Shown here: positions 1-64,000 of the stretch, piece after piece
How positions within the stretch are numbered: the stretch's first letter is position 1
Layout of the letters: every line of letters begins with the position of its first letter
DNA from: Bacillota bacterium
Lineage (GTDB): Bacteria > Bacillota > Clostridia > Christensenellales > CAG-314
Assembly (NCBI GenBank): GCA_023458375.1
Contig: JAEWZT010000006.1
Span: 17,581 to 81,580 of the forward strand
Length of the DNA: 64,000 bases
Direction: 5' to 3'
The notes under the pieces: model-generated
Databases searched by the model: none
Told to the model about the DNA's origin: nothing
What the model saw: the letters and a program-made list of their open reading frames with translations, nothing else
Position numbers and translations under genes: made by a program

Positions 1-495
1 AGGGGGCGTTTTTATTTTGTCAAGCAGGGCGTAAAGCAGTATTGACAGCGCCAAAACATGAAGCACATTAAAGTTTATTGAGCCGCCGAGGTTTACCGCT
101 TCAATAAAGTTTAGCCCCCACACCGCAAGGGAAAGCGCAATCGCCGCCACGGCAAGTTTAAGACCCCTCGCCAAATTATTTTTGGAAAAAGCGCAGCTTA
201 TTCCGCTTATGACGCAAAACATCGCCACAAAAAAATCGTGCAGATAGCTGCGCATATGCCCCAAAAGGTTTTGCCCCGTAGCGCGGCTGTTAAACAGGTA
301 AGCCTGCGCAAAATGCCTCAGAGCCAGCCCCGCATCGCTTGACAGGCTGGACTTGCTTACAAAAACCGCCATGTCAAACATAAAGTGGTCAAATACCACC
401 AGCAGAATAAGCAGCCCCCTTAAAAAATCTATTTCCCAAATGCGGCCGCTTTTATTTAATTTAAGTTCGTTACTTTTAAGCGCTTTTAAAGTCAA
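1..495 (-). CDS. Partial DUF1624 / acyltransferase-like integral membrane protein; the 3' end runs off the left edge
   Basis: This ORF is not in the track because it has no stop inside the window. My minus-strand translation reads TLKALKSNELKLNKSGRIWEIDFLRGLLILLVVFDHFMFDMAVF...LSILLYALLDKIKTPP. The R-x-x-EIDFLRG...DH N-terminal signature and hydrophobic body resemble DUF1624 / heparan-alpha-glucosaminide N-acetyltransferase-like proteins. No in-frame ATG lies upstream of the motif. The likely start is TTG at 495..493, which overlaps the mnmA TGA as TTGA, with AGAGGA about 9 nt upstream. Confidence 0.5.
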   Translation of the reverse strand, partial: MTLKALKSNELKLNKSGRIWEIDFLRGLLILLVVFDHFMFDMAVFVSKSSLSSDAGLALRHFAQAYLFNSRATGQNLLGHMRSYLHDFFVAMFCVISGISCAFSKNNLARGLKLAVAAIALSLAVWGLNFIEAVNLGGSINFNVLHVLALSILLYALLDKIKTPP

Positions 496-1571
496 CTCAA
501 TATTTCCTCTACAACGCCGCCGCCTAAACAAAAATTGTCTTTGTATAACACGGCAAATTGTCCCAAGGCAAGGGCGCGCTGTTTTTCTCTCGCTATTATT
601 CTGCACCTGTCTTGGCTTAATATTTCAACGGTAACGCTTTGCTCCTTTTGGCGGTGGCGGAACCTGCATTGACATTCAAAAGTTTTTTCATGGGGAATAC
701 TGGGTATCCAGTTAAAAGCGCCCGCCACGCACCCGCCGTCGTAAAGGGCACTCTCGTCGCCGTGGGATACTATTAAGCGGTTGTTATGCAAATCTTTGTC
801 AAGCACAAACCATCTGCCCTCAATGCCGTCGCCGCAGCCGCCTAAACCCAAGCCCTTTCTCTGACCTCTGGTATATAGCATAAGCCCTTTGTGCTTTGCA
901 AGGACGTTTCCTTTTACGTCGGTAATATCCCCTTGGGCGCAATTTAGGTAACGCGACAAAAAGTCGGGAAAGTTTCTTTCCCCGATAAAACATACCCCCG
1001 TGCTGTCTTTGCGTTTGGCGCTCGCAAGCCCCGCCGACAGCGCAATTTCCCTCACCTGCGGCTTATTAAGTTTTTCTAAGGGAAAAAGTGCCTTGCTCAA
1101 TTGGTATTGGTTGAGCTGGCACAAAAAATACGTTTGGTCTTTGTTTTCGTCCGCCGCTTTAAGCAGCAAATGCTCTTTTTCGCCGTGAAAAACGCCCGCA
1201 TAATGCCCCGTAGCTATATAATCCGCGTTTAGCGTCAAGGCAAAGTCTAAAAAAGGACCGAATTTAATTTCTCTGTTGCATAAAACGTCGGGGTTGGGCG
1301 TTAACCCTTTTGAATAATCTGATATAAACTGATTAAAAACTTTTTCTTTATACTGCTTTGAGTAATTTACCGAATAGTAAGGTATGTCAAGTTTTTCGCA
1401 TACTTTCTTGACATAGTCAAAGTCCTCTTCGGCGGTACAGACGCCTTTTCCGTCAACCTCCTCCCAGTTATGCATAAAAAGCCCGATTACCTCGTGCCCC
1501 TGCCTTTTAAGAAGAAGTCCCGCAACGGCGCTGTCCACCCCGCCGCTTATTCCAAGCACAATTCTTGCCAT
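492..1571 (-). CDS. mnmA: tRNA-specific 2-thiouridylase MnmA
   Basis: PP-loop MARIVLGISGGVDSAVAG at the N-terminus. The 359 aa are collinear with MnmA (NPDVLCNREIKF, DQTYFL). ATG verified at 1571. Confidence 0.95.
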   Translation of the reverse strand: MARIVLGISGGVDSAVAGLLLKRQGHEVIGLFMHNWEEVDGKGVCTAEEDFDYVKKVCEKLDIPYYSVNYSKQYKEKVFNQFISDYSKGLTPNPDVLCNREIKFGPFLDFALTLNADYIATGHYAGVFHGEKEHLLLKAADENKDQTYFLCQLNQYQLSKALFPLEKLNKPQVREIALSAGLASAKRKDSTGVCFIGERNFPDFLSRYLNCAQGDITDVKGNVLAKHKGLMLYTRGQRKGLGLGGCGDGIEGRWFVLDKDLHNNRLIVSHGDESALYDGGCVAGAFNWIPSIPHEKTFECQCRFRHRQKEQSVTVEILSQDRCRIIAREKQRALALGQFAVLYKDNFCLGGGVVEEILS

Positions 1572-1805
1572 AATTTACTTTTTAAGTTTTGCCTTAATTT
1601 TTGGCGTTGTCTTTGCTAAGGCAAAAAACCTTGCCGATTTTTTAGTTTATTATAAAATAATTTGCAAAATACTTAAAGCGTCGGCTTTAAAAAAATGCTT
1701 TGCATTTTTGCTTTTAAGTATTGCCGTTATTTTGCTTTTTTATTTTTGCTTTTTTTAGCTTTTAAGCCGCGTATTATCTATAAGCCGCTAAATTTAGTCT
1801 TTTAA

Positions 1806-3266
1806 TTAAATCTTTTGCTTTTTGGCTATAACTTTTAAAACGTTTATAAACTCCTCATTGCTTCCCGTGCTCATTAAAATATCTAAAAGCTGTTCTGTGG
1901 CTTCCACCGTTTCCGTTCTTGACAGCGAACGCCTTATCATCCACATGCCTTCAAGCTGAGCCTGCGTCAAAAGCATTTCCTCGCGGCGCGTCCCGCTTTT
2001 AGCAAGGTCAATGGCGGGGAATATTCTTTTTTCGCTCATCTTTCTGTCAAGGTGGATTTCCATATTGCCCGTGCCCTTAAACTCTTCGTAAATAATATCG
2101 TCCATTTTGCTTCCCGTGTCAATTAAGGCGGTGGCTAAAATGGTAAGGCTGCCTTTTCCTATTACCTTTCTGCCCGCGCCAAAGAAACGCTTAGGTTCTT
2201 GCAGCGCGGAAATGTCAAGACCGCCCGTCATTGTTCTGCCGCTGTTTACCGCAAGCTGGTTGTAAGCCCTGCCAAGGCGGGTGATGCTGTCAAGCAAAAT
2301 CATTACGTCTTGACCCATTTCCACCTTTCTTTTTGCGCTTGCAAGCACAAGTTCCGCCGTTTGGACGTGGTGCTGGGGCGACTGGTCAAAGGTTGAATAA
2401 GCCACTTCGCAGTCAACGCTTTGCTTAAAGTCGGTAACTTCTTCGGGGCGCTCGTCAATTAAAAGCACCGAAACGCTTATTTCGGGGTGATTAGCCCTTA
2501 CCGCCTGCGCTATTTTTTTAAGTAATATAGTTTTGCCCGTTTTGGGCGCGGCAACGATAAGGCCTCTTTGACCTTTCCCTATTGGGGATACAAGGTCAAT
2601 TAAGCGTAGGGAATATTCCGTTTTGTCTCTTTCAAGCAAGATTCTTTCGTTGGGATAGCAGGAAGTTAAATCTTCAAAACGTTCTCTGCGCCCGTATTCT
2701 TCGCAGGGCACGTCGTTAATTGTAAAAATATAAATTAATGAGGGCAGGCTTTTTTCACGGAAAGCGCGCGCCTTGCAATATAATTTATCTCCCGGTCTTA
2801 AAGAAAACCTTTTTATTTGAGTTGGGGGGACGTAAATGTCCTGGTTGCTGCTGTTGAAGTTTTCCACCCTCAAAAAACCGTAGCCCTCGGGCAGAATTTC
2901 AAGTATCCCAGTCGCAAAAATGTTTGCGTCGGGGGCAAGCTGGGGCGTTTCTTCCTCGTCGGAAGACGCAAAGGACTGCGTTTGCTCTTTTTCCGTTTCC
3001 TGCGGGTTTTCAAGCTCAATTTCGGGCGCGGCTATTTTATCGTCGGCAGTTGGCATAACCGACGGAAATTTCGTGGTTCTTAACGCAGGCCTGCCTTTTT
3101 TAGAGGGGGGCGCGGGGGGCATAGAACCTTCTTTTATGGCTACAATCAATTCGATAAGTTCTTCTTTTTTCTTACTGGTAGGGCTTTTTACCCCTACTTC
3201 TCTTCCCAGCGTCCGTAAATCGGCAAGCAGCATATTTGACAAAGTGTTGCGTGAAAAATCTGACAT
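1806..3266 (-). CDS. rho: Transcription termination factor Rho, with a Pro/Glu-rich N-terminal insertion
   Basis: Rho_N-like start ([17 protein letters not shown]), RNA-binding region ([14 protein letters not shown]), Walker A ([15 protein letters not shown]) and the C-terminal RecA-type ATPase. GGAGG RBS before ATG 3266. Confidence 0.95.
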
Positions 3267-3530
3267 ATTATTCCTCCGAACAATAGATATATATTTTATA
3301 AAGTGTAATCACAAAAGGATATACAAAGGCAATATACGGACAAAAAGTCCGCATTGCTTTAAAATGCTTTTGTAAATAATTATGTGTGTGGTAACAGTGA
3401 CCTTACAGGGATGGGTATCAATTCAAACTACGATAGTATTATATCGGGTTTGATTTTTTTTGTCAAACAAATATCTTCAATAATATCATAGTAAGAATTG
3501 CCCCTTAAAATGATAAAAATAAAGATATGT

Positions 3531-3554
3531 AAAAGGAAAGCAAGCGCTTTCCTT
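3531..3554 (-). terminator. Intrinsic terminator-like hairpin downstream of ypeB
   Basis: On the minus strand: AAGGAAAGC-GCTT-GCTTTCCTT followed by TT. It begins about 10 nt after the ypeB stop. Confidence 0.45.
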
Positions 3555-3563
3555 AATCAAAAA

Positions 3564-5246
3564 TTACATTACATAGCTGCCGAATTCAGACTTTACCACT
3601 TTAAGAATATCCCTTTCGGTGTAGTCTTTTGCGTCTATATAAATATAGAAAGTGTCTTTTCCTCTTGTGGTAATAAACTCATAGCAGATATATTCGTTTG
3701 CGCATTCGTCGGGAATAATCGCCCTGCCCCTGTTTTGCATTGTAAGCTTGGGGTGCAGCCTGCTTGCCGCTTTGGCGTATTCATCGTATTTTTGAGGGAA
3801 ATTACGCTGCTTGTGGTTTACAAGATAGGAAAAAGCGTCAAAGGAAACAACTCTTCCGCTCTTTACGTCAATGGCTGTTTTAATCATGTCGGGGTAAACT
3901 TTCACTCCCCCTTCCGTTACATAAATCAAATTGACGTAAACTACGCCCTGCGTTTCTTCGCTGACCCACATAGTTTTTACGTCGTAACCTAAGCTTGCGG
4001 CAAAGTTTTTTGCAATTGCGGGGTAGTCTGTGCTATGCGCGGCGGCTTCAATGAGGTTGTAGCCGTTTATCTGTAAAAACCTGCCGTCAACGGTAAGCAT
4101 AATGCTGTATTTGCTTCCGTCGGCGCAAACGGCGTTGTAAACGTAAACTGTCGCCTCGTTATCCACTTTTTCCTCGTAAGCCACTTCAACTATGCCATAA
4201 GAGACTAACGCTGAAAGTATTTTTGATTTTCCTTCTTCTTCCGTTATGCTTTTGCCCATTTTAATTTCGCCTTTTTTGGCGTCGGAAAAGGGTCCGTCAT
4301 AAATTAAAGCGGGGTATTCAAACAGCGTTGAAAACTCTTCCGAGCCGTTTTCTCCGCCCCCATTAGAAAAGGAAAAATTAAAATCGCCTTTTTTGGCGGC
4401 GTCCCTCAATTGTTCTTGAAAACTATCGGCAATATCGCCCAATTCGCTTAAACGGGTACGGTCGGCTTCTTTAAGGTTTCTGCCTCCCTTTATTTGCTTT
4501 GCAAGGCAGACGCAGTAATCGGACACTTGGTTGGTAAAGCGCAAGGCTCCCTGAACCGATTCGCTTGAATAGTCTACGGGCAAAAGCGTTAAATCTGCGG
4601 CGCAGGCGGAAGCGTATCTTTCGCTTTCAAGCAAATACCTGTGAACGCTTGAAGAACCGTTTGCGACGCTTACCTTTTCTAAGGCGCTGTGCAGATTGTT
4701 CATGCTGTCGGAAAGAGAATACATAATCTCTTTATACAGGTTTTCCAGCAGCAATTTATAATCGGTTTCGCCGTTAACGCCGTTAGGTTCCGTTGTGCCG
4801 TTTCCGTTAGTGCCGTTTCCGTTAGTGCCGTTTCCGCTAGTTCCGTTTCCGTTTGGAACTGTTGTTCCGTTCCCATTGGGATTAGTAGTTCCGTTTCCGC
4901 TAGCTCCGTTTCCGCTAGCTCCGTTTCCGTTTGGAACTGTTGTTCCGTTTCCATTAGGATTAGTCGTTCCATTACCATTTGGGTTAGCGGTTCCGTTTCC
5001 ATTTGGTTCGGTTGTGCCGTTACCATTGGGGTTAGTCATCCCATTACCATTGGGATTGGTTGTGCCGTTCCCGTTGCCGTTACCGTTGGGGTAAGGCTCG
5101 GTTAAAAAGGGTGGGTTATTGTCAACATAATTTCCGTAGTTTCTAAAAGCCACGCCGCCCAAGGCAAGATAAACGCATAAAGCTATCGCAAGAACTGCCA
5201 CGATTGATAAAAATATCAGCCAGGCGCGTTGAACCGCTAATCTCAT
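3564..5246 (-). CDS. ypeB: Germination protein YpeB-like: N-terminal TM anchor, long NG-rich repeat linker, PepSY-type C-terminal domains
   Basis: Single N-terminal TM helix (LIFLSIVAVLAIALCVYLALGG). The C-terminal half resembles YpeB/PepSY. The gene lies directly downstream of sleB, as in Bacillus sleB-ypeB. GAGGAGG RBS; the ATG at 5246 overlaps the preceding ORF stop as ATGA. Confidence 0.8.
   Translation of the reverse strand: MRLAVQRAWLIFLSIVAVLAIALCVYLALGGVAFRNYGNYVDNNPPFLTEPYPNGNGNGNGTTNPNGNGMTNPNGNGTTEPNGNGTANPNGNGTTNPNGNGTTVPNGNGASGNGASGNGTTNPNGNGTTVPNGNGTSGNGTNGNGTNGNGTTEPNGVNGETDYKLLLENLYKEIMYSLSDSMNNLHSALEKVSVANGSSSVHRYLLESERYASACAADLTLLPVDYSSESVQGALRFTNQVSDYCVCLAKQIKGGRNLKEADRTRLSELGDIADSFQEQLRDAAKKGDFNFSFSNGGGENGSEEFSTLFEYPALIYDGPFSDAKKGEIKMGKSITEEEGKSKILSALVSYGIVEVAYEEKVDNEATVYVYNAVCADGSKYSIMLTVDGRFLQINGYNLIEAAAHSTDYPAIAKNFAASLGYDVKTMWVSEETQGVVYVNLIYVTEGGVKVYPDMIKTAIDVKSGRVVSFDAFSYLVNHKQRNFPQKYDEYAKAASRLHPKLTMQNRGRAIIPDECANEYICYEFITTRGKDTFYIYIDAKDYTERDILKVVKSEFGSYVM
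4770..5087 (-). repeat. In-frame tandem repeat encoding about 14 copies of NGNGTT(N/E/V)P-like units inside ypeB
   Basis: The protein reads PNGNGNGNGTTNPNGNGMTNPNGNGTTEPNGNGTANPNGNGTTNPNGNGTTVPNGNGASGNGASGNGTTNPNGNGTTVPNGNGTSGNGTNGNGTNGNGTTEPNG (aa 54-159). The DNA shows reiterated ccgtttccgtt(a/t)g units. The other-frame ORFs in the track (4689..5105, 4700..5026, 4795..5094) are artefacts of this repeat. Confidence 0.9.
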
Positions 5247-5458
5247 AATTTATCCTCCTCAATTATATAGGTGCGCAAATCTTTGTCGGGCATCATTTGC
5301 CCCCTTCTCATTTCACTTGCGGGAGGGTTATTGTCAGCATAATTTCCGTAGTCTCTAAAAGCCATGCCCCCTAAGGCAAGATAAACGCATAAAGCTATTG
5401 CAAGAGCCGCAATTACGCCTACAAATATTGTCCAGCCGCGATAAATTGTTAATTTCAT
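5243..5458 (-). CDS. 71-aa single-TM protein, a paralogous copy of the YpeB N-terminus
   Basis: MKLTIYRGWTIFVGVIAALAIALCVYLALGGMAFRDYGNYADNNPP aligns with the YpeB N-terminus MRLAVQRAWLIFLSIVAVLAIALCVYLALGGVAFRNYGNYVDNNPP. Strong RBS TAAGGAGGAAAAAAT before ATG 5458, 12 nt after the sleB stop. Confidence 0.55.
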   Translation of the reverse strand: MKLTIYRGWTIFVGVIAALAIALCVYLALGGMAFRDYGNYADNNPPASEMRRGQMMPDKDLRTYIIEEDKL

Positions 5459-5470
5459 ATTTTTTCCTCC

Positions 5471-6157
5471 TTACGCGCAAAAGACGTGTTTGCCTATGGT
5501 GGTTACCACTCTTTTATTTCTAATCCAGCTTGACGTCGCCGTTAAGGGATTATAATAAAATAAGCAGCCGTAAGTGGGGTCCCAGCCGTTCATGGCGTCC
5601 TGCGCGGCGCGGGTGCATTCGTCGGTAGTGCCTAAATTGATTTGTCCGTCGCTTACGCAGGTAAAAGCTCCCTGCTGATAAATTACGCCCGCTATGGTGT
5701 TGGGGAAGCTGCTGCTTTTGACGCGGTTAAGCACCACCGCCGCAACGGCGACTTTGCCTGTATAACTTTCGCCCCTAGCCTCGCCGTAAACGCAACAAGA
5801 AAGCAGATATAAGTCGGAAGACGAGCTTGAACTCCCTCCCGAAGTGCCCGAACTTGACGAAGTTAAAGACATTCCCAGCGCCGAAGCGGTTTTCTTTCCC
5901 ACTACTCCGTCCGCCGACAGACCGTTTGTGCGCTGAAACTTTTTGACTGCCGCGGTGGTTTTTGCGCCGTAGATGCCGTCAACGCCTCCCGCGTAGTAGC
6001 CCCAGCGTTTGAGCTTAGTTTGCACGGTTGAAACCAAGCTTCCTCTGCTGCCCTGCTTTAACACCGCCGCGTCGGCTTGACCGCTGGGCACAGCGACCAC
6101 CAGACAGGCGGACATAATAAATATCAAGGCGAGCAAAAAGCAAATTTTCTTTCGCAT
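5471..6157 (-). CDS. sleB: Spore cortex-lytic enzyme SleB-like (signal peptide + PG_binding_1 + Hydrolase_2/SleB domain)
   Basis: Signal peptide MRKKICFLLALIFIMSACLV. Peptidoglycan-binding repeat (GSRGSLVSTVQTKLKRWGYYAGGVDGIYGAKTTAAVKKFQRTNGL). SleB/CwlJ catalytic-domain motifs (VYGEARGESYTGKVAVAAVVLNRV, QQGAFTCVSDG). AGGAG RBS. Confidence 0.85.
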   Translation of the reverse strand: MRKKICFLLALIFIMSACLVVAVPSGQADAAVLKQGSRGSLVSTVQTKLKRWGYYAGGVDGIYGAKTTAAVKKFQRTNGLSADGVVGKKTASALGMSLTSSSSGTSGGSSSSSSDLYLLSCCVYGEARGESYTGKVAVAAVVLNRVKSSSFPNTIAGVIYQQGAFTCVSDGQINLGTTDECTRAAQDAMNGWDPTYGCLFYYNPLTATSSWIRNKRVVTTIGKHVFCA

Positions 6158-6666
6158 AGATTTCTACTCCTTTTTTTCTTTTAGTATTTGAATTATCGCA
6201 AAAAGATATGCTAAAAGGCTTTTTCCCCCATTTTTTGATAGCCGAGGCTTATAATTGTAATTTAGAAGCAAGTTATTTAATCTTTTCCCTGCGCAGATGC
6301 GCACGCGCGGATTGCCCGCGCGGATTTATTTTTTTACGCTTTTAATCTTGCCGATTTTAAAGCAAACATAAATATTTTTTTAAAATCATTTTAAAACATT
6401 GCCATAATCACGAAATAAGTAAAGCAAATACGTTAAACGCGAAAAAGGTGCGTCAAATATAAATAAGGCGGGTAACTAAACGCAAAGCTCAAAATAACTT
6501 AATAACTTTATAATTTCCTGCTTACGCCTTATAGTTGCAAACCGTGCGCGCGAAAACATAAAACGATTTTAATTTTAAAGGGTTGGGGGGCAAGCGCAGT
6601 TCTGCCGCTAAATAATGTAAGCCTGCCCCCGCCCTTTAAAGGAGGAAAACAATGAAAAAGTAAAAA

Positions 6667-7212
6667 TTACTTTTCAGAGCTGTAAAACTTTTCTATAATT
6701 TCTTTGAGTTTTGAAACGTAATAAAATCCCTGCGAGTTTAAGTCCTCTTTGCCTATAAAGCATAAAGGCGGATAAACTACGCACCACCAGTTGTCGCCCT
6801 TTGCGTTTCCAAGCTCAATAATTAGGCTGTCGTAAACGCCTGCGGAAAGCGTTCTGCCGCCGTAGCTGCGCGACGGAAAGTTCTCGCGCGTTACGCTCGC
6901 CTTAACGCCGTAATCGTAACCGTTTTCGGCAAGCGTTTTACGGCATGTTTCCTCAATGCCGCTAAGCCTTTGGCGCACTGCGCTTAATGCTTCTTCCTTT
7001 GTGCGGACTTGCGCCAAAAAGGGCGTAAGGTAACTTACTACTTGGCTTTTGACCAGATACTTGACCTCTTGGTCGGCGCTTTCATTGCTGTTTGCCCTAA
7101 TATGTATCCTCAAATATCTTGCGTTGTCGCTTGAAAAATCCCCGCAAAGGACAATGGGCACAAGCAAAGCCAAAAAAATTACCGCCAAAAGAAAAAGTTT
7201 TTTTGAGTTCAT
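6667..7212 (-). CDS. spoIIR: Stage II sporulation protein R (SpoIIR)
   Basis: YLRIHIRANSNESADQEVKYLVKSQVV ... NWWCVVYPPLCF are SpoIIR signatures. I moved the start to ATG 7212 (MNSKKLFLLAVIF, a signal/TM sequence), which is preceded by GGGAGAAACA. The track's longer ORF (to 7299) adds an unlikely 29 aa. Confidence 0.85.
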   Translation of the reverse strand: MNSKKLFLLAVIFLALLVPIVLCGDFSSDNARYLRIHIRANSNESADQEVKYLVKSQVVSYLTPFLAQVRTKEEALSAVRQRLSGIEETCRKTLAENGYDYGVKASVTRENFPSRSYGGRTLSAGVYDSLIIELGNAKGDNWWCVVYPPLCFIGKEDLNSQGFYYVSKLKEIIEKFYSSEK

Positions 7213-7339
7213 ATTGTTTCTCCCGCTTATTGCCCCGCAGTTTAATGCGGCGCAAATAAAAAATGCACATAGATTATGCGCATTTAATTCTTTCTGCAAC
7301 GGAAGAAAAAACCGATATTTAAAAATTACTTGTCGTAAT

Positions 7340-8194
7340 TTAGTTTATTTCTATCGCGCGAGGAGTGCTTTTGAGCGCATAGGAATTAAATCCCTCATCT
7401 TTGAGTTTTTGCGCGTTATATTCCGCATCCTCTTGACTTTGGCATAAAATAAAGAAATTGCCGCCGCTTCCCGTCATTACGGGCGCAGGCAAGCATAGTT
7501 TGCCGCAGGCGTTTATAATTTCTTTTAATTTGCCATTAAGCCTTACCGCCGCGCTCTGCAAATTATTGCCCAAATATTTTTGCGCGCTTTTAATGTTGCC
7601 CTCAAAGAGGCTCCTTACAAGCTTTTCGCCGTCAAAAAAAGTATGGTCGGGCATTTTGTCAAAGGCGGCAAAAACGTCTTTTGTAAGCATAGGCTCGCCC
7701 TCAATTAGGGTAAAATGCAGCGTTTTTGTAAAATCGTAATAAGTAACGTCATCGCCCTTGCCTTGCAAAAGCGCAAGCCCCCCCGCCGTTAAATAGGCAA
7801 TGTCGCTTCCCTGCCTTGCGGCGATTTCAAGCATCTTTTTATCAATGGGCAAATTGTAAAGCGCCGCCATGCCGGCAATCACCCCCGCAGCCGCCGCGCT
7901 GCTTCCGCCCATGCCGCCGCAAAGGGGAACGCCCTTTACGACGCTTATATCGGCTCCCGTAACGCTAAAATTGCTGACAATAGCTTTTGCAACGTCTTGC
8001 GCCGTCTTGCCGCCAAAGGCGCTGCCCAAAAGAGAAAGATTAATTTCATTGTCCTGCCGCCTTGACAGCGTAACTGTGTCAAAGACGCTTACCGTCGTTA
8101 CAACGCTTGAAAGGCTGTGGTAGCTGTCGCCGTAAGCGCCCGTAACGTTAAGATTAAGATTAAGCTTTCCGTAAGCTTTTACTTTTACGCTCAT
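7340..8194 (-). CDS. ispE: 4-diphosphocytidyl-2-C-methyl-D-erythritol kinase IspE
   Basis: GHMP-kinase motif GVPLCGGMGGSSAAAAG. The N-terminus KAYGKLNLNLNV is typical of IspE. 284 aa. Confidence 0.9.
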   Translation of the reverse strand: MSVKVKAYGKLNLNLNVTGAYGDSYHSLSSVVTTVSVFDTVTLSRRQDNEINLSLLGSAFGGKTAQDVAKAIVSNFSVTGADISVVKGVPLCGGMGGSSAAAAGVIAGMAALYNLPIDKKMLEIAARQGSDIAYLTAGGLALLQGKGDDVTYYDFTKTLHFTLIEGEPMLTKDVFAAFDKMPDHTFFDGEKLVRSLFEGNIKSAQKYLGNNLQSAAVRLNGKLKEIINACGKLCLPAPVMTGSGGNFFILCQSQEDAEYNAQKLKDEGFNSYALKSTPRAIEIN

Positions 8195-8671
8195 AGCATC
8201 AATTTACCATAACGCCGCGTTTTTAACAACACATAGATAACAATTACTTCAACAGACGCAAAAAAGGATAAATTGAAAGTGCCGCCAACGCAATCATTAT
8301 AACCGAGTAGTTTCATAACTGAAATAAAATCAAAAACAAAAACATATTTTTTACAGCTTTAAGCCCGCTCCCGCTAACGCCGTTTTTTCTTAGCGTTTTT
8401 TTGCCCAAAAACAGGACAGCCTTTGCGGCGCGGAATAAAGCGCAATGCCTGAGATAACTCCGAACTATGCCAAACCGCGCTAAATCTTAGTTAAGCTAAT
8501 AAAACCTTAAAATTATAAAGTGCTTTGAATGCAAAAGAGCGGCAGAATAGAATAATACTTAATTAAGAAGTATTTTTAAATTAAAAAACGCGTAAAAAGA
8601 AAACTCCTCTCCGTTTAGGAAAAGAGTTTCTTTTTTATGCCCTTGCCTTTTGCCGACTTTGCGGCTGAGCT

Positions 8672-10153
8672 TTATATCCTATTGTATATAACTATACGCT
8701 TAGCTTCCTCTAAGGGGAAAACCAAATCGGGGTTAAGCGCGGTAATCTGTTCTTGCGGCATATTGAGCTTTTTGGCGGTGGTCCACAAATCGTCGCCCTT
8801 TTGCCCCACGCACACTTCAAAACCCGCCGTTGAAACGCTCAAAGCTTCGCCTTCGGTGACGCTGCCTATGACGCTGTGCGCCAGCTCTCTCGTTACCACT
8901 ACGTCCACCTTGCCCGAAACGGTAATTTCAACGCCCTTTGCCTTTTCTTTGAGTGACACGTTTGAAATTACGGCGCATGCCGTCAAAGGCGAGTCGGCCT
9001 TTAAGTATTCGTCCTCAATTAACCTTGAAAAAGGAAGCTGGAAATCCGTTGAACGCAGCGCCCCCTCTTTTACGTAAAGGACCGTGCCCTGCACTATGCC
9101 CTCCGCCCTTACTCCCCCTGCGGCAACCGACGCGCTCACCACTTCCGCCAAGGCGTTTACCACGCCTACGGTCCTGTCGGCGTCAAGCTCCACCGTTTCT
9201 TCAATTTGCAAATCGTAGTCGTATCTGCCCTGCAAAAGGGTGCCGCCAAGCTGTCTATAATCCGTTACCACTTTGTTTTTTGGCGAATAAATATCCTGCA
9301 CCACTTCCACTTCGCTTTGTTCTGAGCAAATCAATGTAACTTCCACCGTAAGCTCAGTCGTCAGCTCTTTGCTTTCTTCTTCCCCCACTATGTCAATATG
9401 TATTTTAGTGCCTTTTGTGCCGGCGCAGGCAATAAGACATTGCTGTTGGTCGGTTAATGCCGTTTCCGTTTCCTGCGAAAAGGGAAAGCTGAATAACTGC
9501 GAATTGACGGCGCCCTCGGCGTCTAAGTAAGTAAGGTTTACCGCCCCCTCCCCCTCAACGGTCAAAACATTGTCGGAAATGAAAGAATCGGTTACCGAAA
9601 CATAGCTTTCGGCAAGCAGCACCTTTTGGATATTTGCCGCGGTGTCAAGTTGCTGGGACAAGGTTACGGTAACGCATTCAAGCGACGCGGAAGTAACGAC
9701 AGGCAAACTTTGCTTTTTTACAAAAGCCCCTTCGCAGGAAGAAAGGCATTCAACGGGGTTGGCGTAAATTACCGTAGCAAGCGTTTGCACCAAAGTGTTA
9801 AGCGATATTTTGCTTCCGTTGACTTTGTAGTCGTTGTCCATTACGGTGCATTGGAAATAAGCTTTCGCCTTTTCCCTTATAAAGGGCGAGGCAATTTTTT
9901 CGTTAAAATCCGCGACGTAGCTAAGCCCCTGCGGACCTTCTTCCGTCGTTACAAGCAGTCGGTAGTTTACTCTGCCGGAAATGAGCATTTCACCCGACGC
10001 GGCGTTATAATTTATTACCGAAGCTTCCACCCCCACCGAAAGCACCGACAATATGTCTCTTTTGGCGGCGATATTTACCGTCAGCGCCGTTTGAACGGGG
10101 GCAAGCTTTACGAGGCGGTAGGTGGTAACAGGGCTATATTCAGGTGTAAGCAT
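8672..10153 (-). CDS. DUF3794-repeat protein with a C-terminal LysM domain; possibly a SipL/SpoVID-like spore morphogenetic protein
   Basis: The C-terminal LysM-like segment is GDDLWTTAKKLNMPQEQITALNPDLVFPLEEAKRIVIY. The body is beta-rich and repetitive. The gene sits between veg and ispE, the position I recall for the LysM protein SipL in Clostridioides difficile. That recollection is unverified. GGAGG RBS. Confidence 0.65.
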   Translation of the reverse strand: MLTPEYSPVTTYRLVKLAPVQTALTVNIAAKRDILSVLSVGVEASVINYNAASGEMLISGRVNYRLLVTTEEGPQGLSYVADFNEKIASPFIREKAKAYFQCTVMDNDYKVNGSKISLNTLVQTLATVIYANPVECLSSCEGAFVKKQSLPVVTSASLECVTVTLSQQLDTAANIQKVLLAESYVSVTDSFISDNVLTVEGEGAVNLTYLDAEGAVNSQLFSFPFSQETETALTDQQQCLIACAGTKGTKIHIDIVGEEESKELTTELTVEVTLICSEQSEVEVVQDIYSPKNKVVTDYRQLGGTLLQGRYDYDLQIEETVELDADRTVGVVNALAEVVSASVAAGGVRAEGIVQGTVLYVKEGALRSTDFQLPFSRLIEDEYLKADSPLTACAVISNVSLKEKAKGVEITVSGKVDVVVTRELAHSVIGSVTEGEALSVSTAGFEVCVGQKGDDLWTTAKKLNMPQEQITALNPDLVFPLEEAKRIVIYNRI

Positions 10154-10220
10154 ATTAAAAAATCCTCCAATATCGTATATACTTACTATATTGTAATTAT
10201 TTTTTAAATATGCTTAGGCG

Positions 10221-10466
10221 CTACTCGCATTTGCGCGGGCGTATTGTTACGTCGCCGCATAAAATGTCGGTGTAAGAACAGCTTAGCCTGTCAAATATTT
10301 CGTTATATACAGTAAGCACGAACACGTTGGAATATACTTCGTTGACGCGCGCTTTAAAGATACCCGGTTTGCTTCTGCCCTTGCAGTAACGGACGGTAAC
10401 TTCTTTTCCCAAAAGCCCCGCCACTTCTTCTTTGGTTTGTTCTAGGTTGCTTTTAACTTTACGCAT
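10221..10466 (-). CDS. veg: Veg (biofilm/sporulation-associated small protein, DUF1021)
   Basis: The 81 aa (VRYCKGRSKPGIFKARVNEVYSNVFVLTVYNEIFDRLSCSYTDIL) are collinear with Bacillus Veg (SGILEETYPSVFVIKLD....RVSYSYADIL). GGAGG RBS. Confidence 0.85.
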   Translation of the reverse strand: MRKVKSNLEQTKEEVAGLLGKEVTVRYCKGRSKPGIFKARVNEVYSNVFVLTVYNEIFDRLSCSYTDILCGDVTIRPRKCE

Positions 10467-10687
10467 CTTATTCCTCCGCCTTTAATTGTTGCCAAAAGGC
10501 GCCTTTTTAATAAGAAAGGTAATTAAAAATAGAAAATAACGCGGCGAGCTTAGTATAAACCAAAAACAAAAGCTAATAAAAAAACAATATCGTCGCAGGT
10601 TTTGATTTTAGGTAATCTCTTTTTGTTTTCAATGAAAAATATCAAGGTCAAGAATCTGCTTAAAAGCAACGGAAAAGAAAAATAGTA

Positions 10688-10725
10688 AATAAAAAGGCTT
10701 AGCGCTTTAAAAGCTCCTAAGCCTT
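10688..10725 (-). terminator. Intrinsic terminator downstream of the acidic zinc-ribbon gene
   Basis: On the minus strand: AAGGCTTAG-(14 nt loop)-CTAAGCCTT followed by TTTTTATTT. Confidence 0.5.
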
Positions 10726-10816
10726 GTTGGTTTGTATTGTATATCGCTTTTACAATAACTCGCTATAAGCGAGGTAATAAGAAAAAAAGATTTAAAGCTT
10801 TGAAAGAAAAAGGAAA

Positions 10817-11311
10817 TTATTCTTCCTCGTCTTCCTCTTCCTCATCTTCGTCAAGGTCTTCGTCGTCGTCAAATTCGCCAATCTCTTCAAGCTCGGCGTC
10901 TTCAAACTCGTCTTCATAGGTATCGGAAATGAGTTCTTCCTCGTCGTCGTAAACGGTGTCGTATTCCTCGTCTTGCAGCTCCTCTAAGGGTATTTCAATG
11001 GGCTCTTCAACAACGGGTTCGTCGTCAATATATTCTTTGCGCCAGCTTTCGTCGTCCTCTTCCGCCAAGGGGTCAACGTGCTCAATTTCCATTTTTGCGG
11101 CGCAGGCTTCGCATATGTCGTCTTCGCCCGCGACGGGCACGCGTTTGCATACCGAGCAGTAATAGACGCCCTCGTCGTATCCGCTCTCTTCCTCGCTGTC
11201 TAAACTTTTAATAAGTCCAAGTTCCGCTTTGCACACATCGCACATGTCCGCCGTGCTGTCAATGTAATTCAATTCGCATCTCGGACATTTGACGTAGGTT
11301 ATTTTTGCCAT
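10817..11311 (-). CDS. Hypothetical double zinc-ribbon protein with an extremely acidic C-terminal tail
   Basis: CPRC...CDVC and CSVC...CEAC pairs, then about 90 aa dominated by D/E and ending DDDEDLDEDEEEEDEEE. ATG at 11311 with GGGGA upstream. I recognise no family. Confidence 0.6.
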   Translation of the reverse strand: MAKITYVKCPRCELNYIDSTADMCDVCKAELGLIKSLDSEEESGYDEGVYYCSVCKRVPVAGEDDICEACAAKMEIEHVDPLAEEDDESWRKEYIDDEPVVEEPIEIPLEELQDEEYDTVYDDEEELISDTYEDEFEDAELEEIGEFDDDEDLDEDEEEEDEEE

Positions 11312-11757
11312 TAACTATCCCCTTGCCTAACGTTATGGTTTTTTCCCGCATATTGTATATGCTATATGTAAAAATGTAAACTGTTTTACCCATAAATATT
11401 ACTAAAATTTAATATATTTTCATATTAAAAACATTTGCGCCCTCTTTAAAACGCTTCTTTTTTGCGCGGGTCTTTATTTTATGCAGCACATTTCATTTTA
11501 TGAAAAAAAACAAAACTTTTAAAACAAATCTGCCCCGTAAAAATCCTATGATAAAAAAGTATATATTGAAAAAAATAAAGCCCTTGTATACAAAAGCTTT
11601 TGAAGTTAACGGTTATATAATTTTCTTATTTATATTAAAATGATTTTATATTGCAGGTTTTAGAAAATATAAGAAAATATCTTTTGTCCGCAAGTATTTG
11701 CGATAGTCTTTTGCAATTTTAAGGGGTAAATGTTGTTTTATTTTACATTTGCCGCAG

Positions 11758-12001
11758 CCTTTGGAATATTAATTTTGCTTAACGCAGCTTTGGCGCTTTT
11801 TTATTGTTGCAGCAGACTTTGGCGCGTTTTAATACTGTTTGTGCAACCTTTGTTGTGGGTTTAAATATTCGTTGCCGTAACCTCTGTTTGTTCTAAATGT
11901 AGCTTGCAACAAGATTTTGCCGCGTCTAAACTCCGTTTGCGCAGGATTTTGGCGCGTTTTATTGCCGCAGGATTGGCGCGGTTACATTTTTGCGACGCTG
12001 C
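11758..12001. repeat. Degenerate tandem array of about 8 units (26-34 bp), consensus (C/A)(C/T)TTTGGCGCGTTTTA..TTG..GCAG
   Basis: Hand-parsed units start at 11758, 11788, 11816, 11847, 11881, 11914, 11946 and 11972. The core TTTGGCGC(G/T)TTT recurs at 11790, 11818 and 11949. ATTGGCGCGGTT occurs at 11972. Confidence 0.7.
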
Positions 12002-12043
12002 TCAATCAAGCCTCGCCCCGTCTTTATACTAATTGCGCCTGTG

Positions 12044-12814
12044 TTATGTATTATCCTTATGCGCCCAGCAAATGTCCATTTCGGCGTTTTCAAAGGTGGT
12101 GTGAGGCGAAAGCCGCTCGCTTGAAGTGTTTCCCTTTACGACAAAAGAATAGGGGCGCATGCCCAGCTTTAACATTTGGGTAATAATTTCGCAAGTTACT
12201 ATTACGCCTAGGCGCCTTCCCCTATATTCGGGCAAAGTAAACAAAGGGCCTATTGAGCCGTTGTCGTGAATTAGGCACCAGCACACCATTTTGTCCCCCT
12301 CGTATGCCGCAACGGTCGGATATTTGCGCGCGCATCGCCTTATTTCGGCAAGGGTGCCGTAGTATTGGTGATGCTCCACCACGCAGCCGTAATAAGCGGG
12401 TTTAATTTTCCCCAGTTTTAACCCTTGTGGCAACGGAGGCGGGTTATACTGCTTGCCCGTGTAATAAAAAGTGGTGCAGGGTGAAAAAACCATCAAGCCG
12501 CAAAGCTCTTTATAGTAGTTGATAATGTCAATGGCGGTGCAGGAAAACCAGCATTTTTTGCCTTTGACAAATCTTTGGTAAACCTCGTCTAAAAAGGCTT
12601 TTTCTCTGCTGAAAAGCGTCAATTCTTTATGTCGGGGAAAATAGCACAGCACACCCTTAACGTTTTGGGGATTATCAACGTATATTAAATACTTGCTTGC
12701 GTATTCAATATATCCCAACAAACCGAACTGCCTGTTTTCAAGCAAAAAATCTTTGATTAAATTATAGTCTGTAATTTCTATCATATCTTTTCTTTTTTTA
12801 TTAGTATTTGACAT
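12044..12814 (-). CDS. GNAT-family (FR47-like) N-acetyltransferase
   Basis: The C-terminal half (VCWCLIHDNGSIGPLFTLPEYRGRRLGVIVTCEIITQMLKLGMRPYSFV) has the GNAT acetyl-CoA-binding pattern (R-G-x-x-L-G). The start could instead be the second ATG at codon 11. Confidence 0.6.
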   Translation of the reverse strand: MSNTNKKRKDMIEITDYNLIKDFLLENRQFGLLGYIEYASKYLIYVDNPQNVKGVLCYFPRHKELTLFSREKAFLDEVYQRFVKGKKCWFSCTAIDIINYYKELCGLMVFSPCTTFYYTGKQYNPPPLPQGLKLGKIKPAYYGCVVEHHQYYGTLAEIRRCARKYPTVAAYEGDKMVCWCLIHDNGSIGPLFTLPEYRGRRLGVIVTCEIITQMLKLGMRPYSFVVKGNTSSERLSPHTTFENAEMDICWAHKDNT

Positions 12815-12912
12815 AATCTTGCGGCACAGCTTAAAGATTATCTCTTAATGCCGCGCAAGATTTTAGCGGCAAAATTGCAGCGCTTGCGGAATGCGCGTTT
12901 TAATTGGCAATA

Positions 12913-14697
12913 CTATTCGCTTTTTAGCTCGCCCCTTATGCGCCTTACGCCGCTGCTGCTTGACTGTTCCTTTGTGATGAGGAATTTTCCCAGTTCGCCC
13001 GTGCTGTCGGCGTGGGGACCGCCGCAAATTTCCCTAGAAAAATCGCCCATAGAATATACTTTGACGACTTCGCCGTAGCGGTCGCCGAAAGTACCTATCG
13101 CCCCTCTTTTTTTGGCTTCCTCAACGCTCATTTCCTCAAAGGTAATTTTATAGTCCTTTTTAATGGCGTCGTTTACCATATCTTCCACTTTTTTTATTTC
13201 CTCTTCCGTAAGGGGTCTGTCAAAAGAAAAGTCAAAGCGAAGCCTTTCGGGGGTGATATTGCTTCCCCTTTGCTTTATGTCGGCGCCTAGCACGGCGCGC
13301 AAAGATTTGAGCAAAAGGTGCGTCGCCGTATGCAGCCGCGTCGTTTCAACGCCCGAATCGGCAAGACCCCCCTTAAAAGTGCCCTCTTCCGCCTTGCTTA
13401 CCTCTTGGTGAATTTTAAACCTGCTGTGATACCCTTCCGTGTCCACGCTAAAACCTTTTTCCTTGGCGTATTCAATGGTAAGTTCCAAAGGAAAACCGAA
13501 AGTATCGTAAAGCTTAAAGGCTACGCTGCCGGGAAGCACGCCGTCCTTAATAAAACCCAATACCTTATAAAACTCTTTTTCGCCCTGCGCCAGCGTGCGG
13601 AGAAACTTTTCCTCCTCTTTGTACAATTCCTCGGTTATACGGGTTTTATTTTCGGTAAGTTCGGGGTAAGCGTCTGTATAGTTTTCAATATAAAGCCCGG
13701 CAACCTGCGTAAGTCCGCCCTTTGCAATGCCTAAACCCTGCGCGTAACGCACCGCGCGCCTTATTAGGCGGCGCAAAATATACCCTTTGTCGGTGTTGCT
13801 TGGCGTAACGCCCATAACGTCGCCCATAATAAATACCGCAGTTCTTACGTGGTCGGCGATAATCCTCATTGCGCGCGTAGTTTCTTGGTCGGCGCCGTAG
13901 CTTTTGCCCGAAAGCTTTTCAATCAGCTGCACGGCGGGCAGAAAAGCGTCTATTTCGTAAACGGACTCAAAGCCGTTGAGAACGCGCACTACCCTTTCAA
14001 GCCCCATGCCCGTGTCCACGTTTTTTTGTTTTAAGGGAACATAACTGCCGTCGGCAAGCTTGTTAAACTGCATAAAGACGTTGTTCCAAATCTCCAAATA
14101 TTTGCCGCAAGAACAGGCGGGGGAACAATTGCCGCAGCAAGGCTCTTTACCCGTGTCGTAAAAGATTTCAGTGTCGGGACCGCAAGGACCCGTTGTCCCA
14201 GCTATCCACCAGTTGTGTTTTTTGGGCAGATAAAAAATTCTGTCTTTGGCGATGCCGCAGTCAAGCCAAGCCTTTGCCGATTCCTCGTCGCGCTCGCAGT
14301 CGCCGTCCCCTTCAAATACAGTTACGGCAAGCTTATTTTTGTCAAGCCCCAGCCACTCTTTGCCCGTTAAAAACTCGTAGCTAAACTCAATTGATTGCTT
14401 TTTAAAATAGTCGCCCAGCGACCAGTTGCCCAGCATTTCAAAAAAAGTGCAGTGGCTGCCGTCCCCCACTTCCTCAATGTCAACGGTTCTCACGCATTTT
14501 TGCACGTTGGCAAGGCGTGTTCCGCCGGGGTGTTTTTCGCCCAAAAGATAGGGAATAAGGGGGTGCATACCCGCCGTAGTAAACAGCACCGTAGGGTCGT
14601 TGTCGGGAATTAAGCTTGCGCTTTTTATAATGGTATGCCCTTTTGACTTAAAAAAATCTAAATAGATTTGCCTTAAAAATTTACTGCTGTATTTCAT
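12913..14697 (-). CDS. alaS: Alanine--tRNA ligase, short form (catalytic + tRNA-recognition + editing domains, no C-Ala domain)
   Basis: N-terminus FLDFFKSKGHTIIKSASLIPDNDPTVLFTTAGM...VQKCVRT.DIEEVGD..H.TFFEMLGNWS.GDYFK. Editing-domain zinc motifs HTATHLL and CGGPH lie near the C-terminus. The ORF stops about 30 aa later, at 594 aa. Confidence 0.9.
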   Translation of the reverse strand: MKYSSKFLRQIYLDFFKSKGHTIIKSASLIPDNDPTVLFTTAGMHPLIPYLLGEKHPGGTRLANVQKCVRTVDIEEVGDGSHCTFFEMLGNWSLGDYFKKQSIEFSYEFLTGKEWLGLDKNKLAVTVFEGDGDCERDEESAKAWLDCGIAKDRIFYLPKKHNWWIAGTTGPCGPDTEIFYDTGKEPCCGNCSPACSCGKYLEIWNNVFMQFNKLADGSYVPLKQKNVDTGMGLERVVRVLNGFESVYEIDAFLPAVQLIEKLSGKSYGADQETTRAMRIIADHVRTAVFIMGDVMGVTPSNTDKGYILRRLIRRAVRYAQGLGIAKGGLTQVAGLYIENYTDAYPELTENKTRITEELYKEEEKFLRTLAQGEKEFYKVLGFIKDGVLPGSVAFKLYDTFGFPLELTIEYAKEKGFSVDTEGYHSRFKIHQEVSKAEEGTFKGGLADSGVETTRLHTATHLLLKSLRAVLGADIKQRGSNITPERLRFDFSFDRPLTEEEIKKVEDMVNDAIKKDYKITFEEMSVEEAKKRGAIGTFGDRYGEVVKVYSMGDFSREICGGPHADSTGELGKFLITKEQSSSSGVRRIRGELKSE

Positions 14698-14713
14698 TTT
14701 TCACCTTTCACCT

Positions 14714-14741
14714 AAAAAGACCGAACCCTTTTTCGGTCTTT
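14714..14741 (-). terminator. Strong intrinsic-terminator hairpin in the alaS 5' leader (candidate attenuator)
   Basis: On the minus strand: AAAGACCGAA-AAAGGG-TTCGGTCTTTTT, followed directly by AGGTGAAAGGTGAAAA-ATG of alaS. It lies about 450 nt downstream of the previous gene's stop. Confidence 0.6.
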
Positions 14742-15192
14742 AATTGTTTATTATTTAGTATTTCTTTGCAAACTTTCATTTTTTCGGCTTTGCTTTTCTC
14801 AACGGTTTTTGTTTTCTTTAAAGCGCGTTTGTCATTTCCTAAAACTTAATCCGACCGCCCCGCACAATAGGTCGCGGGTTGCTCATATGTTATCAATCTT
14901 AACGCGCGTATTAACAGGTGGCATAATTTCGCGGAAACATTTTATCATATAGTCTTAATCCGCATACAGCACAGCGCGAGTTTTTTTAAATGTCATTATG
15001 CTTGCCGCTTTTTGCCTCTACCGCGTGTTTTTTTTGGGTTTCCTTAAAAACATTTGCGAAATTATTTTGACTTATTGATTAAAACTTCTAGATTTTAGCG
15101 GGTGCTTTTCTAATTCGCATCAAGCGCCGTCTTTTGCAAATGTTTGCTTTGCGCATGCGTAACGCTTTTTCCGCTATTTTTTTAAAAGCTTT

Positions 15193-16179
15193 TTATCTTT
15201 CTATGTGCAACACTTTTTGGTCTTTTTTGCTTATCTTAAAGAAAAGCGAAAAGATATATGCTACAAACATATACGCCGCACACAAGTCAAAGAGCAAACC
15301 GACGGAAACTGCGCCCAGTCTGCTGTGTTTTAAAGTGCTGAACCAAACAAATATGTCGGCTAAAAAACTTGTGGAACCTTCCGCAATTTGCGCGCCGTAT
15401 TGCACTAGGTTTGCGAAAGCCGCGGCAAACACCGTTATAAACATAACGGCAAGCAGCAGCCCCTTTGACCTTTTTGCCCGTCTGCCGCTTATTAACTGCA
15501 CAAAGCCGCTGAAAAACTCAACGACTACGGTTAAAAGCGTCAAGGCGAAAACGCCCAAAATCACCCAATCCCAAACAGAGGAGGAACTAACGACGGAACT
15601 GATGTTGTTTATTATGTTTACTATGTATTTCCAGCCTGAAAAAGGCGAGCCGTTTATTTTAATAAAGCCAAAATCCAAACTTCCTACCGCTATAAAGGGG
15701 GGCATGAGTAAGAAATACGCCGCCGCCAGCGCCAAAACAATTGCAAAAAAGCCCGCCGCCCTTCCTTTTGACTTTCCGCCGCCTGCTTGCGCGACTTTAA
15801 CTTTACCTTTTTGTGCCCTTTGCGCAATGGCTTGCTGTGCCAAAGAAGCGCTGGCAACTTTTGCGCTGTGCGCCCCGTTTTTTGGGAAAGCGCTGCCCGT
15901 AGTTGAAAAGGCGTAACCGCATTTGTCGCAAATCGCGCTGTTGGCGTTTACGTTGTTGCTGCAACGGGGGCATATTTTTGTAGCCGTCCCGCCCACAAGC
16001 TTATTGCCGCAGGTTTTGCAGTAACTTGAACGTCCCGTATTTACCGTGTTGCACTTGCTGCAAACTACCGGCGTATCGGGCGATTTGAGTTGCGTGCCGC
16101 ATTGAAAGCAAAACTTGGCAACCATAGGGTTGGGGGTGTTGCATCTGGGGCATATATTAAAATTATTGAGGTTACTCAT
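15193..16179 (-). CDS. Zinc-ribbon (x3-4) membrane protein with about 5 TM helices
   Basis: CPRCNTPNPMVAKFCFQCG, CSKCNTVNTGRSSYCKTCG and CPRCSNNVNANSAICDKCG are followed by hydrophobic helices. I moved the start to ATG 16179 (MSNLNNFNICPRC), preceded by GGGAGGAAAT. The track's longer ORF overlaps the upstream gene. Confidence 0.7.
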   Translation of the reverse strand: MSNLNNFNICPRCNTPNPMVAKFCFQCGTQLKSPDTPVVCSKCNTVNTGRSSYCKTCGNKLVGGTATKICPRCSNNVNANSAICDKCGYAFSTTGSAFPKNGAHSAKVASASLAQQAIAQRAQKGKVKVAQAGGGKSKGRAAGFFAIVLALAAAYFLLMPPFIAVGSLDFGFIKINGSPFSGWKYIVNIINNISSVVSSSSVWDWVILGVFALTLLTVVVEFFSGFVQLISGRRAKRSKGLLLAVMFITVFAAAFANLVQYGAQIAEGSTSFLADIFVWFSTLKHSRLGAVSVGLLFDLCAAYMFVAYIFSLFFKISKKDQKVLHIER

Positions 16180-16192
16180 AATTTCCTCCCTG

Positions 16193-17050
16193 TTATTTGG
16201 ATAGTTTAACACCACATTTGGTGCAAAAGGCGCTGGTTTTTTCATTGAGATGACCGCATTTACAGCGGAAAAGTTCCTCTTCCGCCTTATCTTTTTTAGT
16301 AAAAGAATAGCGGCATCTGTTGCAGTATTCCGCGTCGTAGGCGTTTTCCGCCCCGCAAAGATAGCAGTATTTTTTATGTAAAAAGACCGCCAGTCTCATT
16401 CCGCATTTGACGCAAAACTTTTTGTTTAAGTCGTTTGCCGTTCCGCATTCGGGGCAAAGACGGCTTTTTTTGTTGGTGGAAGATTTGAGGACTGCAATAA
16501 TCAGCCCGTCTTCTTCCTCGGCTTTTTGGTGTTCAATTAAAAACTCGTCAAAGTCCGCCCCTTCAAGAGAATAAAAGCAAAAGGTGCAGTTAACCGCCGA
16601 CATTGCATTAATACCCTTGCAGTGAGGACATATTTTCTTTTTTGTAAGGCGCCCGTTAGCTTGACCCGTAACATCGCTGCCGCAGCGTATGCAAAACACG
16701 TCAGATTCGCTTAATGTCTGACCGCACACCCCGCAGATAATCGCCTCTTCCCTCTGTTCTACCTCTTGTTTTTGTGGCTGTTCTTGGGGAAGCATAATTC
16801 CCCCGCCTGTTTCAGCTTGCTGAATTTTGGGCGAAAGGGTAGCGGGGTTAAAGCTTTGAGGCAGCGCGGCGCTTTCTTCCTTTAAAACCTCGCCGCAATT
16901 GGGACAAAAAACAGAGTTTGCGCCAATCTTTTGACGGCAGACGGAACACGTTATAACGGCGTTTTCCTCAAACTTTTTTTCGCCGCAGTTATTGCAAAAC
17001 GCGCTGTCGTCGCTATTTAATTCGCCGCATGACGCGCACTTTTTGGTCAT
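16193..17050 (-). CDS. Soluble protein made of about 8 tandem zinc-ribbon (CxxC-n-CxxC) units
   Basis: Repeated units include CASCGELNSDDSAFCNNCG, CSVCRQKIGANSVFCPNCG, CGVCGQTLSESDVFCIRCG, CPHCKGINAMSAVNCTFC, CPECGTANDLNKKFCVKCG, CYLCGAENAYDAEYCNRC and CKCGHLNEKTSAFCTKCG. Confidence 0.7.
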   Translation of the reverse strand: MTKKCASCGELNSDDSAFCNNCGEKKFEENAVITCSVCRQKIGANSVFCPNCGEVLKEESAALPQSFNPATLSPKIQQAETGGGIMLPQEQPQKQEVEQREEAIICGVCGQTLSESDVFCIRCGSDVTGQANGRLTKKKICPHCKGINAMSAVNCTFCFYSLEGADFDEFLIEHQKAEEEDGLIIAVLKSSTNKKSRLCPECGTANDLNKKFCVKCGMRLAVFLHKKYCYLCGAENAYDAEYCNRCRYSFTKKDKAEEELFRCKCGHLNEKTSAFCTKCGVKLSK

Positions 17051-17107
17051 TCGTTCCTATTCCTTTTCATGTTAAATTATATATTTACAAAGCAGGGCTT
17101 GTCAATC

Positions 17108-18733
17108 TCATTTGTTGAAATTGTCTTTTAGGGTTACAATTTGGTTAAAAACCATAACTTTGTCATTGCTGTCCCTGTCAACGGCGGCATAAAAGAGGCG
17201 CATAAACTGGAAAGATTGCCCAGCCTTTGCTTTTTTTACGCTCTCCTCTATATATATATCGCTTTCCGTCATACTTTTTTCGTTAAATCTTTGCAAAAGG
17301 TCTCCTTCGCCCTCGTTAAGCAGCTTGCCAAACGTCCTGAGCTTTGCCTTTACGCAACTGTTTACGCTTACCCATTGAATTACGCCCTTAACCTTAATTC
17401 CGCTTTGGTCGCTGCCGCTTTTGCTATCTTTTACAACGGAACAGTAAAGCGTTTCAGGGTTGCCGCTTTCGTCAAGCTCGTAGCTGTCGCAACGGATAAT
17501 ATAGGCGCCCTTTAAGCGGACGTATCCGTTGGGTTTAAGCCTGTAATATTTTGGCGGGGGGTTTAGCTCAAAGTCGCTTCCGTCAATATACAGCGTATTT
17601 GAAAAAGAAACTTTGCGCGTTGAAACGCCTTCCGCATTGGGATTATTTTCGATTTCTACAAGCTCTTCCCCCTCATAGTTGATAAGCACCACCTTTAAGG
17701 GGTTGGAAACCGCCATAATCCTGTCGCAGGAAAGGTTAAGATGTTCCCTCACGCAACTTTCAAGGTATTCGTAGTCAACAACGCTGTTGGCTTTTGCCAC
17801 CCCTATCCTGTCGCAAAAATCCTTAATAGCGTCGGCGGGATAGCCTTTGCGCCTTATGCCGCACAGTGTGGGCAATCGCGGGTCGTCCCAGCCCATGACC
17901 TTTTTGTTGTCTACAAGCGCCTTTAAAAAGCGTTTGCTCATAATTGTGTCGGTAAGGTTAAGGCGGGCAAACTCTATTTGCTGAGGACGGCTTTTGTAAA
18001 GCGCGTGCCCGCAGTTATCTATTACCCAGTCGTATAACGGACGGTGGTCTTCAAATTCCAAAGTGCAAATGGAGTGCGTTGTGCCCTCTAACGCGTCTTC
18101 TATGGGGTGGGCAAAGTCATACATGGGATAAATGCACCACTTGTCCCCCGTGTTGTGGTGGGACGCGTGAAGCACGCGGTAAATGACGGGGTCGCGCATA
18201 TTTACATTGGGGGACGCCATATCTATTTTTGCCCTTAAAACCCTTTCGCCGTCGGCATATTTGCCCTCTTTCATCTCCAAAAACAGCCTTTTATTCTCTT
18301 CAATACTCCTGTTTCTGTAAGGGCTTAAACTGCCCCCCTGCGTCAAACTTCCCCGCGTGTTTTTTATTTCTTCGGCGGTTAAGTCGCATACGTAGGCAAG
18401 CCCTTTGTCAATCAGCTCCATTGCGCAATCATACATCTGCGGGAAAAAGTCGGAGGCAAAATTTATGCCGTCCCACTCAAAGCCAAGCCACTTAATGTCC
18501 TCTTCTATGCTTTTAACAAACTCCTCCCCCTCTTTTACGGGGTTGGTGTCGTCGTAGCGCAAGTAGCACTTGCCGCTGTATTTTGCTTTTATGCCGAAAT
18601 TAATGCACAGCGACTTTGCGTGCCCTATATGCAAATAGCCGTTAGGCTCGGGAGGGAAACGCGTTTGTATATTTTTTACCTTGCCGCTTTCCAAGTCGTT
18701 TTCAATAATTTGTTCAATAAAATTCGTAGCCAT
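17108..18733 (-). CDS. glnS: Glutamine--tRNA ligase
   Basis: Class I HIGH motif in RFPPEPNGYLHIGHAKS, and a KMSKS-type VMSKR loop (IMSKRFL). The 541 aa are collinear with GlnRS, including the C-terminal anticodon-binding beta-barrels. Confidence 0.93.
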   Translation of the reverse strand: MATNFIEQIIENDLESGKVKNIQTRFPPEPNGYLHIGHAKSLCINFGIKAKYSGKCYLRYDDTNPVKEGEEFVKSIEEDIKWLGFEWDGINFASDFFPQMYDCAMELIDKGLAYVCDLTAEEIKNTRGSLTQGGSLSPYRNRSIEENKRLFLEMKEGKYADGERVLRAKIDMASPNVNMRDPVIYRVLHASHHNTGDKWCIYPMYDFAHPIEDALEGTTHSICTLEFEDHRPLYDWVIDNCGHALYKSRPQQIEFARLNLTDTIMSKRFLKALVDNKKVMGWDDPRLPTLCGIRRKGYPADAIKDFCDRIGVAKANSVVDYEYLESCVREHLNLSCDRIMAVSNPLKVVLINYEGEELVEIENNPNAEGVSTRKVSFSNTLYIDGSDFELNPPPKYYRLKPNGYVRLKGAYIIRCDSYELDESGNPETLYCSVVKDSKSGSDQSGIKVKGVIQWVSVNSCVKAKLRTFGKLLNEGEGDLLQRFNEKSMTESDIYIEESVKKAKAGQSFQFMRLFYAAVDRDSNDKVMVFNQIVTLKDNFNK

Positions 18734-20263
18734 TTAATATCCCAGTCCTCCAAGTTCCTCGTCGTCAACGGGCAGCATATCCTCAATGGGCGGTTCTTCC
18801 GAAGGAAGGGGAATATCTTCGCCGCCCCCGCCCGCGCTTTTCGCCTTTATTTTGCCTCCGCCTGTTTCAATAAGCCTCTTTGCGTCCTCTTCGTCGTTTA
18901 CAAAGGTTACTATTTGAGGCAGCCATTTTACGGGTATGTCGTCAAGCGGTCCGTTACGGTGCTTTGCGATAATAATTTTCGCGTCCACTTCAAGCTCGTT
19001 TCTTTCCTCTTCTTCCACTTCGGGCTTATGTATAAAGATAACCATGTCGGCGTCTTGCTCAATGGCGCCCGATTCCCTCAAATCTGACAGCGCGGGCTCT
19101 TTGCCCTCTTTTTGCTTGCGCTTATCAGCCTCTCTTGAAAGCTGCGACAGCGCCAATACGGGCAGGCTTAGCTCCTTTGCCATAATCTTTAAGTTACGGC
19201 TTATTTCGCTTACTTCCCTTTGACGGCTTTCGGAGGGTCTGTTTTCGCCCATCGTCATAAGCTGCAAATAGTCAATTATAACCAAGTCAAGCCCGTGCCG
19301 CGCCTGTATGCGGCGGCATTTTGCCAAAATCTCGTTTGGCGTTGTGATAGAGGAATCGTCTATAAACACCGAAAGGGTGGAAAGGTAGTTTGTCGCGTCG
19401 TTTATCTTTACCCAGTCGTTTTCCGTTAAGTCGCCGCGCATGGCTTTGCTCATGTCTATGCCCGCGTAAGAACATATAAATCTTTGGGCAATTTCGGCAG
19501 AGGACATTTCCAAAGAAAAAATAGCTATGCTCCTGCCCTCTTTGGCGGCGTTTTGCGCGATATTTAAAGCAAAAGAAGTTTTGCCCATGCCCGTTGTAGC
19601 CGCAAGTATAATGAGGTTGCCCTTTTGGAAACCTCTCGTCTTGCTGTCTAAGCGGCGGATACCCGAAGTTACGCCGGTATAGGCGCCCTTGTTTCTGTGC
19701 GCAGCGTCAAAACGTTTAAGCACTTCGCCTATGCTGTCGGAAATGCCCGTAATGGTTTTGCTCATTTTGCCGCGGTTTATATCGTAAACGTCCTTTTCGG
19801 CGTCTGCTATTAACTGCTCGTGGTTTTGCTCAACGTAGGCGCGCTCAATTATGCCCCCGCAGGTGCGTATAAGAGTGCGAAGCACAAAGTTTCTTTCAAC
19901 TATATCAAAATATACTTTATAACCCGCCCCGCTTATAACGCTGTCTTGAACTTTGGTAAGGTAGTCAAGCCCCCCTACCTGTGCCAAGGCGCTCATTCTT
20001 TCAAGCTCGTCAATAAGCGTAATCAAATCAATGGGCACGTTGCGCGACGCAAGGCTTTGCATTGCGGAAAATATCGTTTTGTGGGAGTTTAAATAAAAAT
20101 GCTCCTGCGTCAGCCTGTTTAATATGTCAAGGGATAACTCAGCGTCCGTTAAAATACACCCCAAAAGGTTGGCTTCCGCCTCGCCGCTGTGCGGAAGGCT
20201 TCTTCCCTGCGCTATTTTGTCAACGGCGCCGACGCCTTGTCTGCTGTCTTTTTTTTGAGGCAT
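18734..20263 (-). CDS. dnaB: Replicative DNA helicase DnaB with an acidic/Gly-rich C-terminal extension
   Basis: PHSGEAEANLLGCIL at the N-terminal domain, Walker A AATTGMGKTSFALNIA, and RecA-like motifs (IDYLQLM, ALSQLSR). I moved the start to ATG 20263, preceded by GGAGGGG. The extension in the track runs through the promoter. Confidence 0.9.
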   Translation of the reverse strand: MPQKKDSRQGVGAVDKIAQGRSLPHSGEAEANLLGCILTDAELSLDILNRLTQEHFYLNSHKTIFSAMQSLASRNVPIDLITLIDELERMSALAQVGGLDYLTKVQDSVISGAGYKVYFDIVERNFVLRTLIRTCGGIIERAYVEQNHEQLIADAEKDVYDINRGKMSKTITGISDSIGEVLKRFDAAHRNKGAYTGVTSGIRRLDSKTRGFQKGNLIILAATTGMGKTSFALNIAQNAAKEGRSIAIFSLEMSSAEIAQRFICSYAGIDMSKAMRGDLTENDWVKINDATNYLSTLSVFIDDSSITTPNEILAKCRRIQARHGLDLVIIDYLQLMTMGENRPSESRQREVSEISRNLKIMAKELSLPVLALSQLSREADKRKQKEGKEPALSDLRESGAIEQDADMVIFIHKPEVEEEERNELEVDAKIIIAKHRNGPLDDIPVKWLPQIVTFVNDEEDAKRLIETGGGKIKAKSAGGGGEDIPLPSEEPPIEDMLPVDDEELGGLGY

Positions 20264-20294
20264 TTTATCCCCTCCGACGGTAATTGTAAAGATT

Positions 20295-20323
20295 ATTATA
20301 CAACAAACGCCGTCAATATACAA
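20295..20323 (-). promoter_or_regulatory. Sigma-A-type promoter candidate for dnaB
   Basis: On the minus strand: TTGTAT-17 nt-TATAAT, about 30 nt upstream of the dnaB ATG. Confidence 0.45.
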
Positions 20324-20863
20324 GCGTTATTTCAATTGAGGAAGGCAAAGCGAGTGCTTAAAACCCATTGATTTTTTTGAGGCGCAATAAGTTTTATTTG
20401 CGCTTTTTAAGAGTTCTCAATTTGCGCGGCGGTTTTTGCGGGGGTTGGCAAGCGGTTTTTACCGCTGTTATACTTGCAATTATGGACGTTACTCATATTA
20501 CCAAAATTGTTATAAAATAGCTTAAATTATACTAAGCTGTCTTGCAAAAATAGCGGAAAATAAACAAAGCGCGGCGAAAAAATTATGAAAAAACCTGTCT
20601 TATATTTTTGCTTTCATATACTTTTTGAATTCATTGAGGCAAGCATAAAAATATGCTAGATACTGCGTCACAGTAAGTTCGCAAATAGAAAGCGCGTATG
20701 CCCTTTTAAAAACAAAACATTTTTAGCCTTTACTTTGCTTAGGGCATTTTTTAAAATTTTTTTTGCTTCGGTTTTAAACTTAGCGGTTTGCATTAAAGTA
20801 AATGAATACCGCAGCTATTCTTAACGCTTTTTTATCTCTTAACATTATTTCATTAAAACCTTA

Positions 20864-22558
20864 TCAAGGCTTAACGTTTTTCCCGCTTTTTTCGCTTGGC
20901 GGAAGCGCTTTTTTATTCTCTTTCTCTTGGGTAAGCGCGGGGAAGGGCAACGCACCCTTTACAATTATCCTCGGCGTTGCCTTGTAGGTGTCGCGCGCAA
21001 GCTCTTTGACCTTTATAAGCTTATTATCCTTATAATAAAGCAATTTTCCCTTAGAAACCATGCCGTCGCTCCCCTGCGAAAGTATATAAATGTCGGTGTC
21101 GTATATCACCTTGTCGGCGTATTTGCCCTCGCGGTCAATAAAAATTTTTTCCGGTCGCGGCGTTTGAGAGATAATTTCGCTTTTGCGCACTATTTCATAG
21201 TCGTTGGGCGCGCCGTAAAACTTAATTACGGCCCTTTCTTTTTCGGCGTATGCCGACAGATAAAGGGTATGCCCCGTATTGTTGTAAAACACCAAGTCGC
21301 CCGAAGAGCTGTTTACCATAGCGTCAAAACTGGGTGAAACGTAGGAGCTTAGCAAGCTGTGTGGCGCGCGCCTAAGCACCTGAATGTCGGAAAGCAAAAG
21401 CGCGTTATACAGCGTTGTGGATACCTGACAGACACCTCCCCCCACGCCGCTTACATATTCCCCCTCAATGATGATTTTAGCTTCCTTATAGCCCCTTTCC
21501 CTCGTGCGCGCCCCCACCGTATTGTTAAAGGAAATCCTTTCCTCGGGGGCAACGGCAAGCCCGTTAAGGGAAGAAAGCGCCAGCTTAATATTCGCTGCCC
21601 TGTTGCTTCCGCTTGCGGAAAAATCGGTGGAAAAAATCCCCCTCAATAGGGTATGGTCTTTTAAAAACTGCTGCGTTACGCGGGGCTGCAAAGTAATCAA
21701 AGGCAGTTCAATGTTCTTTTGCCTTGCCATTTCGCGGTAGATTATGGCGCACGCCCCCTCATATTCCAAATAGCGCCCCGTTTTTTCCGCCGTGTAGGTA
21801 AAAGAACCACTTTTACTAAAAGTTACCGTTGCGTCCAACGCGGGCTTGTTGAGCTTATTGGAAATGTCGGCGATAATCTTATGGATATTGGGCAAAACGT
21901 AGTAAACCGCCTGGTAGTAACTGTATCCCTCCCTCACAAGCTGTTCAATACGCTGTTTTTTTAGTTTTGGGGAGCAATAAAGGGCGCGCGAAGCTTTGCT
22001 TTTTGCCGAAAGCCCCTTTATGTTGTCGCTTAACTTGTAGTTGTAAGTCAAGCCGCCGCAGCTTAAAGTTAACTCGCAGTCCCAGGGAAGCTCCTGCGTC
22101 CGCTTAGCCGCGTTAGCGTTTTTCGCTTGCGGCAACTGCGGATTAACCCCTTTAAAGATTTGTTCTGATGAATATTCCAACCCGTTATTTCCTAAGCCCT
22201 GTGAAAAAAGCTGGTAGCTGTTAAAAGTTTGCTCTGAGAGATATTCACAATCTGCCTGAATACCGTATTTTGACGCGCACTCAAAATCTGCCCCATCAAA
22301 GCTTTGGTTTTCGGGAAAACAGGAATTATCCCTGTAAAAGATTTGTTGAAAGGGATACTCCAACTCATTATTCTCTATGTTCTGTGAAAAAAGCTGGTAG
22401 CTGTTAAAAGTTTGCTCTGAGGGATATTCCCATTGCGAAACGGTTCCGTTAAAACTTTGTATTAATGACTTTGAATTGGGCAAAAAAAAGCTCACCCCCA
22501 GGGTGAGCGCAAGGATTATTACCGTTATTTTAATAAATATATTAGTTTTTTTGTTCAT
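20864..22558 (-). CDS. VanW-family protein (N-terminal TM, internally duplicated linker, VanW domain, G5-like C-terminus)
   Basis: The VanW core is GYKEAKIIIEGEYVSGVGGGVCQVSTTLYNALL. TM helix IFIKITVIILALTLGV. The track start at 22561 is TTG, so I use the adjacent ATG at 22558. Confidence 0.8.
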   Translation of the reverse strand: MNKKTNIFIKITVIILALTLGVSFFLPNSKSLIQSFNGTVSQWEYPSEQTFNSYQLFSQNIENNELEYPFQQIFYRDNSCFPENQSFDGADFECASKYGIQADCEYLSEQTFNSYQLFSQGLGNNGLEYSSEQIFKGVNPQLPQAKNANAAKRTQELPWDCELTLSCGGLTYNYKLSDNIKGLSAKSKASRALYCSPKLKKQRIEQLVREGYSYYQAVYYVLPNIHKIIADISNKLNKPALDATVTFSKSGSFTYTAEKTGRYLEYEGACAIIYREMARQKNIELPLITLQPRVTQQFLKDHTLLRGIFSTDFSASGSNRAANIKLALSSLNGLAVAPEERISFNNTVGARTRERGYKEAKIIIEGEYVSGVGGGVCQVSTTLYNALLLSDIQVLRRAPHSLLSSYVSPSFDAMVNSSSGDLVFYNNTGHTLYLSAYAEKERAVIKFYGAPNDYEIVRKSEIISQTPRPEKIFIDREGKYADKVIYDTDIYILSQGSDGMVSKGKLLYYKDNKLIKVKELARDTYKATPRIIVKGALPFPALTQEKENKKALPPSEKSGKNVKP

Positions 22559-23369
22559 CAATTATTCCCAAAACTTTCCGCGTCAGCTTGTTGGGATAAA
22601 AAACGCTTTCGCCGCCGTGCTGTCCGTCGTGAAAATCGCTTCCCCCCGTTACGATAAGCTTATACTTATCGGCAAGCGAGCGGTAAAACTTACGCTCTAA
22701 ATCATTATGTGAATAATAATCCGCTTCAATACCCATTAAGCCGTAGCCTTTTAAGTTAAGGACATAGTCTGCAAGGGCGGGCTGCGAAAGCTTTAAGTTT
22801 TTGGGGTGCGCCAAAACGGGTACGCCTTTGTATTTAAGCGCAAGTTCAATCGCCTCTCTGGGCGTTAATCTTTTTGACTGCACATAGGCTTTTTTGCCGT
22901 AGCCCAAATACTCGTCAAAGGCTGCCAAACGGCTGGGGATAATATCCAGTTTTACCATTTCGTCCGCAATGTCGGGTCTGCCTATGGTTTTGTCGCCCGC
23001 CTGCGCGTAAATTGTGTCAAGGTCAACGTGTATTCCCCATTCGGCAAGTTTTTTGACTATGGCGTAGTTGCGCACTTTGCGCAGCTCTTTGAGTTCTTTT
23101 AAGTCGTCGGAAAGGGCGGGGTTAAGGTAATCTATATTATAAGCTAATATATGCACTTCAAAATTGTCGTAACTGCTTATTTCAATGCCGGGCAAAACTT
23201 GCAGCCCAAGCTCGCCCCCTTTGCCCACCGCTTCGCTTACGCCCTCTACGGTGTCATGGTCCGTTAAAGAGGCGCAGACAAGCCCTCTACTCTTTGCCCG
23301 CTCCATTAAATCGGAAGGGGTCAACTTGCCGTCGGACTTTGTAGAGTGCAAATGAAAATCACAAATCAT
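22542..23369 (-). CDS. PHP-domain metal-dependent phosphoesterase (TrpH/YciV-like)
   Basis: MICDFHLHSTKSDGKLTPSDLMERAKSRGLVCASLTDHDTVEG is the canonical PHP motif I/II. Downstream His and Asp residues are present (LAHP, GGSDFH). Confidence 0.8.
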   Translation of the reverse strand: MICDFHLHSTKSDGKLTPSDLMERAKSRGLVCASLTDHDTVEGVSEAVGKGGELGLQVLPGIEISSYDNFEVHILAYNIDYLNPALSDDLKELKELRKVRNYAIVKKLAEWGIHVDLDTIYAQAGDKTIGRPDIADEMVKLDIIPSRLAAFDEYLGYGKKAYVQSKRLTPREAIELALKYKGVPVLAHPKNLKLSQPALADYVLNLKGYGLMGIEADYYSHNDLERKFYRSLADKYKLIVTGGSDFHDGQHGGESVFYPNKLTRKVLGIIDEQKN

Positions 23370-23454
23370 ATTTTTAGTATATCACATACCGCCTTAAAGT
23401 CAAAGCAAAAGCGGAAAAAACATTTGGCGCAAAAAACAACGGAACAAAAATCGC

Positions 23455-23484
23455 TTGACCCTTAATTAAAGATAAATATATAAT
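23455..23484 (+). promoter_or_regulatory. Sigma-A-type promoter candidate for the NifU-like / GGGTGRT operon
   Basis: TTGACC (23455..23460), 18 nt spacer, TATAAT (23479..23484), about 38 nt upstream of the ATG. Confidence 0.5.
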
Positions 23485-23522
23485 ATATTTAGCGCTAAAC
23501 TATCTAAAAAGGAGATAACAGT

Positions 23523-24218
23523 ATGCCTAACTATACACATGAAGTTGAAGGAATGGTATGCGTCAGAAAAGGGTGCGATCACGGACCCTCCCCCATTCCG
23601 CAGGAAGGAAGCTGGACGCAGGCAAGAGAAATTAAAGACATAAGCGGCTTAACGCACGGCGTAGGTCGCTGCGCCCCTCAGCAGGGCGCCTGTAAGTTAA
23701 CGCTAAATATAAAAAACGGCGTAATTGAAGAGGCTTTAATAGAAACCATAGGCTGTTCGGGTATGACGCACAGCGCCGCAATGGCAGGGGAAATTTTAAC
23801 GGGAAAGACGATTTTGGAAGCGCTCAATACCGACCTTGTCTGCGACGCCATAAATACCGCAATGCGGGAGTTGTTTTTGCAAATTGTTTACGGCAGGTCG
23901 CAGTCGGCTTTTTCCGACGCGGGGCTTCCCGTAGGCGCGGGGTTAGAAGACCTCGGCAAAGGCATGCGCTCGCAAGTGGCGACAATTTACAGCACCGCCA
24001 AAAAGGGCGTGCGCTATTTAGAGGACACCGAAGGCTATATAACCAAGCTTGCCCTTGACGAAAAGGGGGAAATAATAGGTTACGAATACGTTAATTTAGG
24101 AAAACTTATGGAAGAAGTGCAAAAAGGCGCTTGCGGAAACGACGCTTTGGAAAAAGCCAAGGGTCGTTACGGCAGATTTGACGAAGCGGTTAAAGTTATT
24201 AACCCGCGCAAAGAGTAG
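23523..24218 (+). CDS. NifU/IscU-like Fe-S scaffold-fold protein with an uncharacterised ~100-aa C-terminal extension
   Basis: GVGRCAPQQGACKLTLNIKNGVIEEALIETIGCSGMTHSAAMAGEILTGKTILEALN..LVCDAI follows the IscU pattern (Cys in the first loop, GC-x-x, a helix, a late Cys). AAGGAG RBS. Confidence 0.6.
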   Translation: MPNYTHEVEGMVCVRKGCDHGPSPIPQEGSWTQAREIKDISGLTHGVGRCAPQQGACKLTLNIKNGVIEEALIETIGCSGMTHSAAMAGEILTGKTILEALNTDLVCDAINTAMRELFLQIVYGRSQSAFSDAGLPVGAGLEDLGKGMRSQVATIYSTAKKGVRYLEDTEGYITKLALDEKGEIIGYEYVNLGKLMEEVQKGACGNDALEKAKGRYGRFDEAVKVINPRKE

Positions 24219-24228
24219 GAGAAAAGCT

Positions 24229-25221
24229 ATGATTACCTTTGAAAACTACGACAGAAGAATAAAAAATATCAACGCCTTTCTTAACGCGAAGGGCATAAAA
24301 GACTTAGCGGAAGCGCACCAAATCTGTTTAAACAGGGGCGTTGACTGCGAAAAAATCGTGAAAGGAATACAAACCATAGCCTTTGACGACGCAGTTTGGG
24401 CTTACACGGCAGGCTGCGCCGCCGCGATTAAAAGAAATGTTAAAAACGCCGAAGAAGCGGCAAAAGTAATAGGCGAGGGGTTGCAGGCTTTTTGTATCAG
24501 CGGAAGCGTGGCAGACCACAGACAAGTGGGTATAGGGCACGGAAACTTAGCGGCGATGCTGCTAAACGAAAACACAAAATGCTTTGCTTTTTTGGCGGGG
24601 CACGAAAGCTTTGCGGCGGCGGAAGGCGCAATAGGCATAGCGCGCACGGCAAACAAAGTGCGTAATATTCCCTTAAAGGTAATTTTAAACGGTTTGGGCA
24701 AGGACGCGGCGTATATTATAAGCCGCATAAACGGCTTTACTTATGTTCAGACGCAATTTGACCGCCAAAAGGACGAGCTTATTGTTGTAGGAAACGTTGA
24801 GTTCAGCAAGGGCGAAAGAAATAAGATACTCTGCTACGGCGCCGACGACGTAAGCGAGGGTGTAGCCATTATGATACGCGAAAGCGTTGACGTATCTATT
24901 ACGGGCAACAGCACCAACCCCACCCGTTTCCAGCACCCCGTAGCGGGCACATATAAAAAATGGGCTATTGAAAAGGGCAAAAACTACTTTTCGGTGGCAA
25001 GCGGCGGCGGCACGGGCAGAACGCTTCACCCTGACAATATGGGCGCAGGTCCCGCAAGCTACGGCTTGACGGATACCATGGGCAGAATGCACGGCGACGC
25101 TCAGTTTGCGGGCAGCTCCTCAGTCCCCGCTCACGTAGAAATGATGGGATTTATAGGCATGGGCAACAACCCCATGGTAGGCGCAACGGTTGCCTGCGCG
25201 GTGGCGGTAGTAACCCCGTAA
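24229..25221 (+). CDS. Conserved hypothetical protein carrying a GGGTGRT motif ('GGGtGRT protein' family, by recollection)
   Basis: SVASGGGTGRTLHPDNMGAGPASYGLTDTMGRMHGDAQFAGSSSVPAHVEMMGF. The start is reset to ATG 24229 (MITFENYDRR), preceded by AGGAG. The track's TTG/ATG extension overlaps the upstream gene. Confidence 0.6.
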   Translation: MITFENYDRRIKNINAFLNAKGIKDLAEAHQICLNRGVDCEKIVKGIQTIAFDDAVWAYTAGCAAAIKRNVKNAEEAAKVIGEGLQAFCISGSVADHRQVGIGHGNLAAMLLNENTKCFAFLAGHESFAAAEGAIGIARTANKVRNIPLKVILNGLGKDAAYIISRINGFTYVQTQFDRQKDELIVVGNVEFSKGERNKILCYGADDVSEGVAIMIRESVDVSITGNSTNPTRFQHPVAGTYKKWAIEKGKNYFSVASGGGTGRTLHPDNMGAGPASYGLTDTMGRMHGDAQFAGSSSVPAHVEMMGFIGMGNNPMVGATVACAVAVVTP

Positions 25222-25439
25222 AATATCCAATTAAAACTTTGTTTTAATTGGGACCCCGAAATAAACCTTACAAAATCTGCGGATTTTGAAAACCCGCCGA
25301 CAGTATCTCCTAAACTGTTTATGGCAATCCAAAAGATAACACACTTTGTATTACGATTTAACGGGGAATAACCGCAAAAACAAGATTAGCGCAATGCAAA
25401 TATCTTTATCGGCTAATATTTAAAAAAGAAAATCGCAAA

Positions 25440-25470
25440 GCCGCTTGAAAATACTTCAAGCGGCTGTTTT
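25440..25470 (+). terminator. Intrinsic terminator of the NifU-like / GGGTGRT operon
   Basis: GCCGCTTGAA-AATAC-TTCAAGCGGC followed by TGTTTT. Confidence 0.7.
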
Positions 25471-26014
25471 ATGCTTATCTTTTAATTTTACCTTTGCTTT
25501 TTAAATATTTTATTTGTTAAATAGTTTTGCTTTGAGCGTTGGGTATCGCGGCTAGTCGGGCATTTTGTTTAATCGCATTTTTAATTTTTCCGTATTTTTG
25601 GCGGCGGCGTTTTTATTAACAGTCTTATTAAGCATAATCCGTCGTATCGCACAAAACTTAAATTAAATTAACAAACATTATTTTAAAGCATTTAATACAT
25701 AATCTTTGTGAAAAGCGCGCTTATACTTTTAAATACAAAAAATAACAGGCAAGACGGCATCTTTTATTTTTTTACGCCGCTTTGTTGCGGCACTTCGGGG
25801 AAAATATTTATTACTGATTTAGCTTTGAAGTTTTAAGGCGGCGCTTACCTATATAATTCTTTTGCCATTACATTCAAAGCGGCTTTAAGCAGCTTTATTC
25901 TCGCATTACCACCCTGCTCAAAGCGCGTTTGCCCAAACAAAAAAACGGGAACAAGTCCCGAAATTCTTAAAAGGCTATAAAGATAGTTTTTACCATATTT
26001 TCTTTCGTATAAAA

Positions 26015-26050
26015 CCAAAAAAACGGTTAAAGCAAAGTAAAAAAACCGTT
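26015..26050 (-). terminator. Terminator-like hairpin after the RluA-family gene
   Basis: On the minus strand: AACGGTT-(15 nt)-AACCGTT followed by TTTTTTT. The upstream arm overlaps the stop codon. Confidence 0.4.
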
Positions 26051-26781
26051 TATTCTCCCGCGTGGAAGTAGTCAATATAATTGTTTATTTCAAAGAGGTT
26101 CCACGGGTTGGTTTGAGGCGGATAGGCGACAAATACCATGCGCTTATCGGACACGGGATGGTTAAATATAAGCCTATACGCAAAAAGGGCGAGGTTGTTT
26201 CCCGCGGGGGAACCTTTATTGCCGCCGTAGCGCACATCGCCGTAAACGGGGTTGCCGAAAGAGGCGAACTGCACGCGTATTTGGTGGCTTCTGCCCGTTT
26301 CCAAACTTATTTCCGCCAAGGAAAGGTCTTGTTTTTTATCTAAAATCTTATAGTCCAGCACAGCCTTTTTTGCGCCCGCCGTGCTTTCGGTAGCCACAAA
26401 TACGGTGTTTGTCAGAGGATTCTTTTTAAGATAGCTTACAATTTGACCCTGCGGCTGATATGGTTGCCCGCAGAGCACCGCCAGATATCCTTTGTCAATT
26501 TCGTGCGTGGCAAAAGACTGGCTAAGCCTTGCCGCCGCCTTGCTGGTTTTGGCAAAGACCATTATGCCCCCCGTTACCCTGTCTAAGCGGTGCACAAGTC
26601 CGACGTAAGCATCCCCCTCTTTGTTGTATTTTTCCTTAACGTAGCCCTTTAAAAGCGTCAGTAGGTCTGCGTCCCCCGTCTTATCCTCCTGCGAGGGCAT
26701 ATTAAAAGGTTTAAGCACTACCAAAAGGTGGTTATCCTCGTATAAAAGGGGCACGTCTTCCATTGTAAAATTTCTTGCCAT
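26050..26781 (-). CDS. RluA-family pseudouridine synthase (no S4 domain)
   Basis: Catalytic motif GLVHRLDRVTGGIMVFAKT and the downstream RSHQIRVQF motif. The start is reset to ATG 26781, preceded by GGGAGAATAAT. Confidence 0.85.
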   Translation of the reverse strand: MARNFTMEDVPLLYEDNHLLVVLKPFNMPSQEDKTGDADLLTLLKGYVKEKYNKEGDAYVGLVHRLDRVTGGIMVFAKTSKAAARLSQSFATHEIDKGYLAVLCGQPYQPQGQIVSYLKKNPLTNTVFVATESTAGAKKAVLDYKILDKKQDLSLAEISLETGRSHQIRVQFASFGNPVYGDVRYGGNKGSPAGNNLALFAYRLIFNHPVSDKRMVFVAYPPQTNPWNLFEINNYIDYFHAGE

Positions 26782-26782
26782 A

Positions 26783-27652
26783 TTATTCTCCCTTGCCTTT
26801 ACCCTTAAACATTGCCGACGCACCGCAGGGAAGATAAATTCCCTCCTGCTGTGTGGGCAATGCCACTTCGTAAGCTTCACAGCTTCCCTCAAAATCCTTC
26901 AAAACTATACTGAGCAGATTTTTAAGCACAAGCGGTTGCAGCCCCGTGGTATATGAATTTATTAAAACAAAAAGCGGTTTAGGACACAAAACTTTGGCGC
27001 AAAGCGTTAAAAAATCAAAAAGATTTTCCTCAATCTTCCACATTTCGCCGTTAGGTCCCCTGCCGTAGCTTGGCGGGTCCATGATTATTGCGTCGTAAAA
27101 ATTGCCCCGTTTAATCTCGCGCGTTAAAAACTTTTGACAGTCCTCAACGATATAACGCACGGGCTTTTGAGCAAGACCCGACGCCGCAAGGTTTTCTTTC
27201 GCCCTTTCCACCATATTCTTCGCGCTGTCAACGTGGCATACCGAAGCGCCGGCATAGGCGCAGGCGGCAGTCGCTCCCCCCGTATAGGCAAAAAGGTTCA
27301 GCACGTTTACGGGGCGGCGGACGGAAGAAATCATATCAATCATTTGCTGCCAGTTTACCGCCTGTTCGGGGAAAAGTCCCGTGTGCTTAAAGCCCATAGG
27401 TTTAATCAAAAAGGTCAAATCCCGCCACTTAACGCTCCATTGCTGCGGCAGGGGTTTAAAGTATTCCCATTCGCCGCCGCCTTTGTCGCTTCTGTGATAA
27501 TGCGCGTGCGGCTTGACAAGGGGTTTGTTTTGCCAATGCCAAATTACTTGCGGGTCGGGACGCAATAGAATATACTCCCCCCACCTTTCAAGTTTTTCGC
27601 CGTCGCCGCAGGCTAAGACGCTATAATCTTTCCAATCGTTAGCGATTTTCAT
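26783..27652 (-). CDS. Class I SAM-dependent methyltransferase (RlmI/RlmK-type, PF10672-like)
   Basis: VLNLFAYTGGATAACAYAGA (motif I) and IIMDPPSYG (the DPP motif of nucleic-acid methyltransferases). The start overlaps the ileS stop as ATGA. Confidence 0.8.
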   Translation of the reverse strand: MKIANDWKDYSVLACGDGEKLERWGEYILLRPDPQVIWHWQNKPLVKPHAHYHRSDKGGGEWEYFKPLPQQWSVKWRDLTFLIKPMGFKHTGLFPEQAVNWQQMIDMISSVRRPVNVLNLFAYTGGATAACAYAGASVCHVDSAKNMVERAKENLAASGLAQKPVRYIVEDCQKFLTREIKRGNFYDAIIMDPPSYGRGPNGEMWKIEENLFDFLTLCAKVLCPKPLFVLINSYTTGLQPLVLKNLLSIVLKDFEGSCEAYEVALPTQQEGIYLPCGASAMFKGKGKGE

Positions 27653-30600
27653 TTAACAATTACGCTCATGCAAATAGTGGTGTTGCGCCCGTTGACGTCC
27701 CATTCCTTGCATTGCCCCACACAACCGCCGAAACTGTCGGAAAGCGTTTCCTTTTCCAAAATATGGCGGTATTTTAGCGCGACGGCAGAAATTTCCTCGT
27801 CACCCACAACCGTTAAAACAATGTGGTCGGTAACGCTGAAACCGCATTCCTTGCGCATAGTCTGAATTTTGCTTATAAGTTCCCTTAAAAGCCCTTCTTC
27901 AATTAGCTGGGACGTTAAAGCGGTATCTAACGCAGCCGTAAGCCCCCCTTCGCTCGCCGTGGCGTAGCCCATTTTTGAAGAAGTGTTGATAAGCAAATCT
28001 TCTTGTACAAACTCTACCTTAGCGCCCTCAATTTGTGCCGCGTAAGTTTCGCCGTTTCTTACTTTATCCACAATTTCTTTGGCGTTTGCGGCATTTTGCA
28101 AATAAGCGCGAATGGGGTTGATAAGCTTGCCGTATTTGGGTCCTAAGGTTTTAAGCTGCGGCTTTAACTCGTATGAAATGAAATCTTCCGCCTTTTCGGC
28201 GTTTACCACTTCCTTAACGTTTAATTCCTCTTTTATTATTTGCTTTAAATCTTCGCTTAATTGATAATTTGCCACAATAAACACTCTTTGCAGCGGCTGG
28301 CGGTTTTTAATATTGCTTGCGTTTCGGCAAGAACGCCCCAGCGCGACAAGGTTGCGCACAACCTCCATTCCCTCTTCAAGCTCTTTGTTTATTAACTTTT
28401 TGTCGGACAGCGGGTACTTGCATAAATGCACCGACTGCGGTTGCCTGGGAAAAAACGACGGAACTAAGTTTTGGTAAATAGTTTCCGTAATAAAGGGCAC
28501 GAAAGGCGCGGCAAGCTTGGAAATGGTTGTCAAAACGGTATAAAGGGTAACGTAAGCCGCCTGCTTATCTTTTGTCCACTCGCTTCCCCAGTATCTCTCG
28601 CGCGACAGGCGCACATACCAGTTTGAAAGCTCGTCGGTAAAGTTTTCAATAGCCCTCGCAGATTCCGTTATTTTATATTCTTTAAGCCCTTTGTCAACTT
28701 CGTGAACCAAAGTATTTAATTTTGATAAAACCCAACTGTCAAGCGCCGACAGGCTGCAATCCTCCAAAGCATATTGCGAGGGGTCAAACTTGTCAATTTC
28801 AGCGTAAAGCACAAAAAAGGCGTAGGTGTTCCAAAGCGTGCCCAAAAACTTGCGCTGCGCCTCGCTTACAGCCTCGTCGTAAAAACGGCTGGGCAGATAG
28901 GGCTGGCTTCCCGTATAAAAATACCACCTTACGGCGTCGGCGCCCTGTTTGTTGAGCGCGTCCCACGGGTCAACCACATTGCCCTTATGCTTGCTCATTT
29001 TTATGCCGTCTTTGTCGCCCACAAGCCCTAATACTATGCAGTTTTTAAAGGCGGGCTTGTCAAAAAGCAGCGTTGACAGTGCAAGCAATGTGTAAAACCA
29101 TCCTCTTGTTTGGTCAACCGCTTCGGAAATAAAGTCGGCGGGAAAGTTTTGCTCAAAGGTTTTTTCATTTTCAAAGGGATAGTGGTGCTGCGCGTAGGGC
29201 ATGCTTCCGCTGTCAAACCAGCAGTCCATGACCTCCAGCGTCCTTTTGTAGGTTCCGCCGCAATCGCAGGCAAAAGTAACCTTGTCAATATAGGGGCGGT
29301 GAAGTTCAATGTCCTGCGGACAGCCCGAAAGAGCAGACAGCTCTTTTCTGCTTCCCACCACGTGAACTTTGCCGCATTTGTCGCAAACAAAGAAGGGCAA
29401 AGGGGTTCCCCAATAGCGTTCCCTTGAAATCGCCCAGTCAATGAGGTTTTCCAAGAAATTGCCCATTCTGCCTTTTTTGACGTTTTGCGGAATCCAATTG
29501 ATTTTGGCGTTATTTTTAAGCAGCTTATCTTTGACGGCGGTCGTTTTGATATACCAGCTTTTGCGCGCGTAGTAAAGCAACGGCGTGTCGCACCGCCAGC
29601 AAAAAGGATAGCTGTGAGAAAACATAATTTCCTTTGCCAAAAGCCCCCTTTGCTTTAAGTCGGCTACGATAAGCTTATCGGCGTCTTTACAAAATACGCC
29701 CTCAATGCCCGCCGCTTCTTTGACAAAACGGCCTCTGTCGTCCACCATCTGCACCAAAGGCAGGTCATATTTTTGCCCCACGCGGGAATCGTCCTCGCCA
29801 AAAGCGGGGGCGATATGCACTATACCCGTGCCGTCGGTAAGAGTTACATAGTCGTCATTGGTTACGAAATAGGCATTTTTTTCCTGCTGGTAGGCAAATA
29901 GCGGCAGATATTTTACCCCTTCAAGCTCTTTTCCCTTTTGCGTTTTTACGACTTTGTATTCTCCTTGCTCGAAGTGCCTGCCTATAAGCTCTTTTGCCAA
30001 AATAAAATACTGCCCGTTGTGCTCGACTGTCGCGTAGTCCTCTTTGGCGTTGACGCACAAAGCGACGTTGCTTGGAAGAGTCCAGGGCGTAGTGGTCCAC
30101 GCCAAAAAGAAAGTATCGGGTTTGTTTGCAAGGGCAAAGCGCACGACGATAGACTTTTCCTCTATGTCTTTGTAGCCCTGCGCCACCTCGTGCGAGGAAA
30201 GCGCCGTTCCGCAGCGGGGGCAGTAAGGCACGATTTTGTGCCCTCTGTAAATAAGCCCCATCTTGTCTATTTCTTTAAGCGCCCACCATTCCGACTCAAT
30301 ATAATCGTTTTCGTAAGTGATATAAGGGTTTTCCATATCCGCCCAAAAACCCACGCGGCGGGAAAGATTTTCCCACTCGCCCTTATATTTCCAAACGCTT
30401 TCTTTGCATTTTTTTATAAAAGGCTCAATGCCGTATTTTTCAATGTCCTGCTTGCCGTCAAGCCCCAGTTGCCTTTCAACTTCAAGCTCAACGGGCAGAC
30501 CGTGAGTATCCCACCCTGCTTTTCGCAGCACCGAATAGCCCTTCATCACCCGGTAACGGGGAATAATATCTTTTATTGAGCGCGTTAACACATGCCCTAT

Positions 30601-30765
30601 GTGAGGCTTTCCGTTTGCCGTGGGCGGACCGTCGTAAAAAGTAAAGGTCGGCTTGCCCTCGTTCAGCTTCAAGCTTTTTTCAAAAATCTTATTTTTCTCC
30701 CAAAACTCCAATACCTCTTTTTCTCTTTTGACGAAATTTAAGGCGGAGTCAACGCTCTTATACAT
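27649..30765 (-). CDS. ileS: Isoleucine--tRNA ligase, type 2 (eukaryote-like / MupA-like class)
   Basis: FTFYDGPPTANGKPHIGHVL (HIGH), KMSKHKGN (KMSKS), a CP1 editing insertion, and a length of about 1038 aa. The start is reset to ATG 30765, preceded by AGGAGGAAAA. Confidence 0.93.
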   Translation of the reverse strand: MYKSVDSALNFVKREKEVLEFWEKNKIFEKSLKLNEGKPTFTFYDGPPTANGKPHIGHVLTRSIKDIIPRYRVMKGYSVLRKAGWDTHGLPVELEVERQLGLDGKQDIEKYGIEPFIKKCKESVWKYKGEWENLSRRVGFWADMENPYITYENDYIESEWWALKEIDKMGLIYRGHKIVPYCPRCGTALSSHEVAQGYKDIEEKSIVVRFALANKPDTFFLAWTTTPWTLPSNVALCVNAKEDYATVEHNGQYFILAKELIGRHFEQGEYKVVKTQKGKELEGVKYLPLFAYQQEKNAYFVTNDDYVTLTDGTGIVHIAPAFGEDDSRVGQKYDLPLVQMVDDRGRFVKEAAGIEGVFCKDADKLIVADLKQRGLLAKEIMFSHSYPFCWRCDTPLLYYARKSWYIKTTAVKDKLLKNNAKINWIPQNVKKGRMGNFLENLIDWAISRERYWGTPLPFFVCDKCGKVHVVGSRKELSALSGCPQDIELHRPYIDKVTFACDCGGTYKRTLEVMDCWFDSGSMPYAQHHYPFENEKTFEQNFPADFISEAVDQTRGWFYTLLALSTLLFDKPAFKNCIVLGLVGDKDGIKMSKHKGNVVDPWDALNKQGADAVRWYFYTGSQPYLPSRFYDEAVSEAQRKFLGTLWNTYAFFVLYAEIDKFDPSQYALEDCSLSALDSWVLSKLNTLVHEVDKGLKEYKITESARAIENFTDELSNWYVRLSRERYWGSEWTKDKQAAYVTLYTVLTTISKLAAPFVPFITETIYQNLVPSFFPRQPQSVHLCKYPLSDKKLINKELEEGMEVVRNLVALGRSCRNASNIKNRQPLQRVFIVANYQLSEDLKQIIKEELNVKEVVNAEKAEDFISYELKPQLKTLGPKYGKLINPIRAYLQNAANAKEIVDKVRNGETYAAQIEGAKVEFVQEDLLINTSSKMGYATASEGGLTAALDTALTSQLIEEGLLRELISKIQTMRKECGFSVTDHIVLTVVGDEEISAVALKYRHILEKETLSDSFGGCVGQCKEWDVNGRNTTICMSVIVK

Positions 30766-31083
30766 TTTTCCTCCTATTTTACGCAAAACTATTTTTGCAA
30801 AAACCCGTTTAGCGCTTTACTTCTTCTTATGAAATGCCGATTATCAATTTATCATCCGCAGTTAAAAAATCTGCATTGCCCTTAGTTTACCTTTTTATAC
30901 GGTTAGCGCAGCAAACTTTTTGTTTTAACCGCAAGCCAATAACGGTTTTTTCTATAACTTGCCTTCACATAAAAAACATTTTCATTGCCGCCGCCGATAA
31001 AAATCAGCATACTTGCAAGGTTTTTTAACACTTGAAAAATGGACGGCAAATACTTTTTACTCTTTTGCGCGTTTTTTAGCCGC

Positions 31084-31120
31084 AAAAAATAAAAAAGCCG
31101 TCCTTTGAAAAAAGAGCGGC
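31084..31120 (-). terminator. Terminator-like hairpin inside the ~800-nt region upstream of ileS (possible leader attenuator)
   Basis: On the minus strand: CCGCTCTTT-TTTC-AAAGGACGG (8 of 9 pairs, including one G-U) followed by CTTTTTTATTTTTT. It lies about 320 nt upstream of the ileS ATG. Confidence 0.4.
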
Positions 31121-31557
31121 ATGCCTTTACCATTTCAAAGATGCACTTAAAGAGAGAAATTCCTCTTTTTATGCAACGCCCCTTTAACGGCGGGCTGGCG
31201 TGTTTTCTTACTAAAAAATATTTTTGGGAAAACCTGCTTGCAAGGTGATAAGAAAAAGACCCTCTATCGGCGCTTTCACCAGACGAGCCTTTGTAAACCT
31301 GCTGATTTTTACAAAAGACCCCGATTCAGACCAAAAAACCTTGTTTTAAAAACCTAAAAGATTCAACAAAAGTTTTTTAAGACTAAAAAGTGCGCCGCTC
31401 TCTTTGTAGGCAAGTTGCTTTTACCCTTGTCCCTGCTAAATAACGCATTTACTTTGAGTTTAGTTTACCCAATTTGCTCATTTTTGTAAAGCGAATATGC
31501 AGTAAAAGGATTAAGGGAAGTTAAACCAATTTTTCTTTAGGGAAAAATTATTATATT

Positions 31558-31586
31558 TTGACTTTTCTTAACTATTTTGATATAAT
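31558..31586 (+). promoter_or_regulatory. Near-consensus sigma-A promoter for the zinc-ribbon/nuclease-fold gene
   Basis: TTGACT (31558..31563), 17 nt spacer, TATAAT (31581..31586), with TG at the extended -10 position (TGATATAAT). Confidence 0.65.
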
Positions 31587-31610
31587 TATAAAAAATAAGG
31601 AAGTATACAT

Positions 31611-32297
31611 ATGGCTAACTGTCAAATTTGTGGTAACACAAGCGGATTTTATCCTTTATGTAAAAATTGTTTTAAATTAAAAGATGAAAACAAAATTGAG
31701 AAATGCGAAAAATGCAACACATGGCATTTCACAGATAAATCTTGTAAGTGTGAAAAGAAAGTAGTAGCTTTGGATGCGGAAAAAACACAAAACAGTTGCA
31801 TTATTTGCAAGAGCGATACCGAGGGTTTCTTATTTTGTAAAAAATGTTATCATAAATATAAAAATAAAATAATTCTACTCAAAATCTCAAGGTGCACCGA
31901 AATAGAATTGATGGACGAAGCATACGAAGGCAAATATATTTGTGCTGACGGACATATTGTTAAAAGCAAATCAGAGCGGGATATTGACAACTACTTATAT
32001 TACAATAAAATCCGTCACGCTTATGAAAAAGCGCTTCCTATCGATGATAATCCCGACCATGACTTGCACCCCGATTTTTATTTACCTGAATATCAAGGAG
32101 AAGAAATCTGGCTTGAGCATTGGGGATACGATGAAAGCAACCAACAATACACAGAACAAAAAGAATATAAACTTGCGCAATATAAAAAAGCAGGCATTAC
32201 TTTAATTTGTACGGATGAAAAGAAAGATATATCAGATATTACCGCCGCTTTAGACCGCAAGCTTAAAATGCGTAAAAAAGGTGAAGTAAATCTGTGA
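31611..32297 (+). CDS. Hypothetical protein: three N-terminal CxxC-n-CxxC zinc ribbons + a C-terminal PD-(D/E)xK-like (Vsr / DUF2726 / helicase-IV-N-terminal-like) nuclease fold
   Basis: The N-terminal ribbons are CQICGNTSGFYPLCKNC, CEKCNTWHFTDKSCKC and CIICKSDTEGFLFCKKC. The C-terminus is KSKSERDIDNYLYYNKIRHAYEKAL......HPDFYLPEYQGEEIWLEHWGY. It matches the S-x-x-E...Y-E...PDF-x-L...(I/L)E-h-x-G pattern of restriction-endonuclease-like folds. The gene is visibly AT-richer than its flanks. AAGGAAG RBS. Confidence 0.6.
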   Translation: MANCQICGNTSGFYPLCKNCFKLKDENKIEKCEKCNTWHFTDKSCKCEKKVVALDAEKTQNSCIICKSDTEGFLFCKKCYHKYKNKIILLKISRCTEIELMDEAYEGKYICADGHIVKSKSERDIDNYLYYNKIRHAYEKALPIDDNPDHDLHPDFYLPEYQGEEIWLEHWGYDESNQQYTEQKEYKLAQYKKAGITLICTDEKKDISDITAALDRKLKMRKKGEVNL

Positions 32298-32483
32298 AAT
32301 GAATTACCGTACCAAAAAAAGAGTGTTGATAAAACCTAAATTATTCGGCTTGTATTCTTTTAAATAAGCCAGCCTTTTTATAACTGTAACTATTTATGTG
32401 ATGATGTATCATCTACTTTTTAATATTAAAAATAGAACAGACGGAGAGTATGACAAAGAAGGGCAAGAGCGCCAAAAAAGGTG

Positions 32484-32512
32484 TTGCAATTTAGCGCGCT
32501 TTACTATATAAT
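32484..32512 (+). promoter_or_regulatory. Sigma-A promoter of the SRP RNA gene
   Basis: TTGCAA (32484..32489), 17 nt spacer, TATAAT (32507..32512). The predicted TSS near 32519 coincides with the 5' end of the SRP RNA homology. Confidence 0.6.
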
Positions 32513-32518
32513 ATCGTA

Positions 32519-32786
32519 GCTGTGCTAGGCGGGGAGCTAGTGGTGCCCTGTCGTCCGCAACCCACTACAGCGGAGCTGAATGTCCGATTTGCGGCTACGG
32601 CGTGGGAAGCGTGGAGCAAGTAAGGAGCGTTGACGCCAAGGTCTCGTGCAACGGTTAGCCGTGAAACGTGTCAGGGAGGAATCAGCAGCACTAAGCGGAT
32701 TTAGCCGTGTGTTACGAGGAAGCTTTGGAATAGCCGCCTGCTTGCATACCTGTTCGGCGTTGGCAGTCAAAGCGGAATGCACAGCC
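32519..32786 (+). ncRNA. ffs: Signal recognition particle RNA, large Bacillus-type (scRNA with Alu domain)
   Basis: GCTGTGCTAGGCGGGGAGCTAGTGGTGCCCTGTCGTCCGCAACCC matches the B. subtilis scRNA Alu-domain region GUGCUAGAUGGGGAGGUAGCGGUGCCCUGUACCUGCAAUCC. GTCAGG-GA-GGAA-TC-AGCAGC is the domain IV helix 8 motif with the GGAA tetraloop. The 3' GCACAGC pairs with the 5' GCTGTGC. Ends are accurate to about +/-5 nt. Confidence 0.9.
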
Positions 32787-32853
32787 TTGAAAATAATCCT
32801 CAAATTATTTTGGGGACTTTATAAAAGCTCAAATGACAGTCTTTTGGGTAAAC

Positions 32854-32885
32854 AATTCCCCCTAAATTAGGGGGAATTTGCTTTA
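32854..32885 (+). terminator. Intrinsic terminator downstream of ffs (probable end of the primary transcript)
   Basis: AATTCCCCCT-AAATT-AGGGGGAATT followed by TGCTTTATT. Confidence 0.65.
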
Positions 32886-33013
32886 TTAAGCAATAAATAT
32901 TTAAAAACTGCGCGTTTTTCTCAAAAGCAATCAAAGTCTTTATACTTTGTGCTATATATTTTTTTATGAAAAACATTTATGGGCAGATATAATACCCGCA
33001 AATTATTTAAAAA

Positions 33014-33416
33014 ATGGTGCAAAAACTTAGAATTACTCCCGAATGGGACATAAAACTTCAATTTATTGAAGACAAAGACTGAAAAAAAACAGGCGACTTT
33101 AAAATTGACTGCGACGACAAAAAGGCAGTTTTGATGCTTAACGCCGCTAACCCCAATCAAGAAAACATGAGGAAGTAATTGTTCACGAGCTTATGCATTT
33201 AAAAATCTATCCTTAGACTAGGTCGCCGAGTCGCTGATTATAAGTTTTAAACAAGGTTCTAAGGCGTATAATTTTGCTTATATACACTTTTTTACTTCCT
33301 TAGAGCAAACGGTTGAGTTGACAAAGTGTTTTTTGTGGAATTCGGCGAAAATAAAGAACTTCCTTTCGGACGGTGCGAAAAATAAAAATCCCTTAACGAA
33401 TTATATGAAGGACTAA
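33014..33416 (+). pseudogene. Decayed remnant of an HExxH-motif gene (possibly phage-derived)
   Basis: My translation gives MVQKLRITPEWDIKLQFIEDKD*KKTGDFKIDCDDKKAVLMLNAANPNQENMRK*. A frame shift then gives EVIVHELMHLKIYP*. Further shifted pieces include LEQTVELTKCFLW... These are protein-like segments split by stops and frameshifts. The region is AT-rich. Confidence 0.45.
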
Positions 33417-33481
33417 AAAGCATAAAGTAGCTTTGCAAGGCGCGGTTACCGTCCTTTTGCCGCTTTTATGCCGATTATCAT

Positions 33482-33940
33482 TTAAATATCACGTGAAAAA
33501 GGTATTATCTTCACCCTTTGGTTTATAAAGTCAACACCGTAGCCCTTGCCGTCTTTGTGGAAAAATCCCTTTTGCGGCACGACTTTTATATAACACATAT
33601 TTTCGTCGTTCTCGTCGTTATGGGCAAAATACCAAACCTCAAATACTTTTATGAGGTTTTCCCTTATCTCTTTGTTTTGGCTCAGCAAAGGGTGCCCCTC
33701 GTTATAGGCTTTTCCTTGAAAGATATGAAAATTATTGCACAAAGAAACGTTTGGGTTTTGGGATATTTCTAAAAACTTATTTGACTTAGCATACGTTACA
33801 ATCCAAAACTCCCCGTTGTAAAAATAAGCGTCAACGACCCTTTGCGAAGGAACGTTGTTTTTTGCAGTCGCCAAAACGAAAGTGCAATCTTTTTGAAACA
33901 ATTGCCTCATAACTTCCAAACTTTGCTGATAGTCGGTCAT
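33482..33940 (-). CDS. Pyridoxamine 5'-phosphate oxidase-family (FMN-binding split-barrel) protein
   Basis: The 152 aa (FVLATAKNNVPSQRVVDAYFYNGEFWIVTYAKSNKFLEISQNPNVSL) fit the general-stress-protein-26/PNPOx-like pattern. AAGGAG RBS. Confidence 0.5.
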   Translation of the reverse strand: MTDYQQSLEVMRQLFQKDCTFVLATAKNNVPSQRVVDAYFYNGEFWIVTYAKSNKFLEISQNPNVSLCNNFHIFQGKAYNEGHPLLSQNKEIRENLIKVFEVWYFAHNDENDENMCYIKVVPQKGFFHKDGKGYGVDFINQRVKIIPFSRDI

Positions 33941-34037
33941 ATAAAACTCCTTTAACTCTTTTATGCGTCCGCGCAGTTATAAACTTATTAACAGCAGTTG
34001 AATAATTTAAAGAATAATACGCTTTTTACTTTTCAAG

Positions 34038-34556
34038 CTAAAAGTTTCTTAAATCTATCCAGTATCGCCTTGTAATTCTGTCGCCGTCGGGCAATGAGTT
34101 GAATATTTTGTCCTGCAATAAGCCGCCGTTTTTTTCAATTACGCGCGCGGAGGCTAAGTTGTCGTCGTTGCATGTGATTAAAACCTTGTCAAGCCCTATT
34201 TCCCTTTTGGCGTAGCTTAAAGCCATTTTGAGCATAAGCGCGCCGTAGCCTAAGTTCCACTTAGAAAACCGCACGCCGTAGCCGATATTGCCCCCGAAAC
34301 GAAGCAAATCGGGGGTTAACTCATGCCTGATTGATATTTCGCCCACAAAGTCCCTTTTGTCAACAAGCCAAAAATATGTAGCTTTAACATATCCCTTGGG
34401 CAGGTTGTTTCCCATTTTATAATCGTCGAATTTTTTAAAAATATCACAGTTTGCGGCGTCGAAAAACCGGTAAGTATCAACTTTGTTGTCGGCATATTCT
34501 TTTAACGCTTCCAAATAGGAACTCAAATATTTTTTGCTTGGAAAAATAAGTTTCAT
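34038..34556 (-). CDS. GNAT-family N-acetyltransferase (Acetyltransf_3-like)
   Basis: The 172 aa include IGYGVRFSKWNLGYGALMLKMALSYAKREIGLDKVLITCNDDNLASARVIEKNGG, the GNAT motif A region. GAGGAAG RBS. Confidence 0.7.
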   Translation of the reverse strand: MKLIFPSKKYLSSYLEALKEYADNKVDTYRFFDAANCDIFKKFDDYKMGNNLPKGYVKATYFWLVDKRDFVGEISIRHELTPDLLRFGGNIGYGVRFSKWNLGYGALMLKMALSYAKREIGLDKVLITCNDDNLASARVIEKNGGLLQDKIFNSLPDGDRITRRYWIDLRNF

Positions 34557-34614
34557 GAGCGCTTCCTCTTTTTATTGTCCATTATATCACTTCGCCGACA
34601 AAAACGGCGTAGTT

Positions 34615-35526
34615 TTAACCGTATTGCGAAAGGATTTTTTTAGCGGAAGAAAAAATGGCGGCGCGCAGTTCTTCGGGCTTTATTACCTCAATTTTGCCGC
34701 AAAAAGAAAGCAGCCTGCTTATTAAAAACTCGTCAAAGGGCAATGTGGCATAAGCGGCGTAACCGTCTTTGGTCTTTATTACCGAATCTACGCCAAGCCA
34801 TTCTTCCACCTCCGTAAGGGCGGAAGGCAAAAGCTTAATACAAAAATCCACGCCGCGCGATTTTTTAGGCGCTTCAAGGGCGCGCGCGCCGTCAATGTCG
34901 TATGGCAAGGGTTCAAAATATTCCTCAGTCAAATCCAAAGAAGCTATGCGGCTTACCTTAAAAAACCTGTAATCGCCGCGCAGCCTGCAAAACGCATAGA
35001 TATACCATAATCCTTCTTTAAGCACCATACAGCAAGGCAAAAGGTCGCGGAGGGTGATTTCCCCTTTCGCGTCGTGGTATTCAACTCGGCAAACCCTAAG
35101 TTCCACCACCGCCTTTGTTAAAAGCGCCAAATTGTGCTGCATTTGAGGCGTAGTGGGCGCGTCCACCAAAAGCTGGCCGCTCTTTAAAGTGTAGTCCGCG
35201 TGCAGCCCCCTTGAAAGCGATTTTACTTTGTCGGCAACGCTAAGCGTCAGTTTGTCCTGCACGTCAAAAGCCGTTACCGATTGAACCAGCCTTGTATATT
35301 CTTCCGAAGTAAAAAAAGCGGCGTCAAGCTTGAAACTGTCTTTTATGGAAAAGCCGCCGTGCTTGCCGCTTACGGAATAAACGGGCACCCCTGCGGCGTT
35401 TAAAGTATCAATGTAGCGGTAAACGGTGCGCGACGATATTTCGTATTTAATGGAAAATTCTTTGGACGTTACCGTCTTTCTGTCCAAAAGCGTTAAAAGC
35501 ATTCCTAGAATCACTGCGTTTTGCAA
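34615..35526 (-). CDS. YafY-family transcriptional regulator (wHTH + WYL domain)
   Basis: The HTH is LLTLLDRKTVTSKEFSIKYEISSRTVYRYIDTLNAAGVPVYSVSGKHGGF. The WYL domain is GLWYIYAFCRLRGDYRFFKVSRI. My preferred start is TTG 35526, 8 nt after AAAGGAGA. ATG 35502 is an alternative. The track ORF to 35733 runs through the divergent promoter. Confidence 0.8.
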   Translation of the reverse strand: MQNAVILGMLLTLLDRKTVTSKEFSIKYEISSRTVYRYIDTLNAAGVPVYSVSGKHGGFSIKDSFKLDAAFFTSEEYTRLVQSVTAFDVQDKLTLSVADKVKSLSRGLHADYTLKSGQLLVDAPTTPQMQHNLALLTKAVVELRVCRVEYHDAKGEITLRDLLPCCMVLKEGLWYIYAFCRLRGDYRFFKVSRIASLDLTEEYFEPLPYDIDGARALEAPKKSRGVDFCIKLLPSALTEVEEWLGVDSVIKTKDGYAAYATLPFDEFLISRLLSFCGKIEVIKPEELRAAIFSSAKKILSQYG

Positions 35527-35588
35527 AAAATATCTCCTTTTTTTAAAAAATATTTTTATATGCTGACATACAGTTGTCATATATACAA

Positions 35589-35597
35589 TGGTATAAT
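35589..35597 (+). promoter_or_regulatory. Extended -10 promoter element (TGGTATAAT) for the divergent small ORF
   Basis: TGGTATAAT at 35589..35597, about 40 nt upstream of ATG 35639. I found no good -35 box. Confidence 0.4.
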
Positions 35598-35638
35598 ACA
35601 GGTATAAAACGGGTTTGTCAATAAGGGAGGGAATAAAA

Positions 35639-35833
35639 ATGAAATACGACATAAAGGAAATTGAGAAAAAGCTGTTTAGCAACGTAATACCTAAAAGTAT
35701 GGCGGGCTTTGATATCGCAGCGTTTTTGAGCAAATACGGCGGCGAAAATAAACGCCAAGCTACCGTCGTGCGCCCAAAGGAAATTCAAGCCGTTTTTGAA
35801 AGCAGAAACATTGCGAGTAACAGCGGATATTAA
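35639..35833 (+). CDS. Hypothetical 64-aa protein, divergent from the WYL regulator
   Basis: MKYDIKEIEKKLFSNVIPKSMAGFDIAAFLSKYGGENKRQATVVRPKEIQAVFESRNIASNSGY. A strong RBS AGGGAGGGAATAAAA precedes ATG 35639. I recognise no family, and it may be a truncated remnant. Confidence 0.45.
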   Translation: MKYDIKEIEKKLFSNVIPKSMAGFDIAAFLSKYGGENKRQATVVRPKEIQAVFESRNIASNSGY

Positions 35834-35940
35834 AAAGTTGGCTATTTGTTTCGCTTTGCTCATTTTAAATATGCAATACCAATGGTTTTGCAAAGTCTCT
35901 ACATTGCTTAACTGTTGCGCTTGCCCTAATTTAAAAACAA

Positions 35941-36054
35941 AAGCGTTACGGTCATATTATACTTGTAAAAGATGCTTTGGCCGTAGAGCGTGCCTTAATA
36001 TTGAAAGCGAAGCGTTACGGTCATATTAAACCCGAAAAAGACAGTTTGGCTTTT
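35941..36054. repeat. Two copies of a ~45-bp direct repeat with a 19-nt perfect core
   Basis: AAGCGTTACGGTCATATTA occurs at 35941..35959 and again at 36010..36028. Each copy is followed by related sequence: (T/A)AC..G.AAAAGA...TTTGGC. Confidence 0.85.
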
Positions 36055-36256
36055 GCGCCGCCGGAGTTTTTAAAAGCGCTAAAACTTTCGGGTTGACATA
36101 AACCGCTAAATTGCGCGGCGCCTTTTGCACTATTGGCAAAGAGCGCCTACTACTGATAATTTAAATATTCACAAGGCGCGAAACACTGTTAAGATTTACC
36201 TTACAAACTAAGTGTTATTTCTGCAAATAAAACTATTTTCGATTGTAAAAATAGTC

Positions 36257-37309
36257 TTATTTGCCGCCTTGCATCAAAGATAAAAGGTATCGGGCGACTT
36301 CCTTTGTCCCGTCAGTCTTAACCGCCGACAAAGCCTTTTTATAATACTCCCTGTTGTCATACAGCTCAAAAACTTTGTTGCTTAAACATTGGGGCGTAAG
36401 CTTATCTTCTTCAATACTTAATGCCGCCTTTTTGCCGACGTAATAGGCGGCGTTTGCGTTTTGCTCTTTCCTTGACGCGCGCGCAAGGGGCACCGCAAAA
36501 AAAGGGATTTTTAGCGCCGCTAATTCCGCCAAAGCGTTTGCCCCGCCACGCGTTACGCAAATATCGCAGCAGGCGTAAAGGTCGGCTATATTTTTTACAT
36601 ATTCCGCCCTATGGAAACGCCCGCTTTGCTCAAACTCCCCCTGCTTACCCTTGCCGCAAATCATAAATACGTCAAAGCGCGGCGTAATCAAATTAAGCGC
36701 GGCGTAAACTTTTTTATTGAGCGACAGCGCCCCCAAGCTTCCCCCCATTGCCAAAAGTATGGGGCGGCTTTTGTCAAAACGCATAGTTTCAAGCCCTTTT
36801 TTTTCGTTCCCTTTGTATATACTCTGTCTTAAAAGCGCGCCCGATTGTATTACGGGCGTCTTTGTCTTTAATTTCAAGGGATAAGCGGTAAATAACCTCT
36901 CGTATTTGTTCAAACACAGACGGTGTGCAAGCCCCAAGCTGCTGTCGCTTTCATGCCCCGCGCACTTAATACCCAGCTTGTGCGCCGCCAAAACGGCGGG
37001 CAAAGAGGCATAACCGCCCTTGCTGAAAAGCACGTCGGGCTTGACTTCTTTTAGTATTTCCTCCGCCCTTTTGCGCGCGCGGGCAAACTCAAAGGGAAGC
37101 GCGAGGTTGCTTAACGCAAACTGCCGCTTAAACTTAGGGGGGCTGTAACTGTGCAACGTAATAAAGGGGTAATCTTTGAGCAATTCCCCCTCTATGCTGC
37201 CGCCCGCAAGGTAATGAATGTCGGCTTTGCCCTTTAAAAGCTGCGCCAAAGCGGCGTTAGGAAGAACATGCCCGCCGCTTCCGCCGCCGCAAAACATAAT
37301 TTTTTCCAT
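36257..37309 (-). CDS. murG: Undecaprenyldiphospho-muramoylpentapeptide beta-N-acetylglucosaminyltransferase MurG
   Basis: G-loop FCGGGSGGHVLPNAALA, the GT28 N- and C-domains, and the late motif TRGGANALAELAALKIPFFAVP. Confidence 0.85.
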   Translation of the reverse strand: MEKIMFCGGGSGGHVLPNAALAQLLKGKADIHYLAGGSIEGELLKDYPFITLHSYSPPKFKRQFALSNLALPFEFARARKRAEEILKEVKPDVLFSKGGYASLPAVLAAHKLGIKCAGHESDSSLGLAHRLCLNKYERLFTAYPLKLKTKTPVIQSGALLRQSIYKGNEKKGLETMRFDKSRPILLAMGGSLGALSLNKKVYAALNLITPRFDVFMICGKGKQGEFEQSGRFHRAEYVKNIADLYACCDICVTRGGANALAELAALKIPFFAVPLARASRKEQNANAAYYVGKKAALSIEEDKLTPQCLSNKVFELYDNREYYKKALSAVKTDGTKEVARYLLSLMQGGK

Positions 37310-37346
37310 ATTTATATCTTTACTAAATAAACCGCCTTTATGCGTT

Positions 37347-38051
37347 TTACACCATTTTGGCTATTTCCCTTTTGAGCCTGCAAATAATTTTCTTTTCCAG
37401 CCGCGAAATATAGGACTGCGAAATACCCAGTAAATCGGCGACTTCCTTTTGAGTCTTTTCCTCCTGCCCGAAAAGCCCGAAACGCATTAACACGATTTGC
37501 TGCTCTCTTTTGGTAAGCCGCGAAATGCTTGCAAAAAGCAGCTGTTTTTCCACCGACTGCTCAATGGAAGAATACACGCCCTCGCTTTCCGTGCCTAAAA
37601 TATCGGAAAGCAACAGTTCGTTTCCCTCGCCGTCAACATTTAGCGGCTCTTCAAGAGAAACTTCCAGCCGCCTTTTTACAATTTTTCTCAAATACATTAA
37701 AATCTCATTTTCAATGCAGCGCGAGGCGTAGGTGGCAAGCTTTATTTTCTTTTCAAGCTCAAAAGAATTTATCGCCTTTATTAAACCTATCGTGCCCACC
37801 GAAACCAAGTCTTCAAGTTCAAGCCCCGTGTTTTCAAACTTTTTGGCGAGGTAAACCACAAGGCGCAGATTATGCTCAATCAAGGTGTCCCTTGCTTTTG
37901 CGTCGGAACAGGCTACCAGTTCAAGCAGCCGCTGCTCCTCTTCGGGCGGCAAAGGCGTAGGAAGGGCGTCGTTTCCGCATATGTAGGCAATAATTTTTTC
38001 GTCAATCCCCTTAATTGTAAGGAGTTTTTTTAACAGTTGCAGTATATTCAT
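37347..38051 (-). CDS. sigE: Sporulation sigma factor SigE (pro-sigma-E)
   Basis: [21 protein letters not shown]...[66 protein letters not shown] is collinear with B. subtilis pro-sigma-E, including the pro-sequence. The gene sits directly after spoIIGA. AGGAGG RBS. Confidence 0.9.
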
Positions 38052-38871
38052 TTTTTCCTCCTAAAAAGTCGGCGGGAAGCAAAAGTGCGTATGGGGCGGC
38101 GCTTCCCTTTGATTTGGACAAAGCTACATAGCAAGTCAGTCTTTTTCCCTCAACTTCCGCTTGGCACAAAAGAGCGTTTAGAAATCTTTCGCACCCTCCC
38201 ACCGTAACGCAGCTTATTCTTTTTAAAGGTTTTTGCCCCTGCGCAATCAAAGAAGCGGCTATCTGACCGATTTTGCGGCAAAGCCGTTTATCAAGCGCAA
38301 AACACAAAGGGATTCCCTCTTGCCTGGCGAGGTTCCCGCTGTCAATAAAACCCTGCGTTTTGATTTTTATGCCGTAAACGTCAAGCACCGCGGTTTTTTC
38401 CAAAGACGCCGTAATGCGCAGCCCCCTTAAATACTTGACTAAATTGTAGGCAAAATAGCAAAACACCATTAAGGCAAGCAAGTAAACGCCCATCGGAAGC
38501 TTGGATGTATAAAAAAGCGCGGCGTTTTCAAAGGAAAAGTCGCACAAGGCGAAAAGCAGCGCGAGCACAGCTCCCCCCAACACAAATGTGTATGCGTAAA
38601 AGAGCAGGATAGACCAAACGATTTTTCGCTTTTCGCTTTTTTTACACAGCAACAGGCATATAAAGGGTCCAAAAAACGTTTTTACGGCGAGCAGTAGCCA
38701 AGAAGGCAGGCTTAAAAGCGGGATTATAACCGCAAAAGCGGCGGCAATGGCGGAACACAGCGCAATTTTTAAAAAAGAAGCGTTAAGGTGCAGTGTCTTT
38801 GCCAGCGCAAAGAGAATGCAAAAGTCAAAGACTAGGTTATCAAGAATTGCGTATTCAATGTAAACCGCCAC
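38011..38871 (-). CDS. spoIIGA: Sigma-E processing peptidase SpoIIGA
   Basis: Five N-terminal TM helices and the aspartic-protease motif GFIDSGN. GTG start at 38871, 7 nt after AAGGTGA. The 3' end overlaps sigE by 41 nt. Confidence 0.85.
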
Positions 38872-38891
38872 CGTTTTATCACCTTAAAAAA

Positions 38892-38936
38892 ATTATAAAG
38901 GAAAGCAAAAGGCATTGAAAAAACATATTTGGCGAA
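38892..38936 (-). promoter_or_regulatory. Candidate spoIIGA-sigE promoter with an upstream Spo0A-box-like element
   Basis: The minus-strand TATAAT lies at 38897..38892. TGGCGAA, which matches the 0A-box TGNCGAA, lies at 38930..38936 on the plus strand. The -35 is poor, as in Spo0A-activated spoIIG promoters. Confidence 0.35.
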
Positions 38937-39190
38937 AAACCCCTCAAATTGACAGATATAAAATCTTGATAAATTGCCGCGGCTAATCTGCGGCTAATAA
39001 CATAACCTATTGAATTAACTTGACATTGTAATAGTTCATCTGCCGCCCTTTAAAATATTTTGCCTTTGCGGATATATTCTTATAGGCGTGGTCAAAAACA
39101 TCATTCATAAAGACAGGGTTTTTGCAGCGGTTAATCGCCGCGTAAATACAAAAGAAAATAAAAAGTATAATTATTAATAGACTTAAAGGT

Positions 39191-39221
39191 AAAAAGAAAG
39201 GGCGTTATGCCCCTTCTTTTT
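39191..39221 (-). terminator. Bidirectional-type intrinsic terminator after the M23 peptidase gene
   Basis: AAAAAGAAAGGGC-GTTAT-GCCCCTTCTTTTT (one internal mismatch), with an A-run and a T-run on either side. Confidence 0.5.
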
Positions 39222-39293
39222 GCCAAAATTGCGCTGTTATTTTTTAGTTGTATTGTTTGCGGTTTATTTGCTTATTATCGCTTTATAATTTTA

Positions 39294-39929
39294 CTAGTCC
39301 CCTGTGTCAATATAGTCCCAAGGGTTGACTTTTACGCCGTTTAGCGTCATTTCAAGGTGGAGATGGGGACCGTCTTTAAACTCATAGTTGGCGCTGTCGC
39401 TTACTTCGCCCAGCTTTGCCCCCTGCTCAATTTGAGCCCCCGCCGTTACGCATACATTCTTTAAACAGGCGTAAGTCGCAACAATGCCCTCTCCGTGGTC
39501 AACTTTGACGTATTCGCCCAGTCCGTAGGTGCTGCCAACAGAAAGCACTGTGCCGCTTTTCATAGCTTTAACACTCGCTCCGTCCTCCGCCAAAAAGTCA
39601 ACGGCGCGGTGAGCTTCCCACCAGCCCAAAGTATTGTTAAAGACAAACAGATTTTCGCTGTCGTCGGTGTAGTCCATTCCCACCGTATAAATCTCAACGG
39701 GAGGCAAAAAGACCTGAACGGGGTCGGGATCGGGATCGGGGTCAGGGTCAACGACAGGGTCGGGGTCGGGGTCGGGGTCGGGGTCAACGGTAGGCAGATT
39801 TGCATTTATGCTGGCTACCACCACGATTGTAATAATTGACAGAAGACAAACGACGATGATAATAAGCGCAAGGTTGTTGCGTAGAAATCTTACGAAACCG
39901 CTTTGCGAAGCGGAACGCGTTCTTGACAT
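39294..39929 (-). CDS. M23-family peptidoglycan metalloendopeptidase with N-terminal TM anchor and (PD)n linker
   Basis: HRAVDF...DHGEGIVATYACL...GPHLHLEM are the M23 H-x-x-x-D and H-x-H zinc motifs. TM helix LALIIIVVCLLSIITIVVV. The linker is VDPDPDPDPDPVVDPDPDPDPDPV. AGGAGG RBS. Confidence 0.85.
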   Translation of the reverse strand: MSRTRSASQSGFVRFLRNNLALIIIVVCLLSIITIVVVASINANLPTVDPDPDPDPDPVVDPDPDPDPDPVQVFLPPVEIYTVGMDYTDDSENLFVFNNTLGWWEAHRAVDFLAEDGASVKAMKSGTVLSVGSTYGLGEYVKVDHGEGIVATYACLKNVCVTAGAQIEQGAKLGEVSDSANYEFKDGPHLHLEMTLNGVKVNPWDYIDTGD

Positions 39930-40372
39930 AGTTTTTTCCTCCTAATGTGATAGTTTTTTAAGTATTTACATAGGAACACTCAAATAAACCTTTTTTCATT
40001 GAAATTTGCAAAGATTTTTTGCTTTTTAAAGATTTTTGGAGTTTGTATGTATCGCGCTTTAAACCGCTCAGAAAACTTATTGAGTTGCCAAATAGCCTTA
40101 CGTCACATAAAAAAATCTGTAACGCTTAAAAAGACCTAAAACAAAAAAGCTATGTAATAATACTAAAAAATTATTTAGCCGACCTTAGAAGTTAGAAAAG
40201 TAATATGCCGTTGTCTTGCCCGCGCTTATATATTTTCTACACTAAAAAAAGATATAAAACCGCCCTTCCCTTAATAATTATCCGTAAGCGGATAAAAAGC
40301 GTATACTTTCAATGTTGCGGCAAGCGGAAATCCACAACAAACAGACGCTTTTATGTATTTTTCGCAATGGTC

Positions 40373-40819
40373 CTAATAGCTTCCCAGCAAAAGAGGCGTG
40401 CCTACGTTTATTTTTCCCTGCGCATAAAATATCTGCAAGTTGACGAGTTTCCCGTCAATATACACCCCTCCTTTTATTTTGGCGCTACGGCAATATAAAT
40501 CGGTAATTGCGTCCGACGACAAATCAAAGATGATTTTAGCGTCAAGCAGTGCTATGACTTCTTTAATTTGGGCGCTCGCGCAGTTATAAACTACGCTTAC
40601 CCCCTCAACGTTTTTGCATTTTTTTAATGTTTCGACATAATCTTGGCTTTCGCAAAAAACCATGTAACCGTTGCCTAAATCCTCCGCCCCTTGCGTGCTG
40701 CTTTGGGCGCAGAATATGTAGCAGTAACTGTTTAAGGGCATATAAATGTCCGTTAAATTTTTCGGAAGAAACGCGAACAGGCATATAAGCGTAAGAAACG
40801 GAAAAATCAGTCTTTTCAT
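40373..40819 (-). CDS. Hypothetical secreted/lipid-anchored 148-aa protein
   Basis: Signal-like MKRLIFPFLTLICLFAFL. GGGGGAG RBS before ATG 40819. I recognise no family. Confidence 0.5.
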   Translation of the reverse strand: MKRLIFPFLTLICLFAFLPKNLTDIYMPLNSYCYIFCAQSSTQGAEDLGNGYMVFCESQDYVETLKKCKNVEGVSVVYNCASAQIKEVIALLDAKIIFDLSSDAITDLYCRSAKIKGGVYIDGKLVNLQIFYAQGKINVGTPLLLGSY

Positions 40820-40893
40820 AAAAAAACTCCCCCTACCGTGGTAAAGGGAGTATTGACTTTATTTAAGTATAATAAACGAACTAAGGCTTTAAA

Positions 40894-41850
40894 TTATTCA
40901 AAAAGCTTGGATACGCTTCTGTGGGTATATATGTTTGCTATGGCGCTGGCGAAAAGGTCTGCCACGCCTACCTGCACAATTTTTCTGCACAGTTTTTCGG
41001 GTGGAAGCTCAATGGTGTCAAGCGTTACAAGCTGTTCAATGGGGCTGTCCATAATTCTTTGAATTGCTGGACCGCTGAATATGCCGTGCGAACAGCAGGC
41101 AAAAATCCTTGCCGCGCCTTGATCTTTTAGGGCTATCGCGCCTTGGCAGATGGTGCCGGCGGTATCTATCATATCGTCCACCATAATGCAGAATTTTCCC
41201 TCAATGTCGCCTATGATATTCATTACTTCCATAACGTTTGCCTTGGGGCGGCGCTTATCAATAATGGCTATGGGGGCGTTAAATTTTGTAGCCATACTGC
41301 GCGCGCGCTTAACGGAACCCACGTCGGGGGCTACTATTACAATGTCTTCGCCCTTATAGCCGTTTTGAATGAAATACTTTGAAAGCACGGCTTGCCCGAA
41401 AAGGTGGTCTAGGGGAATATTAAAAAATCCTTGCAGTTGGGGCGAGTGCAAATCCATAGTAAGTATTCTGTCGGCGCCCGCCGTCGTAATTAAATCCGCA
41501 ACTAATTTGGCGCTTATCGGGTCTCTTGCCCTTGCTTTCCAGTCTTGTCTTGCATAGCCGAAATAAGGTATAACGGCGGTAATGCGCCCCGCCGAGGCAC
41601 GCTTAAAGGCGTCTAGCATTACCAGCAGCTCCATTAAGTTGTCGTTTACGGGCGCGGAGGTAGATTGCACAATGAAAACGTCGCGTCCGCGCACAGTTTC
41701 GCGGATATTAACGGCGACTTCTCCGTCGGAAAAGCGGGTAACTTCCATGTCGCCCAAAGGCATTTCCAGCTTCTCGCATATCCCCGTTGCCAAATCCCGG
41801 GAGGCGTTTCCCGAAAAAATCTTAATGGAACTTGAAGGTGAGTCTAACAT
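40894..41850 (-). CDS. prs: Ribose-phosphate pyrophosphokinase
   Basis: IKIFSGNASRDLATGICEKLEMPLGDMEVTRFSDGE, the PRPP-binding loop CIMVDDMIDTAGT, and DLHSPQLQGFF. The start is reset to ATG 41850, preceded by GGAGGATAAAA. The track extension crosses the promoter. Confidence 0.93.
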   Translation of the reverse strand: MLDSPSSSIKIFSGNASRDLATGICEKLEMPLGDMEVTRFSDGEVAVNIRETVRGRDVFIVQSTSAPVNDNLMELLVMLDAFKRASAGRITAVIPYFGYARQDWKARARDPISAKLVADLITTAGADRILTMDLHSPQLQGFFNIPLDHLFGQAVLSKYFIQNGYKGEDIVIVAPDVGSVKRARSMATKFNAPIAIIDKRRPKANVMEVMNIIGDIEGKFCIMVDDMIDTAGTICQGAIALKDQGAARIFACCSHGIFSGPAIQRIMDSPIEQLVTLDTIELPPEKLCRKIVQVGVADLFASAIANIYTHRSVSKLFE

Positions 41851-41886
41851 TTTTATCCTCCGTATAGATAAATAATCGGTGCTTTT

Positions 41887-41915
41887 ATAGTATTCCATAT
41901 CTTGCCAAGTGTCAA
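41887..41915 (-). promoter_or_regulatory. Sigma-A promoter candidate for prs
   Basis: On the minus strand: TTGACA (41915..41910), 17 nt spacer, TACTAT (41892..41887). Confidence 0.55.
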
Positions 41916-42334
41916 GGAAAAACAAAATAAGCCGCGCAAAAATCTTACTATTTTTTAAGGAGGATTATTATTGTTTCTCTTTTAGCCCCTCCTTGCGGCA
42001 AACATATAACCCAATAAAATATAATTTGACGCGTTTTAAGTTTGCTTAAAAACGCGGAACATTAACGCGGCTGCTAAATCCGCATGCCGTAAAGAGGCAA
42101 CTGCGAAGTATGCGATTTTTTGAAGCATTACCGCAAACAATTTTCCTATTCCGCGTTATTGCTATTTGAAAAGGCAAAAGGGTTTCTTTATTTTTACCTA
42201 TTTAAGATTTGTTCTTTGCCGCTTTGTTATTTTTGCCACTACGTTGCTTTGTTACTTGTTACTGTTATTTTTCTCATTTTGATATTTTGTTATTTTGTTA
42301 CTATGTTGTTTACAGAGCGTATTTGCAAGATTTG

Positions 42335-42364
42335 AAAAAGGGAGGGAAACATAACGCCCCTCCC
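42335..42364 (-). terminator. Intrinsic terminator of the DUF1540-like small gene
   Basis: On the minus strand: GGGAGGG-(11 nt)-CCCTCCC followed by TTTTTC. It is preceded by a second hairpin, CCTCCGC-(13 nt)-GCGGAGG. Confidence 0.6.
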
Positions 42365-42420
42365 CCTTCCTCCGCTCAAACACACTATGCGGAGGCATGA
42401 TTTTTATCCTCTACGTTTTT

Positions 42421-42573
42421 TTACATAGGTTCATAACTTTTACAAAAGTGAGCCTCGGGATTATTGATAGAGGGCACTACGATAATGCTGTTAAGTTTGC
42501 AGTCGCTCATTGCCGCATCGTTATGAATGCAGTGCGCGACTGTGCATTTAATACATTGATTTCCCACAGCCAT
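42421..42573 (-). CDS. Small Cys-rich protein, DUF1540-like (50 aa; below the ORF-track length cutoff)
   Basis: My translation is MAVGNQCIKCTVAHCIHNDAAMSDCKLNSIIVVPSINNPEAHFCKSYEPM. It fits the DUF1540 pattern C-x2-C-x-V-x2-C......C-x-L..I-x-V........C-x-S(F/Y). AAGGAGGA RBS 5 nt before the ATG, and its own terminator. Confidence 0.6.
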   Translation of the reverse strand: MAVGNQCIKCTVAHCIHNDAAMSDCKLNSIIVVPSINNPEAHFCKSYEPM

Positions 42574-42673
42574 TCCTCCTTTTTCTTTTATTTTGCTTTG
42601 AAAAGACCGCTTTTATGCAACGCTGTTGACAATAAGCAAAAGGAAAGCTACAATGTAAAAGAGGAAAAAAATT

Positions 42674-43111
42674 ATGAAAGTTGTTTTACTTAAAGACGTG
42701 CAGGGCACGGGCAAAAAGGACAGTATAGCGGAGGTTTCAGACGGATATGCGCGCAATTTTTTGATTAAGCGCGGGCTTGCCGTCGCCGCCACCCCTCAGC
42801 TCATTCAAAAACTTAATGACGCCGCCGCGAGTGAAAAACATAAAAAAGAGGCAGAAAAACAAGAAGCTTTGAGTATAGCTTCCTCCTTAAAGGGCAAAAA
42901 AATAACGGTAATAGCCAAAAAAGGAGAAAAAGGCAAGCTTTACGGTTCGGTGACAAGCCAGGAAATCGCAGACGAACTTAATAGGCAGGGATATGCCATT
43001 GACAAAAGGGATATTTCTCTTGAAACGCCCATTCGCCAGACGGGGGAATACAACGCGTCGGTAAAGCTATACGCCGAAGTGTCCGTCCATATCAAAATAT
43101 CTGTGGAGTAA
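42674..43111 (+). CDS. rplI: 50S ribosomal protein L9
   Basis: [36 protein letters not shown] is the canonical L9 N-terminus. 145 aa. Confidence 0.95.
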
Positions 43112-43113
43112 AC

Positions 43114-43488
43114 ATGAAAATCGCTTTAATCGCCCACGACAAGAAAAAGCCCCAAATGATTGAACTTGCGCAGCGCTACAAAGACACTTTGAGCAGGCAC
43201 ACTTTAATTGCTACGGGCACCACGGGGCAGCTTATAGTTGACAACGTCCGCCTTGCCGTAAAAAGAATGAAGAGCGGTCCGTTGGGCGGCGACCAGCAAA
43301 TAGGCTCAATGGTGGCGGAAAAGGAGTTGGATTTGGTTATTTTTTTGCGCGACCCATTAACCGCCCAGCCCCATGAGCCCGATGTATCGGCGCTTTTAAG
43401 GCTTTGCGACGTGCAGGAAATACCTTTGGCGACCAACCTTTCAAGCGCCAAAATAATGCTCAACGCTTTGGAAAAAGGCGATTTTTAA
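43114..43488 (+). CDS. mgsA: Methylglyoxal synthase
   Basis: [10 protein letters not shown]...LIATGTTG...[10 protein letters not shown]...[17 protein letters not shown] are MgsA signatures. 124 aa. Confidence 0.93.
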
Positions 43489-43671
43489 GAGTTAACTTTA
43501 ATGTCATAAACTGATATTGTAAATTAGCGCTTATAATCTATATTTAAGCCGCAAGCGAATAATGCGGCAAATCTCAATTCTTGTTTGATGTCAGATAAGT
43601 ATTTGCTTATTAAGTAAGTCTCAATAAAAGTCATTTATATAGGTTAATTAAAAGCCTTAAAAAACTGCTGC

Positions 43672-43695
43672 GCCGCTTAAAAGAGCGGCTTTTTA
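43672..43695 (+). terminator. Intrinsic terminator about 180 nt downstream of mgsA
   Basis: GCCGCT-TAAAAG-AGCGGC followed by TTTTTAT. Confidence 0.5.
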
Positions 43696-43998
43696 TATTC
43701 AAGGCTTACCAAAAGACAAAATATCAAGGGCGGTTATTAAATTAGCGCGCTAACGGTAAGTTTTTTTTCTATGGCTTTGGGGGCGGATTTGGAAATATCT
43801 TGAAACAAAGCGCGCTAAGTTACCGCCGCCTACAATTTGCAAAAGCCCCAAAACAGCCAATAGCCAATTTTACTGTGCATATTTTTTAATTTAGAAGCCG
43901 TTAGCCAACATCTGCCGCGCGGTATCTCCTCCCGCAAATATTAGGAGCTTTTTATTTGAAGTTGTATAAAAATTACTGTATTATTTCCCATATTTAAA

Positions 43999-44031
43999 CA
44001 AAAAAAGACGCCTTGTTATAAAAGCGTCTTA
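43999..44031 (-). terminator. Intrinsic terminator after rplL
   Basis: On the minus strand: AGACGC-(12 nt)-GCGTCT followed by TTTTTTTG. Confidence 0.6.
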
Positions 44032-44063
44032 TTTTTGAAGTTATTAAATTACTTAACGGGGAC

Positions 44064-44432
44064 TTATTTGAGTTCGGCGGTAGCGCCTGCGGCTTTAAGC
44101 TTTTCAACCATTTTAGTAGCTTCTTCTTTGGGTTGAGCTTCTTTAACGGTGCTGGGAGCCTTTTCAACAAGGTTCTTAGCTTCCACAAGACCTAAACCTG
44201 TGAGTTCGCGGACAACTTTGATAACGTCAATTTTCTTTTCGCCGAAAGAATTTAAAATTACGTCAAACTCTGTCTTTTCCTCAACGGGAGCGGCTTCTGC
44301 TACGGCGGCGCCAGCGGCGGCTACGGGAGCGGCTGCGGATACGCCAAATTCCTTTTCTATGGCTTTAACGAGTTCGTTAAGCTCTAAAACGGACATCTTT
44401 TTGATTTCCTCAATAAATTGTGCTATTTCCAT
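44064..44432 (-). CDS. rplL: 50S ribosomal protein L7/L12
   Basis: [25 protein letters not shown], an Ala-rich hinge, and the C-terminus [25 protein letters not shown]. Confidence 0.97.
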
Positions 44433-44594
44433 AATAATTCTCCTTATTTTTGTTTGTGCGCTTTAACGCTTTTTACCCTAAACCGCTGTTTATTTAGCGG
44501 GTTTTTCACGGGTGATTTTTTTGACTTTAAAAACTTTTGCCGATTATCTTAATATTTTTACGGAATAACGGCAAGGGGTTTTCAGGTAAAATGC

Positions 44595-45092
44595 CTATTG
44601 CCCTTTTTCAGCTACCGCGTTAAGCGCGACCGCCAGTCCCCTTACGGGCGCTTGCATCACCGATAAGAGCATGGAAAGCAATACGGGTTTGGTGGGAACG
44701 CTGGCGTAAGCCTCAACTTTTGCGCTGTCGGCAAAAGTGTTTTCAAACATACCGCATTTAATTGTAAACTTTTCAAACTTTTTGACGCATTCGGACGCGG
44801 TTTTTGCGCAGGCAAGGGCGTCCTCATGTCCGAAAGCCAAGGCGGTAGGTCCGTTAAGCGATTTGTCAAAGTCCTTGTAGCCAAGTTCGTTAAACGCGAG
44901 GCGCACTAAGGTGTTTTTCAATACTTTGTAGTCAACCTTAGCTTCTCTGAAAGATTTTCTAAGCTGCGTGTCCTGTTCAACCGTCAAGCCTTTGTAGTCC
45001 ACGATGACCACGCTTTTAGCGTTTTTAATTTTTTGCTTGATTTGGTCAACTTCTTCTCTTTTCGCTTGTCTTAAAGCATTCATTTCCTTCAC
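44595..45092 (-). CDS. rplJ: 50S ribosomal protein L10
   Basis: VVIVDYKGLTVEQDTQLRKSFREAKVDYKVLKNTL is the L10 core. The track start at 45092 is GTG, 11 nt after GGAGG. ATG 45083 is an alternative start. Confidence 0.93.
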   Translation of the reverse strand: MKEMNALRQAKREEVDQIKQKIKNAKSVVIVDYKGLTVEQDTQLRKSFREAKVDYKVLKNTLVRLAFNELGYKDFDKSLNGPTALAFGHEDALACAKTASECVKKFEKFTIKCGMFENTFADSAKVEAYASVPTKPVLLSMLLSVMQAPVRGLAVALNAVAEKGQ

Positions 45093-45257
45093 TTTGTCTT
45101 TTTCCTCCTTTACATAATTATTTTCAAATAAAAACCCTTGCAGCGTAAACGATACAAGGGTGGAGAAAACTTTTTTCTTTTTGCTTGTATCTGGGCAAGA
45201 TTTATCTTTTTACTTGCCGTCTCTGATACTAAAAGGGTATTTAGTTGTAAGTTGTTT
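45093..45257 (-). promoter_or_regulatory. rplJ 5' leader (candidate L10 autoregulatory leader with attenuator hairpin)
   Basis: The 165-nt spacer between rplA and rplJ contains GGCAAG...CTTGCC pairing. It also contains the hairpin CCCTTG-(14 nt)-CAAGGG followed by TTTTTATTT (plus 45135..45160). Firmicute L10 leaders are known attenuators. Confidence 0.45.
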
Positions 45258-45941
45258 TTAAGCGGCTTTGTAGCTTAACTTAATGCCGCCGCCCATGGTG
45301 GAAGTAATGACCACGCTTTTGAGGTATGTGCCTTTTGCGGCAGCGGGCTTAGCTTTGATGATTGCGTCCATCAGAGTTCTGAGGTTTTCCACAAGCTTTT
45401 CTTTGCCGAAGCTCTTTTTGCCGAAAATAACGTGGCATATAGCCGTCTTGTCAACGCGGTATTCAACTTTACCGGCTTTAACGTCGGTGATGGCTTTTGC
45501 GATTTCCATAGTTACGGTGCCGCTTTTGGGGTTAGGCATTAAGCCCTTAGGTCCTAAAAGCTTACCTATGCGTCCTACAAGCCCCATCATATCGGGGGTG
45601 GTTACGCATACGTCAAAGTCAAACCAGCCGCCTTGAATTTTGGCAATCATATCTTCCCCGCCTACAAAATCGGCGCCGGCGGCTTGCGCTTCGTCGGCTT
45701 TCGCACCCTTGGCGAGCGCTAAAACCCTGACTTTCTTGCCCGTGCCGTTAGGAAGAACTACGACGCCTCTTACCTGTTGGTCGGCGTGTCTGGGGTCAAC
45801 GCCCAAACGGATGTGAAGCTCCATTGTTTCGTCAAATTTTGCCGTGGCGTTATCTATCGCAAGCTGAACGGCTTCTTCAATTTCGTAAAGCTTTTGGCGT
45901 TCAATACTTTTTTCAATTGCTGCAAATCTCTTACCTTTCAT
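45258..45941 (-). CDS. rplA: 50S ribosomal protein L1
   Basis: [27 protein letters not shown]...[24 protein letters not shown]. The start is reset to ATG 45941. The track extension overlaps rplK. Confidence 0.95.
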
Positions 45942-45955
45942 TTTCGTCGCCCCCC

Positions 45956-46381
45956 TTAGTCCGCTACCGTTATGCCCATGCTGCGAGCCGTCCCCGCAAT
46001 CATAGAGCAAGCAGTCTCTAAGCTGGCCGCGTTAAGGTCAACCATTTTTAGTTTGGCGATTTCTTCAATTTGCGCCTTAGTTATTTGGGCGACTTTCGTC
46101 TTGTTGGGAACTGCGCTGCCCGACTCAATACCGCATGCCTTTTTGATTAAAACGGGGGCGGGAGGAGTCTTTAAGACCATAGAAAAAGTGTGGTCTTTGA
46201 AAACGGTGATAATTACGGGAATAATAAGCCCCGCTTTATCTTGCGTCTTGGCGTTGAATTCTTTAACAAACATGGGTATGTTGCAACCCGTAGGACCAAG
46301 CGCCGAACCTACCGGCGGAGCGGGAGTCGCTTTTCCGGCGGGCAGTTGCAGTTTCACAACCGCGGTTACTTGTTTTGCCAT
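45956..46381 (-). CDS. rplK: 50S ribosomal protein L11
   Basis: [34 protein letters not shown] is the canonical L11 sequence. Confidence 0.97.
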
Positions 46382-46592
46382 TTTTATATCTCCTTTGTGG
46401 TAATGACGAGGGTTTTCCCTCTTCCACTGTTCCGTAATTCAATACGGAACTATTTTTCTCTTTATTTTTTACAAAACCAAAAAAATTTTGCGGTTTTGTT
46501 TTTTAATCGTCCCTCTTGCGGCAGCTATTAAAATACTGTGCGCAAAGCTTTAAAAGGTTATATTAGCTTTGCAAAAATGCGATTGCCGAGTC

Positions 46593-47123
46593 TTATTTAT
46601 CTATCGCCACAACTTGGTCAAACTCCATGTCGGTGTCAATTTCGCGCCCGAACATTGAAAGCGCCACCGTAACCTTTTGTCTTTGCTGGTCAATGGATTT
46701 AACCGTGCCTATGTGCCCTTCAAAAGCGCCCCCTATTACGCGCACGTCCTGACCGGCGCTAAGAGCGCATTCAAACTTGATGACTTCAAGTTTAAGCTTA
46801 CGCACTTCTTCGTCGGTAAGCTCCCACGCCTTTCCCTGAGGACCTACAAACCCCGTAACGCCTCTCGTATTGGTCAAAAGATACCAAATATGGGGGGAAT
46901 AAATGAGCTTAACAAAAACATAGCAGGGCATAGCCTTTGCCTCAACTACCTTTTTCTTTCCGTTGTGCTCTTCAACTATCTGCTCGGTAGGTATTTTTAT
47001 GTCGGTAATTACGTTTTGCAGATTGTTGTTGGCAACCATTTGCTCAACGCTTGCCTTGACTATCGCCTCATAACCCGCATAGGTATGCAAAACATACCAC
47101 TTAGCCTGCTTTATTTCTTCCAT
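46593..47123 (-). CDS. nusG: Transcription termination/antitermination factor NusG
   Basis: KWYVLHTYAGYE (NGN domain) and the C-terminal KOW (GQDVRVIGGAFEGHIGTVKSID). Confidence 0.95.
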   Translation of the reverse strand: MEEIKQAKWYVLHTYAGYEAIVKASVEQMVANNNLQNVITDIKIPTEQIVEEHNGKKKVVEAKAMPCYVFVKLIYSPHIWYLLTNTRGVTGFVGPQGKAWELTDEEVRKLKLEVIKFECALSAGQDVRVIGGAFEGHIGTVKSIDQQRQKVTVALSMFGREIDTDMEFDQVVAIDK

Positions 47124-47128
47124 TTATT

Positions 47129-47347
47129 TTAGCCCACTTGTGTTATAAGGCTTAAAAGCCAACCCAAGAATGCGTCCGCCGCCCCTATTATGACAAGGAA
47201 AAACAGGACTACAACCAAGACTACGCCGGTATTTTTTGCAACGGTAGTAAAACTGGGCCAAGAAACTTTTTTAAGTTCAGACCAGCTTTTTGAGAGGTGC
47301 GTGCCCAACCTGCTGAACATATTGGGACGTTTGGCTTTTTCCGCCAT
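47129..47347 (-). CDS. secE: Preprotein translocase subunit SecE
   Basis: SELKKVSWPSFTTVAKNTGVVLVVVLFFLVIIG. 72 aa, single TM, conserved position between rpmG and nusG. Confidence 0.9.
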   Translation of the reverse strand: MAEKAKRPNMFSRLGTHLSKSWSELKKVSWPSFTTVAKNTGVVLVVVLFFLVIIGAADAFLGWLLSLITQVG

Positions 47348-47362
47348 AGTAATCTCCTCCTG

Positions 47363-47527
47363 TTATTTTGCTTCCTTGTGAGTGGTGTGCTTTTGGCAAG
47401 TGGAACAATACTTCGTCAGCTCCAATTTTTCCGCAGTGTTTTTTGTGTTTTTCATATTGTCGTAATTGCGGTTCTTACATTCGGTGCAAGCAAGCGTAAT
47501 TTTGACTCTGTTGCCTTTTTTAGCCAT
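47363..47527 (-). CDS. rpmG: 50S ribosomal protein L33 (C4 zinc type)
   Basis: [54 protein letters not shown]. The start is reset to ATG 47527, preceded by GGAGAG. Confidence 0.93.
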
Positions 47528-47588
47528 TTTTTTCTCTCCGTTTTGTTTTTCAACGCGAAAAATTAACACCCTTTAAAGGTGCTAGGTA

Positions 47589-47617
47589 ATAATAACACAG
47601 ATGCAACAGGCTGTCAA
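47589..47617 (-). promoter_or_regulatory. Consensus-like sigma-A promoter for rpmG-secE-nusG-rplK...
   Basis: On the minus strand: TTGACA (47617..47612), 17 nt spacer, TATTAT (47594..47589), about 60 nt upstream of rpmG. Confidence 0.6.
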
Positions 47618-48228
47618 CGGATTACCCCAAAAAAATCTTGGGCAAAACCTCCCTGCACCCGAAAAAGCTTAGCCCGCCTCCAAAATTGTTTGCGTTATTT
47701 ACCCAAGAAAAGCGCTCTGTAAGATTTTAAAAAAACGCCGAAAGAGAAAAGGGGCTGGTTTAGCCCCTTTTCCCTGTAAAAACGAAAAGTTACAAAAAGA
47801 AAAATAAGTTGAAAGATATATTCAAGTTACCCGTGTTACTTTTGCGCTTTTTATATACTCTTTGCGTATTTTTCTACCATGATACATAAAATGTATTCTA
47901 TTGTCAAGGTATAAGCAAATTTTTTTGTTATTTTCCGCAATATCTTTGTGAAAGATGAAATATTATGCAAGATTTTGCTCAACATATAACTAGAAAATTC
48001 TCTTTGTTTAAAGACACAAACTTACTACTTTAAATGACGGACAAAAAAGGCGTGAATTACAAAGGAATTTTAACTGATAAATCCCTGCAAGAAGGGAAGA
48101 GGGGCGCGGCAAAATTAAAGCGCGGAAAACTTACGCGCCGCCGCACAAAAAAGGGCAGAGTATGCAAACAGTTTGCGGTTGCCTTTTCATTAAGACCTTC
48201 TTGCTTAAAGGCAAAAATAAAAACAACA

Positions 48229-48438
48229 ATGAAAGAAGAAGTGGGTAAAAGGTTAAAAGAGTGCCGATTGGCGTGCAAAATGACTCAGCGGCAGGTGGCG
48301 CAGAAGTTACGCGTCGCTCAACCGGTATATCAGCGCTACGAGGCGGGCATATACGAGTGCAGCTACGAGCAATTGGCTTCTTTGTGCGCTTTATTTGACG
48401 TTTCCGCCGACTATCTTTTAGGTATTAAATATTTCTAA
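48229..48438 (+). CDS. Small XRE-family helix-turn-helix protein (69 aa)
   Basis: VGKRLKECRLACKMTQRQVAQKLRVAQPVYQRYEAGIYECSYEQLASLCALFDVSADYLLG is a complete HTH_3 domain. I prefer ATG 48229 for the start. The 65-aa K/R-rich extension in the track is not domain-like. The SD is weak, so the start is uncertain. Confidence 0.6.
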   Translation: MKEEVGKRLKECRLACKMTQRQVAQKLRVAQPVYQRYEAGIYECSYEQLASLCALFDVSADYLLGIKYF

Positions 48439-49059
48439 GACTGTAATACCTTTACTTTTTTATCTTATTATATTTTTTCCGCCGCTTTTTCAACTTATAT
48501 TTAATTTTAAGCAACATAAACAAGTAAGGGCAATGATTTTTTTCCGCCGCCTTTTTTTGTCTTAACGTTTGAGAAATGTAAGGGGGCAAAAACAAGCGAA
48601 AAATGTTTTCTTTTTACAATGCGTCAAAATCTAACTTCCGAATGGCAAAATTCAATAACCGCTGATAAACAACGGTAAAATTATATTATATGAATAAAGT
48701 TTTTACTTTTCTTAATGACGCTTTTTTATTTAGTCATATTTTAATTAAACAATAAAACTTCACCGCAATATTTTCAAAATTTTTATAGCAATATAACAAA
48801 CTGTATTATAATTTAATAATAGTTTTAGACGGAATTATCATAATATTTCGGATTATAGCAAATATAATTTTTCTGATTTCTCAAAACCTTTTTTCATATA
48901 AACAATATAAAATATTTTCTCTAAACCTTTATATAAATACTTTAACTGGAATTGGCTATCAAGTTTTAATTAAAATCTTGCAAAGCCAAGTTCTTACAAG
49001 TTGCCAAAATCCAAGGCCAAAAATTAAAAAAATTGTCAATAGCTTGTTTTTGAAAAACA

Positions 49060-49090
49060 AAAAAACCTTGCATTTGCAAGGCTTTTTTGT
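49060..49090 (-). terminator. Bidirectional-type intrinsic terminator after tuf
   Basis: AAAAAACCTTGC-ATTT-GCAAGGCTTTTTT, 20 nt beyond the tuf stop. Confidence 0.75.
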
Positions 49091-49109
49091 CTATTTTCGT
49101 TATTTAAAA

Positions 49110-50321
49110 TTAATCGGGTAAAATCTTGGAAACTACGCCGCTTCCTACCGTTCTGCCGCCTTCGCGGATAGCGAAACGCAATCCTTCTTCTACGGCAATG
49201 GGGGTGATTAACTTAACGACTATCTTGGTGTGGTCGCCGGGCATTACCATTTCTACGCCCTTTTCAAGCTCAATTGAACCTGTAACGTCGGTGGTGCGGA
49301 AGTAGAATTGGGGACGGTAGCCGTTAAAGAAAGGACTGTGGCGTCCGCCTTCTTCCTTGGTCAAAACGTATACTTGACCTTCAAAGTTCTTGTGGGGGTG
49401 AATGCTCTTGGGCTTGGAAACAACCTGGCCTCTTTCAATGTCGTCTCTTTTGATACCGCGTAGCAGTAAGCCTACGTTGTCGCCCGCAACAGCGCTGTCA
49501 AGCAGCTTACGGAACATTTCAACGCCCGTTACAACCGTGGTGGTGATTTCGTCTTTAAGTCCTACGATTTCAACCGTGTCGCCCATTTTGATTTCGCCGC
49601 GCTCTACTCTGCCGGTAGCGACGGTGCCGCGACCGGTAATGGTAAATACGTCTTCTACGGGCATCAAGAAAGGTTTGTCGGTAGCTCTTTGGGGAGTGGG
49701 GACATAGCTGTCAACTGCGTCCATAAGTTCGTGAATGCACTTGAAAGCGGGGTCGTCCTTGCCTTTGCCCGCCAAAGCCGCGTCCATAGCAACTTTTGCG
49801 CTTCCCTTAATGATGGGGATATCGTCGCCGGGGAACTCGTATTTGGAAAGAAGGTCTCTGACTTCCATTTCAACAAGCTCTAACAGCTCGGGGTCGTCAA
49901 CAAGGTCGGTTTTATTCATAAATACCACGATATAGGGCACGCCTACCTGACGGGCTAAAAGAATATGCTCTCTCGTTTGGGGCATGGGACCGTCTGCGGC
50001 GGAAACCACCAGTATAGCGCCGTCCATTTGAGCGGCGCCGGTAATCATATTTTTAACGTAGTCGGCGTGTCCGGGGCAGTCAACGTGCGCGTAGTGGCGA
50101 GCATCAGTTTGATACTCAACGTGGGAAGTGTTGATAGTAATGCCTCTTTCCTTTTCTTCGGGAGCTTTGTCAATTTCGTCATACTTCATTACCGCGGCTT
50201 TGCCTTCCATACTCATAACCATAGTAATAGCTGCGGTTAAGGTAGTCTTGCCGTGGTCAACGTGACCGATAGTACCGATATTTACGTGCGGTTTACTTCT
50301 GTCAAATTTTTGCTTTGCCAT
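49110..50321 (-). CDS. tuf: Elongation factor Tu
   Basis: [36 protein letters not shown] and NKTD. 403 aa. Confidence 0.98.
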
Positions 50322-50544
50322 TTTTTACCTCCTAAAAACTGGTCGTTAATTTTTATAATATTTTGTGTTTTTTTAAGTTTTATGCCTTTTAAAGCATTTG
50401 ACTTACATGGTTCTTTTGCTTGCCTTTTTAAAGCAAAGGCTTATGGCTTATTGGTCTTTAAAACCGTTAAGGCATAATTGCCTTTATAGATTATAACTTA
50501 TAATTGTCTTTTGGTCTATCGTTTTTTTGCAAAATGTTATGCGC

Positions 50545-52632
50545 TTAAAGACCTAAAAGCTTGCGCTTGACGACTTCCGACACCTTGACGAAATGCTGGA
50601 ACTGCATTGCGTAAGTGCCCCGCCCCTGCGTCATATTTCTTAAACTCGTGGCGTAGCCGAACATTTCCGAAAGGGGCACGTTGGCGGCGATAATTTGGAC
50701 GGCGTTTATAGGCTCAATGCCCAAAATGCTGCCCCTGCGCGAGGTGATATTGCCCATTACGTCGCCCAAATATTCTTCGGGCAATGTAATTTCCACTTTC
50801 ATTAACGGTTCAAGCAAAATAGGTTCCGCTTTTTGAGCCGCCTCCCTAAACGCTAATGCGCCGCAAGTTTTAAAAGCGATTTCACTGCTGTCAACTTCGT
50901 GTGAAGACCCGTCTAATATCGTCGCTTTTATATCAATGGCTTCGTAACCGGCGACTATGCCGCCGTGAGCCGCTTCTTTAACGCCCTGCATAACGGCGGG
51001 AATATATTCCTTGGGAATAGCTCCCCCCACCGTTTCGTCCTCAACTATAATGCCGCTTCCCGCGGGCAGCGGTTCAACTTGCAGCACGACGTGCGCATAT
51101 GCGCCCCGCCCGCCCGACTGACGCACGAATTTGGTGTTAGCCGACGCCGTTTTGGAAATGGTTTCCCTAAACGACACCTGCGGCTTGCCAATGTTGGCTT
51201 CCACGCGGAACTCTCTTAGCAACCTGTCAACGATGATTTCCAAATGCAGTTCGCCCATGCCGGAAATAATGATTTGCCCCGTTTCCTTGTCAACATAAGT
51301 TTTGAAGGTGGGGTCCTCTTCCGCAAGGCGGGCAAGAGCCTCCATCATACGCTCTCCCCCCTGCTTGGTCTTGGGTTCAATGGCGACTTTAATGACAGGC
51401 TGGGGGAAAGTCATTGCTTCAAGCGCTATTTGGGCGCCCTCGCTGCAAAGCGTGTCTCCCGTCGTCGTTTCTTTAAGCCCTACTACGGCTACTATTTCAC
51501 CGGCGTAGGTTTCCTCTATTTCCTGCCTTTGGTTGGAGTGCATTTGCAAAACTTTGCTTATTCGCTCTCTTTTGCCCTTGCTGCTATTGAAAACGTAACT
51601 TCCCGCCGACAGCTTGCCGCTGTAAACCCTGACATAAACAAGCTTGCCCACAAAGGGGTCGGCAACGATTTTAAAAGCGATGCCGCAAAAGGGCTGGCTG
51701 TCTGACGCGTGCCTTATTTCCTTTTTATCTCTGTCTTTGAGCGAAAACCCCTCTACGCCGTCAACGTCGGCGGGGGAGGGCAAATAATCGCATACTGCGT
51801 CCAAAAGCAGCTGAACGCCTTTGTTGCGGTATGACGAGCCGCAAAGCACGGGGGTAACTTCCAGCGCGATAGTGGCTTTTCTAAGCCCCTGCTTGATTTC
51901 GCTTATTGATAAGGGCTGCCCCGTTAAAAATTTTTCCGTCAGCGCGTCGTCGCGCCCCGCGACAAACTCCTCGATGTCTCCCCTGTATTTTTGCGCAATT
52001 AAACGCAAATCGTCGGGAATGGCTTTTTCCTCAAAGGTAATGCCCGAGGGGTCGGTGAAATAATACGCCTTGTTTTCTATTACGTCCGCCATACCGATAA
52101 AGTTTTCTTCTTTGCCTATGGGTATTTGGACGGGCATAGCTTTGGTGTGCAGCCTTTTGCACATCATGGCGATTACGTTTTCAAAGTTAGCGCCCTTTAT
52201 GTCCATTTTATTAATAAAGGCGATTTTGGGCACTTTGTATTTTGTAGCTTGATGCCAGACAGTTTCGCTTTGGGGCTCAACCCCTCCCTTGGCGCAGAAA
52301 ACCGCGACCGCCCCGTCAAGCACTCTTAAACTTCTTTCCACTTCAACGGTGAAGTCTACGTGCCCCGGAGTATCAATTAAATTTATGCGGTAGTCTATGC
52401 CGTCAAAGCGGTTAATCCAGTGAACGGTAGTGGCCGCCGAAGCGATAGTAATTCCCCTTTCCTGTTCTTGCGCCATTGAGTCCATAACGGCTGTGCCTTC
52501 GTGCACCTCCCCTATTTTCCTCGTTTTGCCTGAGAAGAAAAGGATTCTTTCGCTCGTGGTGGTTTTGCCCGCGTCTATATGCGCCATTATTCCTATATTG
52601 CGCACGTGTTGTAAAGGATACTGTCTTGCCAT
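50545..52632 (-). CDS. fusA: Elongation factor G
   Basis: [34 protein letters not shown] and NKMD. The start is reset to ATG 52632, 13 nt after the rpsG stop, with no clear SD. Confidence 0.95.
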
Positions 52633-52645
52633 AATTTTTTTCTTA

Positions 52646-53116
52646 TTACCAACGGTAGTGTGCAAAAGCCTTGTTGGCTTCCGCCATACGGTGCATGTCT
52701 TCCTTTTTCTTTACCGCGTTGCCTGCGCCGTTATAGGCGTCCATAAGTTCGCCCGCCAAACGCTGATACATTTCTTTTTCCCCTCTTTTTCTGGAAAACT
52801 GCACAAGCCATCTTATAGCAAGCGTCTGACGTCTTTCAGGGCGTATTTCCATAGGAACTTGATAGTTGCTGCCTCCTACGCGCCTTGCCTTGACCTCTAA
52901 AACGGGCATAATGTTATTGATTGCCTGGTTGAATACTTCCATGGGGTCAACGTTCATCTTTTCTTTTATAATATCAAAGGCTCCGTAAACTATTTGTTGC
53001 GCCGTGCCTTTTTTGCCGTCAAGCATAATTTGGTTTACGACCTTTGTCACCACCTTGCTGTTGTGAATTGGGTCGGGAAGAACGTCTCTTTTTGGGACTC
53101 CGCTTCTTCTTGGCAT
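52646..53116 (-). CDS. rpsG: 30S ribosomal protein S7
   Basis: [36 protein letters not shown] is canonical S7. Confidence 0.97.
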
Positions 53117-53299
53117 TGTTTTTACCTCCTTCTGATTTTTGTTTAATGCCTTTTTTTGTTTTTCATTTTAGATACAGCTTACTCAACGGCTGTTTGCCGG
53201 AGAAACTTCTGCCTTTTTTGGCATACTGCCTATCTAGTGAAGGGCTTAAACAATAATCTTTTGTCCAATCACTAAATGCTGTAACTAATTTAAGCGTTT

Positions 53300-53674
53300 T
53301 TACTTCTTGGGACGCTTAGCGCCGTATTTACTTCTGCCTTGCTTGCGGTTTGCTACGCCTGTTGTGTCAAGCGTGCCGCGAATGACGTGGTAACGGACAC
53401 CGGGCAAGTCGCGAACCCTGCCGCCGCGGATAAGCACAACGCTGTGCTCTTGCAAGTTGTGCCCTTCGCCGGGAATGTAGCACGTGCCTTCTTCACCGTT
53501 GGTGCGGCGCACTCTTGCGATTTTTCTCATTGCGGAATTAGGTTTTTTGGGGGTGGTGGTAGTTACCGAAAGGCATACGCCTCTTCTTTGCGGGCTGTTG
53601 CCCAGCATGGGAGATTTGCTCTTTTCCACCTCGCTCTTTCTGCCCTGTCTAATTAGTTGGTTGATTGTCGCCAT
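53300..53674 (-). CDS. rpsL: 30S ribosomal protein S12
   Basis: [13 protein letters not shown]...[19 protein letters not shown] is canonical S12. Confidence 0.97.
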
Positions 53675-53762
53675 TTTTTACCTCCTTTACATAGTGATTG
53701 GTTTATAACAAAGCCAAAGCATATAATACTTAACGGCTCTTTATTTGTCAAGCGCTGTAAAC

Positions 53763-56700
53763 TTAAAATTCGTCCTCAAACATTACGTCGTTTTCCGTAA
53801 TGGTGTCTATAATCTCTTTTACGTTATAACTGCGGTATTCTTTAAGCCCCGTGCCCGCCGTTAAAAGCTTGCCTATAATTACGTTTTCTTTAAGCCCGAA
53901 CAAGGGGTCAATCTTATTTTTAATAGCCGCTTCCGTCAAAACTCTGCTCGTTTCCTGGAATGACGCCGCCGACAGCCAGCTTTCGGTAGCTAAGCTTGCC
54001 TTTGTAATGCCCAAAAGCGTTCTCTTTGCCGCCGCGGGTTTTCCGCCTTCTTCCAATACGCGCATATTTTCGTCGTCAAAGCGGAAGGTGTCAATTTGTT
54101 CGCCGGGAAGCAGCTTGGTGTCCCCCGCGTCTTCCACCTTAACCTTTTTAAGCATTTGTCTGATTATTATTTCAACGTGCTTGTCGTTTATTGTAACGCC
54201 CTGCTGGCGGTAAACGGACTGCACTTCTTTCAACAGATATTCCTGCACCGCCCTTATGCCCTTTGTTTTAAGCAAATCGTGGGGATAAACAGGACCTTCC
54301 GTAAGCGCGTCGCCGCTCGTTACGTTATCCCCCTCCGCCACTTTAATGCGCGCGGTATAAGGAATGTCGTAAGCTTTGGTTAAATTTCCGTCGGAAACTG
54401 TTACGGTGCGCTTGTTTTCCTTGTCGGTAATTACCACTCTGCCGTTGTTTTCGCACAAAATAGCAACACCCTTGGGGCGCCTCGCCTCAAACAATTCTTC
54501 AACTCTGGGCAAGCCCTGCGTAATGTCTTCCGTCGTAGCTACGCCGCCCGTATGGAAGGTTCTCATGGTAAGCTGCGTTCCCGGTTCGCCTATACTTTGC
54601 GCGGCTATTACGCCTACCGCTTCGCCCAAAGGAACTTGGCTGTTGTTTGCCATATTTTTGCCGTAACATTTTGCGCAAATACCCTGCTTGCTACGGCACG
54701 TCAGCACCGTTCTGCAATTGACGCTTTCAATGCCGGCGCTTTCAATAATTTTCGCCGCTTCGTCTGAAATCATTGTGTCGGCTTTTGCCAAAACTTCTCC
54801 CGTAGCGGGGTTGACTACGTCTTCTATCGCGTATCTGCCCGCAATTCTGTCGGAAATCTTTTCCACAATGCCGCCGTCGCTTGCCTTAATTGCCATAAGG
54901 CGTGTGCCTTGCGGGCGCGCCCCCGCGAAACAATCCTCTTCGCGCACAATTACATCGTGCGAAACGTCAACAAGACGCCTTGTAAGATAGCCCGAGTCCG
55001 CCGTCTTAATGGCCGTGTCCGCCTGTCCTTTGCGTCCGCCGTGGGAAGAAATAAAATATTCCAAAACGCTTAGTCCCTCGCGGAAGTTTGCTTTAACGGG
55101 AAGTTCAATGGTTTTGCCCGAAGGGTCGGTCATAAGTCCGCGCATACCGCAAAGCTGGTTAATCTGTGACATGCTACCGCGCGCGCCCGAGTGAGCCATC
55201 ATCCAAATGGGGTTGAACTTCGTCAAGCTTTTTTGCAGCTCCGACTTAACCTCGTCCGTTGCCGTCTTCCACTTTTCAACCACTTCCTTATAGCGTTCCT
55301 CGTCGGTGATTAAGCCTTGTTGGTAAGCTTCCTCAATTTCCAATACCTTGTCGCCCGTCTTTTTGAGAATATCCTTTTTTGCCTTGGGGATATGCATATC
55401 AAACACGCTTGCGGTAATGCCCGAAACGGTGCTGTATTTGTAGCCCAAGTCCTTAATTTTGTCAAGCAGCTCGGAAGTGGGGGTAGTGCCGTGTATTTTA
55501 TAGCAGCGCGCCACAATTTCCGAAAGCCTGCTCAAATCTATAAGTCTGTCAAGCTCTAAATTGAGCATTTCTTCGGGAGTATTTCTGTTTACAAATCCTA
55601 AGTCTTGGGGAATGGCATTGTTAAAAATCATTCTCCCCACCGTAGTGCGAAGGATTTTAGAGTAAGTTTTGCCCTCTATTTCCTTGCTTACGCGTATATT
55701 TACAATGGATTGAAGCTCAATGTCTTTGGAGTTGTAAGCCAAAACTGCCTCTTCCACGCTTGAAAAGCTTTTGCCTATGCAGTCGCGGTGCCCCGCCCTT
55801 GCAAGCTCAAAGTCGGTAACTTTGAAAATGTCGCAATCCATGCCCTGCGGCTTGCGGTAGCCGCCCTTGGCGCCCTCTTTGTCAATGGTGAGGTAATAGC
55901 AGCCCAAAACCATGTCTTTTGTGGGGGATACCACAGGTCTGCCGTCAGAAAGTTTTAAGATATTATTGCTTGCAAGCATCAAATACCTGGCTTCCGTTTG
56001 AGCCTCAATGGACAAAGGAACGTGAACTGCCATTTGGTCGCCGTCAAAGTCGGCGTTAAAAGCCGTGCATGCCAAGGGGTGAAGCTTAATAGCCCTTCCT
56101 TCAATTAACACCGGCTCAAAGGCTTGAATGGATAATTTATGAAGGGTAGGCGCGCGATTAAGCAAAATGGGGTGGTCCTTAATGACTTCTTCCAGACAGT
56201 CCCAAACTTTGCTGTCAGCTCTTTCTGCGCGTTTCCTCGCGTTTTTAATGTTGGTGCATTGTCCAGTGTCCACAAGCATGCGCATTACGAAGGGACGGAA
56301 CAGCTCTAATGCCATTTCTTTGGGCAGACCGCACTGGTGCATTTTAAGTTCCGGTCCTACGACTATAACGGAACGCCCCGAATAGTCAACGCGCTTTCCC
56401 AAAAGGTTTTGACGGAAACGCCCCTGCTTGCCGCGTAGCATACCCGACAAACTCTTATATTCGCGGTTGCCCGCCCCTGTTTGCGGGCGCTTGCTGCGGC
56501 TGTTGTCAATTAAGCTGTCCACCGCTTCTTGCAGCATGCGCTTTTCGTTGTTGATTAAAATGGTAGGCGCGCTCATTTCCAGCAGCTTTTTAAGCCTGTT
56601 GTTGCGCGTAATTACCCTTCTGTATAAGTCGTTTAAGTCGCTTGTGGCGTATCTGCCGCCGTCAAGCGGAACCATGGGTCGTATTTCGGGGGGCAAAACG

Positions 56701-57398
56701 GGTAAAACAGTTAAAATCATCCATTCGGGACGGTTGCCGCTCTTTCTGAACGCCTCCACGATTTCTATGCGCTTGATAGCGCGCGCACGCTTTTGACCTG
56801 TGGAATTTGTCAGTATTCTCTTTAATTCTTCCGATTCCTTGTCAAGGTTAATGCTTTGCAAAAGCTCTTGTATGGATTCCGCGCCCATGCCCGCCCTAAA
56901 AGCGTTGGAGCCGTATTTTTCCACCGCTTCCTTGTGTTCCAAAGCGGTAAGCACCTGTTTTCTTGCCAAATCGGTTTTTAAAGGGTCAAGCACGACAAAG
57001 CTTGCAAAGTTAAGCACCTGTTCAAGCTGCTTGGGGCTCATGTCAAGCAAAAGACCCATTCTGCTTGGAACGCCGCGGAAATACCATATATGGGAAACGG
57101 GGGCGGCAAGCTCAATGTGTCCCATTCTTTCGCGCCTTACCTTTGACTGCGTAACCTGAACGCCGCATTTGTCGCAAATTACGCCCTTGTAGCGTATTCT
57201 TTTATATTTACCGCAATGGCATTCCCAGTCCTTAATAGGTCCGAAGATTTTTTCGCAAAACAAGCCGTCTTTTTCGGGCTTTTGCGTGCGGTAGTTAATG
57301 GTTTCGGGCTTTGTTACTTCGCCGTAACTCCATTCTCTTATCTTTTCGGGAGAAGCAATTCCTATCTGAATAGAATCGTAGTTATTTAATTCTCTCAT
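53763..57398 (-). CDS. rpoC: DNA-directed RNA polymerase subunit beta'
   Basis: Zinc-binding [21 protein letters not shown], catalytic NADFDGD, and the trigger-loop region. 1211 aa. Confidence 0.98.
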
Positions 57399-57410
57399 AT
57401 TCCCCTCCTT

Positions 57411-60400
57411 TTACTCGTCGTCCGACTTATCGCCGTCAATTTCTTCGCCGAACAAGTCGGAAAAGTCGTCGCCGTCGCTCAAATCGTCAAATAAACTCTT
57501 TATGTCGTCTTTCTTGCCCTGCGCGGTTTCGCTTTCGCCTTCGCCGAACAAATCGCCTATATCAAACTCTTCTTCGTCTTCTTTTAAAGTATAGCCTTCT
57601 TCCGTCCCCAAAATAATGCCTTCGTTGCCGTGGAAAGCCCTCATGGCTTCCTTGCGCGCTTCCTGTTCCCTGAGCGTTACTTCAAGCAGGTCGGAAGCTT
57701 CGTCGGCGCTGTCGCGTATGGTAATTTCTTCGGCATCCTCGCTCATAACTCTTACGTCAAGCGCTAAGGATTGAAGTTCTTTGATTAAAACCTTAAAGGA
57801 TTCGGGTATGCCCGGTTCGGCGATGTTTTCGCCCTTGACTATACTTTCGTAAGTCTTTACGCGCCCCACCACGTCGTCGGATTTTACCGTCAAAATTTCC
57901 TGTAATATATTTGCCGCGCCGTAAGCGTATAAAGCCCAAACTTCCATTTCGCCGAAACGCTGTCCGCCGAACTGCGCTTTTCCGCCTAAGGGCTGCTGCG
58001 TTACCAAAGAATAGGGTCCTATTGAGCGGGCGTGAATTTTGTCGTCAACCAAGTGGACAAGTTTAAGCATATACATATAGCCAACCGTTACCCTGTTTTC
58101 AAAAGGTTCGCCCGTTCTGCCGTCATAAAGCACCACTTTGCCGTCAACTTCGCCCGTTTCTTCGTTTACAAGCCCGTTTTCCATAAACAGTTCTTTGATT
58201 TCCTGTTCAGTCGCGCCGTCAAAGACGGAAGTAGCCACTTCCCAGCCCAGATAACGCGCGATTCTGCCCAAGTGAACCTCTAAAACCTGCCCTATATTCA
58301 TACGGCTTGGCACGCCCAAGGGATTAAGCACGATTTCCAACCGTGTGCCGTCTTCCATAAAAGGCATGTCCTCTTCGGGAAGTATCCTTGAAATAACGCC
58401 CTTGTTTCCGTGTCTGCCCGCCATTTTGTCGCCCACGCTTATCTTTCTCTTTTGGGCGATATAAACGCGTACTAATTTTTTGACGCCTGGGTTTAACTCG
58501 TCCCTGTTTTCACGGGTAAATACCTTTACGTCAACTACAATGCCCCCCTCTCCGTTGGGGACTTTTAACGAAGTGTCGCGCACTTCCCTTGCTTTTTCCG
58601 AGAATATAGCCCTTAAAAGCCTTTCTTCTGGCGTAAGGTCGGTTTCGCCCTTAGGGGTAACTTTGCCCACGAGGTAAGAACCGGGACCAACTTCCGCACC
58701 CACGCGTATAATGCCCTCTTCGTCTAAGTCTTTAAGCATTTCTTCGCTTACGTTGGGAATGTCCCTTGTAAACTCTTCCGAGCCCAGTTTGGTTTCGCGC
58801 GCTTCTATTTCGTATTCCTCAATATGGATTGAGGTAAACACGTCCTCTTTAACAAGCTTTTCGGAAATAAGTATCGCGTCCTCGTAGTTATAGCCTTCCC
58901 AGCTCATAAAGCCTATTAAAATGTTTCTGCCCAAAGCAAGCTCTCCGCCGCAGGTTGAGGGTCCGTCGGCTAAAATATCTCCCTTTTTGACGGCGGAGCC
59001 TTTTGTCATAAGCGGTCTTTGATTTATACAGGTACCTTGGTTGCTGCGCACAAATTTCTTTAAGGGGTAATTGTGAATAGCGCCCTCTTTGTCGGTAACT
59101 TCCATTGAGCTGCCCTCAACGCGGCTTACCGTGCCTTCTTCGTTGGCGATAACCATTACGCCGCTGTCGTAGGCAATGCGGTATTCCGAACCGGTAGCCA
59201 CAATCGGCTCTTGCGGAACAAGAAGCGGCACAGCCTGACGCTGCATGTTTGAACCCATTAAAGCTCTGCTGGTATCGTCGTTTTCTAAAAAAGGAATTAA
59301 ACTCGTCGCCACCGAAATGAGCTGTTTGGGGGAAACGTCCATATAGTCAATGTCGTCGCGGGGGAACTCCGCAATGAGCTTTTCCTCGCGGCAGGTAACG
59401 CGCTCATTTACAAACCAGCTGTTTTCGTCAAGCACTTCGTTTGCCTGCGCTATGATATATTCGTCCTCTTCGTCCGCCGCCATATAGCGCACTTCGTCGG
59501 TAACTCTTTTATTGGCTTTGTCCACCTTGCGGTAGGGAGCTTCAATAAAGCCGTATTCGTTAATGCGGGCAAACGTAGCCAAAGAGGTGATTAAGCCTAT
59601 GTTTTGACCTTCGGGGGTTTCTATGGGGCACATTCTGCCGTAGTGGGAATAGTGAACGTCGCGCACTTCAAAAGTCGCGCGCTCTCTGTTTAAGCCCCCC
59701 GGTCCCAGCGCGGAAAGCTTGCGTTTGTGCGTCAGTTCCGCAATGGGGTTGGATTGGTCCATAAACTGCGACAGCTGCGAGGAGCCAAAAAACTCTTTGA
59801 TTATGCTTGAAACGGGGCGCACGTTTATCAAAGACTGGGGCGTAGCCTTGTCTTTTTCCTGCGCGCTCATTCTTTCGCGTATAAGCCTTTCAAGCCTCGC
59901 CACGCCAATTCTTAACTGCGCCTGAACAAGTTCCCCCACCGAACGGGCGCGTCTGTTGCCCAGGTGGTCAATATTGTCAACGTTTCCTACGCCGCACTTT
60001 AAGTTGAGGTTATACGAAATGGTCGCGATAATGTCTGCACGGGTAATATGCTTGGGAACTAATCTGTCTTTGCTTTCGGCAATAGCTATTAAAGTTTCTT
60101 CTTTGCTAAGCCCCTGCGCCAACAGCTCGCTTAAAACCGTAAGGTTAGCGTTTTCTAATATGCCGCATTGGTTTTTAAAATCTATGCCCTCATAGATACT
60201 GTTAAAGCGGGGCATATAATAGTTAAGTTCAACGGTGTCGTTACCGATAATTTTTTCAACCTTGCCGCCGTTGCCGTAAACATAAGCGATATTTACGCCG
60301 CTGTGCTGAATATCATTTGCGTCCTCTCTCGTAAGGCGTTTGTCTGCGCCGTAAGTAATAACTTCGCCCGTGCTTTGCCTTACAAAGGTAATGTCCTTTG

Positions 60401-61280
60401 CAAGCACGCGCTTTTCAATTCTGTGAGCAAGGCTAAGCTTTTTGTTAAACTTATATCTGCCTACGCGCGCAAGGTCGTAACGCTTTGCGTCAAAAAGCAA
60501 ATCGTGAAGCTGTTTTCTTGTAGATTCGTCGGCGGGAACTTCGCCGGGGCGCAGGCGCTTATAAAGCTCAATAAGCCCTTCGCGTTCCGACTTGGTGGAG
60601 TCCTTTTCAACGGTGCTTTTGATTGTGTCGTCGTTGTCAAAAAGCTCTAAAATCTCTGAGTCGGTGCCGTAGCCGATGGAACGCAAAAGCACGGTCGCGG
60701 GAAGTTTTCTGTTTCTGTCCACGTGAACGTACAAAATATTATTTACGCCGTCTTGAACGAATTCAAGCCACGCGCCCCTGTTGGGTATTACCGTAATTCC
60801 GAACTGCTCGTTGCCGTTTTTATCCCTGCTGCTGCTTGCGTAAACGCCGGGAGAGCGGACAAGCTGGCTTACCACCACGCGTTCTGCGCCGTTTATAATA
60901 AAACTGCCCGTATCGGTCATTAAGGGGAAGTCGCCCATATAGACTTCCTGTTCTAGCTGCTCGCCCGTGTCTGTTCGCGTTAAACGTACCTTGACTTTAA
61001 GCGGAGCGGAATAAGTGGCATCTCTGACCCTGCATTCCCTTTCGGTGTATTTGGACTTTTGGTCCAACGTGCAGTCAACGAAACTCAGTTCAAAGTTGCC
61101 GCCAATATCCACAATGGGAGAAAAGTCCTCAAATACCTCTTTTATGCCGCCGTTAATAAAGCTGTCATAAGAGTGTTTTTGGACTTCAATCAAATTGGGG
61201 ACATCAAGAACTTCTTTGATTTTAGAGAAAGTCGTCCTTTCTCTTATACCGTATTTTTTCTTACGGAAGGTTCTTGCCAT
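57411..61280 (-). CDS. rpoB: DNA-directed RNA polymerase subunit beta, with a ~110-aa acidic C-terminal extension
   Basis: The rifampicin-cluster region [34 protein letters not shown] and the motif [13 protein letters not shown]. 1289 aa. Confidence 0.98.
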
Positions 61281-61473
61281 ACGTTCACCCCTTTATAAAT
61301 ATTTCCTAAAAAATTTTTCAAAAAGTGTTGTCAAAGCATCTTCGCTAGTGTATATTACAAATAGAAAGAGCTTTAACAAAGCGCGTCCTTTCCGTTCAAT
61401 AAGCCTTAATGACTCCCTTTATTAAACAAATAGGGATATTTGGTTTATTCAGGCACGAAATAGCGCATCTAAT

Positions 61474-61503
61474 ACTATAACATTTGACTTGTCAATGAGT
61501 CAA
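61474..61503 (-). promoter_or_regulatory. Sigma-A promoter candidate for rpoB-rpoC
   Basis: On the minus strand: TTGACT (61503..61498), 18 nt spacer, TATAGT (61479..61474). This predicts a ~190-nt 5' UTR. The -35 is part of an inverted repeat, TTGACT-N8-AGTCAA. Confidence 0.45.
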
Positions 61504-61566
61504 CTTTTTTTTCCTTTCTTTTTAAAAAGATAAATTGGAAATATTTTTTCATTTTTAAATTTATGC

Positions 61567-61595
61567 TTGCATTATTTTCGCCCCTGTCATATAAT
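61567..61595 (+). promoter_or_regulatory. Orphan plus-strand sigma-A promoter-like element
   Basis: TTGCAT (61567..61572), 17 nt spacer, TATAAT (61590..61595). The nearest plus-strand gene is 775 nt downstream. Confidence 0.35.
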
Positions 61596-61812
61596 ACCGT
61601 TTCACGCGTTAATTTTGAATTTTTTAGAAAACAAGCAAACTTAAAGATAATATATTTTTGCTATTAAATATAACGGAAAAGCCCCTGCTGAGCAAGCATA
61701 GTTTTTATGTTTTCATATTTATTGGCTATTGGTATGAAAAGGCAAAACTTTTGTTTAAGCAAGCAAACAGTCTTAAAGCAATGCCCGCCCTACACATATT
61801 TACAATGAAGCT

Positions 61813-61960
61813 CTCTTAAACTAACTATTTTGCGGCTCGGCGAATGTTCTTATAAAAGCTAACTGTTTATCTTTATTAAGCTAACTGTTTAATGCCTTCG
61901 CGATTGATCTTTATTAAGCTAATTTTTAGCGGCTCCACAATTGCTCTTTACTATAACCGC
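61813..61960. repeat. Degenerate tandem repeat of about 4 units (~37 bp, one truncated), core CTTTATTAAGCTAACTGTTTA
   Basis: Units start at 61813 (CTCTTAAACTAACTATTTTGCGGCTCGGCGAATGTT), 61849 (truncated), 61871 (CTTTATTAAGCTAACTGTTTAATGCCTTCGCGATTGAT) and 61909 (CTTTATTAAGCTAATTTTTAGCGGCTCCACAATTGCT). Confidence 0.75.
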
Positions 61961-62334
61961 ATTATCAAAACTCATTATTGCGCCTTTTGCCTTTGATACT
62001 TGCGCAGGCAGACATTTAATTCAAATATCGCCCGCTTTGTGAATAGGTGCGAAAAACTCAAAATCTATAAATAAAAATATTGAATGATTTCTGCAAAAAT
62101 TCTTATTTTTAGGCTTTTAATTCCTCCACTATAAGCCATTTTAATGCGCTTTTTCGCTTTTCTTACATTTTTTTTCAAAAACTATTTGAATTACTTAGCT
62201 TTAATTTTTTCCGTTAAAAACTTATTTCAGAAATCAATCTTATTTCATAGCCGATTGTTTTTCACCGCCAATAAAAAGACTTAAAACGTTTTTCCGCTGG
62301 ATACCCGCGCCGCAACATTTACTTTAAAAGGCTG

Positions 62335-62364
62335 TTGCATAAAAGCGGCGGCGTATGATACAAT
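62335..62364 (+). promoter_or_regulatory. Promoter positioned to give a leaderless S4-domain / ispDF transcript
   Basis: TTGCAT (62335..62340), 18 nt spacer, TACAAT (62359..62364), with an extended -10 TG (TGATACAAT). The ATG at 62371 begins 7 nt after the -10 and has no SD. Confidence 0.45.
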
Positions 62365-62370
62365 TTCTAT

Positions 62371-62616
62371 ATGAGAATAGATAAGTTTTTAAAAGTTTCA
62401 AGGATACTTAAAAGGCGCAGCGTAGCAAACGAAGCGTGCGGCGGCGGCAGAGTGGAAGTCAACGGCAAGACGGCAAAACCCTCTTACCAGCTTAAAGTGG
62501 GCGACGTGGTGTCGGTACATTTTGCAAAGGGTGCGCTCACCTTTAAAATCAACGAGCTGAAAGAAACCGTAAGAAAAGAGGACGCCGAAAAAATGTATGA
62601 GGTAATAGCGGAATGA
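62371..62616 (+). CDS. RNA-binding S4-domain protein (YabO/RqcP/Hsp15-like)
   Basis: MRIDKFLKVSRILKRRSVANEACGGGRVEVNGKTAKPSYQLKVGDVV is the S4 alpha-L motif. 81 aa. Confidence 0.85.
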   Translation: MRIDKFLKVSRILKRRSVANEACGGGRVEVNGKTAKPSYQLKVGDVVSVHFAKGALTFKINELKETVRKEDAEKMYEVIAE

Positions 62617-63692
62617 GAAGCGCCGTAATCGTTGCGGCGGGGAGTTCCTCGCGCTTCGGAAAAGACAAGCTTTTTGAGGATTATCTGGGTTTTCCGCTGC
62701 TATGGTATTCAGTTACCGCTTTTGAAAAAATTGCCGACGAAATAATCGTCGTCTGCTCGCAGGAAAACTACCAAAAATGCCTTTCGCTTTTCGGCGAAAA
62801 TATTTCCCTCGTTTTGGGCGGAAACAGACGGCAGCAAAGCGTTTTGGCGGGCGTTAAAAGCGCAAAAGGCGACATTATCGCAATTCACGACGGCGCGCGC
62901 CCCTTTGTGAGCAGGGAACTGATTGCCAAAGCCTTTGAATGCGCGGAAAAACAAGGCTCTTGCCTGCCCGTAATCAAATGCGCCGATACCCTTTACGCCG
63001 ACGGAGGGCAGTTTAAGGTTATAGACAGGGAAAATGTGCTTTTGGCGCAGACGCCGCAGGTTTTTGACAGACAAAAGCTTTTAGACGCCTTTGACAAAGT
63101 TGAGGGTAGGGATTTTTCCGACGAAGCGCAGGTATGGCAAAAGGTTTACGGCGATTTGGCTGCAATTGACGGTGAAATAACCAACAGAAAAATTACGTTC
63201 AGCGGAGATTTGCCCAAAATGAACGTGGGTCAAGGCTACGACATTCATAAACTTACCCACGGCAAACCCCTTTATTTGGGGGGCGTTAGGGTGGCATACG
63301 AAAAGGGGCTTTTGGCGCACAGCGACGGCGACGTCGCGCTTCACGCTTTAATGGACGCACTGCTTTCTTCCTGCGCGCTGCCCGACATAGGGCATTACTT
63401 CCCCGACAGCGAGCAAAAATACAGCAATATAGACAGCAAGCTGCTTTTAAAAGAAGTCACGCGCCTTTTGGAGCAAAACAACGCGCATGTTTTAAGCCTT
63501 TCGCTTGCAATAATTTGTCAGCAGCCCAAACTTGCGCCCTATATCCCCCAAATGAAAGATGTAATTTCAAAAATATTAAATATTCCCCCCTCCCGCGTTG
63601 GCATATCGGCAACCACGGCGGAAGGAATGGGCGAAATAGGAAACTGTCAGGCCATAGCGGCGCTGTGCGGCTGTATAGTGCAAAGGTTTTAA
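62613..63692 (+). CDS. ispDF: Bifunctional IspD/IspF (MEP cytidylyltransferase + MEcPP synthase fusion)
   Basis: The N-terminal IspD part is AVIVAAGSSSRFG...IHDGARPF. The C-terminal IspF part is GQGYDIHKL.....LGGV......GLLAHSDGDVALHALMDALL...DIG..FP. One continuous 359-aa ORF. The start overlaps the S4 gene stop as ATGA. Confidence 0.9.
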   Translation: MRSAVIVAAGSSSRFGKDKLFEDYLGFPLLWYSVTAFEKIADEIIVVCSQENYQKCLSLFGENISLVLGGNRRQQSVLAGVKSAKGDIIAIHDGARPFVSRELIAKAFECAEKQGSCLPVIKCADTLYADGGQFKVIDRENVLLAQTPQVFDRQKLLDAFDKVEGRDFSDEAQVWQKVYGDLAAIDGEITNRKITFSGDLPKMNVGQGYDIHKLTHGKPLYLGGVRVAYEKGLLAHSDGDVALHALMDALLSSCALPDIGHYFPDSEQKYSNIDSKLLLKEVTRLLEQNNAHVLSLSLAIICQQPKLAPYIPQMKDVISKILNIPPSRVGISATTAEGMGEIGNCQAIAALCGCIVQRF

Positions 63693-63921
63693 AGTTTAAA
63701 ACGGCTTTTTAACGTTTTTTGTTTGTATATAACTATAATGTTCCTTTTGTAATGCGAAGTTGTAATATTTTAACGGCAGTATTATAAGGGGCATTGTATT
63801 GTGAATTTTTTACTGATTTCGCAACGCAATTATAAATTGCGCTTTATAATTTATTTAGTATTGAAAAGTAGTTGCGCGCAATGTATAATTAGTTATATAT
63901 AATTTTTTTAAGGAGGCATAT

Positions 63922-64000
63922 ATGTTTGAGTTTAACAAAAAATTCTATGCCGATGTCCGCATAGTGGACAGTTTTTCAACCGTAGCGCTTTATAAAAACC
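63922..64000 (+). CDS. 5' end of a gene running off the right edge (TldD/PmbA-like N-terminus?)
   Basis: AAGGAGG RBS 7 nt before ATG 63922. MFEFNKKFYADVRIVDSFSTVALYKN resembles the YADVR start of TldD/PmbA-family proteins. Only 26 codons are visible. Confidence 0.35.
   Translation, partial: MFEFNKKFYADVRIVDSFSTVALYKN

What the first reader, a model, noticed from the sequence alone, without database searches (positions are those of the whole stretch)
23455..25470. Self-contained two-gene operon of unknown function: NifU/IscU-like protein plus a GGGTGRT-motif protein
This is the only plus-strand unit in a roughly 30-kb run of minus-strand genes. It has its own TTGACC-18-TATAAT promoter, two AGGAG ribosome-binding sites, a 10-nt intercistronic gap and a clean terminator (GCCGCTTGAA/TTCAAGCGGC + T-run).

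Gene 1 (231 aa) has an IscU-like core with cysteines at scaffold-like positions (GRC/GAC, GCSG, LVCD). It also carries two extra N-terminal cysteines (CVRKGC) and about 100 C-terminal residues that match nothing I recognise.

Gene 2 (330 aa) carries SGGGTGRTLHPDNMGAGPASYGLTDTMGRMHGD, plus His-rich motifs (GIGHGNLAAM, AGHESFAAAEGA). From memory, automated annotation names a family after the GGGtGRT motif, and I know of no assigned biochemical function for it.

Tight coupling to an Fe-S scaffold paralogue suggests a metal- or cluster-dependent enzyme, or a dedicated cofactor-maturation pair. I rank this the best candidate for an undescribed system in the window.
Basis: partly seen in the sequence, partly recalled or inferred. 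Interest (0 to 1): 0.72.

Follow-up and report, generated by a model that had tools for sequence, protein, structure and literature searches.

The report
Iron-sulfur protein pair, candidate missing enolase
This two-gene operon encodes a strongly conserved, abundant, iron-regulated protein pair of anaerobic bacteria whose function is unknown, and indirect genomic evidence suggests it may be the unidentified substitute for the glycolytic enzyme enolase in gut and rumen bacteria that lack it.

Summary
Window 23455-25470 is a self-contained plus-strand operon with a promoter, two ribosome-binding sites, a 10-nt gap and a terminator. It encodes a 231-aa IscU-fold protein and a 330-aa GGGtGRT protein (PF14057, E=1e-182).

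The two genes are adjacent in 79 of 79 informative genomes from at least seven phyla, at 63-78% identity. Neither has a solved structure or a known activity. The family and the pairing are already catalogued, for example as B. thetaiotaomicron BT0173-4, so the object is a new member of a known but uncharacterised kind.

Four leads point to one step of glycolysis:
- **Fluoride control.** Fluoride riboswitches sit in front of the pair in 21 loci, at least five lineages, once together with pyrophosphatase.
- **Mutase neighbours.** A divergent subfamily lies in operons with bona fide phosphoglycerate mutases.
- **Iron and abundance.** The pair is iron-regulated and very abundant.
- **Missing enolase.** The pair occurs in taxa reported to include enolase-negative genomes (Segatella, Oscillibacter, Endomicrobia) or close relatives of them (Pseudobutyrivibrio).

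My best explanation, at about 0.4, is a two-subunit iron-sulfur 2-phosphoglycerate dehydratase, a non-homologous enolase. No biochemical test exists and none of this is direct evidence.

The parts
23455..23484 (+). Sigma-70-type promoter TTGACC-18 nt-TATAAT
   Evidence: Matches 11 of 12 consensus positions, the best site in the region.
23510..23514 (+). Ribosome-binding site AGGAG of gene 1, 8 nt before the ATG
   Evidence: Read directly from the sequence.
23523..24218 (+). Gene 1, 231 aa. It has an IscU-fold core (about residues 40-123) with conserved C50, C57, C78, C107, H45 and H83. Two conserved segments (20-32 and 124-149) are modelled with low confidence. The C-terminal domain (150-231) has no known relative.
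   Evidence: Pfam NifU_N scores 22.3 bits against a threshold of 22. NCBIfam IscU/NifU equivalogs score far below their cut-offs. Foldseek matches IscU and SufU at probability 0.9-1.0 over about 100 residues. Conservation is from 77 orthologues. More than 8000 homologues of about 230 aa exist.
24217..24221 (+). Ribosome-binding site AGGAG of gene 2, overlapping the gene 1 TAG stop codon. The intercistronic gap is 10 nt, consistent with translational coupling.
   Evidence: Read from the sequence. Gaps in 79 other loci are 0-74 nt.
24229..25221 (+). Gene 2, 330 aa, a GGGtGRT-family protein. It has an N-terminal helical domain (7-112) and a Rossmann-like alpha/beta domain (118-257). The invariant motifs AGHESFAAAEGA, NGLGKD, TGNSTNP and SGGGTGRTLHPDN follow the ends of its strands. 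The C-terminal part carries MGRMH and AGSSSVPAHVEMMG.
   Evidence: PF14057 E=1e-182, covering 324 of 327 model positions. AF2 model has pTM 0.82, but residues 258-298 are below pLDDT 50. No PDB sequence or fold relative was found. 43% of positions are at least 97% conserved.
25439..25475 (+). Intrinsic terminator: an 11-bp stem (6 G-C pairs), a 5-nt loop and a T-rich tail
   Evidence: Terminator scan. The only Rfam match here is a weak, sub-threshold RcsR1 hit.

Best explanation
The operon encodes the two subunits of an oxygen-sensitive, iron-sulfur-dependent hydro-lyase that interconverts 2-phosphoglycerate and phosphoenolpyruvate. That would make it a non-homologous, isofunctional alternative to Mg-enolase.

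Proposed mechanism:
- The IscU-fold subunit (gene 1) holds a permanent cluster on its conserved cysteines. C50, C78 and C107 are kept in every sequence examined; C57 is dispensable in Vibrio. The cluster acts as a Lewis acid on the C3 hydroxyl, as in aconitase, class I fumarase and Fe-S serine dehydratase.
- The GGGtGRT subunit (gene 2) provides a Rossmann-like substrate pocket. Its glycine-rich loops and invariant Arg, Lys and His residues would bind the phosphate and carboxylate.
- The most conserved segments of both proteins are disordered in the monomer models and would close over the shared site.
- In this window the operon is made constitutively from a strong promoter.

Shown: operon structure, pairing, conservation, IscU fold, absence of known relatives, iron regulation, fluoride-riboswitch and phosphoglycerate-mutase linkage, and taxon overlap with enolase-negative bacteria.

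Inferred: complex formation, cluster type, substrate and reaction.
For: 1. **Mutase operons.** A divergent subfamily (55% identical to gene 2) lies in a tight operon: ApgM, gene 1-like, GGGtGRT, an unknown 317-332 aa protein, then a histidine phosphatase. This was seen in 4 of 4 subfamily clusters with enough flanking DNA (L083, L103-106, L107, L109). The ApgM proteins pass the NCBIfam equivalog cut-off for 2,3-BPG-independent phosphoglycerate mutase (517 and 491 bits against 489). L107 adds a GpmI-type mutase (656 bits against 331). Phosphoglycerate mutase makes the substrate of enolase.

2. **Fluoride riboswitches.** Rfam-threshold fluoride riboswitches lie in the 5' leader of the pair.
   - They occur in 5 of 79 genome loci, and these are the only fluoride hits in about 735 kb scanned.
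   - They occur in 16 further metagenome loci.
   - Together they fall in 5-11 sequence clusters.
   - In L029 the riboswitch also drives inorganic pyrophosphatase.
   - In L088 and L092 the pair sits beside a second riboswitch that controls MutS-related genes and, in L092, a Na+/H+ exchanger.
   - Enolase is the classical fluoride target. Enolase and pyrophosphatase are among the genes most often placed under this riboswitch (PMC11139923).

3. **The missing-enolase gap.**
   - The complete Oscillibacter valericigenes genome has no enolase although the strain ferments glucose, and its authors postulated an 'alternative enolase-like enzyme' (PMC3558957).
   - About half of the sequenced Butyrivibrio strains, as well as some Prevotella and Lachnospiraceae, are enolase-negative, and no complementing gene gain was found (PMC6118326).
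   - The gap was still open in 2024 (PMC11187502).
   - The same absence is called 'perplexing' in Endomicrobia, Treponematales, Bacteroidales symbionts and Clostridiales (PMC11257099).
   - The pair is present in Oscillibacter, Dysosmobacter, Endomicrobium and Endomicrobiellum, in Pseudobutyrivibrio and Eubacterium ruminantium and in Segatella copri.
   - S. copri DSM 18205 is reported enolase-negative. S. copri JCM13464, which from my own knowledge is the same type strain, makes GGGtGRT as a 35-kDa antigen.
   - A substitute that both enolase-positive and enolase-negative strains carry would explain why gene-gain comparisons found nothing.

4. **Abundance and conservation.** Both are at the level of a glycolytic enzyme. 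Identity is 63-78% across at least seven phyla. [quoted passage not shown]

5. **Iron regulation**, as expected for an Fe-S isozyme that has a metal-independent backup. It falls 11-13-fold in iron-starved B. thetaiotaomicron and is 7-fold higher with iron in C. pasteurianum. Fur-family and FeoA genes are neighbours in three loci.

6. **Genetics.** Transposon insertions in BT0173-4 were recovered with pfkA in a screen for loss of glucose-dependent Cur inhibition. Growth on glucose was normal.

7. **Sequence features.** The labile-ligand Asp and His of scaffold IscU are replaced (K58, V106), which argues for a stable cluster.
Against: - No biochemical data exist and every line of evidence is circumstantial.
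- I could not tabulate genome by genome whether enolase-negative genomes carry the pair. The overlap is at genus or strain level and comes from the literature.
- Some enolase-negative groups, such as Saccharibacteria and Endomicrobiellum lineages without glycolysis, may lack the pair and need other explanations.
- The mutase linkage is seen only in the divergent subfamily, which sits in mobile-element-like contexts. The main family has no conserved neighbours.
- Other contexts point to Fe-S assembly or redox stress: the suf operon in Collinsella, and TlpA, OsmC and nitroreductase in Parabacteroides.
- An IscU fold acting as a catalytic cluster carrier has no precedent that I know of.
- The B. 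thetaiotaomicron phenotype is only 2-fold.
- The GGGTGRT loop region is modelled with low confidence, so no active site could be inspected.
Confidence: 0.4

Rival explanations
1. The pair is a two-subunit iron or Fe-S enzyme of central phospho-carbon metabolism, but it is not an enolase. It would act on another phosphorylated C3 or sugar metabolite, for example 3-phosphoglycerate or phosphoserine chemistry, 2,3-bisphosphoglycerate, phospholactate or a sugar phosphate. Alternatively it is a fluoride-sensitive phosphoryl-transfer enzyme that is overproduced to compensate for inhibition.
For: - The same mutase, fluoride and pyrophosphatase linkage applies.
- The histidine-phosphatase gene in the subfamily operon suggests that a phosphorylated product is then dephosphorylated.
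- serC, serA and DUF1015 lie divergently next to the pair in Avelusimicrobium.
- Phosphoketolase lies 3 nt downstream in L054, and DXS 29 nt downstream in L002.
- Weak Foldseek matches are all to sugar-phosphate- or nucleotide-binding Rossmann-like folds: PFK, eIF2B-like, GmhA and lumazine synthase.
Against: - It does not explain why enolase can be lost repeatedly in exactly these taxa.
- No specific alternative reaction is missing from these organisms as conspicuously as enolase.
- The Foldseek matches are not significant (E at least 0.07, TM at most 0.26).
Confidence: 0.28
2. The pair is a dedicated Fe-S cluster assembly, carrier, repair or cofactor-maturation module. Gene 1 would be a specialised IscU-type scaffold and gene 2 its partner, serving a client enzyme or general Fe-S supply.
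For: - Gene 1 has the IscU fold and the three canonical cysteine positions.
- Collinsella has sufB, sufD, sufS and sufU directly upstream of the pair, separated only by a transposase.
- Fur-family and FeoA genes are neighbours in three loci.
- Down-regulation under iron starvation resembles the E. coli isc operon (this comparison is my own knowledge).
- In the subfamily operon the pair could mature the metal-dependent mutases.
Against: - No cysteine desulfurase recurs next to the pair in the 80 genome loci.
- Scaffold hallmarks are missing: the labile-ligand Asp is K58, His105 is V106, there is no LPPVK motif, and scores are far below the IscU/NifU equivalog cut-offs (27 against 188 bits).
- Both proteins are among the more abundant cell proteins, which is unusual for a scaffold.
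- 70-78% identity across phyla and 330 residues of invariant loops look like a catalytic site.
- Fluoride-riboswitch control is not known for Fe-S assembly genes.
Confidence: 0.15
3. The pair is an abundant redox, stress or iron-storage protein of anaerobes, comparable to rubrerythrin or the IssA thioferrate store. It would have no role in carbon metabolism.
For: - It is iron-regulated and abundant.
- It is found almost entirely in anaerobes, plus facultatively anaerobic Vibrio.
- Neighbours include OsmC, TlpA and nitroreductase, rubredoxin and Hcp with a Crp/Fnr regulator.
Against: - These neighbours are sporadic.
- It does not explain the mutase operons or the fluoride riboswitches.
- There is no similarity to Hcp (hhalign probability 0.1%).
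- The Rossmann-like domain with conserved strand-end loops looks like a ligand-binding enzyme.
Confidence: 0.08

Closest known systems
GGGtGRT protein family (Pfam PF14057) with its 'NifU' partner, e.g. Bacteroides thetaiotaomicron BT0173-BT0174
   Same: - Gene 2 is a full-length member (E=1e-182).
- The partner gene, gene order and spacing are the same.
- The protein is abundant and iron-regulated.
   Different: Nothing essential differs. This copy has a lineage-specific CVRKGC near the N-terminus of gene 1 and no riboswitch. The family has no assigned function; a 2025 paper states that its function and role remain unclear (PMC12078515).
Enolase (EC 4.2.1.11; Pfam PF00113/PF03952)
   Same: - It catalyses the proposed reaction, 2-phosphoglycerate to phosphoenolpyruvate.
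- It follows phosphoglycerate mutase in the pathway.
- It is a frequent fluoride-riboswitch target.
- It has glycolytic-level abundance and conservation.
   Different: - There is no sequence or fold similarity.
- Enolase is a single Mg-dependent TIM-barrel protein.
- This is a two-subunit, probably Fe-S protein with an IscU fold plus a Rossmann-like fold, found almost entirely in anaerobes.
- The relation proposed is 'works like', not membership.
Two-subunit, oxygen-labile [4Fe-4S] hydro-lyases of anaerobes: L-serine dehydratase SdaAA/SdaAB, class I fumarate hydratase, tartrate dehydratase TtdAB (my own knowledge)
   Same: - Subunit sizes are similar: a small one of about 220 aa and a large one of about 300 aa, from adjacent genes.
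- The chemistry is the same type, dehydration of a beta-hydroxy acid.
- A non-Fe-S isofunctional enzyme exists alongside, as class II fumarase does for class I.
- Expression is iron-dependent.
   Different: - No Pfam hit to those families.
- The cluster would sit on an IscU fold rather than on the catalytic subunit.
- Cluster type and stoichiometry are unknown.
IscU/NifU/SufU Fe-S scaffold proteins (PF01592; TIGR01999, TIGR03419, TIGR01994)
   Same: - The fold of residues 40-123 matches (Foldseek probability up to 1.0).
- Cysteines occur at or near the three ligand positions.
   Different: - Scores are far below the equivalog cut-offs.
- There is an extra conserved cysteine (C50).
- The Asp and His ligands are replaced.
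- There is about 40 aa of N-terminal extension and about 110 aa of C-terminal extension.
- No desulfurase neighbour recurs.
- The protein is always coupled to GGGtGRT.

Membership tests
GGGtGRT family (PF14057) | Full-length match to the family profile above the gathering score | tested here: met
   606.8 bits against 27, covering residues 4-327 and 324 of 327 model positions.
GGGtGRT family (PF14057) | The eponymous GGGtGRT motif and the flanking invariant motifs | tested here: met
   SGGGTGRTLHPDN, MGRMH and AGSSSVPAHVEMMG are present and invariant in 79 orthologues.
GGGtGRT / NifU-like conserved pair | A 220-230 aa IscU-like gene lies immediately upstream on the same strand | tested here: met
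   The gap is 10 nt here. It is 0-74 nt in 79 of 79 informative loci, which span Bacillota, Bacteroidota, Elusimicrobiota, Fusobacteriota, Desulfobacterota, Actinomycetota and Chitinispirillales.
IscU/NifU Fe-S assembly scaffold | Score above the curated family cut-offs | tested here: not met
   Pfam NifU_N is borderline (22.3 against 22). TIGR03419 scores 26.9 against 187.9, TIGR01999 21 against 192.4 and TIGR01994 18.7 against 92.5.
IscU/NifU Fe-S assembly scaffold | Three conserved cluster-ligand cysteines | tested here: met
   C57 (or C50), C78 and C107 are conserved in at least 75 of 77 sequences and align to IscU ligand regions. Vibrio has C57 replaced by Ala.
IscU/NifU Fe-S assembly scaffold | A labile fourth ligand (Asp after the first Cys, His before the last Cys) and the LPPVK chaperone-binding motif (features recalled from my own knowledge) | tested here: not met
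   The sequence reads GACK (K58) and LVCD (V106). There is no LPPVK.
IscU/NifU Fe-S assembly scaffold | Genomic association with a cysteine desulfurase | tested here: not met
   No neighbour family recurs among the 80 genome loci besides the pair itself. The only case found is the suf operon upstream in Collinsella.
Enolase superfamily | Homology to the enolase N- and C-terminal domains | tested here: not met
   No Pfam, NCBIfam, PDB sequence or fold hit to enolase for either protein.
Enolase (function) | Catalysis of 2-PG to PEP | not testable with these tools
   Supported only by context: mutase operons, fluoride riboswitches and taxon overlap with enolase-negative bacteria.
Fluoride regulon | A fluoride riboswitch in the 5' leader | tested here: not met
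   There is none in this window. It is met for homologous operons in 21 other loci.
Anti-phage defence systems (PADLOC) | A match to any defence-system protein model | tested here: not met
   No hits for the window pair or for the subfamily operon proteins.

The most novel reading that the evidence does not exclude
The NifU-like/GGGtGRT pair is the long-sought non-homologous replacement for enolase. It would be a previously unknown class of two-subunit iron-sulfur 2-phosphoglycerate dehydratase, widespread in anaerobes. Its presence would explain why enolase has been lost repeatedly in rumen, gut and termite-gut bacteria, and why some lineages switch the pair on with a fluoride riboswitch.
Probability: 0.4. 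Interest if true: 0.92.

Novelty: new member of a known kind. Interest (0 to 1): 0.8.

Why it matters
Enolase is regarded as universal, and its absence from many Butyrivibrio, Prevotella/Segatella, Oscillibacter, Endomicrobia and other host-associated anaerobes has been an open puzzle since 2010. Reviews were still calling it unresolved in 2024.

If this pair supplies the activity:
- a gap in the core glycolytic map of major gut and rumen bacteria would be closed;
- metabolic models that currently gap-fill enolase would be corrected;
- a new Fe-S enzyme class and a new catalytic use of the IscU fold would be defined;
- one of the most abundant 'unknown' proteins in gut metaproteomes would gain a function;
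- the fluoride link would suggest a fluoride-insensitive bypass of the classical fluoride target.

Even if the enolase idea is wrong, the pair is a very highly conserved, highly expressed, iron-dependent protein complex with no known relatives. The fluoride and phosphoglycerate-mutase associations found here give concrete starting points for experiments.

Tried and rejected
- **Conserved neighbours in the main family.** I clustered all ORFs in the 80 loci. Nothing recurs beyond the pair; cytidine deaminase, BMP lipoprotein and sigma factor genes are lineage-specific.
- **Remote homology of gene 2.** phmmer and a family profile against PDB sequences gave nothing. Foldseek against the PDB gave a best E of 0.07 and TM at most 0.26. 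The trypanosome PFK hits (probability 0.8-0.9) cover only a generic Rossmann layer and I rejected them as evidence of homology.
- **Exhaustive representative search.** It found only three full-length 50%-identity clusters. The rest were fragments or chimeras, and no link to another family appeared.
- **Relation to hybrid-cluster protein or CODH.** This was suggested by weak Foldseek hits and an Hcp neighbour. hhalign gave probability 0.1%.
- **Natural gene 1-gene 2 fusions as evidence for a complex.** The longer database entries are assembly duplications or frameshifts.
- **Pyruvoyl-type self-cleavage at AGSSS.** I considered this from the motif alone. The 35-kDa antigen size in S. copri fits the uncleaved protein, so I did not pursue it.
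- **Anti-phage defence role for the mobile-element-borne subfamily operon.** PADLOC gave no hits.
- **Riboswitch or small RNA in this window's leader or 3' region.** Only a sub-threshold RcsR1 match over the terminator.
- **Prior report of the fluoride-riboswitch/NifU link.** None was found in the searchable library. The original riboswitch gene tables (Baker et al. 2012) could not be read.
- **P0408 and P0409.** These apparent subfamily members lack the mutase context and look like extended or chimeric calls.
Full report
**1. The observation**

- Gene 1 (23523-24218, 231 aa) and gene 2 (24229-25221, 330 aa) lie on the plus strand and are separated by 10 nt.
- A TTGACC-18-TATAAT promoter at 23455-23484 matches 11 of 12 consensus positions. 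A hairpin with a T-rich tail lies at 25439-25475.
- Both genes have AGGAG ribosome-binding sites. The second overlaps the stop codon of gene 1.
- The flanking genes are minus-strand housekeeping genes: VanW-domain, PHP, RluA-type pseudouridine synthase, a SAM methyltransferase, IleRS, and further out DnaB, GlnRS/GluRS and an AlaRS-like gene.
- The 'only plus-strand unit' statement holds for about 28 kb. The next plus-strand features are an ORF at 31611-32297 and SRP RNA at 32520-32784.
- One coordinate note: gene 2 starts at 24229. Translating from 24230, the coordinate I first entered, reads out of frame.

**2. Identity of the proteins**

Gene 2 is a full-length member of Pfam PF14057, 'GGGtGRT protein' (E=1e-182).
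- It has no NCBIfam model.
- It has no PDB relative by sequence or by family profile.
- It has no significant PDB fold match (best E 0.07, TM at most 0.26).

Gene 1 barely reaches the NifU_N threshold (22.3 against 22 bits). It scores far below every IscU, NifU or SufU equivalog cut-off. Its model nevertheless matches IscU and SufU structures over residues 40-123 (Foldseek probability 0.9-1.0). Its last 90 residues match nothing.

**3. The pairing and conservation**

I fetched the 80 best of 416 confirmed genome loci.
- In 79 of them a gene 1 homologue lies 0-74 nt upstream on the same strand. The remaining locus has no upstream DNA.
- The loci come from Clostridia, Bacilli/Erysipelotrichales, Bacteroidota, Elusimicrobiota, Fusobacteriota, Desulfobacterota, Coriobacteriia and Chitinispirillales.
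- Other searches add Negativicutes, a Methanobacteriaceae MAG, and Vibrio and Persicobacter replicons.
- Identity to the window proteins is 69-78% for gene 2 and 63-78% for gene 1.
- 43% of gene 2 positions and 35% of gene 1 positions are at least 97% conserved.
- An exhaustive search of 1.8 billion cluster representatives found only three full-length 50%-identity clusters. The family is very tightly constrained and has no visible distant relatives.

Conserved residues:
- In gene 1, C50, C57, C78, C107, H45 and H83 are nearly invariant.
- Vibrio has Ala at position 57, which leaves three cysteines kept in every sequence examined.
- In gene 2, H104, H125, H267, H288 and H302 and the Gly-rich motifs are kept even in the divergent subfamily. 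C89, C118 and H236 are not.

**4. Structure models**

The gene 2 model has pTM 0.82.
- It has a helical N-terminal domain (residues 7-112) and a Rossmann-like alpha/beta domain (118-257).
- Each invariant motif (AGHES, NGLGKD, TGNSTNP, SGGGTGRT) directly follows a beta-strand. This is the usual position of a ligand-binding crest. That reading is my inference from the secondary structure and the conservation.
- The most conserved stretch, 258-298, is modelled below pLDDT 50.

In gene 1 the conserved segments 20-32 and 124-149 fall within regions modelled below pLDDT 50. This would fit segments that order only in a complex or around a cofactor, but the alignments were shallow. No multimer prediction was available.

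**5. What was already known**

The family is named but uncharacterised. A 2025 paper states that its function and role remain unclear (PMC12078515).
- B. thetaiotaomicron BT0173-4 is this same pair. It falls 11-13-fold under iron depletion (PMC10434189).
- Transposon insertions in BT0173-4 were isolated together with pfkA in a screen for loss of glucose-dependent Cur inhibition. The effect was 2-fold and growth on glucose was normal (bioRxiv 10.64898/2026.04.10.717545).
- In C. pasteurianum the protein is 7.1-fold higher with iron (PMC5395762).
- It is highly expressed in vivo in distantly related gut anaerobes and is detected in the rumen metaproteome (PMC11204068 and PMC7035244).

**6. New lead A: fluoride**

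I scanned 79 of the genome loci (about 735 kb) with Rfam at gathering thresholds.
- There were five fluoride riboswitches, and every one lies in the 5' leader of the operon that contains the pair.
- The loci are L013, L014 and L019 (Erysipelotrichaceae), L035 (Eubacteriales) and L029 (Clostridiales).
- L014 and L035 show the usual terminator-type expression platform.
- In L029 the riboswitch drives inorganic pyrophosphatase, then gene 1, then gene 2.

A metagenome scan for the 3' arm of the aptamer followed by gene 1 codons returned 17 loci.
- 16 of them have an Rfam-threshold fluoride aptamer at the site.
- All 17 encode gene 1; gene 2 follows wherever the contig extends far enough (16 of 17).
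- Riboswitch-bearing operons fall in 11, 8 or 5 clusters at 10, 15 or 20% divergence of gene 1.
- In L088 and L092 the pair adjoins a second fluoride riboswitch. It controls MutS-related genes and, in L092, a Na+/H+ exchanger.

Fluoride riboswitches switch on exporters and fluoride-sensitive enzymes, notably enolase and pyrophosphatase (PMC11139923). This window's own operon has no riboswitch.

**7. New lead B: phosphoglycerate mutases**

A divergent GGGtGRT subfamily is 55% identical to gene 2, and its members are 63-79% identical to each other. It keeps the IscU-like partner.
- It lies in a tight operon: ApgM, gene 1-like, GGGtGRT, an unknown 317-332 aa membrane-anchored protein, then a histidine phosphatase. 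This is seen in L083, L103-106 and L109.
- L107 has the pair, the unknown protein and a GpmI-type mutase. An ApgM and a histidine phosphatase lie on the other strand.
- The ApgM proteins pass the NCBIfam equivalog cut-off for 2,3-BPG-independent phosphoglycerate mutase, and the GpmI does so by a wide margin.
- All four subfamily clusters with enough flanking DNA show this arrangement.

Phosphoglycerate mutase produces 2-phosphoglycerate, the substrate of enolase. From my own knowledge, pgm and eno are classically adjacent in the Bacillus and Clostridium gap operons.

**8. New lead C: the missing enolase**

A literature search showed that a missing enolase is a recognised gap, and that the affected taxa overlap those that carry the pair.
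- Oscillibacter valericigenes has a complete genome and ferments glucose, yet has no enolase. Its authors postulated an 'alternative enolase-like enzyme' (PMC3558957).
- About half of the sequenced Butyrivibrio strains, as well as some Prevotella and Lachnospiraceae, are enolase-negative. Enolase-negative strains are under 0.5% of more than 30,000 isolates, and no complementing gene gain was detected (PMC6118326).
- A 2024 review says it is still unclear what substitutes (PMC11187502).
- In Endomicrobia the absence is called 'perplexing'. It is also reported for Treponematales and Bacteroidales symbionts and for Clostridiales (PMC11257099 and PMC12483993).
- S. copri DSM 18205 is reported enolase-negative (bioRxiv 10.64898/2026.06.02.729653).

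The pair is present in several of these groups:
- Oscillibacter and Dysosmobacter, and Endomicrobium and Endomicrobiellum;
- Pseudobutyrivibrio and Eubacterium ruminantium;
- S. copri JCM13464, where it is a 35-kDa antigen. JCM13464 and DSM 18205 are the same type strain; this is my own knowledge.

A substitute that both enolase-positive and enolase-negative strains carry would explain two things: why enolase can be lost, and why gain-of-function comparisons found nothing.

**9. Synthesis**

The most economical reading is a two-subunit, oxygen-labile Fe-S hydro-lyase that catalyses 2-PG to PEP. Dehydration of a beta-hydroxy acid is standard chemistry for [4Fe-4S] hydro-lyases. These often coexist with metal-independent isoenzymes and are spared under iron limitation (both points are my own knowledge).

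I give this reading about 0.4. The rivals are:
- another phospho-metabolite enzyme (about 0.28);
- an Fe-S assembly or maturation module (about 0.15), supported by the suf neighbourhood in Collinsella and by Fur and FeoA neighbours;
- a redox, stress or storage protein (about 0.08), supported by OsmC, TlpA, nitroreductase and rubredoxin neighbours.

Against the scaffold reading:
- no desulfurase neighbour recurs;
- the scaffold's labile ligands are replaced;
- the protein is abundant;
- gene 2 carries an extensive set of invariant loops.

**10. Limits**

- There is no biochemical evidence.
- There was no genome-by-genome test of enolase against PF14057.
- The mutase linkage is confined to a subfamily in mobile-element-like contexts.
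- The motif loop is poorly modelled.
- The fluoride riboswitch could equally mean that the pair is a fluoride-sensitive enzyme or a fluoride-insensitive bypass.

**11. Verdict**

The object is a new member of a catalogued but functionally unknown family. The work here turns it into a specific, testable candidate for a long-standing gap in anaerobic glycolysis.

Noticed in passing
window 32520-32784 (+): Bacterial large SRP RNA (RF01854, 147 bits). It is the only Rfam gathering-level hit in the whole window.
   Followed up: no
window 31611-32297 (+): A 228-aa plus-strand ORF with no Pfam hit, just upstream of the SRP RNA. It is the next plus-strand coding candidate after the operon.
   Followed up: partly
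window 25222-26050: About 830 nt without a convincing gene between the operon and the minus-strand RluA-like gene. It holds an AT-rich perfect hairpin right after the gene 2 stop (25227-25251) and a minus-strand terminator-like hairpin (25279-25297). The plus-strand terminator at 25439 therefore lies beyond it, so the convergent transcripts would overlap.
   Followed up: partly
window 15193-17050 (-): Two adjacent genes (350 and 285 aa) encode multiple double-zinc-ribbon (DZR) domains. Their function is unknown.
   Followed up: no
window 12913-14697 (-): A 594-aa protein with the AlaRS catalytic core and the SAD domain (tRNA-synt_2c plus tRNA_SAD). This is much shorter than a normal AlaRS.
   Followed up: no
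window 34615-35733 (-): A regulator with HTH_11, WYL and WCX domains, next to MurG and PRPP synthetase genes.
   Followed up: no
L092 6282-6351 (-) and L088 3673-3744 (+): A second fluoride riboswitch lies close to the pair: immediately after it in L088, and after an intervening MFS transporter gene in L092. It controls two MutS-domain-V proteins (about 550 and 495 aa) and, in L092, a Na+/H+ exchanger. Together with the pair these form a small fluoride-response cluster.
   Followed up: partly
L103 8005-8958; L083 6992-7972; L107 2067-3065; L109 3808-4770: A conserved 317-332 aa protein with N-terminal transmembrane helices and no Pfam, NCBIfam or PADLOC hit. It is always encoded directly after the divergent GGGtGRT gene, sometimes overlapping it by 4 nt, and before a histidine phosphatase or GpmI gene. 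The operon sits near transposase, HTH, YodL and AAA_5 genes, which suggests a mobile element.
   Followed up: partly
L111 7257-7976 (Vibrio sp. THAF191d replicon): The gene 1 homologue of a facultatively anaerobic Vibrio has Ala in place of the otherwise near-invariant C57 (CAPQQGAAK). This leaves three cysteines that are kept in every sequence examined.
   Followed up: partly
L112 1-8000 (Collinsella aerofaciens): sufB, sufD, sufS and sufU lie directly upstream of the pair on the same strand, interrupted only by a transposase gene. This is the only Fe-S assembly neighbourhood found.
   Followed up: partly
L087 1475-5746: A hybrid-cluster protein (Hcp), a 512-aa partner and a Crp/Fnr-type regulator lie just upstream of a riboswitch-controlled copy of the pair.
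   Followed up: partly
L029 8507-8606 (-): A guanidine-I riboswitch (85.6 bits) lies on the same contig as the operon of fluoride riboswitch, ppa, gene 1 and gene 2.
   Followed up: no
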